From: an uncultured Chloroflexia bacterium
GTDB taxonomy: Bacteria > Chloroflexota > Anaerolineae > JAAYZQ01
Assembly (NCBI GenBank): GCA_963700285.1
Contig: CAVOXA010000014.1
Location: 980,410-1,044,409, forward strand
DNA length: 64,000 bases
Direction: 5' to 3'
In this document: positions 1 through 64,000 of the stretch, in pieces
How the letters are laid out: each line of letters begins with the position of its first letter
Position numbering within the stretch: position 1 is the stretch's first letter
The notes under the pieces: model-generated
What the model saw: only the letters and a program-made list of their open reading frames with translations
The model's database searches: none
Told to the model about the DNA's origin: nothing
Made by a program: the position numbers and the translations under genes

Positions 1-5
1 GATCC

Positions 6-1376
6 ATGATCCAGGCTGTCCGTAGTGCCTTCGTACTGCCAGACCTGCGCAAAAAGATCCTATACACGTTCCTGATCCTGGCGATCTATCGTCTGGCGGC
101 TCACGTACCGGTGCCGGGTGTCAACACCGCCGCCTTGAACCAACTGTTCGAGTCCAACCAGCTGTTGGGGTTGCTAGACCTCCTGTCAGGCGGGGCGATG
201 GCCAACTTCTCAGTGATGGCAATGGGTGTTTACCCGTACATCACGGCCTCCATTATCCTGCAGCTGTTGACACCGATCATCCCAGCATTGGAACGCCTGC
301 AGCAAGAAGGAGAGCAGGGAAGGGCAAAGCTCAACCAGTACACTTGGTATCTCACAGTACCACTGGCTGCGCTGCAAGGCTACGGTCAAGCAGTGATTAT
401 GACCCAAATGAGCGGCGGGGTACCAATCCTGAACCAGTTTGGCTTTCAAGCTGCCCCGCTTACGACGGTGGCCATCCTGACCAGCATGACAGCAGGCACC
501 ATGTTCGCTGTGTGGCTCGGTGAGCTAATCAGCGAGCAAGGCATCGGAAATGGTACTTCCATTATCATCCTGGGAGGGATCGTTACCCGGCTGCCGGAAC
601 GGCTTCTGGGTCTGGTCATTTCCCAGGAATGGTTGTCACTCATTCTCTTCTTGGTCATCACGACGATCACAGTCTTTGGCATCGTGTTCATCCAAGAGGG
701 CAAGCTGATGGTCTGGGTACAGTACAGCAGCCGGACATTGGGACAACGAGGGGGGCGCCTGCGCCAGACACGCTCGGTGCGAACCCACATCCCACTGCGG
801 GTCAATATGGCTGGTATGATCCCGCTTATCTTTGCTCAGGCCATCCTGGTCTTTCCCAGCACCATCGCCAGCTATTTCATGGCACCGCTGGGCCAAGATC
901 CCGCAACTGTGATGGAGACGATTGCCTACTGGGTGGACAGGATTTTTAACCCACAATACAACATCTATTGGCCGCTGTACTTCTTGATGGTCGTCGCGTT
1001 TACCTATTTCTATACGGACGTCATCTTTCAACAGCAGAATATGGCGGAGAACCTGAGAAAGCAGGGCGCCTCTATCCCTGGCATCCGGCCAGGGAAACGG
1101 ACGGCAGAGTACCTGACCAAAAAGGTACGGCGTATCACCTTGGTGGGCGCTCTGTTCTTGGGTCTGGTCGCAATCCTTCCCTGGCTGGTGGGCCTCTTTG
1201 TCGGCCTCTTGCCTGGGGCCAGCGCAGGAATTACCACCGGCAGCAATGTGATGTTGATATCCTCGACTGGATTGCTCATTGTGGTTGGTGTTGTGCTGGA
1301 CACCATGCGTCAGCTTGAGGCTCAGTTGCAGATGCGTCACTATGACAAGTTCCTGCGCAAGGGAATTCTGGGTTAG
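6..1376 (+). CDS. secY: Preprotein translocase subunit SecY
   Basis: 456 aa polytopic membrane protein; MGVYPYITASII, GIGNGTSIII, IPGIRPG and LLIVVGV motifs; precedes adk. Confidence 0.98.
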   Translation: MIQAVRSAFVLPDLRKKILYTFLILAIYRLAAHVPVPGVNTAALNQLFESNQLLGLLDLLSGGAMANFSVMAMGVYPYITASIILQLLTPIIPALERLQQEGEQGRAKLNQYTWYLTVPLAALQGYGQAVIMTQMSGGVPILNQFGFQAAPLTTVAILTSMTAGTMFAVWLGELISEQGIGNGTSIIILGGIVTRLPERLLGLVISQEWLSLILFLVITTITVFGIVFIQEGKLMVWVQYSSRTLGQRGGRLRQTRSVRTHIPLRVNMAGMIPLIFAQAILVFPSTIASYFMAPLGQDPATVMETIAYWVDRIFNPQYNIYWPLYFLMVVAFTYFYTDVIFQQQNMAENLRKQGASIPGIRPGKRTAEYLTKKVRRITLVGALFLGLVAILPWLVGLFVGLLPGASAGITTGSNVMLISSTGLLIVVGVVLDTMRQLEAQLQMRHYDKFLRKGILG

Positions 1377-1388
1377 GGAGGCCAGGAC

Positions 1389-2051
1389 ATGCCTACGGAT
1401 GCATTGTATCTGGTATTGCTCGGTGGCCCCGGGGCTGGCAAGGGCACGCAAGCAGAACGCCTGTCTACAACGCTGGACATACCCCAGGTATCCACGGGGG
1501 AGCTGTTCCGCGAGAACCTGAAAAAGGATACCGAGTTGGGACTGCTGGCAAAGGGCTATATGGAGCGCGGAGAACTGGTGCCAGACGAGGTGACCGTGGG
1601 CATGGTTCGGGAACGGCTTTCACAACCTGACGCGGCCAAGGGAGCCATTCTGGATGGCTTTCCCAGAACCGTCGCCCAAGCCAAAGCCCTGGAGGAATTG
1701 ATGATCGCCATGGGCACAGAACTGGCAGTCGTGCCCTATATCAGAGTGGATGAGGACATCTTGTTGGCGCGCTTGGCAGGCAGGTGGACGTGCAAATCCT
1801 GTGGGGCAATGTACCACGAGATCTTTAGCCCACCCGTACAGGCTGGCCTTTGTGACAAATGCGGTAGTGAACTCTATCAACGGCCAGATGACACGCCTGA
1901 AACCCAGGAGCACCGGATCAAGGTCTACTTTGAGCAGACAGCGCCCCTGATCGACTACTATCGGGAAAAAGGATTGCTGGCCGAAGTAGATGGCCGGCCT
2001 GGGATCGATGAAATCCAGGCCAAGTTGCTTGATATCGTCCGAGAGCTATGA
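1389..2051 (+). CDS. adk: Adenylate kinase (Zn-lid type)
   Basis: GGPGAGKGTQ P-loop, LDGFPRT, CxxC...CxxC lid, QRPDD. Confidence 0.98.
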   Translation: MPTDALYLVLLGGPGAGKGTQAERLSTTLDIPQVSTGELFRENLKKDTELGLLAKGYMERGELVPDEVTVGMVRERLSQPDAAKGAILDGFPRTVAQAKALEELMIAMGTELAVVPYIRVDEDILLARLAGRWTCKSCGAMYHEIFSPPVQAGLCDKCGSELYQRPDDTPETQEHRIKVYFEQTAPLIDYYREKGLLAEVDGRPGIDEIQAKLLDIVREL

Positions 2052-2803
2052 TCAGTCTAAAGTCTGCGCACGAATTGACCCTGATGCGCCAAGCTGGCCG
2101 CATCGTCGCCCAAGTGCTCGGCCAGATCCGGGAAACAGTTGCCCCTGGTGTCTCTACCGGTGATCTGGAAGCCATTGCCGACAAGATCATCGTGGGCAAG
2201 TATAGCGCGGTTCCATCGTTCAAAGGTTACCGGGGATTTCCCGGAATGGTGTGTACCTCAATCAATGAGGAAATCGTGCACGGAATCCCTGGTGCAAGAG
2301 TCTTGAACGAGGGTGATATCCTGAGCGTCGATGTTGGCGTCATCTACATGGGCTATCACGGGGATTCGGCGATTACCGTGGGGGTTGGCAAGATCGATGA
2401 CGAAAGCCAGCGGTTGCTGGATGTTACCGCCAGGTCACTGCAAGTCGGAATCGCGATCGCAGAGGCAGGGAACTGGACAACAGACATTTCCCAAGCGATC
2501 CAGGACTATGTTGAAGACCAGGGCTACTCGGTCGTGCGAGAGTATACGGGCCATGGGATCGGGCGCCAGATGCACGAAGACCCACAGATCCCAAATTATC
2601 ACGAACCCCGGATTGGGGGTCGGATTAAGCTGCGTCCAGGCATGACTTTTGCCCTGGAACCGATGGTCAACGTGGGCGACTGGCGAACGAGGGTGCTGGA
2701 CGACGAATGGACGGTCGTGACGGCTGACGGAAAACGCTCGGCTCATTTTGAACACACTGTAGCTGTCACCAAGAATGGCCCGGAGATCCTGACCCAGCTA
2801 TAG
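2048..2803 (+). CDS. map: Type I methionine aminopeptidase
   Basis: NEEIVHGIP, GHGIG, HEDP, ALEPM, SAHFEHT metal-site motifs; ATGA overlap with adk. Confidence 0.98.
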   Translation: MISLKSAHELTLMRQAGRIVAQVLGQIRETVAPGVSTGDLEAIADKIIVGKYSAVPSFKGYRGFPGMVCTSINEEIVHGIPGARVLNEGDILSVDVGVIYMGYHGDSAITVGVGKIDDESQRLLDVTARSLQVGIAIAEAGNWTTDISQAIQDYVEDQGYSVVREYTGHGIGRQMHEDPQIPNYHEPRIGGRIKLRPGMTFALEPMVNVGDWRTRVLDDEWTVVTADGKRSAHFEHTVAVTKNGPEILTQL

Positions 2804-2833
2804 GCCATTCAAATAGCCGGCGGGCTGGTGTCC

Positions 2834-2865
2834 GTCATTCCCGCGTGGTTCTGGCGGGAATCCAC
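2834..2865. repeat. Short palindromic repeat GTCATTCCCGCG...GCGGGAATCCAC (copy 1)
   Basis: Same ends as the copy at 30971-30997, with a longer loop. Confidence 0.75.
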
Positions 2866-2879
2866 CGGAGAGGTAAAAC

Positions 2880-2993
2880 ATGAAGGTCAAACCATCTGTG
2901 AAGCGACGTTGCGAAAAGTGTAAAATCATCAAGCGCCGGGGAATCGTACGGGTTATCTGTGAGAACCCAAGGCATAAACAGCGACAAGGATAA
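2880..2993 (+). CDS. rpmJ: 50S ribosomal protein L36 (missed by the ORF track)
   Basis: Hand translation [37 protein letters not shown]; GGAGAGG SD upstream. Confidence 0.97.
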
Positions 2994-3021
2994 GATATTG
3001 GCCATTGATAGGAGGTGAACG

Positions 3022-3405
3022 ATGGCGCGTATTGCGGGTGTAGACCTGCCTCGAGACAAGCAAGTTGAAATCTCACTAACCTATATCTATGGCATTGGGC
3101 GCAGCACCAGCCAGCAGATCCTGGCAATCGCCAACATCGAGCCTGATACGCGGGTACGGGACCTGGCCGAGACCGAGGTCGCCAGGTTGCGTGAGGTGAT
3201 TGATCGGAACTACCGGGTAGAAGGTGACCTGCGGCGCGAGGTTGCCATGAACATCAAGCGCTTGCAGGAGATTGGCTGCTACCGCGGCATTCGCCATCGT
3301 AAGAACCTGCCGGTGCATGGTCAGAGGACGCGGACAAATGCGCGCCAGAACCGCGGCGCACGCAAGACAGTGGCTGGCAAGCGCCGGGCGCGAGCCAAAA
3401 AGTAG
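3022..3405 (+). CDS. rpsM: 30S ribosomal protein S13
   Basis: [10 protein letters not shown]...GQRTRTNAR; AGGAGG SD. Confidence 0.99.
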
Positions 3406-3414
3406 GGAGGCACA

Positions 3415-3813
3415 ATGGGACGAACACGTAAGGGGCCAAGGCGTGGACCACGTAGGGAGAAACGAAGCATCCCACGAGGCCGGGCCCATATCCAGGCTAC
3501 ATTCAACAACACCATCATTACGATCACCGATCCCCTGGGGAATACCGTCGCCTGGGCAAGTGCCGGGACCGCAGGGTTCAAAGGTTCGCGCAAGAGTACG
3601 CCCTACGCAGCGCAGCTTGCAGGACAGCGCGCCGCCAGGTTGGCTCAAGACAACGGAATGCGCGAACTGGACATTTACATCAAAGGGCCGGGGCCAGGTC
3701 GTGAAGCGGCGATCCGTTCGTTGCAAGCAGCGGGGTTGACCGTCAAAACGATCACCGATGTGACCCCTATCCCCCACAATGGGTGCCGCCCGCCCAAAAG
3801 ACGTAGAGTATAA
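3415..3813 (+). CDS. rpsK: 30S ribosomal protein S11
   Basis: [32 protein letters not shown]. Confidence 0.99.
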
Positions 3814-3902
3814 GAACCAGGTACCGTCGATTCGGGTAGCGGAGGATCCTGAGTCTCTGGGCACCGCTAGCAGATTGTCGGGTACTCGGTCTTGGAGGTA
3901 GA

Positions 3903-4541
3903 ATGGCAAGATATAAAGACGCGGTGTGCAAGTTATGTCGCCGTGAAGGAGAAAAACTCTTCCTAAAGGGGGAGCGGTGTGTATCGCCCAAGTGCGCCAT
4001 GGAGCGACGCGCCTATCCACCGGGTCTGCACGGCAAGCAGTCCCAGTTCCAACGGCGGAAAGCGTCCGACTATGGACTCCAGTTGCGGGCCAAGCAGAAG
4101 GCCAAGCGGGTTTATGGCGTGTTGGAGCGACAGTTCCGTCGCTATTTTGAGGAGGCTGAGCGCCGCCGGGGACTGACAGGAAGCAACCTGCTGATCCTTC
4201 TGGAAAGCCGGCTGGATAGTGTTGTATACCGTCTTGGCTTTGCTTCATCCCGTCCTCAGGCACGGCAGATGGTTCGCCACGGCCACTTGGCAGTAAACGG
4301 GCGCAAAGTGGACATTCCATCATACTTGGTTCGGACTGGTGATGTGGTATCAGTGCGTCCCAACAGCAGCCATAAGACTCTTTTCAAAGAGGTTGCCCTG
4401 GACCTGGAGCACAGGTCGGTCCCCCAATGGCTTAGCCGGGACGACGCGACCATGACGGGGTACGTCCTCGCCCTGCCAGAGCGAGGGGACATCGATGTTG
4501 CACTTGAGGAACAGCTGATAGTCGAGTACTACAGCCGCTGA
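3903..4541 (+). CDS. rpsD: 30S ribosomal protein S4
   Basis: [25 protein letters not shown]. Confidence 0.99.
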
Positions 4542-4629
4542 TCCAAGCAGAGAGCAATCCTATCCATGGATTGGTACACTGGGTTGCTCTTCTCAGCGGG
4601 TCGTAGTTTTTCGAACGAGGGGGTGCCGA

Positions 4630-5577
4630 TTGTTGAATCTGGTATTGCCTAAAATTGAAGCCGACGCCCAGGCGAGGGACTATGGTCGTTTCGTGATCGG
4701 GCCGCTTGAGAGTGGCTACGGGATCACCCTGGGAAACACACTACGTCGGGTCTTGCTATCGTCACTGGAGGGAGCTGCCATCACATCTCTCCAGGTCAGA
4801 GGCATCCACCACGAATTCTCGACGATCCCGCACATTCGGGAAGACATGACATCTCTGCTCCTTAATCTGAAGCAAGTACGGTTCAGGTTCAGCGAGGGGG
4901 TGGAAGACTCGACCCGACTGCGTCTGGAAGTACAAGGTGCGGGAGTCGTGACCGCGGGTGACATCGTGTGTCCACCCATTGTTGAGGTAGTGAATCCCGA
5001 ATTATACCTTGCGACTACCGACTCGGCCGACGCCAACCTGGAGATGGAAATGACCGTCGCCAAGGGGCGGGGCTATTCGCCAGCCGAGGAACGGGGAAAG
5101 CTGCCTGTGGGCGAGATACCGACTGATGCCATCTTTAGCCCCATCCGCAAGGCCAACTTTAAGGTCGGACGGGCCAGGATCGGGCAGGTGAGCAATTATG
5201 ACCGTTTGATCATGGAGATCTGGACCGATGGTACGATCTTGCCTGAGAAAGCACTGAGCACAAGCGCCGAGATCCTTGTAAAACACCTGGCTTTGGTTGC
5301 AGAGTTCGGGGATGTAACCCTGGAGCTGGAACCTGAGGTTGAGGAAAGCCGGATTCCCGACCGAATCGCTGAGGCAAATATCGAGGATCTAGATCTATCG
5401 GTGCGCGCATTCAACTGCTTGAAGCGAGCAGGTATCGCCAACGTGGGTGAGATCCTGGAAAAGCTGGAAGCGGATGAAAACGAACTCCTGACCATCCGAA
5501 ATTTCGGCCAAAAGTCGCTGGACGAGCTGAAGGAAAAGCTAGAAGAAAAAGGCTATTGGCCTCTGCCAGCTGCATAG
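4630..5577 (+). CDS. rpoA: RNA polymerase subunit alpha
   Basis: GYGITLGNTLRRVLLSS, HEFSTI, LSVRAFNCLKRAGI, NFGQKS; TTG start. Confidence 0.99.
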   Translation: MLNLVLPKIEADAQARDYGRFVIGPLESGYGITLGNTLRRVLLSSLEGAAITSLQVRGIHHEFSTIPHIREDMTSLLLNLKQVRFRFSEGVEDSTRLRLEVQGAGVVTAGDIVCPPIVEVVNPELYLATTDSADANLEMEMTVAKGRGYSPAEERGKLPVGEIPTDAIFSPIRKANFKVGRARIGQVSNYDRLIMEIWTDGTILPEKALSTSAEILVKHLALVAEFGDVTLELEPEVEESRIPDRIAEANIEDLDLSVRAFNCLKRAGIANVGEILEKLEADENELLTIRNFGQKSLDELKEKLEEKGYWPLPAA

Positions 5578-5614
5578 ACGGAAGATAGGTTTTCTTTGGA
5601 GGCATTGACAAGAG

Positions 5615-6112
5615 ATGAGACATCGTAAGGCAGGTCGCCATCTAAAACGGTCAAGCGGCCATCGGCGAGCGTTATATCGCAATCTGATGACAGAGCTTTT
5701 CCGCCACGAGCGGATCAAGACGACGGAGGCCAAGGCCCGGGCGATCCGCCCCCTGGCGGAACACACGCTGACCAAGGCGCGTAAGGCCAGACCCGAGCGA
5801 CTGGTAGAATTGGCCAAGCAGCGGGACACGGTCAAGCTCTCTGCTTGGTTCAACGTCAAGAGGGCCGAACAACTCATAGAATTGGCTGAGCAGGGGGAAG
5901 AAGAGGCACTAACCAGGATGGCCCAGGGGATGGCCCTTCACGCTCGACGCCAAGTGCTGGCGACGCTGACAGACAAAGTGATTGCCCACAAGCTAGTCGA
6001 TGAGATTGCACCACGCTTTGAGGACCGCCCTGGCGGCTATACCCGGATGTTCAAGCTGGGCATGCGCAAGGGAGACGCCGCCAAGATGGCGCTCCTGGAA
6101 TTGGTCGAGTGA
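5615..6112 (+). CDS. rplQ: 50S ribosomal protein L17 with internal insertion
   Basis: MRHRK..., TTEAKA, RPGGYTR, RKGDAA motifs; 165 aa. Confidence 0.97.
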   Translation: MRHRKAGRHLKRSSGHRRALYRNLMTELFRHERIKTTEAKARAIRPLAEHTLTKARKARPERLVELAKQRDTVKLSAWFNVKRAEQLIELAEQGEEEALTRMAQGMALHARRQVLATLTDKVIAHKLVDEIAPRFEDRPGGYTRMFKLGMRKGDAAKMALLELVE

Positions 6113-6157
6113 GGCATTTGCCCAACATCCGCCAGTACATAAGCAAGATCGCTGGCG

Positions 6158-6979
6158 ATGGTGACGGCACCCAGGAGTGACACGATGAGCCCGTCGCTGC
6201 GGCTCCGGGCCACGGTGGAATACGACGGTACAGACTTTTTCGGCTTTCAGATCCAGGCGCAGGGTCGGACGGTACAGGGGGAACTTGAGCGAGCGATTGA
6301 ATTGGTATCAGGCAAAGCGGCCCGAGTGACTGGGGCTGGCCGGACTGATCGGGGAGTTCACGCGCAAGGCCAGGTTATCAGTTTTGAGATTGAGTGGCCG
6401 CATGACGTGGCTGAGCTGCACCGGGCCCTGAATGCAGTTCTCGCCGACGATGTGGCTGTATCGGAGATGGGGCTGGCGACGAGAGACTTCCATCCCCGCT
6501 TTAGTGCTCGGTATAGGGCGTATCGCTACACCCTTTTTAACCGGCCGTGGCGCTCGCCAGTGAAAAGGCGAGCGGCCTGGCACATAGCCAGTCAGCTCGA
6601 TGCGGAGCAAATGGTCGAGGCCAGCCGTTGCCTGATAGGCACCCATGACTTTGCGGCCTTTGGTCGGCCTCCACAAGGTGAGAACACGGTACGAACGGTG
6701 TTTCGTGCCGAATGGCAGAAGCAAGATGCCTATCTCACCTTTGACATCGAAGCCAATGCCTATCTCTACCGGATGGTACGCAGTATAGTGGGAACGCTGG
6801 TACTGGTGGGGTTGGGGCAAATGTCCTTGAAGGAGTTTGAGGCGATCTTGCATAGTCGAGATCGTAGCAGGATTAGGAAAATCGCGCCAGCCCAGGGCTT
6901 GTGCCTGATGCGGGTCGATTATGCCAAGCGTGAAGGAGCTTGCAGTGAGGACTTTTACGGGAAAGACAGCGGAAATTGA
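6158..6979 (+). CDS. truA: tRNA pseudouridine(38-40) synthase
   Basis: [43 protein letters not shown]; true start may be 6185. Confidence 0.97.
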
Positions 6980-7373
6980 ACACGAGTGGTTCATAATAGA
7001 TGCAGAGAACCAAACCCTTGGCCGGTTGGCGTCGAGGATTGCCCCAATTCTCAGAGGCAAACATAAACCGATCTTTACCCCACACCTGGACTGCGGTGAC
7101 TTTGTGATCATCGTCAATGCAGAGAAGGTACGAATAACGGGGCGCAAGCTTGACCAAAAATACTATCACCGGCACTCGGGCTATCCTGGTGGGCTAAAGA
7201 GTGTAAGCCTGCGCGAGCAACTGGATAAGCACCCAGAGCGTGTGCTCCAGTCCGCAGTCAAGGGGATGCTGCCCAAGAACAGGCTGGGACGGCGGATGAT
7301 CAAGAAGCTTAAGATTTATGCTGGCGATTCGCATCCTCACCAGGCACAACAGCCCAAGCCTTTGGATCTGTAG
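6945..7373 (+). CDS. rplM: 50S ribosomal protein L13
   Basis: [36 protein letters not shown]; GTG at 6945 after AAGGAG, overlapping the truA end. Confidence 0.98.
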
Positions 7374-7384
7374 GGGGAAAAACT

Positions 7385-7783
7385 ATGTCCAATGATGTTC
7401 GGTACTATGAGGCGGTAGGTCGGCGCAAGAGAGCCATAGCCCGGGTTCGACTCTATCCCGGTGACGGGGAGATTGTCATCAACGAAAAGGGACTTAAGGA
7501 GTATTTTGGCCGGTTCCAAGATTGGCAAAGCGTACTGGCGCCACTACAGTTGACCGACCATGAGACTGCGTTTAACCTCTCAGTCCTGGTCAAGGGTGGT
7601 GGTGTTACCGGGCAGGCACACGCCATCCGCCATGGAGTGGCGCGGGCATTGCTGGTGGCTGACCCGAATCTGAGGAAACCCCTGCGCAGGGCCGGCTTCT
7701 TGACGCGCGATCCCAGAGAGAAGGAACGCAAGAAACCTGGTCTCAAGCGTGCCAGGAAGGCGCCGCAGTACACCAAGCGGTAG
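7385..7783 (+). CDS. rpsI: 30S ribosomal protein S9
   Basis: GRRKRAIARV, GGGVTGQ, RDPREKERKKPGL..ARKAPQYTKR. Confidence 0.99.
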   Translation: MSNDVRYYEAVGRRKRAIARVRLYPGDGEIVINEKGLKEYFGRFQDWQSVLAPLQLTDHETAFNLSVLVKGGGVTGQAHAIRHGVARALLVADPNLRKPLRRAGFLTRDPREKERKKPGLKRARKAPQYTKR

Positions 7784-8124
7784 ATATCAGTAGGCGTCGC
7801 AACTGGATGCAGACACCGAGTTCCTTTCTCCGAGAGTATCGGGGGCAGGTGCCCGGATCGAGAGGGGGAAACCGCTCTCGCGTATGATCCATTTCAGTAA
7901 TAAGGGGATGTAGCCGGTTGGCTCATCCCCTTTTGCTATTCAACCAGATAAGGACATGAACTAGGATATCCCGTACAGGGGTGGACGGTAGGATGGCTAC
8001 CACAACTGCCAGGCTCCTTGCAGCGGGCGCAATAGAGAATGCGGTCATGACTGCCACATGTAACCGTAAGATTAGTGGCTGAAAGGCTATAATGAGTGAA
8101 ATTTGATGTCGCCTCATTCAGATA

Positions 8125-8153
8125 TTGCCAATTTACAAAAAGAATGGTATAAT
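8125..8153 (+). promoter_or_regulatory. Sigma70-type promoter for the kinase-like gene
   Basis: TTGCCA-N17-TATAAT with extended -10 TG. Confidence 0.75.
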
Positions 8154-8262
8154 AGAGATAGTTTCGTAACCTGGTCAGTGCCTCTGACCAGGTTGGTCCA
8201 TCGTCTCTCAGGTTGGCCCAGCAGGAGTGCCAATCTAGACTGTTGATTGCGAGAGTACAGTC

Positions 8263-10902
8263 ATGCCAGTCCAACTTCAGATCAGCAGCTTTATGAGTGA
8301 CCCGCTGGGTAGCCTCGTCTACCACCTTCTGCTGCTTCTGGTTGTGCAGGCTGGCCTGGCCATGGCCTGGGGGGAATGGCGGCGATCTCGGCAGGCACAA
8401 GCTCAGAGATTGCTGGCAGCCATGGCTGGAATCACTGTGGTGAACCTCGGCTACCTCGCTGCTGCCCTGGTCACTCGAGCCAATTTGATCGATGCAGTGA
8501 CCCTTCTCCCGCTCTATGAGCGGTTTGCCAATACGGTAAGTATCGCTTTCCTGGCCTGGGCCTTTGCCCCCCCGGTCAAGGTCAAGACAAGATCCTGGAA
8601 CCTGGCGCTCTGCGCCAACCTGGTCTTTGCCATCGGTGCTCTGGCAGTGTCTACCCTGCTCTGGCAACGAACCCTGATGAATACGCCCGCCCTGGACCTG
8701 AACACTTACTGGCTGTCGAACCTCTGGAGCGTCTGGCAAATAGCCCTGATCCTGCTGACCATCCTCGGCGTGGCAAGGAATCAGGAAGAAGGCTGGGGTA
8801 CGATCATGCTGGCCATGATCGTTATGCTGGCGGGCCAGGTCCTGCAAATGGCCTTCCCGCAAGGGATAGCCAGACCCCATCTGTCTACCTGGATACGACT
8901 GGCTAACTTGGTCGCCTATCCACTCATAGCGGTTGCCATCTATCAGCGTACGGTAGCCGGACTCCGTGACCACAGCCGTCAGCTACAGAACATCAGCCAA
9001 GCCTCGCTGGAGCAGATAAAGAGTCTGTTGGTTCTTTCTGAAGCCAGCCGACGCATGTCCGCCTCCCTGGATCTCTTCGCCGTACTCGACAGCGCGGTAC
9101 AAGGTGTAGCCCATGCCCTGGATGCAGATCTGTGCGCTATTGCTCTTTTGCTGGAGAATGATCCAAGCCAGATGCGTCTGGCGGCCATCTATAACCCTGA
9201 GCATCCAAGGCGCGGCGAGCTGATCACCTTCCCCATCGAATACCAATTGGAGATTCAGCAAGCTATGCGTTGCAGGCAGCACGTGATCGTAGAAAAGTCG
9301 GACAATGTCCACCTCAGAGCACTTTTCGGCCTCCTGGGCTCCACCGAGACCGGGCCGCTCTTGGTTCAGCCGCTGCTTTCTGGGGGTGGAGCAATTGGAG
9401 CCATCATTGTCGGCAACGCCCGTTCATATCGCCCCTTCACCCCGAATGAAGCAAAGCTGTGCCACTCTATCGCGGCGCAACTCGAAAACGCTATCCAGAA
9501 TGCCCGTTACTACCAGATTGCCCAGAAAAGCATCGAAGAACTGAAAAAGACCCAGAGTGAGGAGCATGGCTCGATTCAGATAGCCCTGGCAAGGATTCGG
9601 GAACTGACGGAGCTTCTGGCAACTTCCGAAACAGAGAGCGAAACCCTCCGTAAAGCACACAGTGACTTGGAGATCAAACTCCTGAGTAGCCGATCTGAGA
9701 TCGACACGTTGACAAAACGATTGGCCGCATTGGAGGTCGATCTGGCCCGGCAGGAAGCAGAGTGGCAAGGCACCCTTCAAGCGATGCTGCCCGGCATGGC
9801 AGCAGGAGTTCTCGTGACCGATGCCCGTGGTGTGATCCGGGCAACGAACATGGCCGCTGAGATCCTGCTGGGGCGGGGAAGTGACGAACTGCAGGGCCTA
9901 GATCTCAGTACGATAAGCGCTGAAGGGGAATGGCAGCAGGCAGTCACGAGGGCCAATGGCGGTGAAGCAGTCCACTTGGGAATGCGGATTGGCAGCAATA
10001 TGCTGACTTGTGACGTGGCTCCTCTGCCACAACCTGGCACGGATCAGGATGGCATGGAAGGGCTTGTCGCGATCCTGCAGAATATCTCGCCCGAGGTTGA
10101 GGCCCAGCAAGCCAGGTTTGAGACGATTGCCTTCATGGTCGAGGAAATGCGAACTCCAATGAGCACGGTGATCGGCTACGCCGACCTGCTCCTCAGCGAA
10201 GCGATGGGCGGTGTAGCCGGCGTGCAACGCAAATTCCTGGTGCGCATCAAGGCGGACGCGGAGCGGATGATTCAAGCCGTCAATGACCTCGCCAGGGAAG
10301 CCGGTGGTGAGGAACATGGGTCCCAACCGCAGCGGCAAACTGTACACGTGAATGATGCCATCGAGGAAGCACTGGCATCGGCGCGCGCCCAGTTCGACAT
10401 CAAGGCACTCTCTGCGGATCTAGAGCTGGCCAATGACCTTCCGACCGTTGAGGCAGATCCTGACCACCTGCAGCGCATCCTGTCTGGCCTGCTCTCAAAC
10501 GCCTGCATGGCGTCGCCAGTCGGAGGGCGGATCCTGGTACAGACCCAGCGCACGGATGGGGCTCCGGCTGACGGCCCCTTGGCCGAGAGCGCCCAAGGCT
10601 GTATCGCCGTATCCATCAAGGACCAGGGTGGAGGTCTGCCTGACGCAGTCCTGGGCCAGGTATTTGACCGGACCCGCCCCAGCCAAACGCCTCCTGGACT
10701 TGGTGAGTCTGGGGCAGGATTGACCCTGGTGAAGGCGCTAGTGGAAGCCCAGGGGGGGCATCTTTGGGTTGACAGCTCAGATAAAGTGAGCACGACATTT
10801 AGCTTCATCCTACAAGTCGACGAAGCGACAGACCAGACTCTCATCGACCGCATTGCCGCCGAGCAGGACCAACTTGCCTCAATAGGCATCGTCGCAGGGT
10901 AG
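8263..10902 (+). CDS. Membrane sensor histidine kinase homologue (multi-TM, GAF, coiled coil, PAS, HisKA-like, HATPase) lacking the phospho-His
   Basis: About 7 TM segments; GAF (IGAIIVGN..RPFT); PAS (GVLVTDARG..NMAAE); H-box reads VEEMRTPM; N, G1 and G2 boxes present. Confidence 0.85.
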   Translation: MPVQLQISSFMSDPLGSLVYHLLLLLVVQAGLAMAWGEWRRSRQAQAQRLLAAMAGITVVNLGYLAAALVTRANLIDAVTLLPLYERFANTVSIAFLAWAFAPPVKVKTRSWNLALCANLVFAIGALAVSTLLWQRTLMNTPALDLNTYWLSNLWSVWQIALILLTILGVARNQEEGWGTIMLAMIVMLAGQVLQMAFPQGIARPHLSTWIRLANLVAYPLIAVAIYQRTVAGLRDHSRQLQNISQASLEQIKSLLVLSEASRRMSASLDLFAVLDSAVQGVAHALDADLCAIALLLENDPSQMRLAAIYNPEHPRRGELITFPIEYQLEIQQAMRCRQHVIVEKSDNVHLRALFGLLGSTETGPLLVQPLLSGGGAIGAIIVGNARSYRPFTPNEAKLCHSIAAQLENAIQNARYYQIAQKSIEELKKTQSEEHGSIQIALARIRELTELLATSETESETLRKAHSDLEIKLLSSRSEIDTLTKRLAALEVDLARQEAEWQGTLQAMLPGMAAGVLVTDARGVIRATNMAAEILLGRGSDELQGLDLSTISAEGEWQQAVTRANGGEAVHLGMRIGSNMLTCDVAPLPQPGTDQDGMEGLVAILQNISPEVEAQQARFETIAFMVEEMRTPMSTVIGYADLLLSEAMGGVAGVQRKFLVRIKADAERMIQAVNDLAREAGGEEHGSQPQRQTVHVNDAIEEALASARAQFDIKALSADLELANDLPTVEADPDHLQRILSGLLSNACMASPVGGRILVQTQRTDGAPADGPLAESAQGCIAVSIKDQGGGLPDAVLGQVFDRTRPSQTPPGLGESGAGLTLVKALVEAQGGHLWVDSSDKVSTTFSFILQVDEATDQTLIDRIAAEQDQLASIGIVAG

Positions 10903-10903
10903 A

Positions 10904-11719
10904 ATGAGTTCAAGATGGCAAGACGAGACAAAACAACCCACAGGGCCTGCTCGCCTCTTCGAAATCGCCAGGCCAGTCCTGATAGGATTGGTCGCGGCCA
11001 GTCTGGTCGTGCTCACACTGCTGGCCACGTGGCTCCTGGCAGCGCAGGAACAGACCCTTGTCTCTAGGACTGGGCCGGTGGCAACGGGTTCGCCCATTCT
11101 GCCAAGCGCTACCCTATTGGCACTCTCTGCTGCCAAGCTCCCAGACAACATGAACGCCCCGACGTTGAACTCAACCCCGACGGCCTTGCCCCCTACGGAC
11201 CAGCCAGGCCCGTCACCCACAGCATCGCTTACAGCATCACCAGCACCATCGCCTACAGCCGCACCGCCCACCGCATCACCCACACTATCACCTACGCCCA
11301 AACCCATACCAACCTTGTCACCATCGCCGTCTCCCGCCCCCACACTCCAGCCTGTAGAAACCAGCCAGCCCTCGCCTGACTCTGCAGCGCAATGCAAGCC
11401 GCCCAGTAACTGGCACAAATATCGAGTGAAAAACAGCCAAACGGTCAAGTCTCTGGCAAACTACTTTGGTACCACTACATCCCAACTAAAAAAGGCCAAT
11501 TGCCTGACCGGTACCTTTGTCCGCGCCGGAACCATCTTGTGGGTGCCCCGCAAGGTCACAGCCACAGCCAAAGCCCAAACCAGCGCAAAAACTCAAGCCA
11601 GCCTCGATGCCTGTCCCCTATGGTGGAATGGAAGTATCGTGGGACCATCAGAGCTAGCTGGAGATACGCCACTGTCAAAAGCCTGTTCGCTCCTACGCCT
11701 GCCTTTGATGTCGAACTAG
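10904..11719 (+). CDS. Membrane-anchored LysM protein with Pro/Thr/Ser-rich linker
   Basis: N-terminal TM, (P/T/S)-rich stalk, CKPPSNWHKYRV..SLANYFGTT..LKKANCL..GTILWVP LysM. Confidence 0.8.
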   Translation: MSSRWQDETKQPTGPARLFEIARPVLIGLVAASLVVLTLLATWLLAAQEQTLVSRTGPVATGSPILPSATLLALSAAKLPDNMNAPTLNSTPTALPPTDQPGPSPTASLTASPAPSPTAAPPTASPTLSPTPKPIPTLSPSPSPAPTLQPVETSQPSPDSAAQCKPPSNWHKYRVKNSQTVKSLANYFGTTTSQLKKANCLTGTFVRAGTILWVPRKVTATAKAQTSAKTQASLDACPLWWNGSIVGPSELAGDTPLSKACSLLRLPLMSN

Positions 11720-11822
11720 GCTCCTCCGCCGCTGTGTTGTGACTCTTCTCATGTCCATCTATTCTCTGCTAAACGTTGCATTCTACATCTTTTACCCGTT
11801 CATACCTGCCAAGAGAGCGCAT

Positions 11823-14024
11823 ATGACAATGAATCACACTGTGCGTCCAATCATGCGCGCAATTGGTACCTTGCTTGCGCTAGTCAGCCTGGCAATGAGT
11901 AGCTTCTGGACAGTTGCAGCCCAGGAGCCACAGGACGCGCACAGCCGGCCCAGCCAGGCGGCTTTTCGAGAAGAAACCTCCACTGTCGATAGCCAAGCTG
12001 GGCACAGAGCTGGCGAGGTAGTGGTGCAACTCAGAGAGCGCGTGACAGCAACCTCAACCCAAATCATGCTGGATCAGTACGACGCCACAGTGCAGCAGTC
12101 CGCAATTGCTGGTACTGCCCAATTGTGGCTGGTGCCGGAAGGTCAAGAACTCGTCACCATCGAGGATCTGAACGCTGATCCCCGTGTACAGTATGCCGAG
12201 CCGAACTATGTTTACCATGCCGCGGTCGTGCCCAACGATCCAAACCTCAGCAAGCAATGGGCGCACACCCTGATCAGGTCGTCCGCGGCCTGGGACATTG
12301 CCATCGGCAGCCGGAGCATGACCATCGCCATCATCGACTCTGGCATTGATGCCAATCATCCGGATCTCCAGGCCAGGATCGTGGGTGGCCAGGACATTGT
12401 GGATGGCGATGCTATCCCTCAAGACGACAACGGACATGGGACTCACGTCGCGGGCATAGCAGCGGCGGTAACCAACAACGCGATTGGTGTAGCAGGAACA
12501 GACTGGCAGGCACGGATCATGCCCGTGCGCGTGCTCGAAGCTGATGGAAGTGGGACAAATTGGGATATCGGGCAAGGCATACACTGGGCCTATCAGAACG
12601 GAGCCAACGTACTCAACCTGAGCCTGAGTGGCCCAGACTACTCGCAACACATTCGGGATGCAGTCAACGCCGCCCACGCAGCGGGTAGTCTCGTCGTGGC
12701 AGCCATGGGCAATTGCCGGGCCTACAGCCCACCAGAATGTCCCGTCGCAAACCCCATCAGCTATCCTGCCGCCTATGGCCATACTATGGCCGTAGCCGCA
12801 ACTACCATCTCGGATGGATATGCCTACTATTCTCAGTACGGCGATCACTGTGATGTCTCTGCGCCGGGCGGTGAAATTGGCTTCATCGGCGACCCGCAAG
12901 GTATCCTCAGCACTCTGCCCACCGATTCCAATTTCTACCTCAAGACAACTTATGGCTATGAAAAGGACTACGACTACTTGCAGGGCACGTCCATGGCAAC
13001 CGCCTACGTCGCGGGGTTGGCGACCCTCATCTGGACTGTGGATCCCAACCTTACGGCCGACCAGGTACAAAACGCTATCCAGAATTCTGCCGATGACTTG
13101 GGCAACCCAGGCCGAGACAGGGACTTTGGCTATGGCCGCATCAACGCGCAAGCGGCGCTGCAAGCCATGGCCCCCCCAAAAGCGCCAGCGCTCTCGCCTA
13201 TTCAGCAGGGATGGTCCGGCGAATACCAGCTCGATTGGAATGACGTGCCAGGCGCCAGCATGTACACGCTGCAGGAAGACGACAGCGCAGCCTTCCCATC
13301 GCCGGTCGTACGCTACAATGGAACCAAAAGCAACTATCAGGTTTCCAGTCAGGATGGAGGCCCCTGGTACTACCGTGTCCTCGCCTCCAACGCAGTTGGT
13401 GACAGTCCCTGGAGCAATACTCAATGGGTCCTCGTCATCCCAAAGGCGACCATCCTGGCGCCTATCGATAATCCCGGCAACAAAGATGCATATGAAGTCA
13501 GTTGGGCGCCCTCAGCGGGTGCAATTGGCTACAAGCTTGTAGAGTCGCCATTGTCCACGGGTGGAAGTGATGTCACCCGCTACGTCGGGGCTGAGACCCA
13601 TTTCAAGATCACCGGTCAGCCAGGAGGCACCTGGCGCTACTTTGTCCTTCCCTACAACTCGGCAGGAGATGGCCTTTGGAGCAACACTGTGACTACGACC
13701 GTAGATCCTGCTGCACTGCCGCCACCCGAGCTACTCGCCATTGACAATGCTGACGGCGACGGGTACTATGTCGTTGAGTGGAACAAAGTCCAGGACGCAA
13801 CGAGCTACATATTGGAAGAGAGTCCCAGCCAGTACTTTGACCACCCAACGGAGGTCTATGCAGGGACAGGCCGAAAGTATGTAGCGACCAGCCAACCTGG
13901 AGGCTCCTGGCACTACCGCGTGCGGGCATCCAAGTCGGCCGGGAAAAGCCCTTGGAGCCAACGGCAATCGGTAAGCGTCAAAACCTTGCTCTACCTGCCA
14001 ATGGCAGTGAGGACCGTAAAGTAG
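11823..14024 (+). CDS. Secreted S8 subtilisin-family serine protease with FN3-like repeats and a C-terminal LYLPMAVR motif
   Basis: Triad motifs IAIIDSG, GHGTHVAG, GTSMAT; three W...Y.L.E...YYRV.A.N repeats; start uncertain (11739-11853). Confidence 0.92.
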   Translation: MTMNHTVRPIMRAIGTLLALVSLAMSSFWTVAAQEPQDAHSRPSQAAFREETSTVDSQAGHRAGEVVVQLRERVTATSTQIMLDQYDATVQQSAIAGTAQLWLVPEGQELVTIEDLNADPRVQYAEPNYVYHAAVVPNDPNLSKQWAHTLIRSSAAWDIAIGSRSMTIAIIDSGIDANHPDLQARIVGGQDIVDGDAIPQDDNGHGTHVAGIAAAVTNNAIGVAGTDWQARIMPVRVLEADGSGTNWDIGQGIHWAYQNGANVLNLSLSGPDYSQHIRDAVNAAHAAGSLVVAAMGNCRAYSPPECPVANPISYPAAYGHTMAVAATTISDGYAYYSQYGDHCDVSAPGGEIGFIGDPQGILSTLPTDSNFYLKTTYGYEKDYDYLQGTSMATAYVAGLATLIWTVDPNLTADQVQNAIQNSADDLGNPGRDRDFGYGRINAQAALQAMAPPKAPALSPIQQGWSGEYQLDWNDVPGASMYTLQEDDSAAFPSPVVRYNGTKSNYQVSSQDGGPWYYRVLASNAVGDSPWSNTQWVLVIPKATILAPIDNPGNKDAYEVSWAPSAGAIGYKLVESPLSTGGSDVTRYVGAETHFKITGQPGGTWRYFVLPYNSAGDGLWSNTVTTTVDPAALPPPELLAIDNADGDGYYVVEWNKVQDATSYILEESPSQYFDHPTEVYAGTGRKYVATSQPGGSWHYRVRASKSAGKSPWSQRQSVSVKTLLYLPMAVRTVK

Positions 14025-14031
14025 CGTGGAA

Positions 14032-16158
14032 ATGAAACGCGCCACACGGCTCTCCTTACTCGCGTTAACCATGCTGCTCCCCCTGGCCACAGGTTGCAGT
14101 TTCACCGGAGACCTACCGCTGCCAGTGGAAATCGCGCTGCCCACCTTGAGCCCTGTACCATCTCCGAGTCTGCCGCCGGCGGACGAGGTAGCCCTGGCCT
14201 TTCTCCAGGCATGGGAACGTGATGATTATCCCGCAATGTACAGTCTGCTCTCTCCAGACTCTCAACGAGCCTATGCAGAGGATTTCTTTGTCTCAACCTA
14301 TCACCAAGTTACCAAAGAGGCGACGATCACAACCAAGGCAACGCGTATTCTAGCCGCCTACCAGCCAGATAACCATGCCCAAGTTTCTTTTGCTGTCGAT
14401 TTCCAGACAGATCAGGTTGGGAGTTTTGGCATAGAAAACCTGATGGACCTGAGTCTCGTACAGGGCCGCTGGGGAGTGAACTGGTCACCGGCTCTGATCT
14501 TACCCCAATTGAGTGATGGTACCTGGGTTCGCATGACAACACAGATTCCAGCGCGGGGCAACATTTACGACCGCTCTGGCCTTGGGTTGGCAGTACAGGG
14601 CCAGATTGTTGAGATCGGCGTGGTTCCTGGTCAGATACAGGATGAGACTGCAGTATTGGCACAATTGAGTGAGGTCCTGGGGGTAGATCAAGCCGAACTC
14701 CGGGCCCGTTATGCTGATGTCAAGCCAGATTGGTTTGTTCCGCTGGGCCGGGTCAGTACTGAGGTAGGAAAGCGCTACTATGCGAACCTTAGTTCCACAC
14801 CGGGCATTGAGATACGTGAAGCTTGGATGCGATCCTATCGCCCGGAACTCATTGCCCCCCACTTGGTAGGGGTCATCGGCCCGATCCCCATGGAAGAAGC
14901 CGAGCTGTGGCACGAACAGGGGTACGGCCGCGATGAGATGGTAGGCTGGATGGGCCTGGAGCGATGGGGCGAACCCTACCTGTCCGGCGAACGGGGCCGG
15001 CGCCTGGAGGTCGTTTCTGCGCAAGGAGAGCAGATTGCTGTCCTGGCCGACAAGCCACCCTCAGAGAGCAGCAACCTCTACACCACCTTTGACCGCGAGT
15101 TTCAACAGCAGGTCCAAGAGATTCTGGGACAGCGGACAGGCTCCATCGCCGTATTGGAAGCGGCGACGGGCCGCGTGCTGGCTCTTGCCACTTATCCTAC
15201 GTTTGACTCCAATCAATTCTCCGGAGGAATCAGCGAGCAGGAATGGCTTCAATTGGAGGATGATCCCCTTCACCCACTGCTCAACCGGGCCACACAAGGG
15301 TCCTACCCAGCCGGGAGCGTGTTCAAGATCATTACGATGGCATCTGCAATGGAGGCAGCGGACCTATCAGCAGACAGTACCTTTGACTGTGATGGCGTTT
15401 GGAATGGACTGGGGCCAGAACTACCAAAGACATGTTGGCTCAGCAGTGGTCACGGGCAGATCTCTTTGGCCCAAGCACTGATCGTTTCGTGCGATATCAC
15501 GTTCTATCAAGTGGGGCTGCTACTCAATGAGCTAGATCCAGGGCTCCTGCCCGACTATGCTCGTCGTTTTGGGTTCGGCTCACGGACAGGCATTGAGGTG
15601 GAGGAGAACGCAGGGATGGTGCCGGACCCAATATGGAAGATGCAGGCCAAGGGCGAGGGCTGGGCGCCCGGGGATGCCGTAAATCTGGCCATTGGCCAGA
15701 GTGAGCTACTGGTCACCCCCTTACAGATCGCTGCGGCGTTGGCTGCAGTGGGAAATGGTGGCACGCTTTATCGCCCGAGCCTGGTGGAATCGATCTCAGC
15801 CGATCCAGAAAAGCCGGACTGGATCTTTGAGCCGACGGCCGTGGGACAGATTCCGGTCAGCCCAGAGAACCTGGCTGTGATCCAAAAGAGTCTGTACAAA
15901 GCAACTTCCACTGCTCAAGGCACGGCAGTTGAAGCATTCAAGGGGCTCGAGATGGAAGTAGCGGGCAAGACAGGCACAGCAGAGAGCGGGCAGTACAATC
16001 CTCATGCCTGGTTCGCAGGTTATGCTCCAGCTCAATCCCCAGAGATAGCCATCGCTGTAGTCATAGAGCACTCAGGACTAGGCGGTGAAGAGGCGGCCCC
16101 ACTCTTCCGGCAGGTGCTCGAAGCCTACTTTGAGCGTGACCCTGGCCCAGGGCCTTGA
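14032..16158 (+). CDS. mrdA: Class B penicillin-binding protein 2-like lipoprotein with NTF2-like N-terminus
   Basis: Lipobox LATGC; RGNIYDR; SxxK (GSVFK), SCD, KTGTAE; AWFAGYAP. Confidence 0.88.
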   Translation: MKRATRLSLLALTMLLPLATGCSFTGDLPLPVEIALPTLSPVPSPSLPPADEVALAFLQAWERDDYPAMYSLLSPDSQRAYAEDFFVSTYHQVTKEATITTKATRILAAYQPDNHAQVSFAVDFQTDQVGSFGIENLMDLSLVQGRWGVNWSPALILPQLSDGTWVRMTTQIPARGNIYDRSGLGLAVQGQIVEIGVVPGQIQDETAVLAQLSEVLGVDQAELRARYADVKPDWFVPLGRVSTEVGKRYYANLSSTPGIEIREAWMRSYRPELIAPHLVGVIGPIPMEEAELWHEQGYGRDEMVGWMGLERWGEPYLSGERGRRLEVVSAQGEQIAVLADKPPSESSNLYTTFDREFQQQVQEILGQRTGSIAVLEAATGRVLALATYPTFDSNQFSGGISEQEWLQLEDDPLHPLLNRATQGSYPAGSVFKIITMASAMEAADLSADSTFDCDGVWNGLGPELPKTCWLSSGHGQISLAQALIVSCDITFYQVGLLLNELDPGLLPDYARRFGFGSRTGIEVEENAGMVPDPIWKMQAKGEGWAPGDAVNLAIGQSELLVTPLQIAAALAAVGNGGTLYRPSLVESISADPEKPDWIFEPTAVGQIPVSPENLAVIQKSLYKATSTAQGTAVEAFKGLEMEVAGKTGTAESGQYNPHAWFAGYAPAQSPEIAIAVVIEHSGLGGEEAAPLFRQVLEAYFERDPGPGP

Positions 16159-16254
16159 GGTTCTCCTACATTTCCCCATTGCCTCCCTCTCAAAAGCAAT
16201 TGCAGCTTGAGAACAAGCTGTGGTACAATGGGCCGGTTCTCCACTAGGAGTTGT

Positions 16255-17187
16255 ATGATGACGCTGGCTTGTGCATCGGGCAAGGTTATCCTCTTTGGTG
16301 AGCATGCGGTGGTCTATGGCCAGCCGGCAATCGCCGTACCGGTAACTGAGACGCAGGCCCAAGCTCGGATCGAACCGGGCGTCCCAGGACAGGGCATGGT
16401 CGTTGTCGCGCCGGATCTCAACCACAACATCGTTGTACGAAAGGCGCCCGAGGATGATCCCCTCGCCCATATCGTCCGGCAGGCCCTGGCCGCCATCGGT
16501 CAGGACAAAGATCCTGACCTGACAGTCACCATCACCTCCACAATACCCATTGCCCGGGGCATGGGTAGTGGGGCAGCCGTGTCCACAGCCATCGTCCGCG
16601 CTCTAGGCCAGCACTTTGCCCGTTGGTTTTCGTCACAAGCCATTTCGGATCTGGTTTATGAAACAGAAAAGATCTATCATGGCACTCCTTCTGGCATAGA
16701 TAACACGGTGGTTGCCTTCGAAAAGCCAGTCTATTTTGTCAAAGACATGGTTCGCGAGGTCTTTTGGGTTGGACAGCCTTTCCTGCTGGCCATCGCTGAT
16801 ACGGGAATAGAGAGCCCCACCAGGAAGGTGGTTGGGCATCTCAGACAGCGCTACGAGGCCGAGCCTGACCGCTACGACCCGCTTTTCCTGCGTGTGGGGC
16901 AGATTGCGACTGAGGCCCGTTCAGACATCGAACAGGGCAAGCCAGAGGCCATCGGCCAGTTGATGGACGAAAATCATGCTTTGCTCCAAGAGATAGGCGT
17001 TAGCTGCCCAGAACTGGACCGGCTGGCGCTCGCTGCACGAGAAGGCGGTGCGCTTGGGGCCAAGCTCTCAGGAGCAGGCTGGGGCGGCAACTTGATCGCA
17101 TTGATTACGAAGGCCAAACGGGGGCGGGTAGACATGATGCTGCGTCTGGCCGGCGCGACAAACATCATCGTCACCGAGGTACAATGA
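16255..17187 (+). CDS. mvk: Mevalonate kinase
   Basis: GKVILFGEHAVVYG, PIARGMGSGAA (GHMP), HGTPSGID, AKLSGAGWGG; AGGAG SD; extended -10 TGGTACAAT at 16221-16229. Confidence 0.95.
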   Translation: MMTLACASGKVILFGEHAVVYGQPAIAVPVTETQAQARIEPGVPGQGMVVVAPDLNHNIVVRKAPEDDPLAHIVRQALAAIGQDKDPDLTVTITSTIPIARGMGSGAAVSTAIVRALGQHFARWFSSQAISDLVYETEKIYHGTPSGIDNTVVAFEKPVYFVKDMVREVFWVGQPFLLAIADTGIESPTRKVVGHLRQRYEAEPDRYDPLFLRVGQIATEARSDIEQGKPEAIGQLMDENHALLQEIGVSCPELDRLALAAREGGALGAKLSGAGWGGNLIALITKAKRGRVDMMLRLAGATNIIVTEVQ

Positions 17188-17331
17188 TGGCAAAGCCGTG
17201 CATCAGCAAGTCTTCAGGTCTTCCAGCCCTTGATGAACTCAGGGCCGGTTGCGAGTAAGGCGCCCGTCCCAAGCATAGCCAGAGGGACCCCCGTCGATAC
17301 GGGGAAAGCAGCGGGCTGCAGGAGGTGATCC

Positions 17332-18060
17332 ATGCGCATAGATGGGCGAAAATGGGATGAAATCCGCCCGGTACGCATCATAACCGATTATGTAGACTAC
17401 CCTGATGGCTCGGCCCTGATCGAGATGGGAAAGACTCGGGTACTGTGCAGTGCCACGATCGAGGCATCTGTACCCTCCTGGCGGCAGGGCAGCGGCGCGG
17501 GCTGGCTGACAGCCGAATACGCACTCTTGCCCTGCTCAACGCATCAACGCAGGAAACGGGAAACAAGTGGGCTGGGCGGGCGAGCACAAGAGATCCGGCG
17601 GTTGATCGGCCGCAGCCTGCGCACTGCGGTCGATCTTGAGAAGCTTGGAGAGCGAACCATCATCCTGGACTGCGACGTGATCCAGGCAGACGGTGGTACG
17701 CGTACAGCCGCCATCACAGGCGCCTACGTGGCCCTGGCTCTGGCCCTGAAACGGATGGAGGACAATGGGGAAACCTCTCAGGACGTTTTGCTGACATCAG
17801 TGGCCGCCACCAGCCTGGGCCCGGTCGAGGGCCAGTTGTTGCTGGATCTGTGCTACAGCGAGGATTCTGCTGCAAGCTCTGATTTCAACATTGTCATGAC
17901 TGGCTATGGCGACTTTATAGAGGTCCAGGGTACAGCAGAGGGTGAGCCCTATGGGCGGCAGTTTCTAGAGGAGGTGCTTGACCTGGCCGAATCAGGCATC
18001 AGGCAGCTATTGGCCATCCAGGCCCAAGTGCTGACAGACACCCTGGAGGCACGCCCTTGA
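17332..18060 (+). CDS. rph: Ribonuclease PH
   Basis: GWLTAEY, EIRRLIGRSLR, DCDVIQADGGTRTAAITG, EVQGTAEG. Confidence 0.97.
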   Translation: MRIDGRKWDEIRPVRIITDYVDYPDGSALIEMGKTRVLCSATIEASVPSWRQGSGAGWLTAEYALLPCSTHQRRKRETSGLGGRAQEIRRLIGRSLRTAVDLEKLGERTIILDCDVIQADGGTRTAAITGAYVALALALKRMEDNGETSQDVLLTSVAATSLGPVEGQLLLDLCYSEDSAASSDFNIVMTGYGDFIEVQGTAEGEPYGRQFLEEVLDLAESGIRQLLAIQAQVLTDTLEARP

Positions 18061-18764
18061 AAAGGGCCGCATTGTGCCTTGCCCTCGCGCTTCTCGCCGC
18101 CGCTACGCTCTGTGTTTTAGCCTCACTGGCGCTACGAGCCTGGGTGATACAACGGCAGAAAGATCAGATCTACCTCCATGTCGGCGATGCGCCAGCCACG
18201 CCCGTGGCCATCGTATTTGGTGCCGGATACTGGCCTGGCGGACGGCTGAGCAACGCCTTGGCCGACCGCATGGAGACAGCCATCAGTCTCTATCAGGCGG
18301 GCAGGGTCAACAAACTACTGCTGACGGGTGACAACCGGTTTGTGAACTATAACGAACCGGCGGTGATGGCAGACTATGCGCTGGATCGAGGCATTCCATC
18401 TAAAGACCTGGTATTGGACTATGCCGGACGGCGTACCTACGATAGCTGCTACCGGGCCGATGCGATCTTTGGCATAAAAAAGGCGACGCTGGTCACCCAG
18501 GCATTTCACCTGCCCAGGGCCCTGTACACCTGCGAGCGTTTGGGGCTAGAGGCGGTGGGTGTGGTGGCTGACCAGCGTACCTATCAACGCGCCACCTGGT
18601 TCAGCCTGCGGGAGGTACTGGCCCTGGTGCGCGCCTGGTTCGATCTGAACCTGCTCCAGCCACTTCCGGTATTGGGTGACCCGATTCCCATAGACTGGGA
18701 CAATCGCGCAGGTGCTGCAGAGCCACAGCCAAAAACCAGCACGGCATTAAGCACGTACGGTTAG
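18057..18764 (+). CDS. SanA/YdcF (DUF218/ElyC) family protein
   Basis: N-terminal TM; AIVFGAG, LLLTGDN, YNEP, LDYAGRRTYDSC, VTQAFHLPRA, RE motifs. Confidence 0.9.
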   Translation: MKRAALCLALALLAAATLCVLASLALRAWVIQRQKDQIYLHVGDAPATPVAIVFGAGYWPGGRLSNALADRMETAISLYQAGRVNKLLLTGDNRFVNYNEPAVMADYALDRGIPSKDLVLDYAGRRTYDSCYRADAIFGIKKATLVTQAFHLPRALYTCERLGLEAVGVVADQRTYQRATWFSLREVLALVRAWFDLNLLQPLPVLGDPIPIDWDNRAGAAEPQPKTSTALSTYG

Positions 18765-18789
18765 TGTAATCCATTGAGGAGCAAAGACC

Positions 18790-20265
18790 ATGCATAGCAA
18801 TCACAATCGACTCACCATCGCTAGACCCAGGACCCGTAGCGCCGTACTCGTGGCAGCACTCCTGGTGCTGCTTTTGGCCGGTCCATTGGTCCTGGCGGCC
18901 AGTCCGGCTGAGCTGGGTCCCAGATCAGTCCAAGCGGATCAGACCCCGCCCAGCCTGGCCCTATCCGTGGAAGACGAGGGTCCGGTGGCGTACTCGGCTT
19001 TCTTGCCCGCCGTCAAAAGTGCCATCAAGTCCCCTCGCCCCATCATCGTGCACTTTGCGGCCACTCCACCTCACGTCGACAATGGGGGCAGTACAACCCT
19101 GAGCTGGAACATCCGTAATACCGTCGACACGCTGACCCTGGAGCCAGGCAGCCTTGACGTTACGGGTCGCGAAAGCACTGTCGTATCACCCGGCGAGACA
19201 ACGGCCTATATCCTCACGGCCATGAACCAGGCGGGTACCACGGCAGCAAGAACCATCGTCACAGTCGGAAAGCCAGTGATCGCGAGCTTTACAGCATCCC
19301 CAACGCTGATCTACCAGAATGGCCAGGCCACCCTTAGTTGGTCCATTCTTGGCCGGGTGGATAGGCTTACCCTTGAACCCGGCATTGGAGACGTCACAAA
19401 TCAAAGCCAGTTCACTGTCTCGCCCAGCCAGGACACCGTTTACACCCTTACTGCCTACAATCCTGCTGGTAGCGATACGGCTCAGGTTGGGGTCACCGTC
19501 GCTCCGCCCCCAGAGATCACCAGTTTTGAGGCAGACGCAGAAGCCATCAACGAGGGAGACGATGCGATGTTAACCTGGACGATCTCCGGTACGGCTCAAA
19601 GCCTGATTCTGGAGCCAGGCCACACAGACGTGATGGGACTGGACCATCTGAGCGTCACACCCACCGAGACCACGACCTATACCCTGAGCGCTGCAAACGG
19701 TTCTGGAAGCGACGTGGCAACGACCCTTGTCAGGGTCAGCCCGGAGACCGAGCTGCTGGTATTCGACTGGAACAAACCCGTCGAAAAAAGTGATAGTGGA
19801 TTCCCAGGCGAGGATCCGACGGGCGCGGCCAACGGCAACTGGACCCATCCTCCAAATTTCGCTGAGGGGACCTACTACTTTCGCGTAGAGATCCACAGCC
19901 AACCTGTCCCCAAGGAGATGCAGGTACAGTACTGTGTCTGGCAAAAGATTTCAGGAGAAGAGGAACAGCGCGAGTCGTGTGGGGACCGAGCGGAGCTAAG
20001 GGGCGACCCTGGCGCGAAAGCCACCTGGTACGAAGCCATCGAGGACATGTGGACCAAGGCCCTGCCAATTAACTATGCAGTGGCGAGGAGCAGACATGGT
20101 GCAGTGATTAGAAACGAACACGGGAATCCAGTCAGCGGCAAGCAGGGTTGGGACTGGTATGGCGAGATCCCCGAAGAATGGTATCCTCTGGATTGGCGCT
20201 TCACCGTGGTCGTCGTCGCCAAGGGCGAGACATTCTCTGGCTGGGGAAACTACCTCGAACCCTAG
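18790..20265 (+). CDS. Secreted protein with three Ig/PKD-like repeats and a Trp-rich C-terminal domain
   Basis: Signal peptide; 3x IxxFxA....G...TL(S/T)W.I....LEPG..DV...VSP..T.Y.L.A.N repeats; GAGGAG SD. Confidence 0.75.
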   Translation: MHSNHNRLTIARPRTRSAVLVAALLVLLLAGPLVLAASPAELGPRSVQADQTPPSLALSVEDEGPVAYSAFLPAVKSAIKSPRPIIVHFAATPPHVDNGGSTTLSWNIRNTVDTLTLEPGSLDVTGRESTVVSPGETTAYILTAMNQAGTTAARTIVTVGKPVIASFTASPTLIYQNGQATLSWSILGRVDRLTLEPGIGDVTNQSQFTVSPSQDTVYTLTAYNPAGSDTAQVGVTVAPPPEITSFEADAEAINEGDDAMLTWTISGTAQSLILEPGHTDVMGLDHLSVTPTETTTYTLSAANGSGSDVATTLVRVSPETELLVFDWNKPVEKSDSGFPGEDPTGAANGNWTHPPNFAEGTYYFRVEIHSQPVPKEMQVQYCVWQKISGEEEQRESCGDRAELRGDPGAKATWYEAIEDMWTKALPINYAVARSRHGAVIRNEHGNPVSGKQGWDWYGEIPEEWYPLDWRFTVVVVAKGETFSGWGNYLEP

Positions 20266-20362
20266 ACCTGCCTGACTGATCCCGTAGGGCTCGTCTGTGC
20301 TTGACAGAGTCACCGCAGACCTCTGCCGAAAGAGCCAAAGGGGTACTCAGTAACAGATACTA

Positions 20363-20396
20363 CAAGGCCCGCTTGCCGTCTGGTAAGCGGGCCTTG
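20363..20396. terminator. Hairpin between convergent genes, probable bidirectional terminator
   Basis: CAAGGCCCGCTTGCC-GTCT-GGTAAGCGGGCCTTG. Confidence 0.7.
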
Positions 20397-20430
20397 ATGG
20401 TCGATAGTCATGCTCGAGTACAAGTACGGA

Positions 20431-21732
20431 TCAAGCCGTCTCCTGGAGTTCTTTGTCCTCCCAGGGTACCGAGTGACCCGACTGTGTCAAAAGCAAGGGG
20501 CGCACATTGCGCTGGATGCTGTCCGCGCTCACTACGCACTTGACCACATCTGAACGGGAAGGGATCTCGTACATCACGTCCAGCAACGTCTCCTCGATGA
20601 TGGTCCGCAGGCCTCGCGCCCCTGTCTTGCGCCCGATGGCCAATTTGGCGGCAGCCTCCAGAGCGTCGTCGGTAAAGACCAACTCCACACCATCCAACTC
20701 CAGCATGCGGTTGAACTGCTTGACGAGGGCATTCTTGGGCTTGGTCAGGATGGCGATCATGGCCGCTTGATCCAAGGGCTCGATGCTGACCGTCACAGGC
20801 AGCCGCCCCACCAGCTCGGGAATGAGGCCAAACGTCATCAGATCGTCGGGTGTGATCTCACGGAAAAGCTCCGCTGCGGTCATCTCCCGCTGGCGACGCC
20901 CTTCTTGGCCAGAGGCGAAACCCAACTGCCCCCTGGTCCCGATCCGCTCAGCGATGATCTGGTCCAGTCCCTCAAAGGTACCGCCGCAGATGAACAGGAC
21001 ATCCGTCGTGTTGACCTGGATGAATTCCTGCTGCGGATGTTTCCGCCCACCATGTGGGGGCACATTCACATCTGCTCCCTCAACGATCTTGAGCAGCGCC
21101 TGTTGAACGCCTTCACCCGAGACATCACGGGTAATGCTGGGGTTATCACCCGACTTCCGGCCCGTCTTGTCGATCTCGTCAATGTAGATGATGCCCTTTG
21201 CTGCTCGCTCAACGTCATAGTCGGCTGCCTGCAGCAGGCCAAGGAGGATCGTCTCCACGTCCTCGCCCACGTACCCGGCTTCGGTAAGCGCTGTGGCATC
21301 GGCGATGGAGAAAGGGACATCGAGGATCCGGGCCAGTGTTTGGGCCAACAGGGTCTTGCCGCAACCAGTGGGGCCCATGAGCAGGATGTTACTCTTTTGC
21401 AGCTCCACGTCGTCCACGGCAGAGCCGGCATGGATCCTCTTGTAGTGATTGTACACAGCCACCGACAGGACCTTTTTTGCGCGTTCCTGCCCGATGACAT
21501 ACTCACCCAGTCGCTCAAATATCTCTTGAGGAGGCGGAAGCTTTGACATGCCACCTATGGCATTGTCCTGCTCCTCCTGCAGCTTTTCTTCCTGCAGGAT
21601 TTCGTCACAGAGTGCCACGCATTCGTCACAGATATAGACGTCATCAGGACCGGCAATCAGCCGGTCCACCTCCTCATGGCTCCTGTGACAGAATGAACAG
21701 ATCTTTGCGTCCGACCTCTGCCCTTGCCCCAT
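20431..21732 (-). CDS. clpX: ATP-dependent Clp protease ATP-binding subunit ClpX
   Basis: CSFC..ICDEC Zn finger, [34 protein letters not shown]. Confidence 0.98.
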
Positions 21733-21743
21733 GCGGTATTCTC

Positions 21744-22391
21744 CTACGCCTCCGCCTGATCTGCGTCATCCTCATCGACCTGCTCCTCATCCGAGGCCTG
21801 GGCATCTGAACTGAGCACTTCGTCGATCAGACCGTATGCCACTGCCCGATGGGCATCCATGAAAAAGTCCCGGTCAAAGTCCTCACCGATCTTTTCTACG
21901 GTCTGGCCTGTGTGCTCCGCCAGGATATGGTGTAGCAGATCCTGCATCCGCTTCAGCTCTTTGTACTGGATCTCTACATCCGGTGCATAACCTCGCGCAC
22001 CGCCTCCGGCCGGATGCATGTGGATGGTTGCATGGGGCAGGGAAAAGCGCCGCCCCTTTTTACCCGCTGCCAGCAGTACCGTACCGAGGCTGGCCGTCCA
22101 GCCCACGGCGATGGTCGAGATCGGCGCCCGCAACATCTGCATCGTATCATAGATCGCCAGGCCAGGATAGATCTCCCCACCCGGCGAATTGATGAACATC
22201 TGGATCTCTTTATCAGGATTCTCTCGATCAAGAAACAGCAACTGGGCCACGATCAGGTTGGCCACCTGGTCATTGATAGGTGATCCGAGAAAGACAACCC
22301 GCTCCTTGAGCAGAAGCGAAAAGATGTCATAGGCACGTTCACCACGACCTGTCGTCTCGATCACCATCGGGATCAAGCTATTCGGCATCAC
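21744..22391 (-). CDS. clpP: ATP-dependent Clp protease proteolytic subunit
   Basis: [25 protein letters not shown] (Ser), MH (His), DRD (Asp). Confidence 0.96.
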
Positions 22392-22504
22392 AAAAACCTC
22401 CTAAAATTCGACGTGAGGGGCTGGCGGGCCCGAGTGCACCGGCCACTCCAGGTTCTCAGCCTCCAAGAACCCATTCTAACCCCTGGTTGGGCAGAAATCT
22501 GTAA

Positions 22505-22610
22505 GATGCCGCCCAGTCAGAACTGATGCCGCCCAGTCAGAACTGGGTCCGCCCAGTCAGAACTGGGTCCGCCCAGTCAGAACTGGGTCCGCCTAGTGGG
22601 AACCAAGTCC
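22505..22610. repeat. Tandem array of 20-bp units, most containing a hairpin
   Basis: GCCCAGTCAGAACTG(GGT/ATG)CC at 22511, 22531, 22551 and 22571, plus a degenerate copy at 22591; no spacers. Confidence 0.95.
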
Positions 22611-22624
22611 GGCGCCAATGCGAC

Positions 22625-24103
22625 TCAGTCTTCCTGGTCGCTTTCGGGCTCTTTGACAAGCTCCAGCTCTTCATCGCCTTCCAACACCAGCACTGCGGGT
22701 TCCTCAGCATCAGCCGTTTCGACGGGATCAAGCTCAGCTTCTGCTTCCACCATCGCATCTGCCTCCGCACCGACAGGCGACTCTTCTCCAACCTCATCTG
22801 GGTCGGCAACTTCCAGGGGGGGAGCCTCACCCTTGGCGATCTGAACGATCCTCTCCTGAGCCTTGTGTGTCATCAGGTCGTCGGCTATCATAAAGCGGCC
22901 GCCGGGGCTTTCAAGCGTTTCCCGCATCTCTTCCTCCTGAGAGCCCATTCTCTCAAGAATGCGCTCGATTTCGGCCTCAATATCGCCGTCCTCGACCTGG
23001 AGGTTCTCAACCTTGACAATCTCGCCCAGCACCAATCGCTTTTTCAGGCGTTCCTCGGCGGCGGGGGCCAGATCTTCCTTATAGGCTTCGCGCGTCTTAC
23101 CCAGCATTCCCAGGTAGGTGTCAAGTTGGATCCCCGAGGAGGCCAGGTTGTTCTCCATCTGGTTTAGGGCGGCCTCGGCCTCCCGGTCGACCGCCTGGGG
23201 CGGATACTCGAGGGTGGGTGCGGCTTCAATGAATGCATCCAGCGCTGCGTCAAGGTACTGCCTCTCGGCTTTCTGCAGGGCTTGGGTCTCCATCTGCTCC
23301 CGCACACCAGCCGTCAGATCTTCCAAAGTATCATAATCCCCGACAAGCAGGGCCAGGTCATCGTCAAGGGACGGGAGATCCTTCTCCTTGATCGAGTGCA
23401 GGTGGACCGTGACAGCCGCTTCCTTACCTGCGGCGTCCAGGGCGTCATCGTCCTCGGGTACAGTCAAGGTGAATGTCTTGTCCTCCCCGGTCGACATACC
23501 GACGACCTCCTCGTGGAAGCCGGGCAGCGGATAGGCGACATCGGCCTGAAGGAGCATCTCATACTCCTGGTTATTCATGATCTCCACTTCGCCAGCCACG
23601 CCATGCATGTCCAGTACGACCTGGTCGCCTATGGCAGCCGGTCGCTGTACCGGCACCCACTGTGCATGTTCTTGCTGAAGGCCAGCCAGGTACGCATCGA
23701 TCTGTTCTTCGGTAACAGGCTCGACCTCATAGGGGACTCGCACAGAACGATAATCGCCCAGATCCACCTCTGGCGGGATAGGCAGCAATACCGTCATCCG
23801 AAAGGGATCCCACTCCACGTCCTGCAACTCACCCACCTGGTAAGGTTCGTACTCGATCTCTTCTATCGCTTCTTCATATAGTTGCTGGCCCCAGTCATCA
23901 ACGGCCTGCTGTTGAATTGCCTCCCGGCCAAATGCACGGACCACGGCCGCGAACGGAGCCTTGCCCCGCCGGTATCCAGGAACAGTGAACTGGCGCGATA
24001 TCGTGCGCGCAGTTTGGCGCAGTCTTTTGTCGGTCTCAGCGGCATCCAACTCAATGATGACGTTGACCTGACAGTCTTCCAGTCGCTCGGTTGTGACTTC
24101 CAT
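22625..24103 (-). CDS. tig: Trigger factor
   Basis: VPGYRRGKAP ribosome-binding motif, FKBP-like middle, acidic tail; tig-clpP-clpX order. Confidence 0.96.
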   Translation of the reverse strand: MEVTTERLEDCQVNVIIELDAAETDKRLRQTARTISRQFTVPGYRRGKAPFAAVVRAFGREAIQQQAVDDWGQQLYEEAIEEIEYEPYQVGELQDVEWDPFRMTVLLPIPPEVDLGDYRSVRVPYEVEPVTEEQIDAYLAGLQQEHAQWVPVQRPAAIGDQVVLDMHGVAGEVEIMNNQEYEMLLQADVAYPLPGFHEEVVGMSTGEDKTFTLTVPEDDDALDAAGKEAAVTVHLHSIKEKDLPSLDDDLALLVGDYDTLEDLTAGVREQMETQALQKAERQYLDAALDAFIEAAPTLEYPPQAVDREAEAALNQMENNLASSGIQLDTYLGMLGKTREAYKEDLAPAAEERLKKRLVLGEIVKVENLQVEDGDIEAEIERILERMGSQEEEMRETLESPGGRFMIADDLMTHKAQERIVQIAKGEAPPLEVADPDEVGEESPVGAEADAMVEAEAELDPVETADAEEPAVLVLEGDEELELVKEPESDQED

Positions 24104-24196
24104 CTTTCTACCTACCTCTCTTGTCTGGTCGCGTTATGGTGCGTATTATACCTCACATCATAGGACACCACAAATAGTATGAATGAATACGCCTGG

Positions 24197-24225
24197 TTGA
24201 CAGCCAGGTCCAGGTATGCTACAAT
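24197..24225 (+). promoter_or_regulatory. Strong sigma70-type promoter for the three-gene operon
   Basis: TTGACA-N17-TACAAT with extended TG. Confidence 0.8.
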
Positions 24226-24409
24226 TCGGCCGCCCAGCTGCTGGGCTGGTTTGTCATGTACACTGCTTTTCCAACCTGCATTTCGACCAATCGGTGGACA
24301 AGGTGGCCACCCATAGGAGGCGCACGCTGTAGGATCGGGCGCCGTCGCACAGTGGCTTCAATCTCGGACCTTTTCGAAAAGGATTCCCCAGAAATCAGGG
24401 AGATTTCGC

Positions 24410-24991
24410 TTGGAACACCCGAAAGTTAGAGACAACCGGAGTAACCGGCTCATCTTTCTCAGCCACTGTTGCCTAAATCAGAACGCCAAGGTACGCGGAA
24501 TAGCCGAGTACCCCGGCGCCATCCAGCCATTGATTGAGCTGCTTCTGGAACAAGGAGTGGGCATGTACCAGATGCCATGCCCCGAAATGACCTACCTGGG
24601 CGCCATGCGCTGGGGCGCGGTCAAGGATCAGTACAACAACCCTATGTTCCGGCGACACTGCCAGCGTCTGGCCGAAGAGGTCGTCGACCAGGCGGAGAAC
24701 TATATCCAGTGCGGTTACCAGGTCCTCGGCTTTGTAATGATGGATGGTAGCCCGGTCTGCGGCTTAAAGCGGACGCCCCGCCCCAAGGACCCTGATGTGA
24801 TGTGGGGTGGAATGGCCTGGTACGTTCCCGAATCCGAGTACGTTCCCGGCAAGGGCAATTACTGCGAGGTCCTGCAGGCAGAACTAGCTCGGCGGGGCCT
24901 CGACACGATTCCCTTTGTCGCTTCGCCCGAGTTTGACGAGGTTGGCACGATGGAAGAGTCTTTGCGCCAGATCAAAGAGTTGCTGGGTTAG
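24410..24991 (+). CDS. TudS/DUF523-related putative [4Fe-4S] desulfidase
   Basis: SHCCLNQN, QMPCPE, DGSPVCG match the SxCL..CPE..SPSCG Cys pattern; TTG start. Confidence 0.75.
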   Translation: MEHPKVRDNRSNRLIFLSHCCLNQNAKVRGIAEYPGAIQPLIELLLEQGVGMYQMPCPEMTYLGAMRWGAVKDQYNNPMFRRHCQRLAEEVVDQAENYIQCGYQVLGFVMMDGSPVCGLKRTPRPKDPDVMWGGMAWYVPESEYVPGKGNYCEVLQAELARRGLDTIPFVASPEFDEVGTMEESLRQIKELLG

Positions 24992-25029
24992 CGCTTCGGT
25001 GCGCAGCCCTGCACCAGCCAGGAGGATCC

Positions 25030-26064
25030 GTGAACTCTCTGGAAAGGCTCATCGCCTCGGGCAATGGAGAACCGCTGGACTGCGTCCCCGTGGCGCCCGG
25101 TATTGGGCACTATGCGGCCGTCAAGGCCGGGTACCCGATGACCCAGGTTGCCTTTGACCCGAAATTGATGGCCACTGTGGTCATCCAATCGGTCGAGAGG
25201 CACGGGCATGATAGCTGCAGCCCCATCACGGATTATGGCCTGGGCCCCGAAAGCATGGGCAGCAGGTCCGTCATCGGTGACTGGCAGCAGACCTACGTGG
25301 ACGAGTTTGCCGTCCAATCCCCTGCGGATGTCGCCCGGCTCACACTTCCAGATCCGTATAAAGATGGACGCATGCCAGTCATCCTGGAATGCGAGCAGAT
25401 TCTGGTTGAGACGCTGGGGGATCGGGTCGGCGTAAACGGCGGGCTGTCCGGGCCGCTGTCTTTTGCCGCCAATCTACGCGGCCCGCAGCAGATCCTGTAT
25501 GACATGCTTGACCATCCCGAAACAGTCCACGACCTGCTGGCGATTTCCCTGGAGGCGACAACGTCATTCGCTGTAGCTCAGGTACTTCGGGGAGGCGTCA
25601 AAACGGTCAACATCTATGAGCCCATGGCCGCAATGATCTCGACGCCCATGGTGGAAGAATTCTCCTTTGCCTACCTGGAGCCGTTGATCCGTCGTGTCAA
25701 GAGCTTGGATGCCCTCGTTCTACTGCACATCTGCAACGATACGACCAGGCTTTTGAACCGCATGGTTGAGATTGGTGCGGACATCCTGAGCCTGGACGTT
25801 CAAGTAGACCTGACCCACGCAAAAAAAGTGGTCGCGGGACGGGCATCGATATCGGGCAACGTGGCCACCAACCATCTGGCGATGTCGACGCCGGAGGAGA
25901 TCTATTTGGAATCGTGCCGCTGCATAGAAAAGGGAGCCGATGGCGGGCGTTTCACCCTGAGTTCCTCGTGTGAGGTGCCCCTTGAGACACCGCCCGAGAA
26001 TATTGATGCCATGGTTCGCGCTGCCCGCACATTTGGGGCGCAGTACCTACGACAGCACGAGTAA
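25030..26064 (+). CDS. Uroporphyrinogen decarboxylase / MtaA-CmuA (MT2) methyltransferase family protein
   Basis: DPYKDGRMP, GPLS.A..LRG, LHIC Zn motif, ISGNV, LSSSCEVP..TPPENIDAM. Confidence 0.85.
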   Translation: MNSLERLIASGNGEPLDCVPVAPGIGHYAAVKAGYPMTQVAFDPKLMATVVIQSVERHGHDSCSPITDYGLGPESMGSRSVIGDWQQTYVDEFAVQSPADVARLTLPDPYKDGRMPVILECEQILVETLGDRVGVNGGLSGPLSFAANLRGPQQILYDMLDHPETVHDLLAISLEATTSFAVAQVLRGGVKTVNIYEPMAAMISTPMVEEFSFAYLEPLIRRVKSLDALVLLHICNDTTRLLNRMVEIGADILSLDVQVDLTHAKKVVAGRASISGNVATNHLAMSTPEEIYLESCRCIEKGADGGRFTLSSSCEVPLETPPENIDAMVRAARTFGAQYLRQHE

Positions 26065-26119
26065 ACTGCAGCCATAGCCGATTTGAAGGTCAATCACAGT
26101 CAAGAAACCAAGAATAGGA

Positions 26120-27886
26120 GTGGAAATGGACAAGCACTTGCTTCGAGTAGCGATGGGAAAGGAACCCGCCGATCTGGCCATTACCAACGGTCAGATCGTC
26201 AATGTGTACAGCGGTGAGATCTATCTCGGGGGCGTTGCCATCGCGGGAGATAGGATCGCAGCGGTCGGAGACATCGGGTATGCCATAGGCGAGACGACAA
26301 AAATCATCGACGCCGGGGAAAAGTATTTGACGCCTGGGTTCATCGATGGCCACATTCACCCAGAGAGTGCGAACCTGAGCATCTCCCGTTTTGCCGAGAT
26401 TGTCCTGTGCCACGGCACAACGAGCGTATTTTCGGACTTTCATGAGATCGGCGTCGTGGGTGGCATGGACGCCATGAACGCCGCGCTGGAGGAAGCGGAA
26501 CAGACGCCGCTCAAGTACCACTGGGTGGTACCCTCCCATATTCCCTTCTCCCCTGGGCTGGAAACGAGTGGGGGGTCCATCAATGCCGAGATAATCGAAG
26601 AAGCACTGGCGCGTGAGGAAGCGGTCGGTCTCTCCGAGGTTGTCTCCCTGTACATCGCCATGGAGCATCCTGACCTGATGAAATCCATCGACGCGACACG
26701 CAGACAGGCCAAGGTCGTCTCTGGTCATGGTCCCGAGACCAGTGGCCCCCTCTGGAATGCATTCGTCGCGGCCGGTACGACCAATGATCATGAATCATTG
26801 TCAGAAGAGGAGATCCTGCTGAGGGTCAGGACCGGCGTGCATGCCCAACTCCGGCACAACCTGATCGTACCCACGCTGCCGCCAATGATCAAGGCAGTGA
26901 CAGAGAATGACATCAATACCCAGATGATCAGCCTCTGCACGGACGATACCACGGCGGTGATGCTGGCTTTCGAGGGCCACATGGATTACCTGGTACGCCT
27001 GGCACTGGAACTGGGAGTCGATTTTATCACGGCGATCCAGATGGTCACAATCAACGCGGCCCAGGCTTTCCACAAGGATTTTGAGATTGGCTCTCTGGCG
27101 CCCGGACGCTACGCCGACGTCAACATTGTTGACGGCCCAGAAGACTTCAAAGTCCTCCAGACAGTCGCCGGAGGAGAGCTGGTAGCAAAAGACCTACGGC
27201 TGGTACAGCCAATCCCTTTGGCCGATCACAAACCCATTCTCATGGATACTTTCCATCTAAAGGCGCCCATCACGTCCGAAGAGTTGGTGATCCCGGCCCA
27301 ACCTGGCGCCAACAGCGCCCACATGCACATCATGCGCACGCTCCCCTGGGTTCCTATCACAGAGGGCGGCGAGGCTGATCTTCCGGTAAAGGATGGGTAC
27401 ATCGCCGCGGATATCAAGCAAGACCTGATTCACATCGCCGTTATTGAACGGCACCATGCTACTGGCAACATTGGAAAGGCGTTCCTGGGTGGCATGGGCT
27501 TGAAGCGCGGGGCGATGGCATCGAGCATCGGCCACGATCATCACAACATCGTCGTGATGGGCGTGGAGCCGACAGACATGGCTTTTGCCGCCAACCGTGT
27601 GGTGGAAATACAGGGCGGCATCGTTTTGGTTGAGAATGGTCAGGTAATCGAAGAGATTGCCTTGCCCATCCTCGGCCTGTTGACCGACCTGGACGCCTGG
27701 ACGCTGGCTGAAAAACGCCAGACTCTCCTGGACAAAGCCCGTGAGATGGGGTGTGGTGTCTCGGATGCCTTTATGTTCCTGTCTTTCATTACACTGGCGG
27801 CGATCCCAGCGTTTGCCATCACGGACAAAGGTTATGTCGATGTGATGAAGCAGGAGATCATCGACCCGGTTTTGGATTGGGCCTGA
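26120..27886 (+). CDS. ade: Adenine deaminase family protein
   Basis: PGFIDGHIHPES, GH.P, DHE, CTDD, IERH..TG, SIGHDHHN; two-domain Ade architecture. Confidence 0.9.
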   Translation: MEMDKHLLRVAMGKEPADLAITNGQIVNVYSGEIYLGGVAIAGDRIAAVGDIGYAIGETTKIIDAGEKYLTPGFIDGHIHPESANLSISRFAEIVLCHGTTSVFSDFHEIGVVGGMDAMNAALEEAEQTPLKYHWVVPSHIPFSPGLETSGGSINAEIIEEALAREEAVGLSEVVSLYIAMEHPDLMKSIDATRRQAKVVSGHGPETSGPLWNAFVAAGTTNDHESLSEEEILLRVRTGVHAQLRHNLIVPTLPPMIKAVTENDINTQMISLCTDDTTAVMLAFEGHMDYLVRLALELGVDFITAIQMVTINAAQAFHKDFEIGSLAPGRYADVNIVDGPEDFKVLQTVAGGELVAKDLRLVQPIPLADHKPILMDTFHLKAPITSEELVIPAQPGANSAHMHIMRTLPWVPITEGGEADLPVKDGYIAADIKQDLIHIAVIERHHATGNIGKAFLGGMGLKRGAMASSIGHDHHNIVVMGVEPTDMAFAANRVVEIQGGIVLVENGQVIEEIALPILGLLTDLDAWTLAEKRQTLLDKAREMGCGVSDAFMFLSFITLAAIPAFAITDKGYVDVMKQEIIDPVLDWA

Positions 27887-27963
27887 CCAGGCGTGCCCCA
27901 TGGCCGCCAAAGCTGTCAGGCAAGTCCCATCCTGGCAGAAAAAGCAAGGGCATAGCAAAGGGA

Positions 27964-27992
27964 CTCACCTCAAACGCAGAATTTGAGGTGAG
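27964..27992. terminator. Hairpin between convergent genes
   Basis: CTCACCTCAAA-N7-TTTGAGGTGAG. Confidence 0.6.
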
Positions 27993-28033
27993 CCCCTTGA
28001 ATAGCAGGCTCAGATTTCTGTACTTCCCCATCG

Positions 28034-30781
28034 CTACGGCGATACAACCACTATCACGCCCAGCGAAACGCCATCCCCCAGCAACTGCCCCCCCGCATCC
28101 CGTACCGGTAGCCTCTCCCCCGCTGCCGCTGAATACATGCCCACCCGCAGCTCATACTCGCCGGCTGGCAGCGAATCTGGCAACAGCATACCCCGGCGAT
28201 CAACAATTACTTCGCCCGCCGGCCAACTGCTTGTGGGCCGGGAGCCACCCACCGGGGCGGAATCGCTTTGGGCCCCAAGCTCGCCGTCGCCGTTGACCAA
28301 GTGCACAAAGACGTCATAGTCCATCCCCAGGGTCTCGGTTCCCCGCCAGAAGAGGGTCAGCGGCACGATATCGCCTGGCTGCCAGTTGCTGCCCTGTAGG
28401 TCAAAGCCCACCAGTACCACCTGAGCGCCCAGAAGTGCGTCCACTTCGAGCGCCGGAGCCACGGCAGGCCTAGCCATAGTAGCGCCATAGGTCACCACCT
28501 GCAAACTGTCCGCCCACTCGTGTCCCGCTTGAAAAGCATGGCCACTGAGCCAGTCCAGCGCCCGATCTCGTACCCCCTCACTCCCCGCCGCAGCAAAGGC
28601 TTCGGCATCTCCCAGCACCACGAACAGGCGCTCATCCCCGGCCACGATGGCCGCCAATTCCTCTTCTGAGGCGGGAGCCAGATAGATCTCGGCCGGCCCG
28701 TCATAGTTCGACACAAATGGGGCCGCCAGATCAGAGGGATAGAGCAGAATCGCATCTCCGGGCCGGGTCCGGCCGGTGAGATCCCCCGCCAGTTTGGTTA
28801 CATACTCGACGGGATAGTCCTCAGGCAAGCCATAAAGCTGACGGTAGAGGTACACCGTGTCACCATCAGGCAGCAGGTAGGTTGCCTCCAGATCAAATGC
28901 CTCGGAAAAGAGACGTGTTGGCGCGCCCAAGGCGAAATCATCTGCCCCGGACGCATCCAGAATGGCCTCGATGACCTCTTCCTGTCCCGGGTTCATTCCT
29001 GCATTCACGCGTTTCACCGCGACATAGTCGTGGGCAAAGAGGCGCTCGTAGGGTAGGGTTTCCTCATAGCGGTCCAGCATACCCTCCACCCGCAGGTGGG
29101 GATACTCGGCCAGGATCAGGTAGATGAATGCGCCGGCATTGACCTGCCGTGTACGGGCCAGCAGGCCCAGACTGAGTAGCTCGCGCCCCTCCTCCTGACG
29201 ATGAACCTCCATACGCTGCAGTATGTCCGGCTGGATCCAATAGTCCCGGTCAGTCTGGCCCTCGTCCGGAAGTTCCAGGTAGCCCCCCTGGGCGAACAGC
29301 GTAGTTGCACCCCAGCCTGGTAGGGTGACCCCCAAGTGCTCAGAAACCCTCATTGTCTTACTGACCGGCTCGTAGGACAGGGCAAGGAACTGCAACAAGC
29401 CAAAGACCACCACGAGCGCAAAAAGCGCCCACTTGAAGCCTCGCCAGGGCAGCTTGAGCAGGGCGGCGCCAAAAATGAGGGCGATCGCGGGCAGAACAGG
29501 AAGAAAGGCCCGCGTCTCCTGGTAGATGGAAAAAGTGAGCAGCAGGTAGGCCCCACCGGCCCAGGCGACGACGACCCAGCCTTCGAGCCGGATCGCCCGC
29601 AATACCTGCCCCAATGACCCCTGCCGCCGCAGATAGACCGCCATCGCCAGGACGAGCACAAGCAGAAAGACGCCAAAGAGGAGGAACGACATATGCTCGT
29701 TTGCCAGCCGGCGCAGGTAAAAGAGGTAGGTATCCAATCTGTCCAACTGCAGCGTCCGCCCCCGAGGATCATTGACCCCATAGCCATAGAGCGCCATCCG
29801 CTGGACAAACTCCACGCGGGCCAGGTACCAGGTGGAGGCCAGCGCCGCGGCCAGGGACAGGGAGGCCAGGGAATTCGACAGCGGAGCTGAGGGCAGCATA
29901 ACAAAGTAGATGGTCAGGGCCGCAAGTGCCCACCAGAAGAGGGACAACGCATCGCCCAAGATCAGGTTCTGAACGGCCTCCCGGTTGGGCAGATACCAGA
30001 TTGCCGCCAGCACCAGCCCGCCCAGTAGAGCCAGCAGGAGACGTTTCCAATAGATGCGAGGACGCTGCTTCAGGCGTTGCCACAGCGCCGGCAGCAAACC
30101 AGCGGCAAGGATGGCCACGATCACCGGACCAATGGCAAAGACGGCAAAGGTACGCTTGGTGAGCAGACCCAGGCCCAAGCTCAGTCCAAAAAATAGTGAG
30201 GCGCCTCGCCGCTGGAAACCATCCGTGGACAGCAGCAGCCACACACTCAGAGCGACCATGGCTGTCAGGGCAAATTCCAGGTAAAAGTGACGTGACATGG
30301 CGTAGAACATGGGAAATAAAGCCAGCAAAACGACGCTCACCATGCCAAGGCCCCGCCCGCCCCACCGCTTGCCTATGCCGAACGTTGCCACCAGCAAGAT
30401 CGCCATATAGACCACATTGACCATGGTCGCGATGTCGGAGGTCCAGCCAAACAGGCGGTACATGGGCGTCGCCGATGCGGGAAAGAGAGGGGGGCGTACC
30501 GGGTCACTGACCATAACGTCAAAGAGCGATTGGATCGAGAGGGGGCTAAGCATCCGGGCATAGTTCAGGCTGTGGGCCAGATGGCGCGGCCTATCCCAGC
30601 CCGTCAAGGTGACATTTTCGGTCAGCCAGATCCAGTTGTTGATGGCGTGAAAGAGAAGCAATCCTGCTATCAGCAACCAGGGAGCCAAACGCATGAACCA
30701 CGTGGCGCTTTGGCTCCACACGGAAGCAGGGTCGTTCCCACCTTCTGAGACCGTATCCAGGTTTGAGGCCAGACCAGACAT
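28034..30781 (-). CDS. GT-C fold membrane glycosyltransferase (ArnT/GT39-like) with C-terminal extracellular domain
   Basis: WD..RH and RPPL loop motifs, GLGLLTK, many TMs, C-terminal YDVFVHL..D..P..G.RPTSSW..GE. Confidence 0.85.
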   Translation of the reverse strand: MSGLASNLDTVSEGGNDPASVWSQSATWFMRLAPWLLIAGLLLFHAINNWIWLTENVTLTGWDRPRHLAHSLNYARMLSPLSIQSLFDVMVSDPVRPPLFPASATPMYRLFGWTSDIATMVNVVYMAILLVATFGIGKRWGGRGLGMVSVVLLALFPMFYAMSRHFYLEFALTAMVALSVWLLLSTDGFQRRGASLFFGLSLGLGLLTKRTFAVFAIGPVIVAILAAGLLPALWQRLKQRPRIYWKRLLLALLGGLVLAAIWYLPNREAVQNLILGDALSLFWWALAALTIYFVMLPSAPLSNSLASLSLAAALASTWYLARVEFVQRMALYGYGVNDPRGRTLQLDRLDTYLFYLRRLANEHMSFLLFGVFLLVLVLAMAVYLRRQGSLGQVLRAIRLEGWVVVAWAGGAYLLLTFSIYQETRAFLPVLPAIALIFGAALLKLPWRGFKWALFALVVVFGLLQFLALSYEPVSKTMRVSEHLGVTLPGWGATTLFAQGGYLELPDEGQTDRDYWIQPDILQRMEVHRQEEGRELLSLGLLARTRQVNAGAFIYLILAEYPHLRVEGMLDRYEETLPYERLFAHDYVAVKRVNAGMNPGQEEVIEAILDASGADDFALGAPTRLFSEAFDLEATYLLPDGDTVYLYRQLYGLPEDYPVEYVTKLAGDLTGRTRPGDAILLYPSDLAAPFVSNYDGPAEIYLAPASEEELAAIVAGDERLFVVLGDAEAFAAAGSEGVRDRALDWLSGHAFQAGHEWADSLQVVTYGATMARPAVAPALEVDALLGAQVVLVGFDLQGSNWQPGDIVPLTLFWRGTETLGMDYDVFVHLVNGDGELGAQSDSAPVGGSRPTSSWPAGEVIVDRRGMLLPDSLPAGEYELRVGMYSAAAGERLPVRDAGGQLLGDGVSLGVIVVVSP

Positions 30782-30870
30782 CGTGTATCCTACGCGCTCG
30801 AGTTCGCTCCGGGCATCCGCCGCCTGGCGGACAGGGCCATACCGCCCTCCCCAGAGCAGAAACGCTGGTT

Positions 30871-30899
30871 AGCATAGCACCAATTCAGCTTTTGGTCAA
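30871..30899 (-). promoter_or_regulatory. Sigma70-type promoter (minus strand) for the GT-C gene
   Basis: TTGACC-N17-TATGCT on the minus strand. Confidence 0.65.
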
Positions 30900-30970
30900 C
30901 TGAATTGCGCCGCTGGCCTTGGAGGCGCCCACCCCAGATTGGCAGGCTCGAAGAGCCTCAGTGAGAAGCT

Positions 30971-30997
30971 GTCATTCCCGCGCAGGCGGGAATCCAC
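30971..30997. repeat. Short palindromic repeat GTCATTCCCGCGCAGGCGGGAATCCAC (copy 2)
   Basis: Hairpin; matches 2834-2865; lies between divergent promoters. Confidence 0.8.
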
Positions 30998-31096
30998 TCC
31001 TCGCCAGCCAGAGCCCCTGGCCTTGGCAGCGGCTCGGAGCACTCGAGTACGGCATCCGGTCAGATGCGATTGCCTCAGTCGGTTCGAGGGCCTGCC

Positions 31097-31125
31097 TTGA
31101 CGCACCGTTGGTCCCCGAGTATAAT
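31097..31125 (+). promoter_or_regulatory. Sigma70-type promoter for the second GT-C gene
   Basis: TTGACG-N17-TATAAT. Confidence 0.8.
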
Positions 31126-31187
31126 GCCCAGGCTTGAACGGGTCCGTCCAGGCGCAATGGGCCGGATCACAGCCTACGGAGAATCGC

Positions 31188-33857
31188 ATGTCCGCAGCAG
31201 CGCACTCGAAAAGCCTGGCACATCGTGTGGGCACAAAACTTGACCGCTTTGGTCCAGCTTTGCTGATCGCGGCGCTCGTCGCCTGGCATGCCGTTCACAA
31301 CTGGATCTGGCTCTCAAGCAACACGGTGCTGACAGGCTGGGACAAGGCGCGCCACCTTGCCCAGAGCCTGACCTACAACAACCTGCTCGCACCCCTAACA
31401 CTGAGAACCTTCTTTGGCGCGCTCATCAGCGACTCGGTGCGCCCGCCCTTTGCGCCCATGGCAGCCGTTCCCCTGTACCGGCTGTTTGGGACCTCAAGCG
31501 ACGTAGCCGCAATGCTCAATATCCTCTATCTCGCCGTGGTCCTAGTAGCAACCTACAAGATCGGCGTTCTTTTGCGCGGCCGCAGTCTGGGCGTCCTAAG
31601 CGTGCTGCTGCTGGCACTGTTCCCCATGTTTTACGCCATGTCCCGCTATTTCTACCTGGAATTTCTGTTGACTGCGCTGGTGGCGCTGACCCTGTGGCTG
31701 TTACTCCGCAGCGACGGCTTTCAGAAAAGGCGTACATCTCTGCTCTTTGGACTCTGTCTGGGCCTCGGACTCCTGACCAAGAGAACCTACGTGGCCTTTG
31801 TCCTGGCCCCAGTGGCTTTCGTAGTTCTGACATCGGACGCATTCCCCAGCCTTTGGCGGCGCTTTCGGGGAGGTATTCGGATAGATCTTGGGCACGCAGC
31901 CCTAGCCTTTGCGGGAGGACTGCTCCTGGCAGCAGCCTGGTTCCTGCCTAACTGGTCCGCTGTCCAGGGGCGGGCGCTGGGAGGATGGATCTTGCCCATC
32001 TGGGCAATTCTGGTGGCAATAACCATCTATCTTTTACTAAGGCCTTCCGGTCCAGATGTGAACTTTTTGTCCGCTGTGTCCCTGGGCGCAGTGGTGGGCT
32101 CAACCTGGTACCTGGCAAACACCGGCTTCATCCAGAGGATGCTTCTATTTGCCTATGGCGTGAACGATCCCCGCGGCCGGACTATCAAGGTCGACAGCCT
32201 GCACACCTACACCGAGTACCTTGTCACGTTGATAAACCAGCATATCTCACTCTCAGTGATCATCCTACTCATCCTCGCGGCGCTACTTCTGGGCATTGGG
32301 CTCTTGCGCGGAAAGAGTTCCCTTACGGCCTTGCGCCACATTCGCTCGGGTTGGTGGGCCGTGCTACTCTGGCTTGTGGGTCCTTATGTCGTGCTGACCA
32401 TGTCCATATACCATGAAACACGGGCCATCACGCCGGTTTTGCCAGCCGTCGCTTTGCTGGGCGCCGGGCTCATCCTCAAGATCCCCTGGCGGAGCGTACG
32501 CACCGTTCTGATTGTGGTGCTGATGCTATTCGGCATCGTGCAGTTCTATGCCGTCTCTTTTGAACCGCTCCACGGTCTGGTGGAAGCCACCTCGCTTCGG
32601 CTGCCCTTCTTGGGCGACACGGGCCTGCTGGGCCGGGGCGGATACCTCCAGGTGCCCGATGCCGAAGCCACCGACAGCGGTTACTGGATCGAGCCCGATG
32701 TGTTGGAGCGGATGGAGGCGGAGCGTCTGGCACAAGGTTGGGAGAGCGCTTCTCTGGGCCTGTTGGTCAATGCCAAACAGATCAACTTTGAGCATTTCGC
32801 CTATCTGACCCTGGCCGACGGTTACTATCCCCAGATCACCGTCGAGCGGCTGGCTCGGGCTCATGGACCCGAGCCGGTCTACCCCCGTCTCTTCCGGCAC
32901 GACTATGTGCTGGTCAAGCGCGTCAACGACGCCGCCGATGCCGACAGCCAGGCGGTGATCGACCAGATCCTCGACAAACCGCCAGCGCTCTTCCAGCAAG
33001 CTTTTGCGCTGGACACGAGCTACCCGCTACCGGATGGAGACATAGTCTATCTCTACCGCCGGCAGGAACGCCCGCCTGGTGGGGTAGCGGCCGACCTCTC
33101 TCCAGAACTGTCACAGGCCCTGAACGTGATGGCCAATGAGGGCAGTGCGGTTGTCATGATTCCACCGAACCTTGTCCCCTTGCTTGGCCAGTACCTGGAA
33201 GCAGATCTGGACACCTACGTGCTGCCCGGCCAGGGTACAGCCGAGGAGGCCATGGCAGAGATAGCCATGGGTCACGACCTGGTGTTTGCGGTCTTTGGCG
33301 AGTGGGATGCAGACGAGCTGGACCGCGCTGGAAGGCGCTGGCTGGACGAACACGGCTATCGAGCTTGGGATGACTGGTTTGGCCCCACCCAGTTGGTAGT
33401 CTATGGCCTGTCCTCCAAGCCCGCCCAAGCCGAGGTTCTGCCCCTGGGCGCTGCCCTGGGCGAGAACCTGACCCTGCAGGGATACTCAGTTAGGCAAGGG
33501 CAAGCTGAAGATGAAAGCCTGCTGTACGTTACACTTGTCTGGGAGGTACGCGAGCCAGTGGGGCAAGACTACAAAGTATTCGTCCATCTCGTAGACCGCG
33601 ATGGCCAATTGGTCGCCCAGCGGGATAGCGAACCGCTCAACGGATTAAAGCCGACGACGAGCTGGGAAAAGGGTGAGGCCATCACCGACCGTCTGGGTCT
33701 GTGGCTGCCGCCAGACCTGCCGCCAGGCGAGTATCAGATGCTGGTTGGGATGTACGACCCGGAAACGCTTGAGCGCCTGAGCGTTCTCGATGCAGCCGGA
33801 GAGGTAACAGGCGACAGCATCCCCCTGGGCTCCGTGACCATCCCAGCAGACCACTAA
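31188..33857 (+). CDS. GT-C fold membrane glycosyltransferase, paralogue of 28034-30781
   Basis: NWIWL..LTGWD..RHLA, LFPMFYAMSR, YGVNDPRGRT shared with the neighbour; C-terminal YKVFVHL domain; ATG after GGAG. Confidence 0.85.
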   Translation: MSAAAHSKSLAHRVGTKLDRFGPALLIAALVAWHAVHNWIWLSSNTVLTGWDKARHLAQSLTYNNLLAPLTLRTFFGALISDSVRPPFAPMAAVPLYRLFGTSSDVAAMLNILYLAVVLVATYKIGVLLRGRSLGVLSVLLLALFPMFYAMSRYFYLEFLLTALVALTLWLLLRSDGFQKRRTSLLFGLCLGLGLLTKRTYVAFVLAPVAFVVLTSDAFPSLWRRFRGGIRIDLGHAALAFAGGLLLAAAWFLPNWSAVQGRALGGWILPIWAILVAITIYLLLRPSGPDVNFLSAVSLGAVVGSTWYLANTGFIQRMLLFAYGVNDPRGRTIKVDSLHTYTEYLVTLINQHISLSVIILLILAALLLGIGLLRGKSSLTALRHIRSGWWAVLLWLVGPYVVLTMSIYHETRAITPVLPAVALLGAGLILKIPWRSVRTVLIVVLMLFGIVQFYAVSFEPLHGLVEATSLRLPFLGDTGLLGRGGYLQVPDAEATDSGYWIEPDVLERMEAERLAQGWESASLGLLVNAKQINFEHFAYLTLADGYYPQITVERLARAHGPEPVYPRLFRHDYVLVKRVNDAADADSQAVIDQILDKPPALFQQAFALDTSYPLPDGDIVYLYRRQERPPGGVAADLSPELSQALNVMANEGSAVVMIPPNLVPLLGQYLEADLDTYVLPGQGTAEEAMAEIAMGHDLVFAVFGEWDADELDRAGRRWLDEHGYRAWDDWFGPTQLVVYGLSSKPAQAEVLPLGAALGENLTLQGYSVRQGQAEDESLLYVTLVWEVREPVGQDYKVFVHLVDRDGQLVAQRDSEPLNGLKPTTSWEKGEAITDRLGLWLPPDLPPGEYQMLVGMYDPETLERLSVLDAAGEVTGDSIPLGSVTIPADH

Positions 33858-33991
33858 CCTGCACAGCCCACCCAATCGCACTGGTCATTCTGTACCAGGA
33901 TGCGACACCCGAACAATCGACTCATTGCTTTGTAATGAACTCTTGGCGTTGGAGCGCCAGCTACGAACTCGGCCACTCGGAGCCGGTATCT

Positions 33992-35011
33992 CTAGTCTTG
34001 CAGGGCCGAGTCTTGCACGGCTGCGTCTTGCATGGCCCAACCGCCGGTGAGCATGGCCAGTAGGGCAAGGAGCAGGTCCACTACCACCGTGATGCCCCGC
34101 AACAGAAGCATGGACAGAATGGCCACCTCGGCCCCCACGGCCGGTGTGAGAACAAGCGCACCAACTCCCTCGCGAATCCCCAAACCCACCGGTGCAAAAA
34201 GGGCCAGAAAACCGGCCACAGTCCCCAGAGCTATGGAAGCCAGAGCTAGGGGATAAACACTCATATCTAGTTCCGTAAAGGCCGCCAGGCACAGATAGGC
34301 CCCTAAACCGGCTAGCGCCCAGGTCATCAGGTACAGAAAGGCAACCCAGAGGTAAAAGACTGCATCCAAGTCGGCCAGCATTTCATCCTGCCCGCGCGAA
34401 GCCGCAGCGGTGTCCCCGGTTGACTCCGTCGCCGACGATTCCGTCGCCGGCGCCCTCTGCAGCCGTTCACCGATCTTTTGTGCCAGACCGATCAGCAGAC
34501 CCAAGAAGCGAGGATGGATGAGCAATACGAGCAGGAGGGGCAGGGCTAGGACCGTATACCGGAGCGCAGGCTGGAGCAGGCCCAGGACTGGCAGCCCACA
34601 CAGAGCAGCGGTCAGGATCCATAGCGCCATCGAAATGGCAAAGGCGGCGCCGATCTGTAGGTTGCCGATACCTGCTGCGCGGGAAAGTAGGTAAAAGCTG
34701 CCAACAAAAAGCACCTTGCCAGGCAGATACTTGCCCAATTGGGATATCGAGGTAATGCGGAACACGGTCCAGTACGTGGGTGGGGCATCCAGGCGACGGT
34801 AGATGCCGTACTGGATGTAACTGTACAAAAAGCTGGAGAGCCCGGTGACAACAAAGGCCGCCGCCAAAGGCAGCGGCTGGATCTGCCCTAAAAGCTCAGG
34901 CAAGCGGTTGCCCCAGCGCACGAGGTAAAAACCTGCCGCCGCCAGGAGCAGAGCGAAATAGCCGATCTTGACCGCAGGATGAGCGACGATGCGCCTGATG
35001 CGACTAGCCAT
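33992..35011 (-). CDS. Lysylphosphatidylglycerol synthase TM / flippase-like protein (UPF0104)
   Basis: SQLGKYLPGKV and APVGLGIREG motifs; multiple TMs. Confidence 0.85.
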   Translation of the reverse strand: MASRIRRIVAHPAVKIGYFALLLAAAGFYLVRWGNRLPELLGQIQPLPLAAAFVVTGLSSFLYSYIQYGIYRRLDAPPTYWTVFRITSISQLGKYLPGKVLFVGSFYLLSRAAGIGNLQIGAAFAISMALWILTAALCGLPVLGLLQPALRYTVLALPLLLVLLIHPRFLGLLIGLAQKIGERLQRAPATESSATESTGDTAAASRGQDEMLADLDAVFYLWVAFLYLMTWALAGLGAYLCLAAFTELDMSVYPLALASIALGTVAGFLALFAPVGLGIREGVGALVLTPAVGAEVAILSMLLLRGITVVVDLLLALLAMLTGGWAMQDAAVQDSALQD

Positions 35012-35777
35012 GCTCCCCTGCTACCGGCGCGTCACTGCCCCGCTCGCCCACAATCTGGGCTGGGACGCCACGAGCGATGCTATAAGGCGGCAGGTCGCGC
35101 GTGACCACTGCCCCAGCCGCGACTACTGCCCCCTGCCCTACCGTGACCCCACCCAGCACGATGACGGAGGCGCCCAGCCAGACGTCGTCCTCAACGACAA
35201 TAGGGCGCTCCTCAGTAGGCTGGGCTCGGATAGGCACATCACGGCGGGCAAAGGTATGGTTTCCGCAGATGAGTTGCACGTCGTTGGCCAGGAGCACGTC
35301 CTTTCCCAGGCGAATGCCGCCGTGGCCGTAGAACAAGCAGCGATGGCCGATATAGGCACGGTCCTCGATGATGATCTCGGCGCCGCGACCGGCAACGAGA
35401 TAACAATCGCGGGACAACCACGCGTCATCTTTCAGCTCGACCCGGCCAGTGAGGGAATGCGCATCGACGAAGCAGTTTTCGCCAATCATCACCCGCTGTC
35501 CCATAAAGACCCCGCGAGGCACCTGCCACCGGACGCCCCTCTCGATGAAGCAGCCCTTGCCTATCCCACCTAGCACGGAGCGGTAGGCGCGGGCCCTGAG
35601 CACAGAGCCAAAAACCGTGGGCAAACCGCTGAACAGGGTCAGGATGGTACCTTGCCACACCCATCGCCGCCACGAATGCCCCCCCGTCATGCGTATGACA
35701 TAGCGGCGCATGTTTTGGCCAGTTCCGCCGCCAATACTTGCGGTAGTGTACGATAGCGCTTCATTATCAGGCATCAT
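35004..35777 (-). CDS. Hexapeptide-repeat (LbH) O-acyltransferase
   Basis: VEDDVWLGA..LGGVTVGQGAVVAAGAVVTRDLPPYSIARGVPA. Confidence 0.9.
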   Translation of the reverse strand: MMPDNEALSYTTASIGGGTGQNMRRYVIRMTGGHSWRRWVWQGTILTLFSGLPTVFGSVLRARAYRSVLGGIGKGCFIERGVRWQVPRGVFMGQRVMIGENCFVDAHSLTGRVELKDDAWLSRDCYLVAGRGAEIIIEDRAYIGHRCLFYGHGGIRLGKDVLLANDVQLICGNHTFARRDVPIRAQPTEERPIVVEDDVWLGASVIVLGGVTVGQGAVVAAGAVVTRDLPPYSIARGVPAQIVGERGSDAPVAGEHG

Positions 35778-35793
35778 GTTACCAATGTAGAGC

Positions 35794-36684
35794 CTATGGG
35801 AGCGAAACAAGGGCTGGTTGGCTATCTGTGGGACCGGTCTTGCGAGCCGTAAACACCAACCCATAGCCCCGTTGCTGCTCAGAGCGATCCGCCAGCACCA
35901 CGATCGGATAGATTAGCAGGGATGTGAGCATATAGACCAGGCGGCCGATGCCGCGGCTGGGATCAAGACCTCGAAAGAGATGAAAGACCTCAAAATGAAG
36001 GGCACCCAGCCGAGTAAGGTAGGCGTGTTGATCCAGCACATCAAAACCCAGCCCTTGCAGCTCGTCTGCCAGCAGATCCCCGTGGTACCGGCGCTGGACG
36101 TCATAGGTCACGGCCAAAGAGTCGTCCAGGCCCTGAGCGACGGAGGGAGCGTTGGCCACTTCGGGCCTCAGCAAACGGGCTTTTGTCGCTGGGGATAGAT
36201 TCTCCAGGAAGCTCAAGGTCAGTTCGTGATCAGCATTATCCACCGTAAGATAGAGCAATCCGCTAGGTTTCAAGACGCGGTACATCCCGAGCAGAGCGCT
36301 GTGGTCGTCCACGATATGCTCCAGCACGCAGTTGCAGACGACCAGATCATAAAGATCTGCGGTCAACGGCAGGATGGCGCCATCAGCCAGCAGATAGGTA
36401 GCGCGGCCATCTAGGCCAATGCCCTGCGCCGTTTGGTGCGCCGCCCGCAAGTCTGACGCCGACAGATCGCAGCCATCCAGGCTGGCGTCATGCAGGGCAA
36501 ACTCCAGGGAGTAGAAGCCATGCCCGCAGCCCACATCCAGTACCCGCCAGCCGGCTACGTCGTCTACCCAGGGCGCCAGGTGGTGCATCTCCACGGCGCG
36601 CATCAGGTTGGTATAGCGCAAGATCGGATAGATCAGCCGGGACACCGGCCGCGGCAGGCGGCTAAACCAGACCCCCAGGCTCAT
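35794..36684 (-). CDS. Class I SAM-dependent methyltransferase
   Basis: VLDVGCGHG, YDLVVCNCVLEHI, RVLKPSG. Confidence 0.9.
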   Translation of the reverse strand: MSLGVWFSRLPRPVSRLIYPILRYTNLMRAVEMHHLAPWVDDVAGWRVLDVGCGHGFYSLEFALHDASLDGCDLSASDLRAAHQTAQGIGLDGRATYLLADGAILPLTADLYDLVVCNCVLEHIVDDHSALLGMYRVLKPSGLLYLTVDNADHELTLSFLENLSPATKARLLRPEVANAPSVAQGLDDSLAVTYDVQRRYHGDLLADELQGLGFDVLDQHAYLTRLGALHFEVFHLFRGLDPSRGIGRLVYMLTSLLIYPIVVLADRSEQQRGYGLVFTARKTGPTDSQPALVSLP

Positions 36685-36692
36685 GTCTGATC

Positions 36693-38867
36693 CTAGCGGC
36701 TTGCCTGACGGCCGAGTGCCGGCAGATAGACGCGCTCAATCGTGCTGCTGCAAACGACCTCGGTTGTGTCCGGCGCGCCATAGTCGCCGACGTTCCCCGC
36801 GTTGTCGCGGGCCCGTACACGAACGCTCAGCGTCTGGCTCTTGGGGCTAACGTAAAAGCCATAGAACTGGGGAGTCCTGTTCAGCCAGTCCATCCAGGCC
36901 CCACCGTTCGCGCTAACCTGAAGATCAAAAGAGGCAATCCCTGAACCATCACCATCATCTCCATCCCAATTCACAGGTACGAAACAACCGCTCTTGGCTG
37001 GAAGCGATGTGATCCGGGCAGTCGGTGGATTCGGGTCCTCGGGCAACCAGCCAATGCTGACCATCTTTTGGAAAAAGGTATTGGCCAGGATTTCCAGGCC
37101 CTTGGTGCCGGGGTGCAGTAGATCGACGTAAAAGTCCTCCCAGGGGCCATAGTTATAGTAGGCTTGCCACGGATCAGCGATGGGCACCTTCTCCTTCTGA
37201 GCCACTTTGGTGTACAGAAGTTGATTGGTGGCATTCACATCGCCATTCCACTTGTCCCGCCTTGGGATTATCGTGGCAATCATCACCCTGGTGCCAGGAA
37301 ACTCTTTGACGACCCGGACCAGTAACCGCACGGCATAAGCAGTCTCCGCTGGGGAATACTGCTCTCCCGAGAGGTCATTTGTCCCCTCCATGATCTCCAC
37401 GAACTCGGGATTGTGAGTCTGTATGCCCTCCCGGAGCCGGGCCTCAGCCGCCCGGGCCTTTTCTCCAGGCTTCCCGTGGTTGATCACTTCCGACTGGATG
37501 ACATTGTTGTCCAGGAGTGCTTCCAGAAAGACCGGATACGGTGTTACCGGCTGGCCATCGAGATCGTTATACTGCGCCCATGTAATGCTGTCGCCGTGGG
37601 CAAGATGCCGGTTGGGAACCGCTGTGCCGGGCTGGTCTGGCATAGTGGTCCACGGCAGGGCGACAGCCGAAAGTGGCACGCCAACCTCGTCCGTGTTCTG
37701 CCACCGCAAGGGGATCCCTGCGCCATCATTCAGTGCCAACCAGACCAGCCAGGACTCGTCACCAATCGCGAGCAAAGCAGGCGTCGCTGCCCCCCCCGTC
37801 TCCACCCAGGCCGGCAGTGCCCAGTTCTTCCCGTCCCAAGATGTCCGGGCAAAACCCGAGCTCTCTCCTGCAACAGCCCATGCCAGATGCAGTCTCCCCG
37901 TGGAGTCAAAGACCAGGTCAGGCCGTCGCTCTTCCAGGAACTGGTAGGGGGGCGAGGAAACGAGGGACTCGGAACTCCAGGAGGAACTGGAACGATCCCA
38001 GTGGCTGAGGTAGATCCGCCAACGGCCAATACCCTCTGTCTCAGCGCCCTGCCAGGCCACCCAGGGTTGGCCAGCAGCATCCAATACCACGGCCGGCCAG
38101 ACATCCGGGGTATCATCGGACGCACTGACACGCTGCTGGGGCGACCAGGCAGAGCCATCCCAGTAGCTTGAATGGATCTCGTCGTTGAGCGAACCCTCGT
38201 AGCTGGCCCAAACCAGCCAGGCTTTCCCCGTCGCATTCGTGGCCAGTCGTGGATGGGTATCATAAGCCTGGGGAGCCTGGTCGTCGCGCCCCACTTGCCA
38301 GGGATCGGACCAGTTCGCGCCGTCCCAGCGACTGGCATAAACCTCACTGTCCACGCCGTCCTGACCGATCCAGGCCAGCCAGAGCGTACCATCGGGTCCA
38401 GCGGCCAGGAATGGCTGGTCGCCACGGAGCGCTTTGGTCCCAGGCACCGTCACAGGCGGGGACCAACCGTCGCCGATCCAGCGGCTCACAACGATCTCAG
38501 ACTGCTCGATCCCCCTGCTCGCCGACCAGGCGACCCAGGGAACGGTCCCACCACTGGCGAAAGCCACGCTGGGCGAGTGCTCCACTACACCAGGGCTTGC
38601 GCTGAGGGCATGGGCCGGACGCCACGCGTCACCACTCCAGTGGCTGTAGTAGACATCAACATCGTGGCCATCAGCCACTTCCCATACGGCCCAGGGCTGG
38701 CCTTCGTGGTCCACAGCGGCACTCAAGCCCCTGTTCACACCTCCAGCCTGTCCCTTTGCCGGATAGGTAGCAGGGACCACCAAAAACGACAATACCAGTA
38801 CGGCCGAAACAACTGCGCCCAATCGATTCATCTTGAACCAGTTCATACTGCCACGCATCCCAAACAC
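36693..38867 (-). CDS. Secreted protein: beta-propeller-like W repeats, SGNH/GDSL hydrolase, FN3-like domain, C-terminal VYLPALGR
   Basis: GDSIT, G, EGTND, DLLHP SGNH blocks; repeated WxAW..S.W.G..WS; GTG start after AGGAGG. Confidence 0.8.
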   Translation of the reverse strand: MFGMRGSMNWFKMNRLGAVVSAVLVLSFLVVPATYPAKGQAGGVNRGLSAAVDHEGQPWAVWEVADGHDVDVYYSHWSGDAWRPAHALSASPGVVEHSPSVAFASGGTVPWVAWSASRGIEQSEIVVSRWIGDGWSPPVTVPGTKALRGDQPFLAAGPDGTLWLAWIGQDGVDSEVYASRWDGANWSDPWQVGRDDQAPQAYDTHPRLATNATGKAWLVWASYEGSLNDEIHSSYWDGSAWSPQQRVSASDDTPDVWPAVVLDAAGQPWVAWQGAETEGIGRWRIYLSHWDRSSSSWSSESLVSSPPYQFLEERRPDLVFDSTGRLHLAWAVAGESSGFARTSWDGKNWALPAWVETGGAATPALLAIGDESWLVWLALNDGAGIPLRWQNTDEVGVPLSAVALPWTTMPDQPGTAVPNRHLAHGDSITWAQYNDLDGQPVTPYPVFLEALLDNNVIQSEVINHGKPGEKARAAEARLREGIQTHNPEFVEIMEGTNDLSGEQYSPAETAYAVRLLVRVVKEFPGTRVMIATIIPRRDKWNGDVNATNQLLYTKVAQKEKVPIADPWQAYYNYGPWEDFYVDLLHPGTKGLEILANTFFQKMVSIGWLPEDPNPPTARITSLPAKSGCFVPVNWDGDDGDGSGIASFDLQVSANGGAWMDWLNRTPQFYGFYVSPKSQTLSVRVRARDNAGNVGDYGAPDTTEVVCSSTIERVYLPALGRQASR

Positions 38868-38931
38868 CCATTGCCTCCTGATATCCTGTGGCCAAAACCT
38901 CAACCTACTAGCCTGCGTCAGGCCTGCCATT

Positions 38932-40824
38932 CTATGGGGCAGAAACCTCTAGGGTCTCCAGCACAATACGATCCTCATCTACTATAGCAGAACCTTCCGC
39001 AACGGTCAACCGGCGACCTGTAGAATCATCGTACATGCCAATCATGAGCCGGAAGTCGCCTGCGGGTGCTGCAGGGTTGATCTCGAGCGAATGCTGGTCG
39101 ACGACAATCTCACCCGGCAACCAGTCACTGGTAGGCCAGGCGCCCAGTACCGGCTGGCCATCATGCTGGCCCCAGATCTGCTCATTCGCATCGGCCAGGT
39201 GAACGAACACCGAATAGTTGCTATCTATTGGCGCCAGGGCCTCCCAATACAGCGTTAGCGCCATCACATCTCCAGACCCGGCCGCCCGTTCCAACCTGTA
39301 TCCTTGCAGTCGAATAGCAGCGCCCAGGCGAGCCTCCACTGGCGTCATCTGCTGCAGCGCCACGCGCAAAGGCAGCCATGCCTGCAAGCGAAGGTTGCCC
39401 AGTTGCACGCTATCTTGCAGGTCAGCATGGCGGCCCAGCCACTGCCCCACTGCGCCCGTCTGGTCCCAAGCTTCAGAGGGATAGGGCAAAAACCAGAGCC
39501 GATCGTATTCGGCCGCTAGCCTTTCCAGGTCTTGTGCGGTTCGGTCCGGGCGGGTGTTGGCCTGTTCGGGCAACACAAACCGGGCCAGTCTCCCTGAATC
39601 ATAGTAGGCCAGGGCCGGGTCAGGGTAGTTCTGGATCAAAGCCTCCCCCGGCCCGGCATGGCTCTCCAGATAGGCCATCAACTGCCGCCAGCCAGCAGTT
39701 TTGGAATACTCTGGTACGGTATAGTAATTGCGCAGGGACAGGATGCTGCCCACCAAGCATACGACGGCCAAAAGCCCCAGGGCCACTTGCCCCCAACGCC
39801 GCTGCTTGCCCAGCCAGGCTGCGCCAACACCCAAGAACATGGTTAAGGGAGGGGTGGCAGCGATTACATAGCGCTCATTGAACACGGGCCGCCGGAGTGA
39901 GGCCAGCCATACCCCAGCCAGGGGAACGGTCAACCACAGGCCCAGGAGCAGTGCCGCCCTACCCTTTGTGCGCGCCGCCTGCCACACACCAACCGCTGCC
40001 AGCAGGCCAAAGGCCAGCAGATAAGGTACAGTTCTATCTTGATGGACGGTCTCACCGAGGCTAAAGGCGCGCAGGGAGCGCAGCAGCATGGCAGTCAGCG
40101 CCGGGGAGTCGCCGTTGCCCCGGTAGGTCAGGATCACGCGCCAGGCCAGCGCCAGCCACGGCAGGTAGAGCAACAATACCACCACCCCGGCGGCCACGAA
40201 ACCGATCAACCGCCGCTGATAGCGCCGCCAGAAGGCAAAGATAAAGGAGATCTGGGCCAGCACGATAAAGAAGGAATAGTAGTGCAGGTACAGGTGGGCG
40301 GCTGTCAGCAAGGCATAGGCCCCCCAGCGAGCCCAGCCACCCTTCTCCAGCGCGATCCAGAGGGCCAACATTGAGGCCACGGCCAGTGCGGTCGATATGG
40401 CATACATTCGCGTCTCTTGTGCATGCCACACTTGAAAGGGATTGACGGCCATGAACAGGCTGGCCCACAGCCCCGCCCTGCGGCCAAAGATCCGCCGCAC
40501 GAGCGCATAGACCATGACCACTGTCAGCACGCCGGCCACCGCCGAGGGGAAGCGCATTGCGAACTCGCTGTCACCCGCAACGGACATCCAGCCGTGTAGG
40601 AGGACATAGTCCAGGGGTGGATGGGGCTCAACGGTTCGCAGCGTCTCCGACACAATCTTCCGCAGAGGCTGCGCTGAGAATAGAACGCCAAAAGCTTCGT
40701 CGCCGCGCAGTTCCTGATATCCCAGGCGGTAGAGGCGCAGGCCAAAGGCCAAGCAGACAATCACTCCCAGCAAGAGAGCACGCTGTGACGCAGCCCTCTG
40801 CCGGAAGCCGGTCGGACTACCCAT
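38932..40824 (-). CDS. GT39/PMT-like GT-C glycosyltransferase
   Basis: LRLYRLG..ELRGDE, HPPLDY, RFPS, QETRMY, FNERY; C-terminal YSVFVHL domain. Confidence 0.88.
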   Translation of the reverse strand: MGSPTGFRQRAASQRALLLGVIVCLAFGLRLYRLGYQELRGDEAFGVLFSAQPLRKIVSETLRTVEPHPPLDYVLLHGWMSVAGDSEFAMRFPSAVAGVLTVVMVYALVRRIFGRRAGLWASLFMAVNPFQVWHAQETRMYAISTALAVASMLALWIALEKGGWARWGAYALLTAAHLYLHYYSFFIVLAQISFIFAFWRRYQRRLIGFVAAGVVVLLLYLPWLALAWRVILTYRGNGDSPALTAMLLRSLRAFSLGETVHQDRTVPYLLAFGLLAAVGVWQAARTKGRAALLLGLWLTVPLAGVWLASLRRPVFNERYVIAATPPLTMFLGVGAAWLGKQRRWGQVALGLLAVVCLVGSILSLRNYYTVPEYSKTAGWRQLMAYLESHAGPGEALIQNYPDPALAYYDSGRLARFVLPEQANTRPDRTAQDLERLAAEYDRLWFLPYPSEAWDQTGAVGQWLGRHADLQDSVQLGNLRLQAWLPLRVALQQMTPVEARLGAAIRLQGYRLERAAGSGDVMALTLYWEALAPIDSNYSVFVHLADANEQIWGQHDGQPVLGAWPTSDWLPGEIVVDQHSLEINPAAPAGDFRLMIGMYDDSTGRRLTVAEGSAIVDEDRIVLETLEVSAP

Positions 40825-43189
40825 TGTGTGGCTTTCGGATACAGGTGACCACACACCATAGGCCAAAGACCAAGCTCGCCAGCAAAGTAAGCACAGATAC
40901 CACCATGCCCAGCCTGACACTTGGCGGCCTGAATGACATCTCCACCCGGTGCTGGCCGGCCGGTACCTCCACGGCCCGCAGGATGGCATTGGCCAGCACC
41001 ATTGGCACCTGGCGACCATCCACGCTGGCTTGCCAACCTGGATAAGAGTTCTCGCTGAGGACGAGCAAACCATTGTTGGCCTGCTCCACCTCAACCGCCA
41101 GGCGTGAGGGGCTGAACGCCACTACCTTGACCTGAGGCGTCCCGGCCTGGGTACCAGCCAATGGCGATACCAGGGGCTCAGTGACCAGTGCCACGGCGTA
41201 GGGATCGAAATCGGGCTGGCCGAGGCGGTCCAGCACTTGATCCTCTCCGGGTAGGACCTCGGCCTGATAGACGGTCCAAGCCCGCGGATGTTCCCCGTCG
41301 AGCCGATGAACATAGTCCACCTCCCCTCTCCTCGCTGGCTCCTGGTAGACCAAGCTCGAGGGCGCATCAATGTCATCCAACCAGGTCACAACATAGCCCA
41401 CGTTGAGCAGCTCCCAGGCCCTTTCGAGGGGCAGCGTTTCAAACAGCCGCTCGTAACTGGCCAACCTCAGAGGGCTGGCCCCCCAGGTATCCTCGAGACC
41501 AAAGATAATTCCGTGGTTCCCCGGCAGTCTAAACTCATTGTGCACGCGGAACATCCCCGGCTGAGCCTGGAGTTCCCTGATCACACCCGTAGCCCGGACC
41601 TGGTTTTCGATCTTGCGCTCTTGGACGTTGACGTGCGAGTTCACGGTCACCAGGTCAAACAAGACAAGTGCCAGAGCGAGCGCCGTTCCCAGGAGCCAGG
41701 GTCCGCGCCTCCACCTCCAGACGAGCAGCCACAGCAAGCTGGCAGCCAGCAGGACAGCCACGTAGCGGCCCAGATCCAGCATGGAATCCATCACACCGAC
41801 GGAGCCGCCAAAATAGAGCAGGATGAGCAGGGCCGCGACGCCTAGCGCCAGGCCAACCACCAGCCTGAACAATGCGCGGGAATCCTGCCCCAGTTTCTGT
41901 AGGTCCTTCGCCCTGACGAGCAGAGCGGCAAAGCCATAGCCAGCCAACAAACTCAGGGAAAGGCTGAAAAGCAGAGCCGCCCGTTCCTGGCCGCGAAAGA
42001 GGCCGAACCCCGGCACATAGAGATAGAACAGGCTGTAGACAAAGCTATCGTCACCCACTGAGAGCAGAAATGCAACCCCAGCCACAATGGCCCAAAAAGC
42101 AATCTCAACCCGCCACCATTGGTGCTGTCTCCTTGTTTCGGATGGCACCTCGCCACGCAGCAGCAAATAGATCGCAAACAGGGACAACAACAGGGGGAAA
42201 ATGCCCATGTAGAGGGGTGACCAAAAACCCGTCGCGTGAGGCAGCAGTACTTGCACCAAGTCCAGATAGGCAAAACCACCCGACAGATCTTGATAGCCCA
42301 ACTCCGGGCGGCTGGACAACTGCATGTACTCCAGACTGGGGACCAACTGCGCTGCAGCCAGGCCCAAGCCTGACACCACAAACAGAGCAAAGCCACCGAG
42401 CACAAACCACCAGGAGGCAAATGCAGTGTCCGCGTATGCCAGAGCTGCCCTATCCTTGCGAACTCGCCAAACTTTGAATGCATAGTAAAGCGCAGACAGG
42501 TAGAGAACATACATCGCCGTTTGGGGATGCCCGGCCAAGATTGCCACGCCCAGGGTCAGCCCCGCCAAGAGCAGGTAGAGGATAGCCAGCCGCCTTTGGC
42601 CGCAGGCCCATAGGGGATGGCTCTGCCCCGGCGCTATGGCCAGGTCCAGAAAGAGCAGGATCAACGGCAGCCAGATGGCTGTCTCCAGGACCGCCAATTG
42701 AAGGATCGGATAAGATGTCAGGTAACCGCCAAAGGTAAAGGTGACGGCGGAAACCAGCGCGCCAGCACGATTCTGAAGCAGCCGCCTGGCAAAAAAGTAG
42801 GTGAAAACCCCCGCCAGGAAGAAATGGGCAATGGCTTCCAGCTCAAGAGCAAAAGCCGAGAAGCCCCAGACAAGGCTTGCCAGCATCGTCAGCAAACTAG
42901 GGGGATAAAAAACCGCGGACTGGATATCCGCCAGGAAGGGATGGCCGCTAAAAGTGTAAGGATTCCAAAGGGGGAGCTCGCCCCGTGAAAGCTGATCGTA
43001 CTCAAAGGCCGCGAAGGCATAGAACTGGTTGTAAAAATCACCCTGGCGGAGGGACCCTCGCTCCTCGGCATTGGGGGTGATGATACGCCAGAAGAAGAAC
43101 AGGCACAACCCCAACAACAGAGCCACTACTGCCAGATCACGGAGAAAGCCCTGGCGCCAGGAAACTCGCCCATGACCTTGTGTGCTCAT
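40817..43189 (-). CDS. YfhO-family membrane glycosyltransferase
   Basis: GELPLWNPY..G.PFLAD..FYPP, AGHPQ, LVLSENSYPGW.A.VDG, G.HRVEM.F.P. Confidence 0.88.
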   Translation of the reverse strand: MSTQGHGRVSWRQGFLRDLAVVALLLGLCLFFFWRIITPNAEERGSLRQGDFYNQFYAFAAFEYDQLSRGELPLWNPYTFSGHPFLADIQSAVFYPPSLLTMLASLVWGFSAFALELEAIAHFFLAGVFTYFFARRLLQNRAGALVSAVTFTFGGYLTSYPILQLAVLETAIWLPLILLFLDLAIAPGQSHPLWACGQRRLAILYLLLAGLTLGVAILAGHPQTAMYVLYLSALYYAFKVWRVRKDRAALAYADTAFASWWFVLGGFALFVVSGLGLAAAQLVPSLEYMQLSSRPELGYQDLSGGFAYLDLVQVLLPHATGFWSPLYMGIFPLLLSLFAIYLLLRGEVPSETRRQHQWWRVEIAFWAIVAGVAFLLSVGDDSFVYSLFYLYVPGFGLFRGQERAALLFSLSLSLLAGYGFAALLVRAKDLQKLGQDSRALFRLVVGLALGVAALLILLYFGGSVGVMDSMLDLGRYVAVLLAASLLWLLVWRWRRGPWLLGTALALALVLFDLVTVNSHVNVQERKIENQVRATGVIRELQAQPGMFRVHNEFRLPGNHGIIFGLEDTWGASPLRLASYERLFETLPLERAWELLNVGYVVTWLDDIDAPSSLVYQEPARRGEVDYVHRLDGEHPRAWTVYQAEVLPGEDQVLDRLGQPDFDPYAVALVTEPLVSPLAGTQAGTPQVKVVAFSPSRLAVEVEQANNGLLVLSENSYPGWQASVDGRQVPMVLANAILRAVEVPAGQHRVEMSFRPPSVRLGMVVSVLTLLASLVFGLWCVVTCIRKPHNG

Positions 43190-43324
43190 ACGCCCGTGCA
43201 TCCCATCCACCACGTTCGGGTAACATCCGCAACCCACCGCTGAACGGTGGAACCGGGGCAAATAGGAGTGCCCCCGTATCCCGCCCTCCGGGGCACAGCA
43301 GGGTCGCTGGTTTTATCCCCTGCC

Positions 43325-44854
43325 TCAGACTGCGCCGGCCGGCCCTCCCCCGGCAGTCGTCTCCAATTCACCCTCTGTCGTCGCTGCCAACTTGGGAGGA
43401 TCCTCGGTTGCCTGCTGGAAAAAGCCTATCCGCGTGCGCACCGAGTTGGCCCCTCGGGCAAGACGCTTGATATCAGCAAGACGGCGGATCTTGAGCGCCT
43501 CGCTAATCACAAAGCCGGGCCGGTAATAGTACTCGCGATAGGCCCGTATCCGGGCCTCCTCGACTTCTTTGGCAGTAAGCCACGGAGTCTCGATGAGGCA
43601 ATCCTCCGCGGTATAGTCGGCCCAATTATTGCTCGTCAGCCAGCCGTTTTCCTTGCACTCCTCGTACAGTGCCGTGCCAGGATGGGGGATGGCGACAGCG
43701 AATTGGGTACTCGAGGCATTGATCTCTTTGGCAAAATCGATGCTCTCCTGGATCGTCTCCTGGGTCTCGCCCGGCATACCAAACAAGAAAAAGGCCTGCG
43801 TCTTGATACCCACGTCTTTGGTCAGCTTGAAGGCGTGACGGATCTTGTCCAGGGTAATGCCCTTTTTCATCTTCTTGAGCATCTGTGGAGAGCCGGACTC
43901 GACGCCAAACAGGATATAGCCGCAGTTCGCCGCCTTCATCGCCTCAAGCATCTCGCGATCTACTGTGTCTACGCGACACTGAGCGATCCACTCCACCTCT
44001 TTCTCCAGTCCCCGTTCCAGGATCAGCCGGCAGATGTCCATGACGCGCTGGCGGTCGATGGTGAAAGTGTCGTCATCAAAATAGATCTCGTCATGGCCAT
44101 AGACGCGCACGGCTTCCTCGATCTCGTTTACGACGTTTTCGGCACTCCGGGCGCGGAACTTGTGCCCGTAGAGGATGTCAGGCCAGAGGCAGAAAGTACA
44201 GCGATATGGACAGCCCCGCGAACTCACCATGGCCGTGGGATGCCCACCGCTGTAGATGCCTGCCCGGTACCCATCGTCCTTGACAATATGCCTGGCAGGG
44301 AAAGGCATCGCATCCAGAGGCTCAAAGAGGGGCCGGTCTGGATTAGCGTGCACATCGCCGCCCGCATCGCGATAGGTGAGGCCGGCAACCCCAGCCAGGT
44401 CACCGCCTGCCTGCAGAGCTCGGGCCAGGTCGGCAGCAGTGTACTCGAACTCCCCCCGAAGGACAGCGTCTACAGCCAGGTTCTCGACCACTATCTCTTT
44501 GTCAAAGTAAGTAACATGTGAGCCCAGGAGCGCGACAAAAGTTCCAGGAGCAGCCTTTTTGATGGCCGCCGCCGTTTCCAGATCAAAAAAGATGGTGGGC
44601 GTGGACGTTTCGACGAGGGCCAACCGGGGGGCATGGTCGCGCACCCGCTGGGCAAATTCCTCTATGGAGAGTTCGTCCATGATGGCATCTACAAAGGCGA
44701 CGTCAAAGCCTGCTTCTTCGACCACAGCAGCGGTATAGGACAGATATATCGGATACTCTATATATTTGTCACTGCGTTTGTGCGGCCATCGCACGTCCGA
44801 TCGGGCGCCGTAGCCGGGGCCCGGCCAGGGCGGATTGGCAACCAGAACCTTCAT
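43325..44854 (-). CDS. B12-binding radical SAM protein
   Basis: SRGCPYRCTFC (CxxxCxxC), N-terminal cobalamin-binding fold (LGSHVT, RGEFE), FGVESG, FGMPGET. Confidence 0.92.
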   Translation of the reverse strand: MKVLVANPPWPGPGYGARSDVRWPHKRSDKYIEYPIYLSYTAAVVEEAGFDVAFVDAIMDELSIEEFAQRVRDHAPRLALVETSTPTIFFDLETAAAIKKAAPGTFVALLGSHVTYFDKEIVVENLAVDAVLRGEFEYTAADLARALQAGGDLAGVAGLTYRDAGGDVHANPDRPLFEPLDAMPFPARHIVKDDGYRAGIYSGGHPTAMVSSRGCPYRCTFCLWPDILYGHKFRARSAENVVNEIEEAVRVYGHDEIYFDDDTFTIDRQRVMDICRLILERGLEKEVEWIAQCRVDTVDREMLEAMKAANCGYILFGVESGSPQMLKKMKKGITLDKIRHAFKLTKDVGIKTQAFFLFGMPGETQETIQESIDFAKEINASSTQFAVAIPHPGTALYEECKENGWLTSNNWADYTAEDCLIETPWLTAKEVEEARIRAYREYYYRPGFVISEALKIRRLADIKRLARGANSVRTRIGFFQQATEDPPKLAATTEGELETTAGGGPAGAV

Positions 44855-44982
44855 ACAAATCCTCCAACCTGAGCGAAATGCACACCAAAGAACGCGCCTG
44901 ATCCCCCTGAGCGGGGCCGGGAGCCAGCTTTCTGACAGATGCTAAATAGACCATAACCACCGCGTCGCGCCCACAGCCCCTC

Positions 44983-45011
44983 ATTATACTGCACTTTCGC
45001 GTGTCTGACAA
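44983..45011 (-). promoter_or_regulatory. Sigma70-type promoter upstream of the radical SAM gene
   Basis: TTGTCA-N17-TATAAT on the minus strand. Confidence 0.65.
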
Positions 45012-45033
45012 CAGGCATGTGCAAAGTGGCTCA

Positions 45034-46235
45034 CTACGAAGAATGGGCGTATTCGGCACATAGGCGGGCGATCTCGCCCGTGAGCGTCTGCCACTCGAAT
45101 TCTTCCTTGACTCGCCGTTGGCCGAGGCGGCCCATCTCACGGCGGCGATCCTCATCGGACAGGAGAAAGTTGACCTTGGCGGCCAGATCGGCAGCGTCTG
45201 CCTGGCGTGTAGAACAGGCTGGCCGCCTCATCACCTACAACCTCCTGCAGGGCTGGCAGCCGCGGTAGAACGGCCGGGATACCGCAGGCCCAGTACTCAA
45301 ACTCTTTCAGCGTCACCCGGCCCCGTGCGGAAAGCACGTCGGGCAGGATAACAAGGCCCAGGTCGCTGGCCGAGATGTAGCGAGCAACCTCGTCTTGAGA
45401 AACCCAGCCAGAAAAGAAGAAACGGTCAGTTAATCCGGCTGATTCGGCCCGACGCACCAGGTCGGGTACGGCGGTACCGTCGCCCACCAGCCAAAACTGG
45501 GTCTTGGGATGCTCGGCGAGGATGGCCGGGGCGGCCTCTATCAGAAGCTCAGGGCCATCCTGGGGGTCGATCACGCCATGAAAGATCAGAACGTGATCAG
45601 GCATCCGGGGCATAGGCAGCACGCAGATCAACAGCCTCCTGAAAGTGGAACACCCGCGTATCTACACCGTCGTGGACAATAACTACCCGTTCGGGTCGGG
45701 CGCCATAGTCACGGACTAGGATGTCGCGCATAGCGCCGCTGATGGTGATGATCCGATCCGAGCGGCGCACACTGGTACGTTCCATCCATCGGCCACCAGC
45801 AGCGGCCAGCCTGAGCCAGCCACCCTGATAGTCGTCGAGGTACTCAAACAGCAGGTCGGTCAGGTCCAGAACGGTCACTGTACCTGGTCGCAGCAACTTG
45901 CCCAGCAGGGCGGCAAAGCCGGCGGCCGTATTGTGCGTCAGGATCACGTCGGGCCCCAGGCGCCAGGCGTAGGCCGCCACTCGCAAAATGTTGAACGGAT
46001 ACGTCACAGCGTATTTGCGCATCTTGGCCGGATCCATGCGACTGACGCCAGACAGCGATAGCACACCCGCCGCACCCAGCTCGCGCTTTGCCTCGGACTC
46101 GTCGACGCCAAAGGATGCGGCCACGTACACCTCGTGGCCCTGCTCGACCAGTGATCGGACAATACTGAAGGTACGAGGAGTGCCTCCACCGCTGATGGGT
46201 ACCAATTCCTCAAAGATGACGACGAGTGCTTTCAT
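45034..46235 (-). CDS. GT4 glycosyltransferase (two +1 frameshifts near 45600 and 45200)
   Basis: Pieces join as GGGT..HDGVD / VGDG..LKEFEYWACGIP / DAADLA..GQRRV..F.W; each break is a single extra base. Confidence 0.85.
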
Positions 46236-47415
46236 AGGCCCAACTCCTCGTAGACCTGCTCCATTTTGCGAACCTGAGCTTGCCAGCTATACTGCGCCAG
46301 AACCTTGGCCCGCGCCGCATCGCCCAGGCCCTGTGCCCAAGCGCCATCGGCCAGTAGGTGAAGCGTGGCATCCACAAACGATTCGTCTACCGCGTCTGTT
46401 AGCAGAATCTCCTCACCGTCGACAAAGTCCTGGCCCTCAGCGCCAATGCGGGTTGAAACCACCGGGCGGGCATTGGCCGCCGCTTCCAGGATCTTGAGCC
46501 GGGTACCTGACCCCGAGTCCAGGGGTACCAGGACCACGTCAGAAGCCGAGAGGTAGTCGCTCAAGTTGGGGTGCACGCTGGCTCTGGCGTCCACAAATCC
46601 AGTAAAGATCAATCGCTCGTCACCCGGTGCGGCTGCGGCACCAGCTCCCTGGCCAATGATGACAAACCTGGCATCGGGGTAGCACGCCCAAATCTCCGGC
46701 GCGATCTGGCCGGCGATATAGTCCACGGCGCGAACGTTGGGGATATAGTCCAGCTTGCCCACAAAGGTCAAGATCGGCACGTCAGGGCCTAGACCGAGCT
46801 TCTGGCGGGCGGCGGTGGCGCCCTCGGGCCGGTAGTCAAAAAGACTCCGGATCCACACCATGAGGAATGAGTGCAAATCTCTCCAGGGGCACGTTGTACA
46901 AGTCGATCATAAAATCCCGATCCACCTCAGACAGGGCCACAACCCGGTCGGCTGAGCGACAGGCCCAGCCCTCCAACCACCGTGACGACTTTGAGAAAGG
47001 GGCTGGTCAGACCAAATCGGACAAACTTCTGATACTCGACGTTCTCCTGCATCAGTACGACAGGTACGCCGGTTCGCCTGCGCAACCATAGCGCGGTCGG
47101 GGCGGTCCACAGCAGTTCTGCCTGGATCACGTCAGGCCGGAAATCTCGAGCAGCCTGCAAAGCGGCCCGGTAGTACAGCGGATTGAACATCAGACCCTTG
47201 TAGCCCAACTGGTCCAGGGGCGACTCGCGACAATAGCGAACGGCCAGATTGGGGCCCTGTAGATCCACATCACCACGCTGGGAGTATAGGTAACACAGCA
47301 AAGCCGAGACCTGGTTGGTCTCGGACAGTACCTGCAGACTATGATAGATGGCCGTGCTGCTGCCATGCACTGGCGGAAAGACGTCGCACGGCGAGAGAAC
47401 CAGTACTCTAGGCAT
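46232..47415 (-). CDS. GT4 glycosyltransferase (two +1 frameshifts near 46982 and 46847)
   Basis: Joined reading FPPVHG...RWLEGWACRSADRVVALSEVD..IPHGVD..YIPN..GSGTRLKILEA. Confidence 0.85.
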
Positions 47416-47448
47416 GATATCCTGAGGAGCCCTTGCTTCGCCAAGTCC

Positions 47449-48576
47449 CTATGCAACTAGGGACTTGGCCGCCAACTCCTCCTCGACCTGCGCAAAACGA
47501 TCGACTGCTGTCTGATCTTTGACCCAGGTCAGGAGATCTTTCATTCCCTCTTCCAGCGAGATCGTTGGTTCAAAGCCCAATAAGCTGCGAGCCTTGGTCA
47601 AGTCTGCGTAGCAATGACGGACGTCGCCAGCACGGAATTGGTTCAGGATCTGGGGTTTGACCTCGCCAGCGGTCAGCGACTGGGCCAGCATCTTGGCCAC
47701 CTGGGCGATGGAGGTCGGCACGCCAGTTCCCAGGTTAAAGACCTGATGATCCGCCTCCTGCCTCTCCATAGCAAGCACCAAACCCTGTACGATGTCCTTC
47801 ACGTGGATAAAATCCCGGGATTGCAGGCCATCTTCATAGATGACAGGAGGCTGGCCGTTGAGCAGCCTCCCCGAAAAGATGGCCATCACGCCCGTGTATG
47901 GATTGGACAGCGCCTGCCTGGGCCCATAGGTATTGAAAAAGCGAAGGGCCACTGCCGGGATGCCATAGGCAAACCCAATACTCAGGAACATCTCTTCGTG
48001 ATCCCGCTTGGTAATGGCATAAATGGACGTGGGATAAAGCGGCTTGTCCTCATCGGTGGGTACGGACTGCACATCTCTACCACAACTTGGGCAGTGCATC
48101 TCCCAATCGCGGGCCTTGAGTTGTTCCTCGGGACGCAGCCTGGGATAAGCACCGCCACAGGCCGCACACTCGTACTTGCCCTCGCCATAGATGGACATAG
48201 ACGAGGCGACGACGAGTTTCCGTACAGAGTGTCTGCTGTTGACCAGTAGATCCAGCAGAACAGCACCTCCCAGCGTGTTTGCCTCCGTATAGTACTGGAT
48301 TTCGTACATGGACTGGCCCACACCCACTGCGGCCGCCAGGTGATAGATAACGTCGATACCCTGGAGCGCTCTCGCTAGGGCATCGCGGTCGCGCACGTCG
48401 CCCTTGATGAATTCGGCCTCAGGATGTAGGTACTTGGGCAGGGCTTGCTCTGGTCCGTGCACCTGAGCCACCAGGGCATCGTAGATCCGGACGTCGTGCC
48501 CGCGTTCAAGCAACTCGTCTACCAGGAAAGAGCCAATGAACCCAGCACCCCCTGTGACCAGGACTCTCTCACTCAT
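47449..48576 (-). CDS. NAD-dependent nucleotide-sugar epimerase/dehydratase
   Basis: VTGGAGFIGS, ASSMSIYGEG, YAITK (YxxxK), RDFIHV. Confidence 0.93.
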   Translation of the reverse strand: MSERVLVTGGAGFIGSFLVDELLERGHDVRIYDALVAQVHGPEQALPKYLHPEAEFIKGDVRDRDALARALQGIDVIYHLAAAVGVGQSMYEIQYYTEANTLGGAVLLDLLVNSRHSVRKLVVASSMSIYGEGKYECAACGGAYPRLRPEEQLKARDWEMHCPSCGRDVQSVPTDEDKPLYPTSIYAITKRDHEEMFLSIGFAYGIPAVALRFFNTYGPRQALSNPYTGVMAIFSGRLLNGQPPVIYEDGLQSRDFIHVKDIVQGLVLAMERQEADHQVFNLGTGVPTSIAQVAKMLAQSLTAGEVKPQILNQFRAGDVRHCYADLTKARSLLGFEPTISLEEGMKDLLTWVKDQTAVDRFAQVEEELAAKSLVA

Positions 48577-49516
48577 GATCGCTCTCCGTGTCGTCCCAGA
48601 TTCTCCGGATAGAATATTCTTCTTCGGCCTGAAAGGTGGCACTGCGCAGCATCTCGCCCAGCAGGCCCAGGCTGATCAGTTGGATGCCTACCATCAGGGC
48701 AGTAATGCCAAGAAAGAGCAGAGGGCGCCAGCCGAGGCCCCCCTGGACCACCCATAGTACAGCCAGATATAGCATGATCAGCGTGCCCAGCCCCGCAACG
48801 ATGCTTCCCGCCATGCCAAAAAGGTGCATGGGGCGCCTGAGATAGGTGGTCAGAAAGAGCACGCTCAGAAAATCGATATAGCCTCGCGCCAGCCGGCGGA
48901 CGCCATACTTGGAGTCGCCAAAGCGGCGCGGGTGGTGGGTGACCTGGACCTCAGTGACCCTGTAGCCTTTCCAATGGGCCAGCACCGGTATGTATCGATG
49001 CAATTCACCGTACAGCTTGAGATCCCGCACAACCTCGGAGCGGTATGCTTTGAAGCCGCAGTTGATATCGTGCAATTGGAGGCCCGTGAGTGTCGACACT
49101 GTCGTGTTGGCAATCTTGGAGGGCCATCTCTTGGAGACATTGTCCTGGCGTTGGGCCCGCCAGGCACCCACCAGATCGTAGCCATCATCGAGCTTGGCCA
49201 GCAGCTTGGGCAGCTCGTTGGGGTCATCCTGGAGATCAGCATCTAGCGTGACGACGATCTCGCCACGGACCAAGGCAAAGCCAGCCGACAGCGCCGCGGT
49301 CTTGCCAAAGTTGCGGCGGAACTGGATTACACGCACGTGCTCCCCATCCGCCTGATACAGGTCCCTCAAGACCGCCACAGAATCATCGGTACTGCCATCG
49401 TCCACAAAGATGATCTCGTAGGCAAAGGGCAAGGACGCTGCAACGTTAGTGACCGCCCCGTAAAGGGCCTCCAGCGATTCCTCTTCATTTAGCAGTGGGA
49501 TTACAAACGAGATCAT
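48569..49516 (-). CDS. GT2 polyprenyl-phosphate glycosyltransferase (ArnC/DPM-like)
   Basis: FVDDGSTD, RNFGK, DADLQD, D.NCGFK, HRYIP; two C-terminal TMs. Confidence 0.92.
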   Translation of the reverse strand: MISFVIPLLNEEESLEALYGAVTNVAASLPFAYEIIFVDDGSTDDSVAVLRDLYQADGEHVRVIQFRRNFGKTAALSAGFALVRGEIVVTLDADLQDDPNELPKLLAKLDDGYDLVGAWRAQRQDNVSKRWPSKIANTTVSTLTGLQLHDINCGFKAYRSEVVRDLKLYGELHRYIPVLAHWKGYRVTEVQVTHHPRRFGDSKYGVRRLARGYIDFLSVLFLTTYLRRPMHLFGMAGSIVAGLGTLIMLYLAVLWVVQGGLGWRPLLFLGITALMVGIQLISLGLLGEMLRSATFQAEEEYSIRRIWDDTESDHE

Positions 49517-49521
49517 CCGAG

Positions 49522-49707
49522 TTAGTTCATCTGCCAAAGGGTCCTCCAGCCGTTCGCCAGCTCTGCCCCAGGGAAACACCCAGACCCATCCCTAGCCTCA
49601 ATCTCACCAAAGCTAGCCTCAGGATGCTGATCATACCAGTCTTCCAAGACACCATACATGTGGGCTGCCTTCTCCAGAAAAGCGGCTTCGCGCTGAGCAC
49701 GCGACAT
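49522..49707 (-). mobile_element. Possible truncated IS (ISKra4-like) N-terminal ORF remnant
   Basis: AFLEKA..MY..LEDWYDQHPEASFGEIEA resembles, from recall only, small upstream ORFs of ISKra4-type elements; sequence degenerates afterwards. Confidence 0.4.
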
Positions 49708-49876
49708 CTGACGATACGTGGCTTCTGCCTCCTCATTGAAGTGGATACGCTCAGACCAGTATACTCGATGGATCGCTGATCGACCAAGACCGACCGGCGT
49801 AACGGCAACTCAGTCCTCCCACACTTTTGCGCTATACTCCCCGGCGAAAGACCTAAAACTGGCTGTTCTTATTTCT

Positions 49877-49948
49877 ACCGCAAAGACGCAAAGAACGCAA
49901 AGGAATTCACAAAGCAAAAAAACCTGGCGTCCTTTGCGTCCTTGCGGT
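49877..49948. repeat. Inverted repeat element (CGCAAAG)n ... (CTTTGCG)n
   Basis: ACCGCAAAGACGCAAAGAACGCAAAG ... CCTGGCGTCCTTTGCGTCCTTGCGGT just downstream of add. Confidence 0.8.
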
Positions 49949-49955
49949 GAGATCT

Positions 49956-50981
49956 CTATTGCCAAGCCCACAGCCGCGCAAACTCGGTCAGAAACTCTTT
50001 CTCAAGCGATGCTTTTTCTTCGGCCGGGAGGAAACTCGCCCGCAGCGCATTTAAACTGAGCACCTCCAACTCCTCAGCCGTGAAGCCCAGGTGCTCCGCC
50101 AGCGCCTCGTACTCTCCCACCAGGTCGGTGTTGAACATCGGCGGATCATCGGAATTCACCGTGATGTACAGGCCCTCGTCCCACAGCTCCCGCACCGGAT
50201 GGGCCTCGTAGGAAGGATATATCCCCAGGCACAGGTTGCTCGTGGGGCACACTTCCAGCGGGATCTGGCGCTCTCGCAGGCAGTCGACCAGCGCCGGGTC
50301 CTCTATGCTGCGCACCCCGTGCCCGATCCGCTCCGCCTTTAGCCCCCGCAGCGCGATCCACACGCTATCCGGGCCGGCCGCCTCGCCAGCGTGGGGCACG
50401 CTGTGCAGGCCTGCCTTTCTGGCCATGGCGTAGGCATCCACGAACCGCTCGGGCGGATTCCCTTTCTCCGTGCCGCCCAGCCCAAAGCCGACCACGCCCC
50501 GGTCCATGGCGCTGATGGCCCACTCGGCGACCTGGAAGCGGCTGTCTGGGTTGTCGCGCACGATGTCCAGCACCCAGCGGAACTCGACGCCGAAATCGGC
50601 CCGGGCCCGCTGCCGCCCCTCGTTCAGCCCGGCCAAGATCTCGTCGAAGGGCAGACCCGTGTGGCCCACGCTGGTATGGGGCGTAAAGGTCACCTCGGCG
50701 TAGCGGGTGTTCTGCCGGGCCATGTCCGCCCCGAACTCGTAGGCGACGAGGCTGAAATCATCCACGGTCCTTAGACAGCCGGAGATGGTGAAATAGACCT
50801 GGATAAAGTGGTCGAAATCGGTAAAGCGGTAGAACTCGCGCAGGCCATCCACATCCTGCGCCGGCAGCGCCACGCCGTTACGCTGGGCCAGCGTCAGCAG
50901 CGTCGCCGGCCGGATGCTGCCCTCCAGGTGCACGTGCAGCTCTACCTTGGGCATCTCGCGGATGAAATCATGTAGGCTCAT
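49956..50981 (-). CDS. add: Adenosine deaminase
   Basis: PKVELHVHLEGS, HAGE, RIGHG, EVCPTSN, NSDDP. Confidence 0.95.
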   Translation of the reverse strand: MSLHDFIREMPKVELHVHLEGSIRPATLLTLAQRNGVALPAQDVDGLREFYRFTDFDHFIQVYFTISGCLRTVDDFSLVAYEFGADMARQNTRYAEVTFTPHTSVGHTGLPFDEILAGLNEGRQRARADFGVEFRWVLDIVRDNPDSRFQVAEWAISAMDRGVVGFGLGGTEKGNPPERFVDAYAMARKAGLHSVPHAGEAAGPDSVWIALRGLKAERIGHGVRSIEDPALVDCLRERQIPLEVCPTSNLCLGIYPSYEAHPVRELWDEGLYITVNSDDPPMFNTDLVGEYEALAEHLGFTAEELEVLSLNALRASFLPAEEKASLEKEFLTEFARLWAWQ

Positions 50982-51017
50982 CGCTCACGCTCCCGGTCAG
51001 GTTGCCATCTGTAGGAC

Positions 51018-51047
51018 ATTGTAGCACAGGGTGGCATTCGCCGTCAA
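51018..51047 (-). promoter_or_regulatory. Promoter of add
   Basis: TTGACG-N18-TACAAT with extended TG on the minus strand. Confidence 0.65.
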
Positions 51048-51070
51048 GCGGCAGCTTCCAGCAGTAGCAC

Positions 51071-51105
51071 AGATTGGTCCAGTTTTCAGAAAACTGGACC
51101 AATCT
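51071..51105. repeat. Perfect 16-bp inverted repeat (REP-like or terminator)
   Basis: AGATTGGTCCAGTTTT-CAG-AAAACTGGACCAATCT followed by T-runs. Confidence 0.8.
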
Positions 51106-51406
51106 TTTTCAATCTTTTTGTCCTTGGGGACCGAGGGCCAGCAGGGTGATCTACTGTGCCACTGTGCCACTGTCCCGACGTGTGCCCCCGGTGGAGGTGG
51201 CGTTTCCTGCGGAAATGATAGGATGGCGACGACGGACGAACCTGATGCGGCATTTCCGCTGAAGGAGGGACGCTACAGTTCGCGGCGTGCATCACTTTTA
51301 CGATCTTGGGCCTATCCAACCAGGAAGCAGTCCGACAGAGGGGGGCCTGTTTCTGTCAACCAAAAACAGGGGTTGGCAAGACGACTGCCATCAGGTCCAA
51401 ATGCAA

Positions 51407-51434
51407 GAGACCCCCCGCCCTCCTGGGGGGTCTC
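51407..51434 (-). terminator. Hairpin downstream of the small minus-strand ORFs
   Basis: GAGACCCCCC-N8-GGGGGGTCTC, then TTGCATTT on the minus strand. Confidence 0.55.
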
Positions 51435-51475
51435 ACCATCGATCGGAGCCTAGGGCTCCGGAGGCTGTACCTTGC

Positions 51476-51688
51476 TTAACAGCATTGCTCTTGGGGTGCC
51501 GGCGGCTTGGCGCTCCAAGACCGGATCGCGGCCGCAGGGCGGCCCAACGAGGTGCGCAAGCCGGACTGCATGGCAGCCAGCCATGATCTTGCCCTACCGT
51601 CCTGCGCTCGCCTTGGCCTGGCCTGCCAGTGGTAAGAATTCACGCGATCTTGTGCTTCTGTCTCGTACATGTACATGGGGCTGTGCAT
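51476..51688 (-). CDS. Small Arg-rich hypothetical protein
   Basis: 70 aa, GGGAG SD, hairpin downstream. Confidence 0.5.
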   Translation of the reverse strand: MHSPMYMYETEAQDRVNSYHWQARPRRAQDGRARSWLAAMQSGLRTSLGRPAAAIRSWSAKPPAPQEQCC

Positions 51689-51809
51689 TGTAACGCTCTC
51701 CCTACGGCCTGTCGCCGTTCTTCTTCATTCAGTGGATTTGATGGAAGCCGGCCGTCCCAAGAGGGCCAGCCACTTCCGCCTGCAGGTGCGAACCCCTGCT
51801 GAAAAGGAC

Positions 51810-52088
51810 CTAGCCGCAGCGGCCTGCTGAGAACAGAGCCGTCTCGTCCCCTCTCAGGACGGATGGGTCCAGCCCAAAGCGCGCCAGCCGGTCGGCCAGC
51901 ACGACCCTTTGAAAGTCCAACCCGCACAGCACTCGATTCCAGTACCGGGATTGCCGATCTCTGCTATCTTTCCCGTTCTGGCGGGATTGGCGGGCTTGCG
52001 TCCTCAGCGTCCGGGCCTCCAGACCTCGCTGCAGATCTACTTCGTGCCGGGCTCTGATTGCTTCTGCGTTGCCAAAGTCGATAACCAT
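51810..52088 (-). CDS. Small Arg-rich hypothetical protein
   Basis: 92 aa from MVIDFG, AAGGGA SD, TATGAT -10-like upstream. Confidence 0.5.
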   Translation of the reverse strand: MVIDFGNAEAIRARHEVDLQRGLEARTLRTQARQSRQNGKDSRDRQSRYWNRVLCGLDFQRVVLADRLARFGLDPSVLRGDETALFSAGRCG

Positions 52089-52233
52089 CGCGTGTGTCCC
52101 TTTCCATCGTCTGCGTGTGACAAAGGCTACCGTGCTACCTAGAACTCCAGCCTTCATTCTGACCACATCTTATCATAGCCCTGTCTACAGAATGCATACA
52201 CGCCGGAGAGCGGATTCAAGATTCTGTATGCAA

Positions 52234-52271
52234 ATCAGGTGCAACGCACTTGCAAGTGCGTTGCACCTGAT
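52234..52271. repeat. Perfect 38-bp palindrome
   Basis: ATCAGGTGCAACGCACTTGCAAGTGCGTTGCACCTGAT equals its own reverse complement. Confidence 0.95.
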
Positions 52272-52464
52272 CGTTCCCCTGGCCGGGTCGGTGTCCTCAG
52301 GGGACCAGAACCCCGGTTTGGAGCGGCCTCAAGTCGGGATGCCAACCTCCGCCCGGGCTGGCCATGCAGCCCTGGAGCACGCCTGTGTGCCCCGTCTGGC
52401 CCTGTCGCAGCCGCGGACAAAAGTCTGGCGGCCTGGCATGCCAGGGCAATCGCATCTAAATCCT

Positions 52465-52492
52465 GTCATTGCGAGGGAACCGAAGCAATCTC
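52465..52492. repeat. GTCATTGCGAG...CGAAGCAATCTC palindromic repeat
   Basis: Shares the GTCATT..AATC architecture with 2834 and 30971. Confidence 0.65.
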
Positions 52493-52656
52493 TCCTTGAA
52501 AACACTGTGGACCGCCGACCGGCGCCTGTCCCATGCCGCGGATCAGGCCTGGGTGCGGCTGCTGGGCGAGGCGTAGGCGCCGGCCAATGCCCTTGTTGGT
52601 GGTCCGCACCTCAAGCCGGCTGGCAGCGCGCACCAGTGCTGAGTTTGGACAAGAAT

Positions 52657-52790
52657 GGGAGACAGGAGACATCGTAGACAAGGAGACAGACTATTTTTTT
52701 GTCTCCTATCTCTCTCTCCCGACGAAAACAGACCGGCTGGGAGACAAAAGTGGGGGGTATCCCCCCTGTCTCCCTGTCTACTTGTCTCCC
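52657..52790. repeat. (GGAGACA)n/(TGTCTCC)n inverted repeat cluster
   Basis: Several GGAGAC/TAGACA units facing TGTCTCC/TGTCTAC units. Confidence 0.65.
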
Positions 52791-52921
52791 ATTCGGAGGT
52801 GGTCCGGTGGCCAAGCGCGGGTTGTGTGCTTGCAGCGCCATCTGGTCGGGTGGCTGCTGCCCGGGAGGGCGTGTTGTTGGGTTCGCGGGGTAGGCGGACG
52901 TCTTTTGTTCATCCTGAGGGT

Positions 52922-52950
52922 AGTATAGCACAAATGTGCTAGTTTGTCAA
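52922..52950 (-). promoter_or_regulatory. Consensus promoter with an internal palindromic operator (LexA-box-like)
   Basis: TTGACA-N17-TATACT; TAGCACA-AA-TGTGCTA at 52926-52941. Confidence 0.8.
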
Positions 52951-52985
52951 GTTTTTGAATGCGAGAATCTCGCCGACCACAGGCT

Positions 52986-53034
52986 GCCGGGGCATGAATA
53001 CCCCGGCTACGGAGCCACGCCGGCTCAAGCCGGC
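52986..53034. repeat. REP-like double hairpin
   Basis: GCCGGGGCATGAATACCCCGGC and GCCGGCTCAAGCCGGC. Confidence 0.6.
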
Positions 53035-53390
53035 TGGGGGCCGGGCTCAACGTGGCGACGAGGGGGCAGAGCCCTGCGGCGGGCCCTTGAAGCGCCTGCA
53101 TAGCTTATGGAACCGGTCGAGATCGCGGACCGCGATCTCGTCCAGCACCTGGTCCCAGGTCTCGAAATGAATCTGCAAGCGCTCGAGGATTTTCTGCCTA
53201 CGTGCCTAAAAGCACCTTATCTCGCGAGTAGAGTCCCCGGCGCATTTGTATGCCTCCAGCCTCTGCCTGATCCGCTCCCTGATGTGGGCCCAATCAGACT
53301 TCCTGGACTTGATGTCCTGATTGTCCATTGGCAGGGGACGATACCGATGCGGCAGAGGCAATACGCATTGTGAGTGCATGTTGGCTCAAA

Positions 53391-56300
53391 CTAGAGTAGT
53401 TGCGCGATCTGTTGTGCGATATTCCGTACCTCGCCGGAGTCCAATCCCCCTTGCGCATCGTCCTGAGTGGTGAACAGACTAATTCCCTCGATCAGTCCAT
53501 TCTGCAAGTACCACTCGCGTTTTCTCTCCCAAGAACGCCGGTAATCATCACGGGAGAGCATACCCAGGTGCTCCCAAATGACCGGATCCCCGGCTGGATC
53601 GGCAAAAAAGAAGTCGGGTCGGCGTTTACCCGGCACGACGGTACCTTCGAACCGTGGTTCGTACTCGTAGTCAATGTCCATCTGGAAGAGCATGTTTGCG
53701 ATTACCAGTTCTGACTTGCTGCGTACCATGTGACCTTTGAGGGTTCGATGGATCAGGTGTTCAGCGTAGGGTACTGCGTCGGCCTCAGAACGGACAGTTG
53801 CCTGGAAGAGGTTGGTGTTGCGTCGAGCGGTCTCGGAGCTCTCCGGACGCGTGTACTCGTATACGCTCGAGGCGTCAGAGCCCTCAATGAGTAGGACCAA
53901 TTGCTGCCGGGACCGTGTAAGAGCCGTGTAGAGAAGCTCACGCGACAAGAGCCGGCAGTGCTTGGGCAGAACGACAAAGACCTTTCTGAATTCGCTTCCC
54001 TGGGCCTTGTGAACCGTAAGCGCATAGGCCAGCTCAAGCGGCCCCGATCCTGATGCAAAGTCTTTCGTGTTGCTGTAGCCGACAGTGTAGTATGGTCGTC
54101 CCGCAAAGACAACGTTCAGATAGCCCTTGTTGTCTGTAGCACAGATGCCTACCTCTCCGTTGGCCAGGTAGCATCATTTCCGTCTTGTAGGTTCTGGTGT
54201 CGCATGCCCAGCGCCGCTGGTTGTCCAGTTGGATGACCTTGTCACGGATTACGATCTCCTCGTCGCCCAACTTGGCTTTCCACCTGTTGGACCGCGCGTT
54301 GCGCAGTTCCTGTCCCCTGTACTGTCCTTGAACCAAGCGGTTCAGCGCATAGATACCATGGGGATGCATTCTTACCGGCGATAGAATCTGGAAATTCTCC
54401 GCGCCATCTGGGTTGTCAAAGGGAACCCACCGTTTGTCAGTGAGACCGAGCGCACGGTCGAAACCGGCCACGTCCTTGTCGTTGCTCAGACCCAAGTGCC
54501 TGCAGAACAGCTCGAAGAGCAGACTGCGCAGTTCTTCGGGAGTCTTCCAAAACTGTATCTCCAGGTCGTTGAACGACTCGCCCTGCTCCAGGTCGCTGAA
54601 GACTCGGTCGGCATCGGCTGGCTGTTGCTCTCGCGTAAACCACGAGGCCAAGTGCAGCGTGTCCGACGGGCCAGTCGCCGCCGAGCGCACCTCTACCGTC
54701 AGCTTGCCCATTGTCTGGCTGAGCATCTTTTGCGCTGGATCGTCGGAGGCGCCTGCCAGCTCCAAGCTGCCTACAAGATCAGCAAAGGGTCGTCCCACGC
54801 CGATGGGCGGCAGTTGGTTTGGATCGCCGACGAGGATAATGCGTTGCACGTGCACCTGGTCGAGTGCTTGCAGGACGGCGAACAGATCATCCATCGTCAA
54901 CATAGAACTCTCGTCGATGACGACAGTCTTCTCTTTGCGGTACTTTTTCTCGCCATCGAAGAGGGGGCGCTGTCGTTCTCCATCGTAGCGACCCAACCTG
55001 TGAAGGAACTGGGCCACGGTCATTGCCTCACCTCGGGCGGCCCTTCCGAGGAGGACCCGCGCCTTGCCCGTTGGCGCCAGGAGGAGGATGCCATCGCTCG
55101 CCACAGCTCCGCACAACAGGAGCGCGCCCAAAGTGGATGTCTTGCCGGTACCGGCTCGACCCACCAGAACTGATAGCTTTCTTGTAGTGATCCTCTCCAG
55201 GGCGTTTGCCTGTTCTTCCAAGGCATCCAGGTGCCTCGGATTGCCCGGATCGTAGTTGCCACCCCTCGCTTCAATGGCCTGTACAATCAAATCTCTCCAA
55301 TTGACGCCCGCCGACGGGAGCGGTTTCATAGCGCGAGCGCGCAGAACCTTGCGCAACCGATCCTCGCGCCCTTTGAGATCGGTCATTTGCAGGGCGGGTA
55401 TCACCACCTGCTTCTCCGGCTCTTCAGGGCTTGGATCACTCGTCAGCACCTCCAAGCGCTCCACAACGCCAGACAGAGACGCTTCATTCGCCTTGAGCCA
55501 GTCGGCTGTCACCGCACACGGATGTGAAAGAGCCAGTTTCTCCAGCCGATCCATGACCTCCCGCTCAGCCAGAAGTGAGTCGCCGCTTTCGGCAGCCGCC
55601 CTTAGCACGCTGGCAATGGCGGCGCGCACGCGCCTGGCATCGAGTTGGGAGTGCACGGTGGAAGGGGCTGGCACTGGATGTCTGGCGGCGACGGTCGAGT
55701 CTGGCAGCAGTCCACGGTCTGTAACACCGATCGAGATCGGCCCATCGGTTGCATCACCCAGGTCAACTTCAGGGATGCGATAGGGATTGGCCAGGAGCTC
55801 TGGGTCTTTGAGTGGAACCGGGCGTTGCTCAGGGTTGAACCAGCGAGCTGATTGCTTCGGCGTGAGATCAAAGCGCGAGAGCAGGCAGAGCAAGGCGCGA
55901 CGCTCTTCGGATAGCCCGGCCCAGGTGTTACTCACTGCGTCCACATCACCCTGGTAGGCGGGCTTTGGTGGCGGTGTCTGACCTTGAAGGAGCGCATCCA
56001 CAGCAGGCCATGGATCGTCTCCTAGGCTGAACAATGCCCTCCGCATAGAGATCTAGGGCCAGAGCAGTTCCCAGACGAAGTCCAATGGCCTCCAAGGCTG
56101 ATCCCAAGCCGGGAAATGCGCCTCGCTCCTTCCACACGGCGGCGATCTGCTCGTTCAGCCAATCCTCGCGCGCATCCCAGGGACCTCTTGCTATGCCATG
56201 TTCCTTGATTCGGCGTACGGCTTCCAGACATTGAGTCAGAGTGGATAAGGCAATGTCCGCACTTGCCAACTCGGACATGTACGAAAAGGCGCGCAAGTGA

Positions 56301-57098
56301 TCGGAAGCAGGTACGATGGCGATCTCGCGTGCGAGTCTGTTCCGGCGCTCATCCTCGGCTGGATCTCCTGTCGGCGCGAGATATTGGTGATAGGGAAGCA
56401 AGAAGCCTTCCGCCCCGTCGGGGCGAACCGAGTGGCGAACTAGCCGATCCCATACGAGATAGGTTGGCTGTGCGGGATCGTCGGTCTCATAGTAGATCGG
56501 CCGGCCTATGCTTGTGACGTGTCCAAGACCGATTACAAGCCGAATGATCTCATCGCCCAGGGGATGGCCTTCCTTGGTATAGAAGAACACCAAGGACTTT
56601 CCCTCTTGAAGGCGATTGAAGAACATGTCGCTCAAGGCTTCCTGGCGGGCACGTCCGAACACCCATGCTGACTTGAAGGGCGCTTCTTCATCGGGAGGGA
56701 GCGGCTCTGGAAGGGATTGGTCGATCTCGTCCTGGTTCTGGCGGAGCATCCACCAGAAGGGAACCGCAAAGGTGGAGTATGGCGGTACGGGAACGACGGT
56801 GGGCTTGAGATGGCCGTGGGTTGCCTGTGTCTTGGTCAAGGGCTGGTACGGATGTTCGGCGACACGCACCCATTCATCAGGTGTCATAAAGGCACCGGCT
56901 TCTGCCTTGCACGGAGGAAGGTCCGCTAGCCCCAAGTCGGCCCACGCCTTGCCTGCTAGCCTGTCCTCTTTGTCATCGTCCCGAGGGGTTTCGCGGATGC
57001 GATCCAGAGCAATGCAGAACGAGTTCCGTGAGGGGGCACGACAAATCGGTGCCATCCCACTGGTTATCGTGCCAGGCTACGCGGATGGAAAGATGCAT
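53391..57098 (-). CDS. RecD2-like SF1 helicase with C-terminal PD-(D/E)xK-like nuclease (about 1230 aa; frameshifts near 57047, 56030, 54170)
   Basis: MHLSIRVAWHD start; GRAGTGKT, LLAPTGKA, VIDESSM, VGDPNQLPP, LAYALTVHKAQGSEF, LYTALTR; tail RSKSE..YEYE..PDF..WEHLGM. Confidence 0.85.
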
Positions 57099-57119
57099 AA
57101 CCAACCCCTTTCTCCGGTC

Positions 57120-57913
57120 CTATGTCTGATCTCCAGCCGCTATCCCTGCGAGTTGAGCTGCAATTGCCTGCTGAAGAGCAGTGGCCTCCCCGTGTCTGAG
57201 CGTTGCTCGTCGGACATCCATCCGCTCCTCCAGCACCCACAAAGAGGGCTGGTACGCCTTCCAGTGCGACCCGAAGCCATCCGATTCGAGAAAGGCCACG
57301 GCTGCGTCTTCCTCGAAAGCCCTCAAGGTCAATCTGCGGTGACAGATGCCGCTGCCACCAGGCCCAGACGACGAGCGGAAACACCTCGCGGGACACCGGC
57401 AACCGGGCGGCAAACCGGTATTCCCCTCTGCGCTCTCCCTCGTCCAGCACGCCAAAGTACTGAAGGCTCCGCAGGAAAGCGCTGGCCGCATTGGTCACCA
57501 CCTTGCGTTGGCCGAACTGGACTAGCGGTGTGCCGGCGTACATCGCTGCTGTCTAGCTCGTCGCCCAGGGCGTGGCGACGCACCAGGAATCTGGTCGCTT
57601 CCTGGGCGACCTCGTTCTGGGCAATGAGATGCGCCAAGTAGGCCGGGGCCATCGTGCTGGCCGGATACGCCCGGCTATAGGCCACCCACACGTCTCGCTC
57701 GGCTGTGCGACGCGACTGGCCGCCGCCTTCGGTGGCGACAAAGTAGCGCAGGATGACGGTCAGGCTGTTGCGTCGCGTCTTTTCGCCGCCCAGTTCCTGC
57801 ATGGTATGGGCAAGCGCCGCTTCCACCAATTCGCCGATGGGCTGTGCTGGCTGCCACAAGGCGTGGACGTCGTGGATCCACTGGGGCTTGACAGGGAAAT
57901 CGAGGCCGATCAT
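57120..57913 (-). CDS. brxA: BREX type 3 BrxA-like protein (frameshift near 57520)
   Basis: MIG.D..., TRRNSLTVI.RYF, FGQRKVVTNAASAFLRSLQYFGVL; ATGA overlap with pglZ; position last of the core genes as in BREX-3. Confidence 0.65.
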
Positions 57914-59943
57914 GTGCCAGCACCTCCTGGCGAGCGGGTGATCTCCACAAAGGGCACCACCAGTTCCTCCAGCGACAGCCCGCCGTGGGAGATGTGCGTA
58001 GCCCCTTGCGTGTCAAAGAGCTGCGTGCCGGGCGCATAGACGGGGTGCACGTCGGGCGGCAGGGCCTTGGTGCGGTACAGTCGCAGGCCGTGCTCCGCGG
58101 CATACTCCTCCGCCAGGTCGGCCCGGTCAAAGAGGACCACACGCCGGGCATAGCTCTCTATCAGGGCCTTGGGTGGCTTCAGGCCACTGCCCACGCCGGC
58201 GATGTTGCCGTGGTCGGCGGTGAGGTAGACGCGGTAGCCGTTCTTGAGCAACAGATGCGAACAGCTCAGCCAGGCGGCCGTTCTCCAGGTGGCCCTGCAG
58301 CGTGGCATAGTAGACCCGCTTGTCGGCCTCCGGCGTCATACCCTTGACGGCGTGCATCACCTCGTCAAAGAGATTGACCAGCACACCCAGCCGCCGGTTC
58401 CTGCCCTCGGCGATGGCTCGCACCTCGTCCAGGCCCTGCCCATTCACCTTGACCGCCGCGTAGGCCACCCGCTGCCTGGGGACGTTGTGGTTGACCCAGT
58501 AGGCCTGCCAGCGTTCGGCATCCTTGTCCGTTCGCTGCAGCGTCTCGGCAAAGGCCGTGGGCGGGCGGCCGGCAAAGAGCGCCTGGCGCGAGCCACAGGC
58601 GTCACCGTGGGCGCCACGGCGTAGGTGCGGTTCTCGTCGAAAGCCAGGCCGGGCAGCGCCGGACCGAGCCACTCGCGCAGCAGGAACCACTGGTCCAGGG
58701 CCAGCCCGTCGAAGCAGAGCAGGGCCAGGCGCTCGTCGCGGCCGCACGTGCTGGAGAAACCAGCGGTTGACCTGGCTGAGACAGATGGGCCCCTTATTGT
58801 CCCAGTAATGGTCTACGGCGCTGTAGCGCGCCTGGACGAACGTCCAGAAGCTGCTCGTCCAGGGCTGCACGGGCCGCGGCCAGGTCGGGCTGGACCTGTG
58901 TCATAGATCGCCAGCGGGCAGGGTGTTGGCCTGGTAGACGACCTCGGCCCACTCGATTGGCCAGGTTGAGCCAGTCGCGCAGGTCGGTCTTGCCGCTGGG
59001 CAGGGTCGTCTCGTCCATGGCCTGGAAGCGGGCCAGCCGCGTCTTGAGGTTGTAGAGGGCCTGCGTCGGCCCGCTCCTTGACCGGCCGGCCCGCGTTCCT
59101 GTCGCGTGAGGCCAGGCCGATGGCCGTCCACTCCTGGCGTGGGCGGCGCTCTCCGGCGCCGGGGCGCGGGCGACCAGCCCCTCGGCAAAGAGGTAGCCCA
59201 GCAGCGGGCGCAGCCGGGCGTCGCCCAGGTCCACCGCCGGCGGCGTCGCCCTCGCCGGCCAGCGTGCGCGACGTAGGCCGCCCAGCTGCTCGCCCAGCCA
59301 GGCGTAGAAGGCGCCGGCGTCGGTCAGGAACTCGGGACGCAGACCGGTGTGGGCCACGCCGCGGCAGGAGGCGCTGGATGACGTACTCTTCCAGGGCCGG
59401 CGGCAGCTCGCGGGCGCTGTAGTGCTTGTGGATCAGGAACTCGACCCAGCGAGCCGGATCGCCCGCGCCAGCCGGGTCCAGGCCAAAGCAGACGCGCAGG
59501 ATGAACTCGATGGTCGGCCGCTCGCCGCGCAGCATCTCGCCGCGCGCCACGAGCTGCTGGTGGGCCGGGTAGAGGTCGGCATAGTAGGCGTTGTCCAGTT
59601 GGCGGACGACGATGGCGTTGAGGTTGGGGAAGAGGCTGCTCACGCTCAGCTCGATGCGCTTGCTCTTCTGCCACAGGTCGTAGGGGATGTGCCGCTCGCC
59701 GTCGGTGGTGTGGACCACAACGACGATGTGCAGCGCCTCGCCGTCGTCCCAGCGGCTGCGGTAGTTGCGCTCGAACAGGTTGCGGAACGAGACCTCGTCG
59801 TCCAGCTCCAGCACGTCATAGTTGCTGTTCTGGATCTCGGCCAGCAGGGCGTCGTCGCGCATCAGGTTGTCGGGGTCGATGACCAGGAGCATCCGCTCCC
59901 GCTTGGGCGTGAAATGGGCCAGGATGGCTTCTTGCCAGGTCAT
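57910..59943 (-). CDS. pglZ: BREX type 3 phosphatase PglZ (multiple frameshifts)
   Basis: WQEAILAHF..LVIDPD.L..YRSRWD.G..IPYDL..LFPNL N-terminus; ALLCFDGLALDQW; SRQALFAG; TADHGN; SHGGLSLEELVVP. Confidence 0.88.
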
Positions 59944-60022
59944 TGCATCCCTCGTTTGATTGCACCACAGAGGCACGGAGCTCCTGTGGCTTTCTCAGCG
60001 TTTACCGTGCGCCCGTGGTTCG

Positions 60023-62470
60023 TCACCCTTCCACCTTCGCCTCAGCAATATCCACAAAATCGAACAGGTCGGGGCTCGATTCCAGCAGCCGCTTGGGCAG
60101 CCGGCGGCCGACCGTCAGGATGTCCTGGAAGCGACCGGCACGGTAGGCCTCGGTGAAGCCGGCGACCAGCGCCTCCTTGCGCACCTCCTTCAGCCGGCCC
60201 CCGGCGCGCGCCGTCTCCAGGTACTCCTCGAACTGGCGCAGCAGCCGCGCCTGGCGCCTGGCCTCCAGCTCGGCCTGGGTGAGGGCGTCGGGGCGCTTCC
60301 AGCGGCCATTGGTGCGGACGAAGCCCTCTTCCAGCATGGTCATCGGTTCCGGGAGCTCGTCCTCCGAGGTTTGCAGGGCCTTGACAAAGGCGGTATAGAT
60401 CTCGTCGTAGGTCTTGGGCGTCGCCAGGAAATCCCACAGCCACTGGCGGGCGCTGCGCTCGTCGCTGATAAAGAGCACGGCCTGGCCGGCGCCCCGTTTG
60501 GCGTGCTTCGTCTTGCGCGTTTCGTACTCGTTGGCCTGGGCCTCGTCGGCGAACCAGTAGCCGTCGCGCTCGACCAGGCCCCACTGGGGCAGGGCACGGT
60601 AGAACTGCTCGGCGTTGTAGGCCACCTGGTAGCCGTGCTGGACGTAGTAGGCCAGGTACTTGGAGTAGAGCATCTCCTTGCTGCGCTCGACGTTGGCGGC
60701 TACCGGCAGCTGAGCCAGATGCTGCCGCACGAAATCGGCCTCCAAGTCCCTGCCCAGCTTGAGAGAGGAATCGCTGTGAGAAGCTGTCTCGCGGTTTGTA
60801 GGCGTTGATGACCAGATCGTTCTTGACCGGCACCGGGCGCAGTGACTTGCTTGAAGGTGCCCTGCTTCTTGTCCAGACAGTGACTTGAGCAACCAGAAAG
60901 CCAGCGCGGGCCAGGGCCTCTTGAATTGCGTTCCAGACGCTGGCTTTCGAGTTGTGGAAACACGACGGTAATCCAGCGATCCGGTTTGAGAATTCGATAC
61001 ATCTCCGCGAAACAAGCGGTCATCAACTCACGATAGTCGTCAAGTTGCTTTCGTTGAGTTCTGTTGATGATTGCTTCAGGCTGTTATTCGTGAAAACACC
61101 AGCCAAGCTTCCCACAGGAAGTTCAGCTCAGAGTACATCAGGTTGCCACCAAAAGGCGGGTCAGTGAAGATGTAGTCGACTGAATCTGGCAGGTATGTTT
61201 GCCAGATCCGTTGCAGACTGTGTGGTAATGAGCACTGCCATCTTGGACGTCGCTGATGCATCTTGGCAAGATCGCTCAGCTTGGACTCTCAGCAGCCTTA
61301 TGAACGCGATGTCTCTGTCATGAACGAGGCATATATAGAGTGCCACGAGCAGGTTTATCGCACCTGCCACGGTTGCCGGAAGTTGTATACTGTCATTTGG
61401 AGCGTCAAGGCTGCTCATCTGAGGTGAGGCAGATCAGCAAAGCATTGCGTAGGCCGAACGTCGTCTCTGGGAAAGCCGCATCGATGAACAGATGTTGCCA
61501 ATGTCCACAGATTGCGCTTCGGTAAAGAACTGATGGACGTGCATATGCCGTCTGATGCCGAGTCGTACATGGTTCCCCATCGCTGCACCGATGAACATCA
61601 TTCTTTCAGCTGGGGTACCAGTACGGGATCTCGCGCTGCTTCGATTCTGCGAATCAGCTCCAAATCATGTCGTCAGGCTTCTTTGTCATAGCGTCGTCTT
61701 GCCGACCGAGTAGTTAATGAACACAGGTACTGTCCAGAGCCTGCCCATCGCTGTTCAGAAGACTCTGCGTCATGTGATCGCTTACTCAGCTTCGCACCGC
61801 ATTCGGGACAGGGGAACTCATCGCTCACCTCCCTGCCGGCCATCATCCACGGCTAGCATCCCAAAGGACATGTTTCGTCTACGCAGTATGGGCACTGGAA
61901 GCACGTCACTCCAGACCGTGAAATTGATGCGTTGCCCTTGCGACCATCAATATGTCTGGTCTCGTACATCCAGCCGCATTCTCTCTTCAACTTGCTTTGA
62001 GAATCTGCTTGAGCCTCGCATACGAAGTCTGATCGAGTCTACTGGCGTGTTGTAGTTGTAGGCGATGAAGGTCGCAGCAGGCGAAAGGTCGCACAGTATC
62101 GCATGGCGACCTGCATCTGAGCAGCAATCACCAGTCATACCCGTGCCGCAGAAGCCGTCAAAGACGATGTCGCCTGGCTCAGTGTAGTGCTCGATGAACG
62201 GGATGATGGCCTTGTAGGGCACTTTGGTGTGGTAGGCATGGGCTTGTAGATGGGATCGCTCTTGCCTTCGGAGACATCGCCTACGTACGGCTCGCGGTGG
62301 TAGTCGTCGGTGGCCTCGTCGTAGGGCGTGCCCCACTTCTCGATGAACTCGGCGATGTGGGGGTTGGGGTAGGCGGTATAGTGCGGCGGGTCGGACAGGG
62401 CCAGCAGGTCCTCGTCCTCGCCGATGGGAAAGCCCTCGATGTGGCGGAGTTCGTCCAGGTTGTCAGTCAC
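60023..62470 (-). CDS. pglXI: BREX type 3 adenine DNA methyltransferase PglXI, copy A (multiple frameshifts)
   Basis: GFPIGEDEDLLALSDPPHYTAYPNP, AHAYHTKVP, DGFCGTGMTG (motif I), DLSPAATFI, VWSDV, DYIFTDPPFG (motif IV), DLVINAYKP; GTG after AAGGAGG. Confidence 0.85.
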
Positions 62471-63340
62471 TATGCTTCTCCTCCTTGCACGAGACCATGT
62501 GGTCATCATGGCCAGTTACTCGAGCAGATCGCTATGCCTCCACCTTCGCCTCAGCAATGTCCACAAAGTCGAACAGGTCAGGGCTGGACTCCAGCAGCCG
62601 CTTGGGCAGCCTGCGGCCCACGGTCAGGATGTCCTGGAAGCGGCTGGCACGGTACGCCTCGGTGAACCCGGCGACCAGCGCCTCCTTGCGCACCTCCTTC
62701 AGCCGCCCTCCGGCGCGCGCCGTGGCCAGATACTCCTCGAACTGGCGCAGCAGCCGCGCCTGGCGGCGTGGCCTCCAGCTCCGCCTGGGTCAGGGCATCC
62801 GGGCGCTTCCAGCGGCCATTGGTGCGGATGAAGCCCTCTTCCAGCATGGTCATCGGTTCCGGGAGCTCATCCTCCGAGGTTTGCAGGGCTTTGACAAAGG
62901 CGGTATAGATCTCGTCGTAGGTCTTGGGCGTCGCCAGGAAATCCCACAGCCACTGGCGGGCGCTGCGCTCGTCGCTGACAAAGAGCACGGCCTGGCCGGT
63001 GCCCCGTCTTGCCGTGTCTTCGTTTTGCGCGTTTCGTACTCTTGGCCTGGGCCTCGTCGGCGAACCAGTAGCCGTCGCGCTCCACCAGGCCCCACTGGGG
63101 CAGGGCGCGGTAGAACTGCTCGGCGTTGTAGGCCACCTGGTAGCCGTGCTGGACGTAGTAGGCCAGGTACTTGGAGTAGAGCATCTCTTTGCTGCGCTCG
63201 ACGTTGACCGCTACCGGCAACTGGGCCAGGTGCTGGCGGACGAACTCCGGCTCCAGTCCATGCCCGGCCTGGCGAGATGAAACGTTCCTTGAAGGACCTG
63301 TCCGTGGCTTGTAGGCATTGATGACCAGATCGTTCTTGAC
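60031..63340 (-). repeat. About 800-bp direct repeat (60031-60830 vs 62540-63340)
   Basis: Offset about 2510 nt; about 5 mismatches in the 200 nt compared by eye (60291-60490 vs 62801-63000). Confidence 0.9.
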
Positions 63341-64000
63341 TGCGCCAGGTGCGGTGACTCTGCTTGTACGTGCCCTGTTCTTTGTCCAGGACAGCAACTT
63401 GGGCAACTAGGAAACCAGCACGTGCCAGGGACTCTTGGATGGCATTCCAGACAGCTGCACTTGAATTGTGGAATACGACTGTGATCCATCGACCAGGCTT
63501 TAGTTTCCTAGCGAGTTGCTGAAACAGCCGATAGCATCAGGCCTCGGTATGATACCAGGTCCTTGCGTTGCGTTTTGCTGCAGATCGCTTCGGGTTTGGA
63601 ATTGGTGAAAACCCGTAGCCACGCTTCCCAGATGAAGTTCATTTCCGAGTACATCATATTGCCTCCAAAAGGAGGATCAACAAAGATGTAGTCAATGGAT
63701 TCATCCGGTACGTTGTTCAAGTCAGTCGCGCTCTGTGTGCTGATGGCAACCCCACAAAACTCAGATGTACGCTCTGGCGCCCACTTCTTGAAGCTGTTCA
63801 GTTTCTTCTCAATCAAGTTCGGAAGATTTCTTTCGGCGTGGATTGAAGTCGGTTGTAGCGTATTGGGTATTTGCCCTGCCAGATTGATGCTGCCTTTCGA
63901 GATTCCTACATTGTGCATTCTGGAGCCAGTCTTGGTCATGACTGAGGTTATTGCGAAACGTAGGACTGCGGACACTTCATACGGCATCTTGCTGGCTCGT
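62532..64000 (-). CDS. pglXI: BREX type 3 PglXI methyltransferase, copy B (5' end outside window; frameshifts)
   Basis: QSATDL..DYIFVDPPFGGN..YSEMN, AVKNDLVINAYKP, C-terminus near-identical to copy A. Confidence 0.85.

Follow-up and report, generated by a model that had tools for sequence, protein, structure and literature searches.

A PDC-S68 helicase-nuclease gene with a predicted YTH/EVE-like N-terminal domain lies behind brxA of a brxHII-less BREX type 3 operon in an uncultured Chloroflexia bacterium

BREX type 3 loci are canonically ordered brxF-brxC-pglXI-brxHII-pglZ-brxA, and PMC12839542 reports BrxHII in only 77% of type-3 systems. BrxU and other accessory effectors are encoded within or beside BREX in the same orientation and have been proposed to serve as a back-up layer (PMC12839542; Payne et al., bioRxiv 10.1101/2024.01.29.577857); those listed in the main text of PMC12839542 are REases, HNH, OLD, HEPN and Schlafen proteins, with no mention there of 'RecD'. 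The PDC set of Payne et al. is the source of PDC-S68, a PADLOC phage defence candidate (HMMs PDLC05064-05066), and the main text of that study names neither PDC-S68 nor RecD. Our literature search returned no use of the name 'PDC-S68', no published anti-phage test of it and no description of the family or of a PUA-RecD-nuclease fusion, which the supplements of Payne et al. and PMC12839542 may annotate; term searches of DefensePredictor, the metagenomic-selection paper and the cold-seep supplements did not find the family either. Fusions of PUA-superfamily domains to nucleases are known modification-dependent enzymes (PMC6765204).

The window analysed here is a 64,000-nt stretch of contig CAVOXA010000014.1 (C14) of an uncultured Chloroflexia bacterium (GCA_963700285.1, forward-strand positions 980,410 to 1,044,409). 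By sequence, PADLOC, NCBIfam and tblastn, its minus strand carries pglXI-pglXI-pglZ-brxA and, 21 nt further on, a helicase-nuclease gene with its own SD-like motif (Table 1), as the first-pass annotation had proposed. The features that identify BREX type 3, a PglXI methyltransferase and a type-3 PglZ followed by BrxA, are thus present in canonical order, with pglXI in two tandem copies and brxF/brxC lost at the contig end. The first pglXI matched PDLC02541 (E 6e-37 and 2.5e-25) and, by tblastn, PglXI of L054 and L043; the two copies share 85.7% identity across the 3' 1.16 kb, while the middle region of copy 2 has diverged (blastn, tblastn). The best NCBIfam match of pglZ was NF033449, BREX-3 PglZ, which scored above cut-off with in-frame neighbours, and in the N-terminal piece compared its product shares about 80-82% identity with PglZ of L054. 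For brxA, tblastn against that of L054 gave 63, 61 and 43% in three frames. A terminator scan called no site in the gap between brxA and the helicase gene, and a related strain keeps this junction. Rfam gave no match in 50000-64000, none of the sequencing runs contained half of the stretch, and the same-genus genome G263 defined no empty integration site, its synteny breaking at window position ~49600.

Table 1. Features of the BREX-3 locus and of the helicase-nuclease gene (window coordinates).
Feature	Position	Strand	Remarks
pglXI copy 1, 3' part (BREX-3 methyltransferase)	62532..64000	-	cut by contig end, frameshifted
pglXI copy 2	60023..62470	-	complete length, frameshifted; PDLC02541 matches
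pglZ, BREX-3 type	57910..59943	-	frameshifted; NF033449 matches in three pieces
brxA	57120..57913	-	frameshifted; start overlaps pglZ stop; PADLOC BrxA E 2.7e-4
brxA-to-helicase gap, 21 nt	57099..57119	-	SD-like GGAG/AAGGGG
PDC-S68 helicase-nuclease gene	53391..57098	-	ATG 57098, stop 53391; 3,708 nt, about 1,235 codons
N-terminal domain, about residues 1-300	56200..57098	-	predicted to form a PUA-like (YTH/EVE) barrel containing inserts
SF1B helicase core, AAA_30 to UvrD_C_2	53889..55218	-	
Walker A GRAGTGKT of SF1B/RecD2-type helicase	55138..55161	-	sequence; Pfam AAA_30 E 6e-29
C-terminal PD-(D/E)XK-like nuclease domain (SKSE...PDF...EH-G)	53391..53792	-	conserved motif

The second pglXI and pglZ are just 79 nt apart, so no brxHII lies between them, and the absence noted at first pass held up; about 23% of type-3 systems likewise lack the gene (PMC12839542). 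The window ends where contig C14 ends, and with it the view of the sequence upstream of the first pglXI, so that brxF/brxC are out of sight at the locus. Elsewhere in the 89%-complete assembly we found no BREX-3 brxF, no BREX-3 brxC and no convincing brxHII, though in one such search the controls also gave no match. The best genome-wide BrxHII matches were short generic SNF2 pieces scoring at most 90 bits, where true BrxHII scores 709-1537 bits. BrxC occurs in the assembly only on C4 and C22 and was rejected as the missing upstream half since it is part of a separate BREX-1-like locus, and an SNF2 gene at the start of C9 was rejected as brxHII since only short pieces of it match BrxHII and no BREX-3 genes surround it.

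The helicase-nuclease gene is already catalogued, being an end-to-end member of PDC-S68: its pieces match PDLC05065 over positions 23-347, 352-950 and 955-1219 of 1221 (357, 640 and 342 bits; E 5e-107, 3e-192 and 1e-102). It is read in four frame pieces, the frame shifting by +1 at three places (near 57047, 56028 and 54172), which are probably assembly errors; a 1,233-aa homologue, P0001, is colinear with all four at 76-83% identity. At 90% identity the family falls into at least 3,300 clusters, and it is spread patchily over bacteria and archaea. As the neighbours of PDC-S68 vary across 80 GTDB loci, it is a single-gene unit with no obligate partner. In its full-length colinear match, single-gene form and methylase-based defence neighbours, we found no family-level difference between the copy here and PDC-S68 at large; this copy trails BREX and is not placed between BREX genes. 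The motifs picked out at first pass (RVAWHD..IC..NSFC, GRAGTGKT, RSKSE, PDF and WEH) are all present and conserved family-wide.

The middle of the protein carries the hallmarks of SF1B RecD/RecD2 helicases (Walker A and B, motifs III-VI and the RecD fold). Its closest fold is RecD2, and whole-model fold searches were filled by helicases. The middle piece fell below the cut-off of TIGR01448 (126 vs 500 bits), and, compared with Deinococcus radiodurans RecD2 and RecD (SF1B; PDB 3e1s, 3gp8, 5ld2_D), the protein is extended by a predicted PUA-like domain of about 300 aa at its N-terminus and by a nuclease-like domain at its C-terminus. In the latter, the S,K,S,E / P,D,F / E,H,G residues are invariant in 53 sequences. 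This nuclease-like domain had no Pfam or PDB sequence match; it gave weak PADLOC matches to PDC-S69 and HEAT_CxxC_PD-DEXK, and an Atlas lead to DUF559/MTES_1575 at 0.79.

The previously unannotated N-terminus is here assigned to a predicted YTH/EVE-like fold, of the kind found in domains that read modified bases. Searched by sequence, the domain had no meaningful match in Pfam or PDB and no match in the Atlas, its profile match to EVE was weak, and Foldseek returned nothing at E 0.001 or better. In a fold search among 48,161 chains, eight of the ten top matches were YTH or EVE-type domains; the named matches were Mmi1, PH1033, 2ar1, VcaM4I, THYN1 bound to 5mC DNA, YTHDC2 and CPSF4, of which we take PH1033 and 2ar1 to be EVE domains. 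An AlphaFold model of the homologue L064 had a pLDDT of 93. Across the family, C19, C28, C63, H82 and several Trp are conserved, and the four Cys/His residues likely form a metal site. Trp/Tyr positions of the domain are nearly invariant, and in one sliced alignment W145 lines up with the Trp conserved in the EVE set. The domain matched 1,903 representatives at 50% identity. Among proteins of 186-667 aa there were 254 matches, and the 120 of these that were listed, the top matches, gave no evidence of reuse in other proteins: all resemble truncated family members, and only 2 contain any Pfam domain.

Two roles for the gene had been put forward at first pass. That a BREX-3 subtype uses the SF1 helicase-nuclease in place of BrxHII as its unwinding motor would fit the missing brxHII, the same-strand position 21 nt past brxA and the junction kept in a related strain, but the wider survey has largely refuted it, and we give it almost no credence. 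In this class, brxHII is absent from 12 of 17 assessable BREX-3 loci while PDC-S68 occurs in none of 19 BREX-3 genomes; the closest BREX-3 relative, L054, has pglXI-pglZ-brxA with no PDC-S68; and the sole BREX-3-adjacent homologue among the 80 loci, L108, keeps brxHII. Neither mutual exclusion with brxHII nor enrichment at brxHII-less BREX-3 was found in these sets, and the 77% figure cited above likewise shows that BrxHII is not obligatory in the type. For BREX itself the locus adds little: type-3 systems lacking brxHII were already known, as were accessory effectors. The other proposed role, a stand-alone anti-phage gene backing up BREX, gained support as a reading: at least 35 of the 80 homologous loci adjoin assorted defence genes, which makes a stand-alone accessory defence gene the best reading. 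On the enrichment looked for in this connection the outcome was mixed, homologues being often neighbours of defence genes but seldom of BREX-3, adjoined at 1 locus in 80. TmtA was the commonest PADLOC-named neighbour (11/80), and at L116 and L127 the gene is inserted within type I RM. The alternative of a mobile RecD2/AddAB-like helicase-nuclease for DNA repair or recombination, travelling as cargo on genomic islands and having no immune role, would suit the RecD2 fold, the integrases, transposases or housekeeping genes that flank some loci and the full or near-full-length copies on viral-collection contigs. We consider it improbable, as this genome already has a separate RecD-like match on C10, defence genes so often adjoin the family, one member is fused to an effector-type extra domain, and the gene is missing from 22 of 22 other genomes of the order. 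It is very improbable that the copy here is a decaying pseudogene: its three frame changes are matched by frameshifts in pglXI, pglZ, brxA and unrelated genes of the assembly, relatives' contigs do not have the additional base seen here at 54172 and at 56028, no catalytic motif is broken and identity to P0001 stays at 76-83% throughout.

We therefore consider it likely that the gene encodes a self-contained accessory anti-phage enzyme and not a BREX subunit; it follows brxA in an ordinary BREX-3 operon that lacks brxHII, with which it is probably co-transcribed. Its occurrence beside many different defence systems makes it a likely back-up passenger. Like BrxU and the other accessory effectors, it would be an accessory nuclease gene in BREX orientation; its enzyme class is different. 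The PUA-like domain at the N-terminus, probably zinc-stabilised, would bind target nucleic acid. SF1B helicases move 5'->3', and the RecD2-type motor would then load on single-stranded DNA and travel in that direction, with the C-terminal PD-(D/E)XK-like domain cutting the unwound DNA; such an enzyme would strike phage DNA that escapes BREX. Our preferred guess at the trigger, a tentative one, is a modified base; otherwise it may be a replication fork or another DNA structure.

The sharper, type IV-like form of the accessory-enzyme reading, in which recognition of a methylated or hypermodified base by the PUA-like domain licenses the helicase-nuclease, would complement BREX as BrxU does. The fold matches, the nearly invariant Trp/Tyr with W145, the known PUA-superfamily-nuclease fusions and the methylase-based systems that often adjoin PDC-S68 all point this way, and we regard it as possible, short of an even chance. 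The value of the locus lies in the family, which is large and so far a catalogued candidate only. Somewhat speculatively, PDC-S68 could be a widespread, so far undescribed class of ATP-driven modification-dependent restriction enzymes. A zinc-stabilised YTH/EVE-like reader would detect modified phage bases and set off a RecD2-type motor that brings its own nuclease, and the gene would have been recruited behind BREX, RM and Tiamat loci to stop phages whose modified DNA lets them slip past methylation-based defence. Were protection found to follow the modification state of phage DNA and to depend on the conserved Trp and Cys, this would be a new type IV restriction architecture. Compared with the EVE-HNH enzyme VcaM4I, YenY4I (PMC6765204) and SauUSI (nuclease-helicase-recognition domain), the candidate reader has no Pfam EVE match and contains large inserts with a Cys3-His site, and here the SF1B motor sits between the putative reader and the nuclease.

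At the end of a 7.05 Mb assembly's contig C14 (one of 22), whose terminal 64 kb form the window, we found the gene order proposed in the first-pass annotation: coordinates together with PADLOC and NCBIfam names confirmed two pglXI genes, pglZ and brxA, followed by a helicase gene after 21 nt. The SD ascribed to this gene corresponds to an SD-like run in that gap, and no BrxHII can be placed between pglXI and pglZ, which are just 79 nt apart.

Features of the BREX-3 operon and adjoining helicase gene
Feature	Position	Strand	Assignment
pglXI copy 1, 3' part	down to 62532	-	PglXI (PADLOC/NCBIfam naming)
pglXI copy 2	62470-60023	-	PglXI (PADLOC/NCBIfam naming)
pglZ	59943-57910	-	BREX-3 PglZ (PADLOC/NCBIfam naming)
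brxA	57913-57120	-	BrxA (PADLOC/NCBIfam naming)
Intergenic gap, 21 nt, with SD-like run	between brxA and helicase gene	-	
Helicase gene, 3,708 nt	57098-53391	-	PDC-S68 (PADLOC)

All genes of this region carry frameshifts, including the helicase gene, whose four frame pieces are colinear with a 1,233-aa homologue at 76–83% identity. At both 54172 and 56028, contigs from other sequencing runs have one base fewer, and a 2,069-nt contig (~92% identity) spans pglZ, brxA and the helicase start. Because these contigs lack the extra bases and one bridges the junction, the frame breaks most likely stem from errors in the assembly, and the brxA–helicase junction is genuine. A terminator scan called no terminator-like site in the 21-nt gap, so the helicase gene is probably expressed together with the BREX operon. 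The two tandem pglXI genes (60023-64000, minus strand) are 85.7% identical over their 3' 1.16 kb and only about 45–50% identical at the protein level in the middle region; this divergence suggests two methyltransferases with differing target specificities. None of the other BREX-3 loci viewed in the class had two pglXI copies.

All three helicase pieces scanned matched the phage defence candidate family PDC-S68 (PADLOC profile PDLC05065, positions 23–347, 352–950 and 955–1219 of 1221). PDCs are a set of 145 candidate systems identified inside BREX, DISARM or type I RM loci (bioRxiv 10.1101/2024.01.29.577857); the main text of that preprint does not name PDC-S68. The family is large and patchy in distribution: of 7,987 candidates scored, at least 3,300 proteins reached E 1e-40 or lower, and its N-terminal profile matched 1,903 representatives at 50% identity. 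PDC-S68 occurred in 3 of the 300 genomes sampled from the class, in 5 of the 400 from the phylum (one common to the class sample) and in none of the 22 others in the same order; Methanocaldococcus jannaschii, one of 14 control genomes, also gave a match. Homologues on 26 viral-collection loci (IMG/VR, L150-L175), matching from the N-terminal region or over most of their length, suggest that prophages or other mobile elements may carry the gene. Four members of 1,400–1,560 aa bear C-terminal extensions, a Schlafen AlbA_2 domain (Pfam) in P0262 and, in P0290, P0316 and P0323, Rx4H-like motifs that suggest HEPN, with no Pfam match.

The absence of brxHII had raised the possibility that the SF1 helicase-nuclease replaces BrxHII. 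We found BREX-3 PglZ in 19 of 300 class genomes and PDC-S68 in 3 of the same sample, with no overlap. Once six of the 23 BREX-3 PglZ loci were left out as truncated or belonging to a different system, brxHII preceded pglZ in five (PADLOC confirmed two, size and motifs identified another two, and the fifth was judged from a partial ORF) and was absent there in 12 of 17. Six of these 12 extend back to brxC (PADLOC-confirmed in one; in the other five its size and N-terminus identify it), and none of the six had an SNF2 gene in that interval. The closest BREX-3 relative (L054) reads pglXI-pglZ-brxA, with no PDC-S68. Among the best 80 of 588 helicase loci in GTDB, a set thereby skewed to close relatives, a single locus (L108) adjoins BREX-3, in the order brxC-pglXI-brxHII-pglZ-brxA-helicase; a further two lie within 10 kb of a PglZ-like gene of a different type. 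Since brxHII-less BREX-3 loci occur without PDC-S68 and L108 carries both, we rejected the replacement. No type-3 brxF, brxC or brxHII was found elsewhere in the assembly, in which the stretch upstream of pglXI copy 1 is unassembled. According to Rakesh and Krishnan (PMC12839542), 77% of type-3 systems contain BrxHII, and numerous accessory nucleases occur at BREX loci. A brxHII-less BREX-3 is of a known kind and PDC-S68 an already catalogued candidate; our literature search, with most subscription journals outside its scope, found no published characterization of PDC-S68 or its N-terminal domain.

The alternative, a stand-alone or accessory defence gene, gained support from the homologues' neighbourhoods. 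Every ORF in the 80 loci was compared by BLAST with BREX, RM and DUF499 references; PADLOC (E 1e-30) was run on 90 directly adjacent neighbours, skipping one locus without a called helicase ORF, and Pfam on 40 locus proteins. At least 35 of these best 80 loci, a raw count that leaves out 13 loci with an SNF2 gene alone, had a defence or RM gene nearby; the remainder, several truncated, gave no defence match. The RM neighbours were type I, III, IIG, ISP or MmeI, and others were TmtA (11 loci), QatA, LmuA, DruE, other PDCs, PglZ, DUF499 and PADLOC 'Effector' models, which we take to be CBASS-type. Seven other Chloroflexota carriers had no BREX-3 beside PDC-S68; one lay by Hma-like genes, two by type III RM and one by BrxD/BrxHI-like genes. 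Defence genes were frequent beside the homologues and BREX-3 was rare (1/80), and PDC-S68 is probably a defence gene. Far commoner beside it than a BREX-3 gene was a TmtA-like (Tiamat) gene, which in 11 of the 80 loci, across several phyla, was the closest large gene on the same strand (L064, L076, L116, L117, L121, L127, L128, L133, L134, L136 and L137), possibly reflecting a functional pairing. The neighbour at L079 has a Sacsin domain.

Most likely, the N-terminal domain, a predicted PUA-like barrel, would bind a target that the SF1B motor unwinds and the C-terminal nuclease cuts, acting independently of BREX though probably expressed with it. PUA-nuclease fusions are known modification-dependent enzymes, although PUA domains proper lack the pocket (PMC6765204); we found no RecD fusion described in that paper or in an EVE survey (PMC7641849).

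Other systems were also seen. In a genome of the same family (G240), a 1,658-aa Mokosh-like SF1 helicase (L055:5751-10724; MkoC E 3e-68) is flanked by brxC and pglXI in another brxHII-less BREX-3, and in G189 a BREX-3-type pglZ-brxA pair has a DruE-like helicase upstream in place of BrxHII (L056:3791-8764). The window's genome holds a second, BREX-1-like system on two contigs whose ends have near-duplicate sequence in common: C4 (L005:1-8732) carries brxA, a brxB-sized ORF, brxC, AbiEi/AbiEii and pglX, and C22 (L006:1-11826) the brxC end, a helicase, pglX, Fic and pglZ. At the start of contig C9 (L229:1-5500), an SNF2 helicase precedes a large ORF that the contig end cuts short, apparently a DISARM/ARMADA-type locus. 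Finally, at 52950-52752 (minus strand), a near-consensus sigma-70 promoter (11/12, extended -10) precedes a terminator-like hairpin ~170 nt downstream; the element has no Rfam match, similar sequence recurs elsewhere in the genome and in a same-genus genome, and it is possibly a small RNA or leader.

Follow-up and report, generated by a model that had tools for sequence, protein, structure and literature searches.

The window, that is the whole stretch of 64,000 nucleotides from an uncultured Chloroflexia bacterium analysed here, carries two pglXI (BrxXI) methyltransferase genes in tandem, located in front of a type 3 pglZ and brxA. The middles of the two genes are different, recognisable types of predicted target-recognition insert, and a dual-specificity type 3 BREX is well supported by comparison with related sequences. 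We assume that the two full tandem genes probably provide one shared BREX machine with two recognition sequences, and that the middles were probably exchanged by homologous recombination.

The tandem arrangement proposed in the first-pass annotation is borne out, as both genes lie on the minus strand with a separation of 2.51 kb. Copy A (60023-62470, minus strand) is full length with about 815 codons from a GTG start at 62470 to a TGA stop at 60023 and encodes motif I (DGFCGTG), two CxxC pairs (CPYC and CPEC), the DPPF motif and a helical tail. The end of the window is also the end of contig C14, which stops inside the insert of copy B; therefore only the 3' part of this copy, about 490 codons with a TAG stop at 62532, is present in the assembly (62532-64000, minus strand) and the 5' part of 330 codons is missing. 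What is visible of copy B comprises the distal insert, the catalytic half with the DPPF motif and the helical tail, and it matches the PADLOC model PDLC02541. This PglXI model was the top match for 7/7 pieces scanned, which identifies a type 3 BREX methyltransferase. A structure model of the homolog P0014 (pLDDT 90.3) has a mainly helical tail, and a comparison with the PDB returned only weak motif matches by sequence and only generic SAM-dependent folds by structure.

The stop codon of copy B and the GTG of copy A are separated by 61 nt (62471-62531, minus strand) containing a purine-rich, ribosome-binding-like run. Such a picture could also arise if the assembly had fused the alleles of two strains where coverage is poor near the end of the contig, and the position at a contig end, the many errors and a genome contamination of 6.5% would fit. 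Nevertheless, we regard this mis-assembly as extremely improbable, since the spacer is unique, lies cleanly between the stop and the ribosome-binding-like run and offers no homology for a misjoin, and since the same adjacency was found twice elsewhere. In the HGW-Chloroflexi-10 genome (locus L060) the DNA confirmed the order brxC, pglXI, pglXI and, further on, brxHII, pglZ and brxA, with both pglXI genes intact and under adjacent accessions (PKO16710.1/PKO16711.1). An independent short-read contig (run X3, record 17) joins a pglXI end to a pglXI start by a different, shorter spacer.

The 3' ends of both copies form a direct repeat that encodes the C-terminal helical region (60029-60745 in A and 62538-63255 in B, both minus strand). 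This repeat spans 720 nt with 93.3% identity and is thus a bit shorter than the approximately 800 nt noted at first, while the predominance of third-position differences held: 221 comparable codons contain 6/2/31 differences at codon positions 1/2/3, and 30 codon changes are synonymous and 7 replacement. Such a pattern, which points to purifying selection in the tails, is unlike a single sequence read twice with errors. In copy A the repeat is free of frameshifts and its protein is 96% identical to the homolog P0001; the tail of copy B is 95% identical to A and 94% to P0001. Upstream of the repeat follow about 480 nt with 71% identity between A and B, which contain both DPPF motifs. A recent gene-conversion tract was considered for residues 597-700, where only 4/87 silent differences occur, but it is not claimed because the same stretch is also the most conserved one against outside loci.

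Further upstream the similarity is lost. The absence of similarity noted before the QSATDL motif was reproduced by blastn, which finds no match between A and B there, over just the roughly 88 codons of B that are visible in this part. With insert limits defined after Rakesh and Krishnan (PMC12839542, section 26), the predicted target-recognition insert of copy A (approximately 61221-62045, minus strand) belongs to the P0019/P0081/P0057 type and has a GC3 of 0.50-0.63 compared with 0.82-0.92 in the flanks. The visible distal part in copy B (63736-64000, minus strand) is of the P0014/P0030/P0100 type; it is frameshift-free and shares 74/88 residues with P0014 (score 354 versus a maximum of 46 for shuffled DNA). 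In total, 42 insert types were distinguished among 110 sequences.

Sequence comparison also identifies each copy as a mosaic, with tail and middle of different lineages. Copy B is 84% identical to P0014 in the insert and 88% in the catalytic half, and its ancestry switches at about residues 541-600. The insert of copy A is nearest to P0019/P0244 (39/75 versus 18/75 for P0001) and its ends are nearest to P0001 (121/138 and 240/253, versus 111 and 206 for P0019/P0244). In AU tests on the tail data, a grouping of B with its insert kin was rejected (p 4e-5). For the insert data, with copy A left out of the tree, 6/7 groupings of tail sisters were rejected (p 0.03 to 3.5e-55) and that of P0047 and P0056 was not (p 0.17). 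Across 13 loci the identity of the tail tracks that of PglZ (rho 0.51, Mantel p 0.0025). No such correlation was seen for the catalytic half or the proximal insert (rho 0.00 and -0.08, respectively), and a weak one for the distal insert (rho 0.29, p 0.03).

Both pglXI copies are broken by frameshifts in this assembly. For copy A, 21-24 frameshifts were counted against six references aligned over most of the gene and up to 36 against the closest insert type at a lower penalty, the insert being the most error-rich stretch; frameshift-aware alignment gave 4-8 for copy B, 11-12 for pglZ, 2 for brxA and 2-3 for the RecD-like gene further downstream. Housekeeping genes contain 4 frameshifts in 14.6 kb (0.27 per kb), so the damage is local, which leaves formal room for real decay; at a GC content of 61%, error rates could not be mapped from the coverage of contigs by long open reading frames, which was too noisy. 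If the locus or copy A were a decaying pseudogene, one working specificity would be left at most. The excess of frameshifts in A and pglZ over the housekeeping genes is in line with this, as is the failure to find brxC and brxF in the assembly. Several features make decay rather improbable. No stop codon interrupts A, B, pglZ, brxA or the RecD-like gene in their best read-through alignments, and copy A has 0 stops against its best reference. Conserved columns are retained at a normal rate (236/242 in A and 155/156 in B, with a homolog median of 98%), and the breaks are patchy, with none in 59358-60743 and all within the last 11 kb of the contig. Bacterial gene decay is deletion-biased, whereas insertions predominate in copy A (26 extra versus 10 missing bases). 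The frameshifts of copy A therefore look like long-read errors, and we predict an active enzyme.

A survey of other type 3 loci, which had been suggested as a check, brought up more tandems. Tandem pglXI recurs in a Chloroflexota-rich clade of proteins of about 815 aa, with nine same-contig pairs, of which the one in HGW-Chloroflexi-10 is DNA-verified and the other eight are deduced from contigs of exactly equal size. These nine pairs were found among 120 close homologs, compared with 0 among 119 controls (Fisher p 3e-4) and 0.28 expected by chance, and each comes from a shared source. Partners are of different insert type in 9/9 pairs, and 18/18 retain DPPF and a motif I. Homogenisation of the tails is not general: in an ordering by tail identity, the partner comes 11th or lower in 3/9 pairs. 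The arrangement is a minority one, seen in 1/12 close-clade loci having DNA on both sides, with 11/12 single. Wider searches yielded no further tandem: in the class, 22/400 other genomes matched with 0 tandems and two genomes with copies on different contigs; in the family of the HGW-Chloroflexi-10 genome, 22/300 others had a single match each; in the phylum, 22/400 matched with two candidates scored per genome; and 16 plasmid records held 0 tandems. In the literature we found no tandem pglXI, and the supplement of PMC12839542 may list such neighbourhoods.

How the partners are combined bears on the question of whether they form an obligate pair. Paired or fused type IIS methyltransferases, like M.FokI or M1/M2 pairs, methylate both strands of an asymmetric site, and two PglXI enzymes could likewise be dedicated to the two strands of one site. 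The homolog P0290 has two complete units of motif I, zinc finger and DPPF in one chain, pieces of the window also match the second half of the 1344-position type II methyltransferase model PDLC03312, and P0014 and P0019, which represent the insert types of B and A, are sisters in the tail tree. Yet P0014 and P0019 are located on contigs of different size, and the pairing of insert types is not fixed. Two different partners were seen for each of types 6, 7 and 9, and some types known from pairs (0, 1 and 7) are also the sole insert in single-copy loci (L062, L063, L079; L075; L056). As BREX and MANTIS, in addition, mark one strand only, an obligate pair seems very unlikely to us.

Over evolutionary time, the suggested exchange of specificity modules by a recombination cassette is borne out by mosaic genes and incongruent trees, whereas a programmed switch is not supported. 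The two copies are repeated in direct orientation, with no long inverted repeats to pair them, and no recombinase gene is present in 53391-64000, which is filled by five other genes and leaves no room for one; the region examined thus lacks the features of a programmed pglX inversion. Deletion via the direct repeat is possible. An alternative worth considering is that the tandem represents a short-lived intermediate or a reservoir: a foreign allele would enter through one crossover event, most of the activity would come from one of the copies, and recombination in the repeat would remove one middle again, so that the population switches its specificity and does not use two at once. A repeat of 720 nt with 93% identity is long enough, single copies prevail in the close clade, and pglX middles are known to switch in the type 1 BREX of Lacticaseibacillus rhamnosus (PMC9881135). 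Moreover, the contig breaks in the insert of B and errors peak in the insert of A, as if few molecules carried them; pglZ, which is expected in every cell, is also error-rich, however. With thirty silent differences, the two copies of the repeat seem either to have evolved apart for long or to have coexisted for long. In three pairs the tails have diverged (59-84%, most markedly in two pairs with 72% and 59%) although both genes are full length, and there is no visible recombinase or inverted repeat. Taken together, we think that a transient state is unlikely, and favour the reading of two specificities. A search of sequencing runs retrieved three that share 5-9% of the window words, all from other organisms, and no RNA run was among those listed. 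Joints between copies seen in contigs of other organisms turned out to derive from single-copy relatives mapped onto the repeat and say nothing about this strain.

Downstream of copy A the operon continues with pglZ (57910-59943, minus strand), which was assigned to the BREX type 3 family with NF033449 (285.8 bits versus a cut-off of 250) and reads through without an in-frame stop. The following brxA (57120-57913, minus strand) has weak PADLOC BrxA matches (E about 2e-4) and is identical in 147-190 of about 252 residues (58-75%) to the gene after pglZ in relatives, which supports its assignment. As an accessory gene after brxA, a RecD-like helicase of the PADLOC candidate family PDC-S68 (53391-57098, minus strand) matches PDLC05065 in three pieces (E 1e-192 to 1e-69), and its position is shared with loci L055 and L076. 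The type 3 BREX gene set was reportedly described by Goldfarb in 2015 and is restated in PMC12839542. From this set, neither brxF nor brxC turned up in the assembly (G000), which is 89% complete and whose contig stops inside copy B; both are present in the relatives L056, L062 and L150. There is no brxHII between pglXI and pglZ, and elsewhere in the assembly only generic SNF2 fragments were detected, none of them convincing. The gene is located upstream of pglXI in L055, L075, L076 and L079, where the window has no DNA, and it is part of 77% of type 3 systems according to PMC12839542. Hence, it is only pglXI, pglZ and brxA that carry the type 3 assignment.

On the basis of these comparisons, two specificities would arise as follows. 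The frameshifts would be sequencing errors and both genes intact in the cell, and the insert would set the DNA motif as in the homologous MtsC of MANTIS; counted roughly from motif IV, the segment swapped in MtsC corresponds to about residues 250-340 of PglXI, most of which copy B lacks in this assembly. Each enzyme, loaded by the one BrxC, would mark a single strand of a short asymmetric motif of its own, and unmarked motifs on incoming phage DNA would trigger restriction via PglZ. Compatibility with the local BREX machine would reside in the tail, so that a second specificity would come as a new middle on a tail of resident type, with crossovers falling in the conserved N-terminal block and around residues 540-600. 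In L. paracasei Zhang, however, a second BREX methyltransferase did not explain the methylation. A broader version, which we offer as conceivable but doubtful, is an expandable methyltransferase slot in Chloroflexota type 3 BREX. Here, about 40 modules would be recombined onto a resident-type docking tail and stacked in twos per BrxC-PglZ machine. Mixed motif pairs would trigger restriction, so that loss of one motif from a phage genome, or its bias towards one strand, would not be enough for escape. Crossover in the tail repeat would contract the slot to one specificity, from which it could re-expand.

A literature search found no functional study of type 3 BREX. Natural pairs, which have the host, the BREX machine and nearly the tail in common and differ in their middles, are ready-made swap experiments, and the 42 insert types suggest a pool of putative DNA specificities. 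The HGW-Chloroflexi-10 locus with both genes intact could reveal which part sets the motif, whether BrxC is shared and whether either motif or both are needed.

With regard to known systems, the window resembles type 3 BREX as covered by the passages of PMC12839542 (Rakesh and Krishnan, 2026), with an insert and a four-cysteine zinc finger between motifs I and IV, a helical tail, a type 3 pglZ and brxA, to which relatives add brxF, brxC and often brxHII. It differs by two pglXI genes with different inserts, a second copy not being mentioned in those passages, and by a length of about 815 aa in this clade compared with mostly 900-1050 aa. In MANTIS (Gao_RL, a BREX-related type 2 system), a partial insert swap switches the motif of MtsC (Shaw et al., bioRxiv 10.64898/2026.09.23.753747). 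MtsC and PglXI are homologous: MtsC, too, belongs to the alpha group of methyltransferases and carries its insert centrally (a profile comparison matches the DUF1156 family with probability 98.9). An AAA+ ATPase loads MtsC. MANTIS contains a single methyltransferase together with a helicase-nuclease as effector, whereas the window has PglZ. P0001 reaches 68.5 bits with NF042963 (DUF1156 family) at a cut-off of 1000, which places it outside MANTIS, and no DUF1156 methyltransferase was found in the assembly at 1e-100. The type 1 pglX of L. rhamnosus (PMC9881135) likewise combines a variable middle with constant ends, but its single expressed gene is switched by means of a recombinase and inverted repeats, in contrast to the direct copies here, both full length, and no visible recombinase. 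In type III mod genes of Helicobacter, target-recognition domains move by recombination in conserved flanks, as seen in incongruent trees (Furuta and Kobayashi, 2012, PMC3467074), which is similar to the exchange proposed here; those are classical restriction-modification genes at separate loci, whereas in the window the DPPF catalytic half is part of the unit that moves, and the two products lie side by side in one BREX operon.

The closest functional parallel is the type V BREX of Haloarcula hispanica, in which BrxX1 and BrxX2 (53% identical) methylate two motifs independently (Gordeeva et al., bioRxiv 10.64898/2026.04.28.721311). As in our window, one BREX locus has two methyltransferases, whose specificities differ in type V and presumably also here. 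The archaeal system has BrxX-type enzymes separated by brxZ and two BrxC ATPases, its modification is m4C by experiment, and both genes are needed for defence. The enzymes of the window are of the PglXI type, adjacent and upstream of a type 3 pglZ, which sets the locus apart from type V, and many insert types are freely combined across loci. Two specificities in one BREX have thus already been shown for type V, a precedent that limits the surprise, and the PglXI tandem adds a variant and not a new principle; judged by this analogy, the window most likely works like the type V BREX of H. hispanica.

The window spans the terminal 64 kb of contig C14 (closest named relatives, Anaerolineae/Chloroflexota MAGs) and ends within a type 3 BREX locus encoded on the minus strand. 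Read inwards from the end of the contig, the first gene is pglXI copy B, represented by its 3′-terminal 490 codons and stopping at 62532; a spacer of 61 nt separates it from pglXI copy A (62470-60023), which is followed by type 3 pglZ (59943-57910), brxA (57913-57120) and a RecD-like PDC-S68 gene (57098-53391). In the assembly (7.05 Mb, 89% complete, the contig ending inside copy B) brxF and brxC were not found and brxHII gave no convincing match; relatives carry all three upstream of, or between, genes of the pglXI, pglZ and brxA type. The RecD-like PDC-S68 helicase recurs as an accessory in this BREX-3 clade: two close relatives also have it after brxA (L055:19434-20738 and L076:16821-20561). 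A 38-nt near-perfect palindrome (52233-52271) has copies on contigs C9 and C10 of the same assembly, and contigs from all three sequencing runs with partial matches to the window match it and then diverge, resembling a dispersed REP-like element. Close to the end of contig C8 lies a second copy, at 93%, of a short element flanking the defence genes (52996-53045).

Copy A is broken in the assembly, with 21-24 frameshifts relative to six references covering most of the gene and up to 36 relative to the closest insert type. Frameshifts also occur in copy B (4-8), pglZ (11-12), brxA (2) and the RecD-like gene (2-3); ten housekeeping genes outside the locus contain 4 in 14.6 kb (one extra query had no match). 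A decaying pglXI locus would be one explanation, but a distinctly unlikely one: the best alignments contain zero stop codons (copy A shows 1-2 only against poorer references), conserved columns are retained at 236/242 positions in A and 155/156 in B (homolog median 98%), and the breaks are unevenly spread, leaving 59358-60743 untouched. Moreover, gene decay in bacteria is deletion-biased, and copy A has 26 extra vs. 10 missing bases. Taken together, these four features of the sequence suggest that the frameshifts are long-read errors at a thin end of the contig. At 45152-47415 (minus strand), two glycosyltransferase-like genes (labels by eye) each appear split, as pairs of ORFs that overlap or adjoin; further assembly frameshifts are the probable cause.

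The first-pass annotation had described near-identical 3′ ends of about 800 nt with mostly third-position differences. The repeat and its mostly silent changes are borne out (30 silent differences and 7 residue changes in 221 tail codons away from breaks), and its length has to be corrected to 720 nt, at 93.3% identity. The DPPF blocks, noted as related but drifted, lie with QSATDL in the 480 nt 5′ of the repeat, which are 71% identical between the copies; within the catalytic half, the codons differ at 41 of 65 identical residues. Upstream of QSATDL, A and B are without DNA similarity, as had been seen by eye. Judged from this codon-difference pattern, A and B are separate genes, both under purifying selection; their catalytic half is old and their tails are much closer.

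The target-recognition domain of BrxXI has been placed in a zinc-finger insert of ~250 residues between the methyltransferase halves, followed by a helical tail (PMC12839542). Among 110 full-length homologs, conservation is 0.35-0.50 at residues 321-420 (numbering of homolog P0001) vs. about 0.8 at both ends, and the distal inserts form 42 types at 55% identity. The visible insert of copy B is identical to that of homolog P0014 at 74/88 residues and frameshift-free, and the copy A insert matches P0081, P0019 and P0057 with scores of 140, 139 and 118 (shuffled maximum 41). The A and B types (P0019 vs. P0014) share 23% identity at 341-415 and 37% at 250-340. P0014 and P0019, which carry exactly the B and A insert types, respectively, are sisters in the tail tree (support 98-99), yet lie on contigs of unequal size. 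In MANTIS MtsC, which is homologous to PglXI, a swap of residues 445-527 changed the methylated motif (bioRxiv 10.64898/2026.09.23.753747). The DUF1156 family aligns with PglXI over 504 columns (probability 98.9), and the swapped segment corresponds, by a rough offset from motif IV, to PglXI 250-340, mostly within the missing part of copy B.

By their sequence affinities, both copies are mosaics. Copy B resembles P0014 up to residue ~540 (68-96% in 30-residue steps) and, beyond residue ~600, A/P0001 (95-100% to A); copy A is closest to P0001 at both ends and to P0019/P0244 in the insert. Tail data rejected a grouping of B with its insert kin (p-AU 4e-5; 30 rows picked to include pairs and kin), and insert data rejected 6 of 7 tail-sister groups, retaining one (29 rows, copy A left out). 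In the high-GC hosts, the ends of the gene have a GC3 of ~0.7-0.9, and the insert and the catalytic half one of mostly 0.4-0.7. Across 13 related, non-independent loci, PglZ identity is tracked by the tail (rho 0.51, p 0.0025), the N-terminus (rho 0.44, p 0.03) and weakly the distal insert (rho 0.29, p 0.03), but not by the proximal insert (rho -0.08) or the catalytic half (rho 0.00). From this tracking and the mosaic pattern we conclude that the mobile unit comprises about residues 141-560 of PglXI, which resembles domain movement in type III mod genes (PMC3467074).

The tandem is a real, recurring and clade-restricted variant of type 3 BREX. Locus L060 (HGW-Chloroflexi-10) carries brxC, two intact pglXI with adjacent protein accessions, two accessory genes, brxHII, pglZ and brxA. 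Among 120 listed of 190 close homologs found, nine pairs have source contigs of exactly equal size and a common source; when a longer PglXI served as control query, there were none among 119 listed members with known contig size, and chance expectation is 0.28 in each set. Per contig of at least 10 kb this amounts to 9/61 vs. 0/82 (p 3e-4, among the matches listed). The L060 pair is confirmed as DNA, and the other eight pairs we infer from equal contig size and source. A 316-nt contig of run X3, from another organism, covers 62301-62604 and links the end of one pglXI, across a different spacer, to the start of another; that the tandem is a mis-assembly is extremely improbable. P0250 and P0112, 88% identical over 230 residues and both from a 9815-nt JGI contig, are a possible tenth pair left out of the count; P0250 carries an EAD11 domain where the tail usually sits. 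Between pglXI and brxHII, L060:6178-9371 and L061:1513-4774 share a pair of accessory genes, one of about 190-210 aa and one for a KGGVGR-ATPase/Sll1717-like protein.

Every partner in the nine pairs retains both catalytic motifs, and distal inserts are 24-35% identical between partners, which is family background (median 27%). Six pairs have tails of 80-89% identity (partner rank 1-5), and three have tails of 84%, 72% and 59%, with lower partner rank. Two methyltransferases might also form an obligate pair serving the two strands, but the insert types recur alone and with varying partners, and we regard this as highly unlikely. Counting against generality, only one tandem occurs among the 12 close-clade loci that extend 0.7 kb or more to each side (L055, L056, L060, L062, L063, L071, L072, L073, L075, L076, L079 and L150; loci truncated nearer to the gene were left out), and genome and plasmid searches of a more distant clade showed none. 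That the arrangement is a transient intermediate, or a switch by deletion, seems rather unlikely.

Anatomy, tail selection, the distinctness of the two insert types, the mosaic origin of the copies and the recurrence are established by these data; for the function we favor, with somewhat better than even confidence, a joint reading in which both pglXI genes are intact in the cell, a common BrxC would load each methyltransferase, each would mark its own short asymmetric motif, and motifs left unmarked on phage DNA would trigger restriction. In type 1 BREX, marking and restriction specificity are both set by the methyltransferase (PMC11341690, PMC12707154). The tail would adapt the enzyme to the local BREX machine, in agreement with an 845-aa gene directly after pglXI (L040:8024-10561, minus strand), which is without methyltransferase motif, carries HATPase_c_4 and has the PglXI C-terminal region (profile 736-917) as its end. 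A 600-aa relative precedes pglXI at L161. The 1276-aa P0290 combines an N-terminal HTH with two fused complete PglXI-like modules, each with motif I, zinc finger and DPPF; the BREX tail is absent. In several Chloroflexota loci (L043-L045, L047, L159), a ~1200-aa gene and a ~1650-aa helicase-like gene come after brxC-pglXI, and no pglZ adjoins pglXI within the DNA examined.

BREX operons commonly embed extra genes (bioRxiv 10.1101/2024.01.29.577857), a second methyltransferase is known from L. paracasei Zhang (PMC10164179), and in L. rhamnosus pglX middles are switched by inversion (PMC9881135). The literature searched, which covered neither the neighbourhood supplement of PMC12839542 nor Goldfarb 2015, yielded no description of a type 3 BREX with tandem pglXI. 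Two specificities within one BREX locus are already described for type V: H. hispanica has two working methyltransferases, each with its own m4C motif, and loss of either gene abolishes defence (bioRxiv 10.64898/2026.04.28.721311). By analogy, the tandem pglXI, likewise two methyltransferases in one BREX locus, would most likely work like this dual-methyltransferase system.
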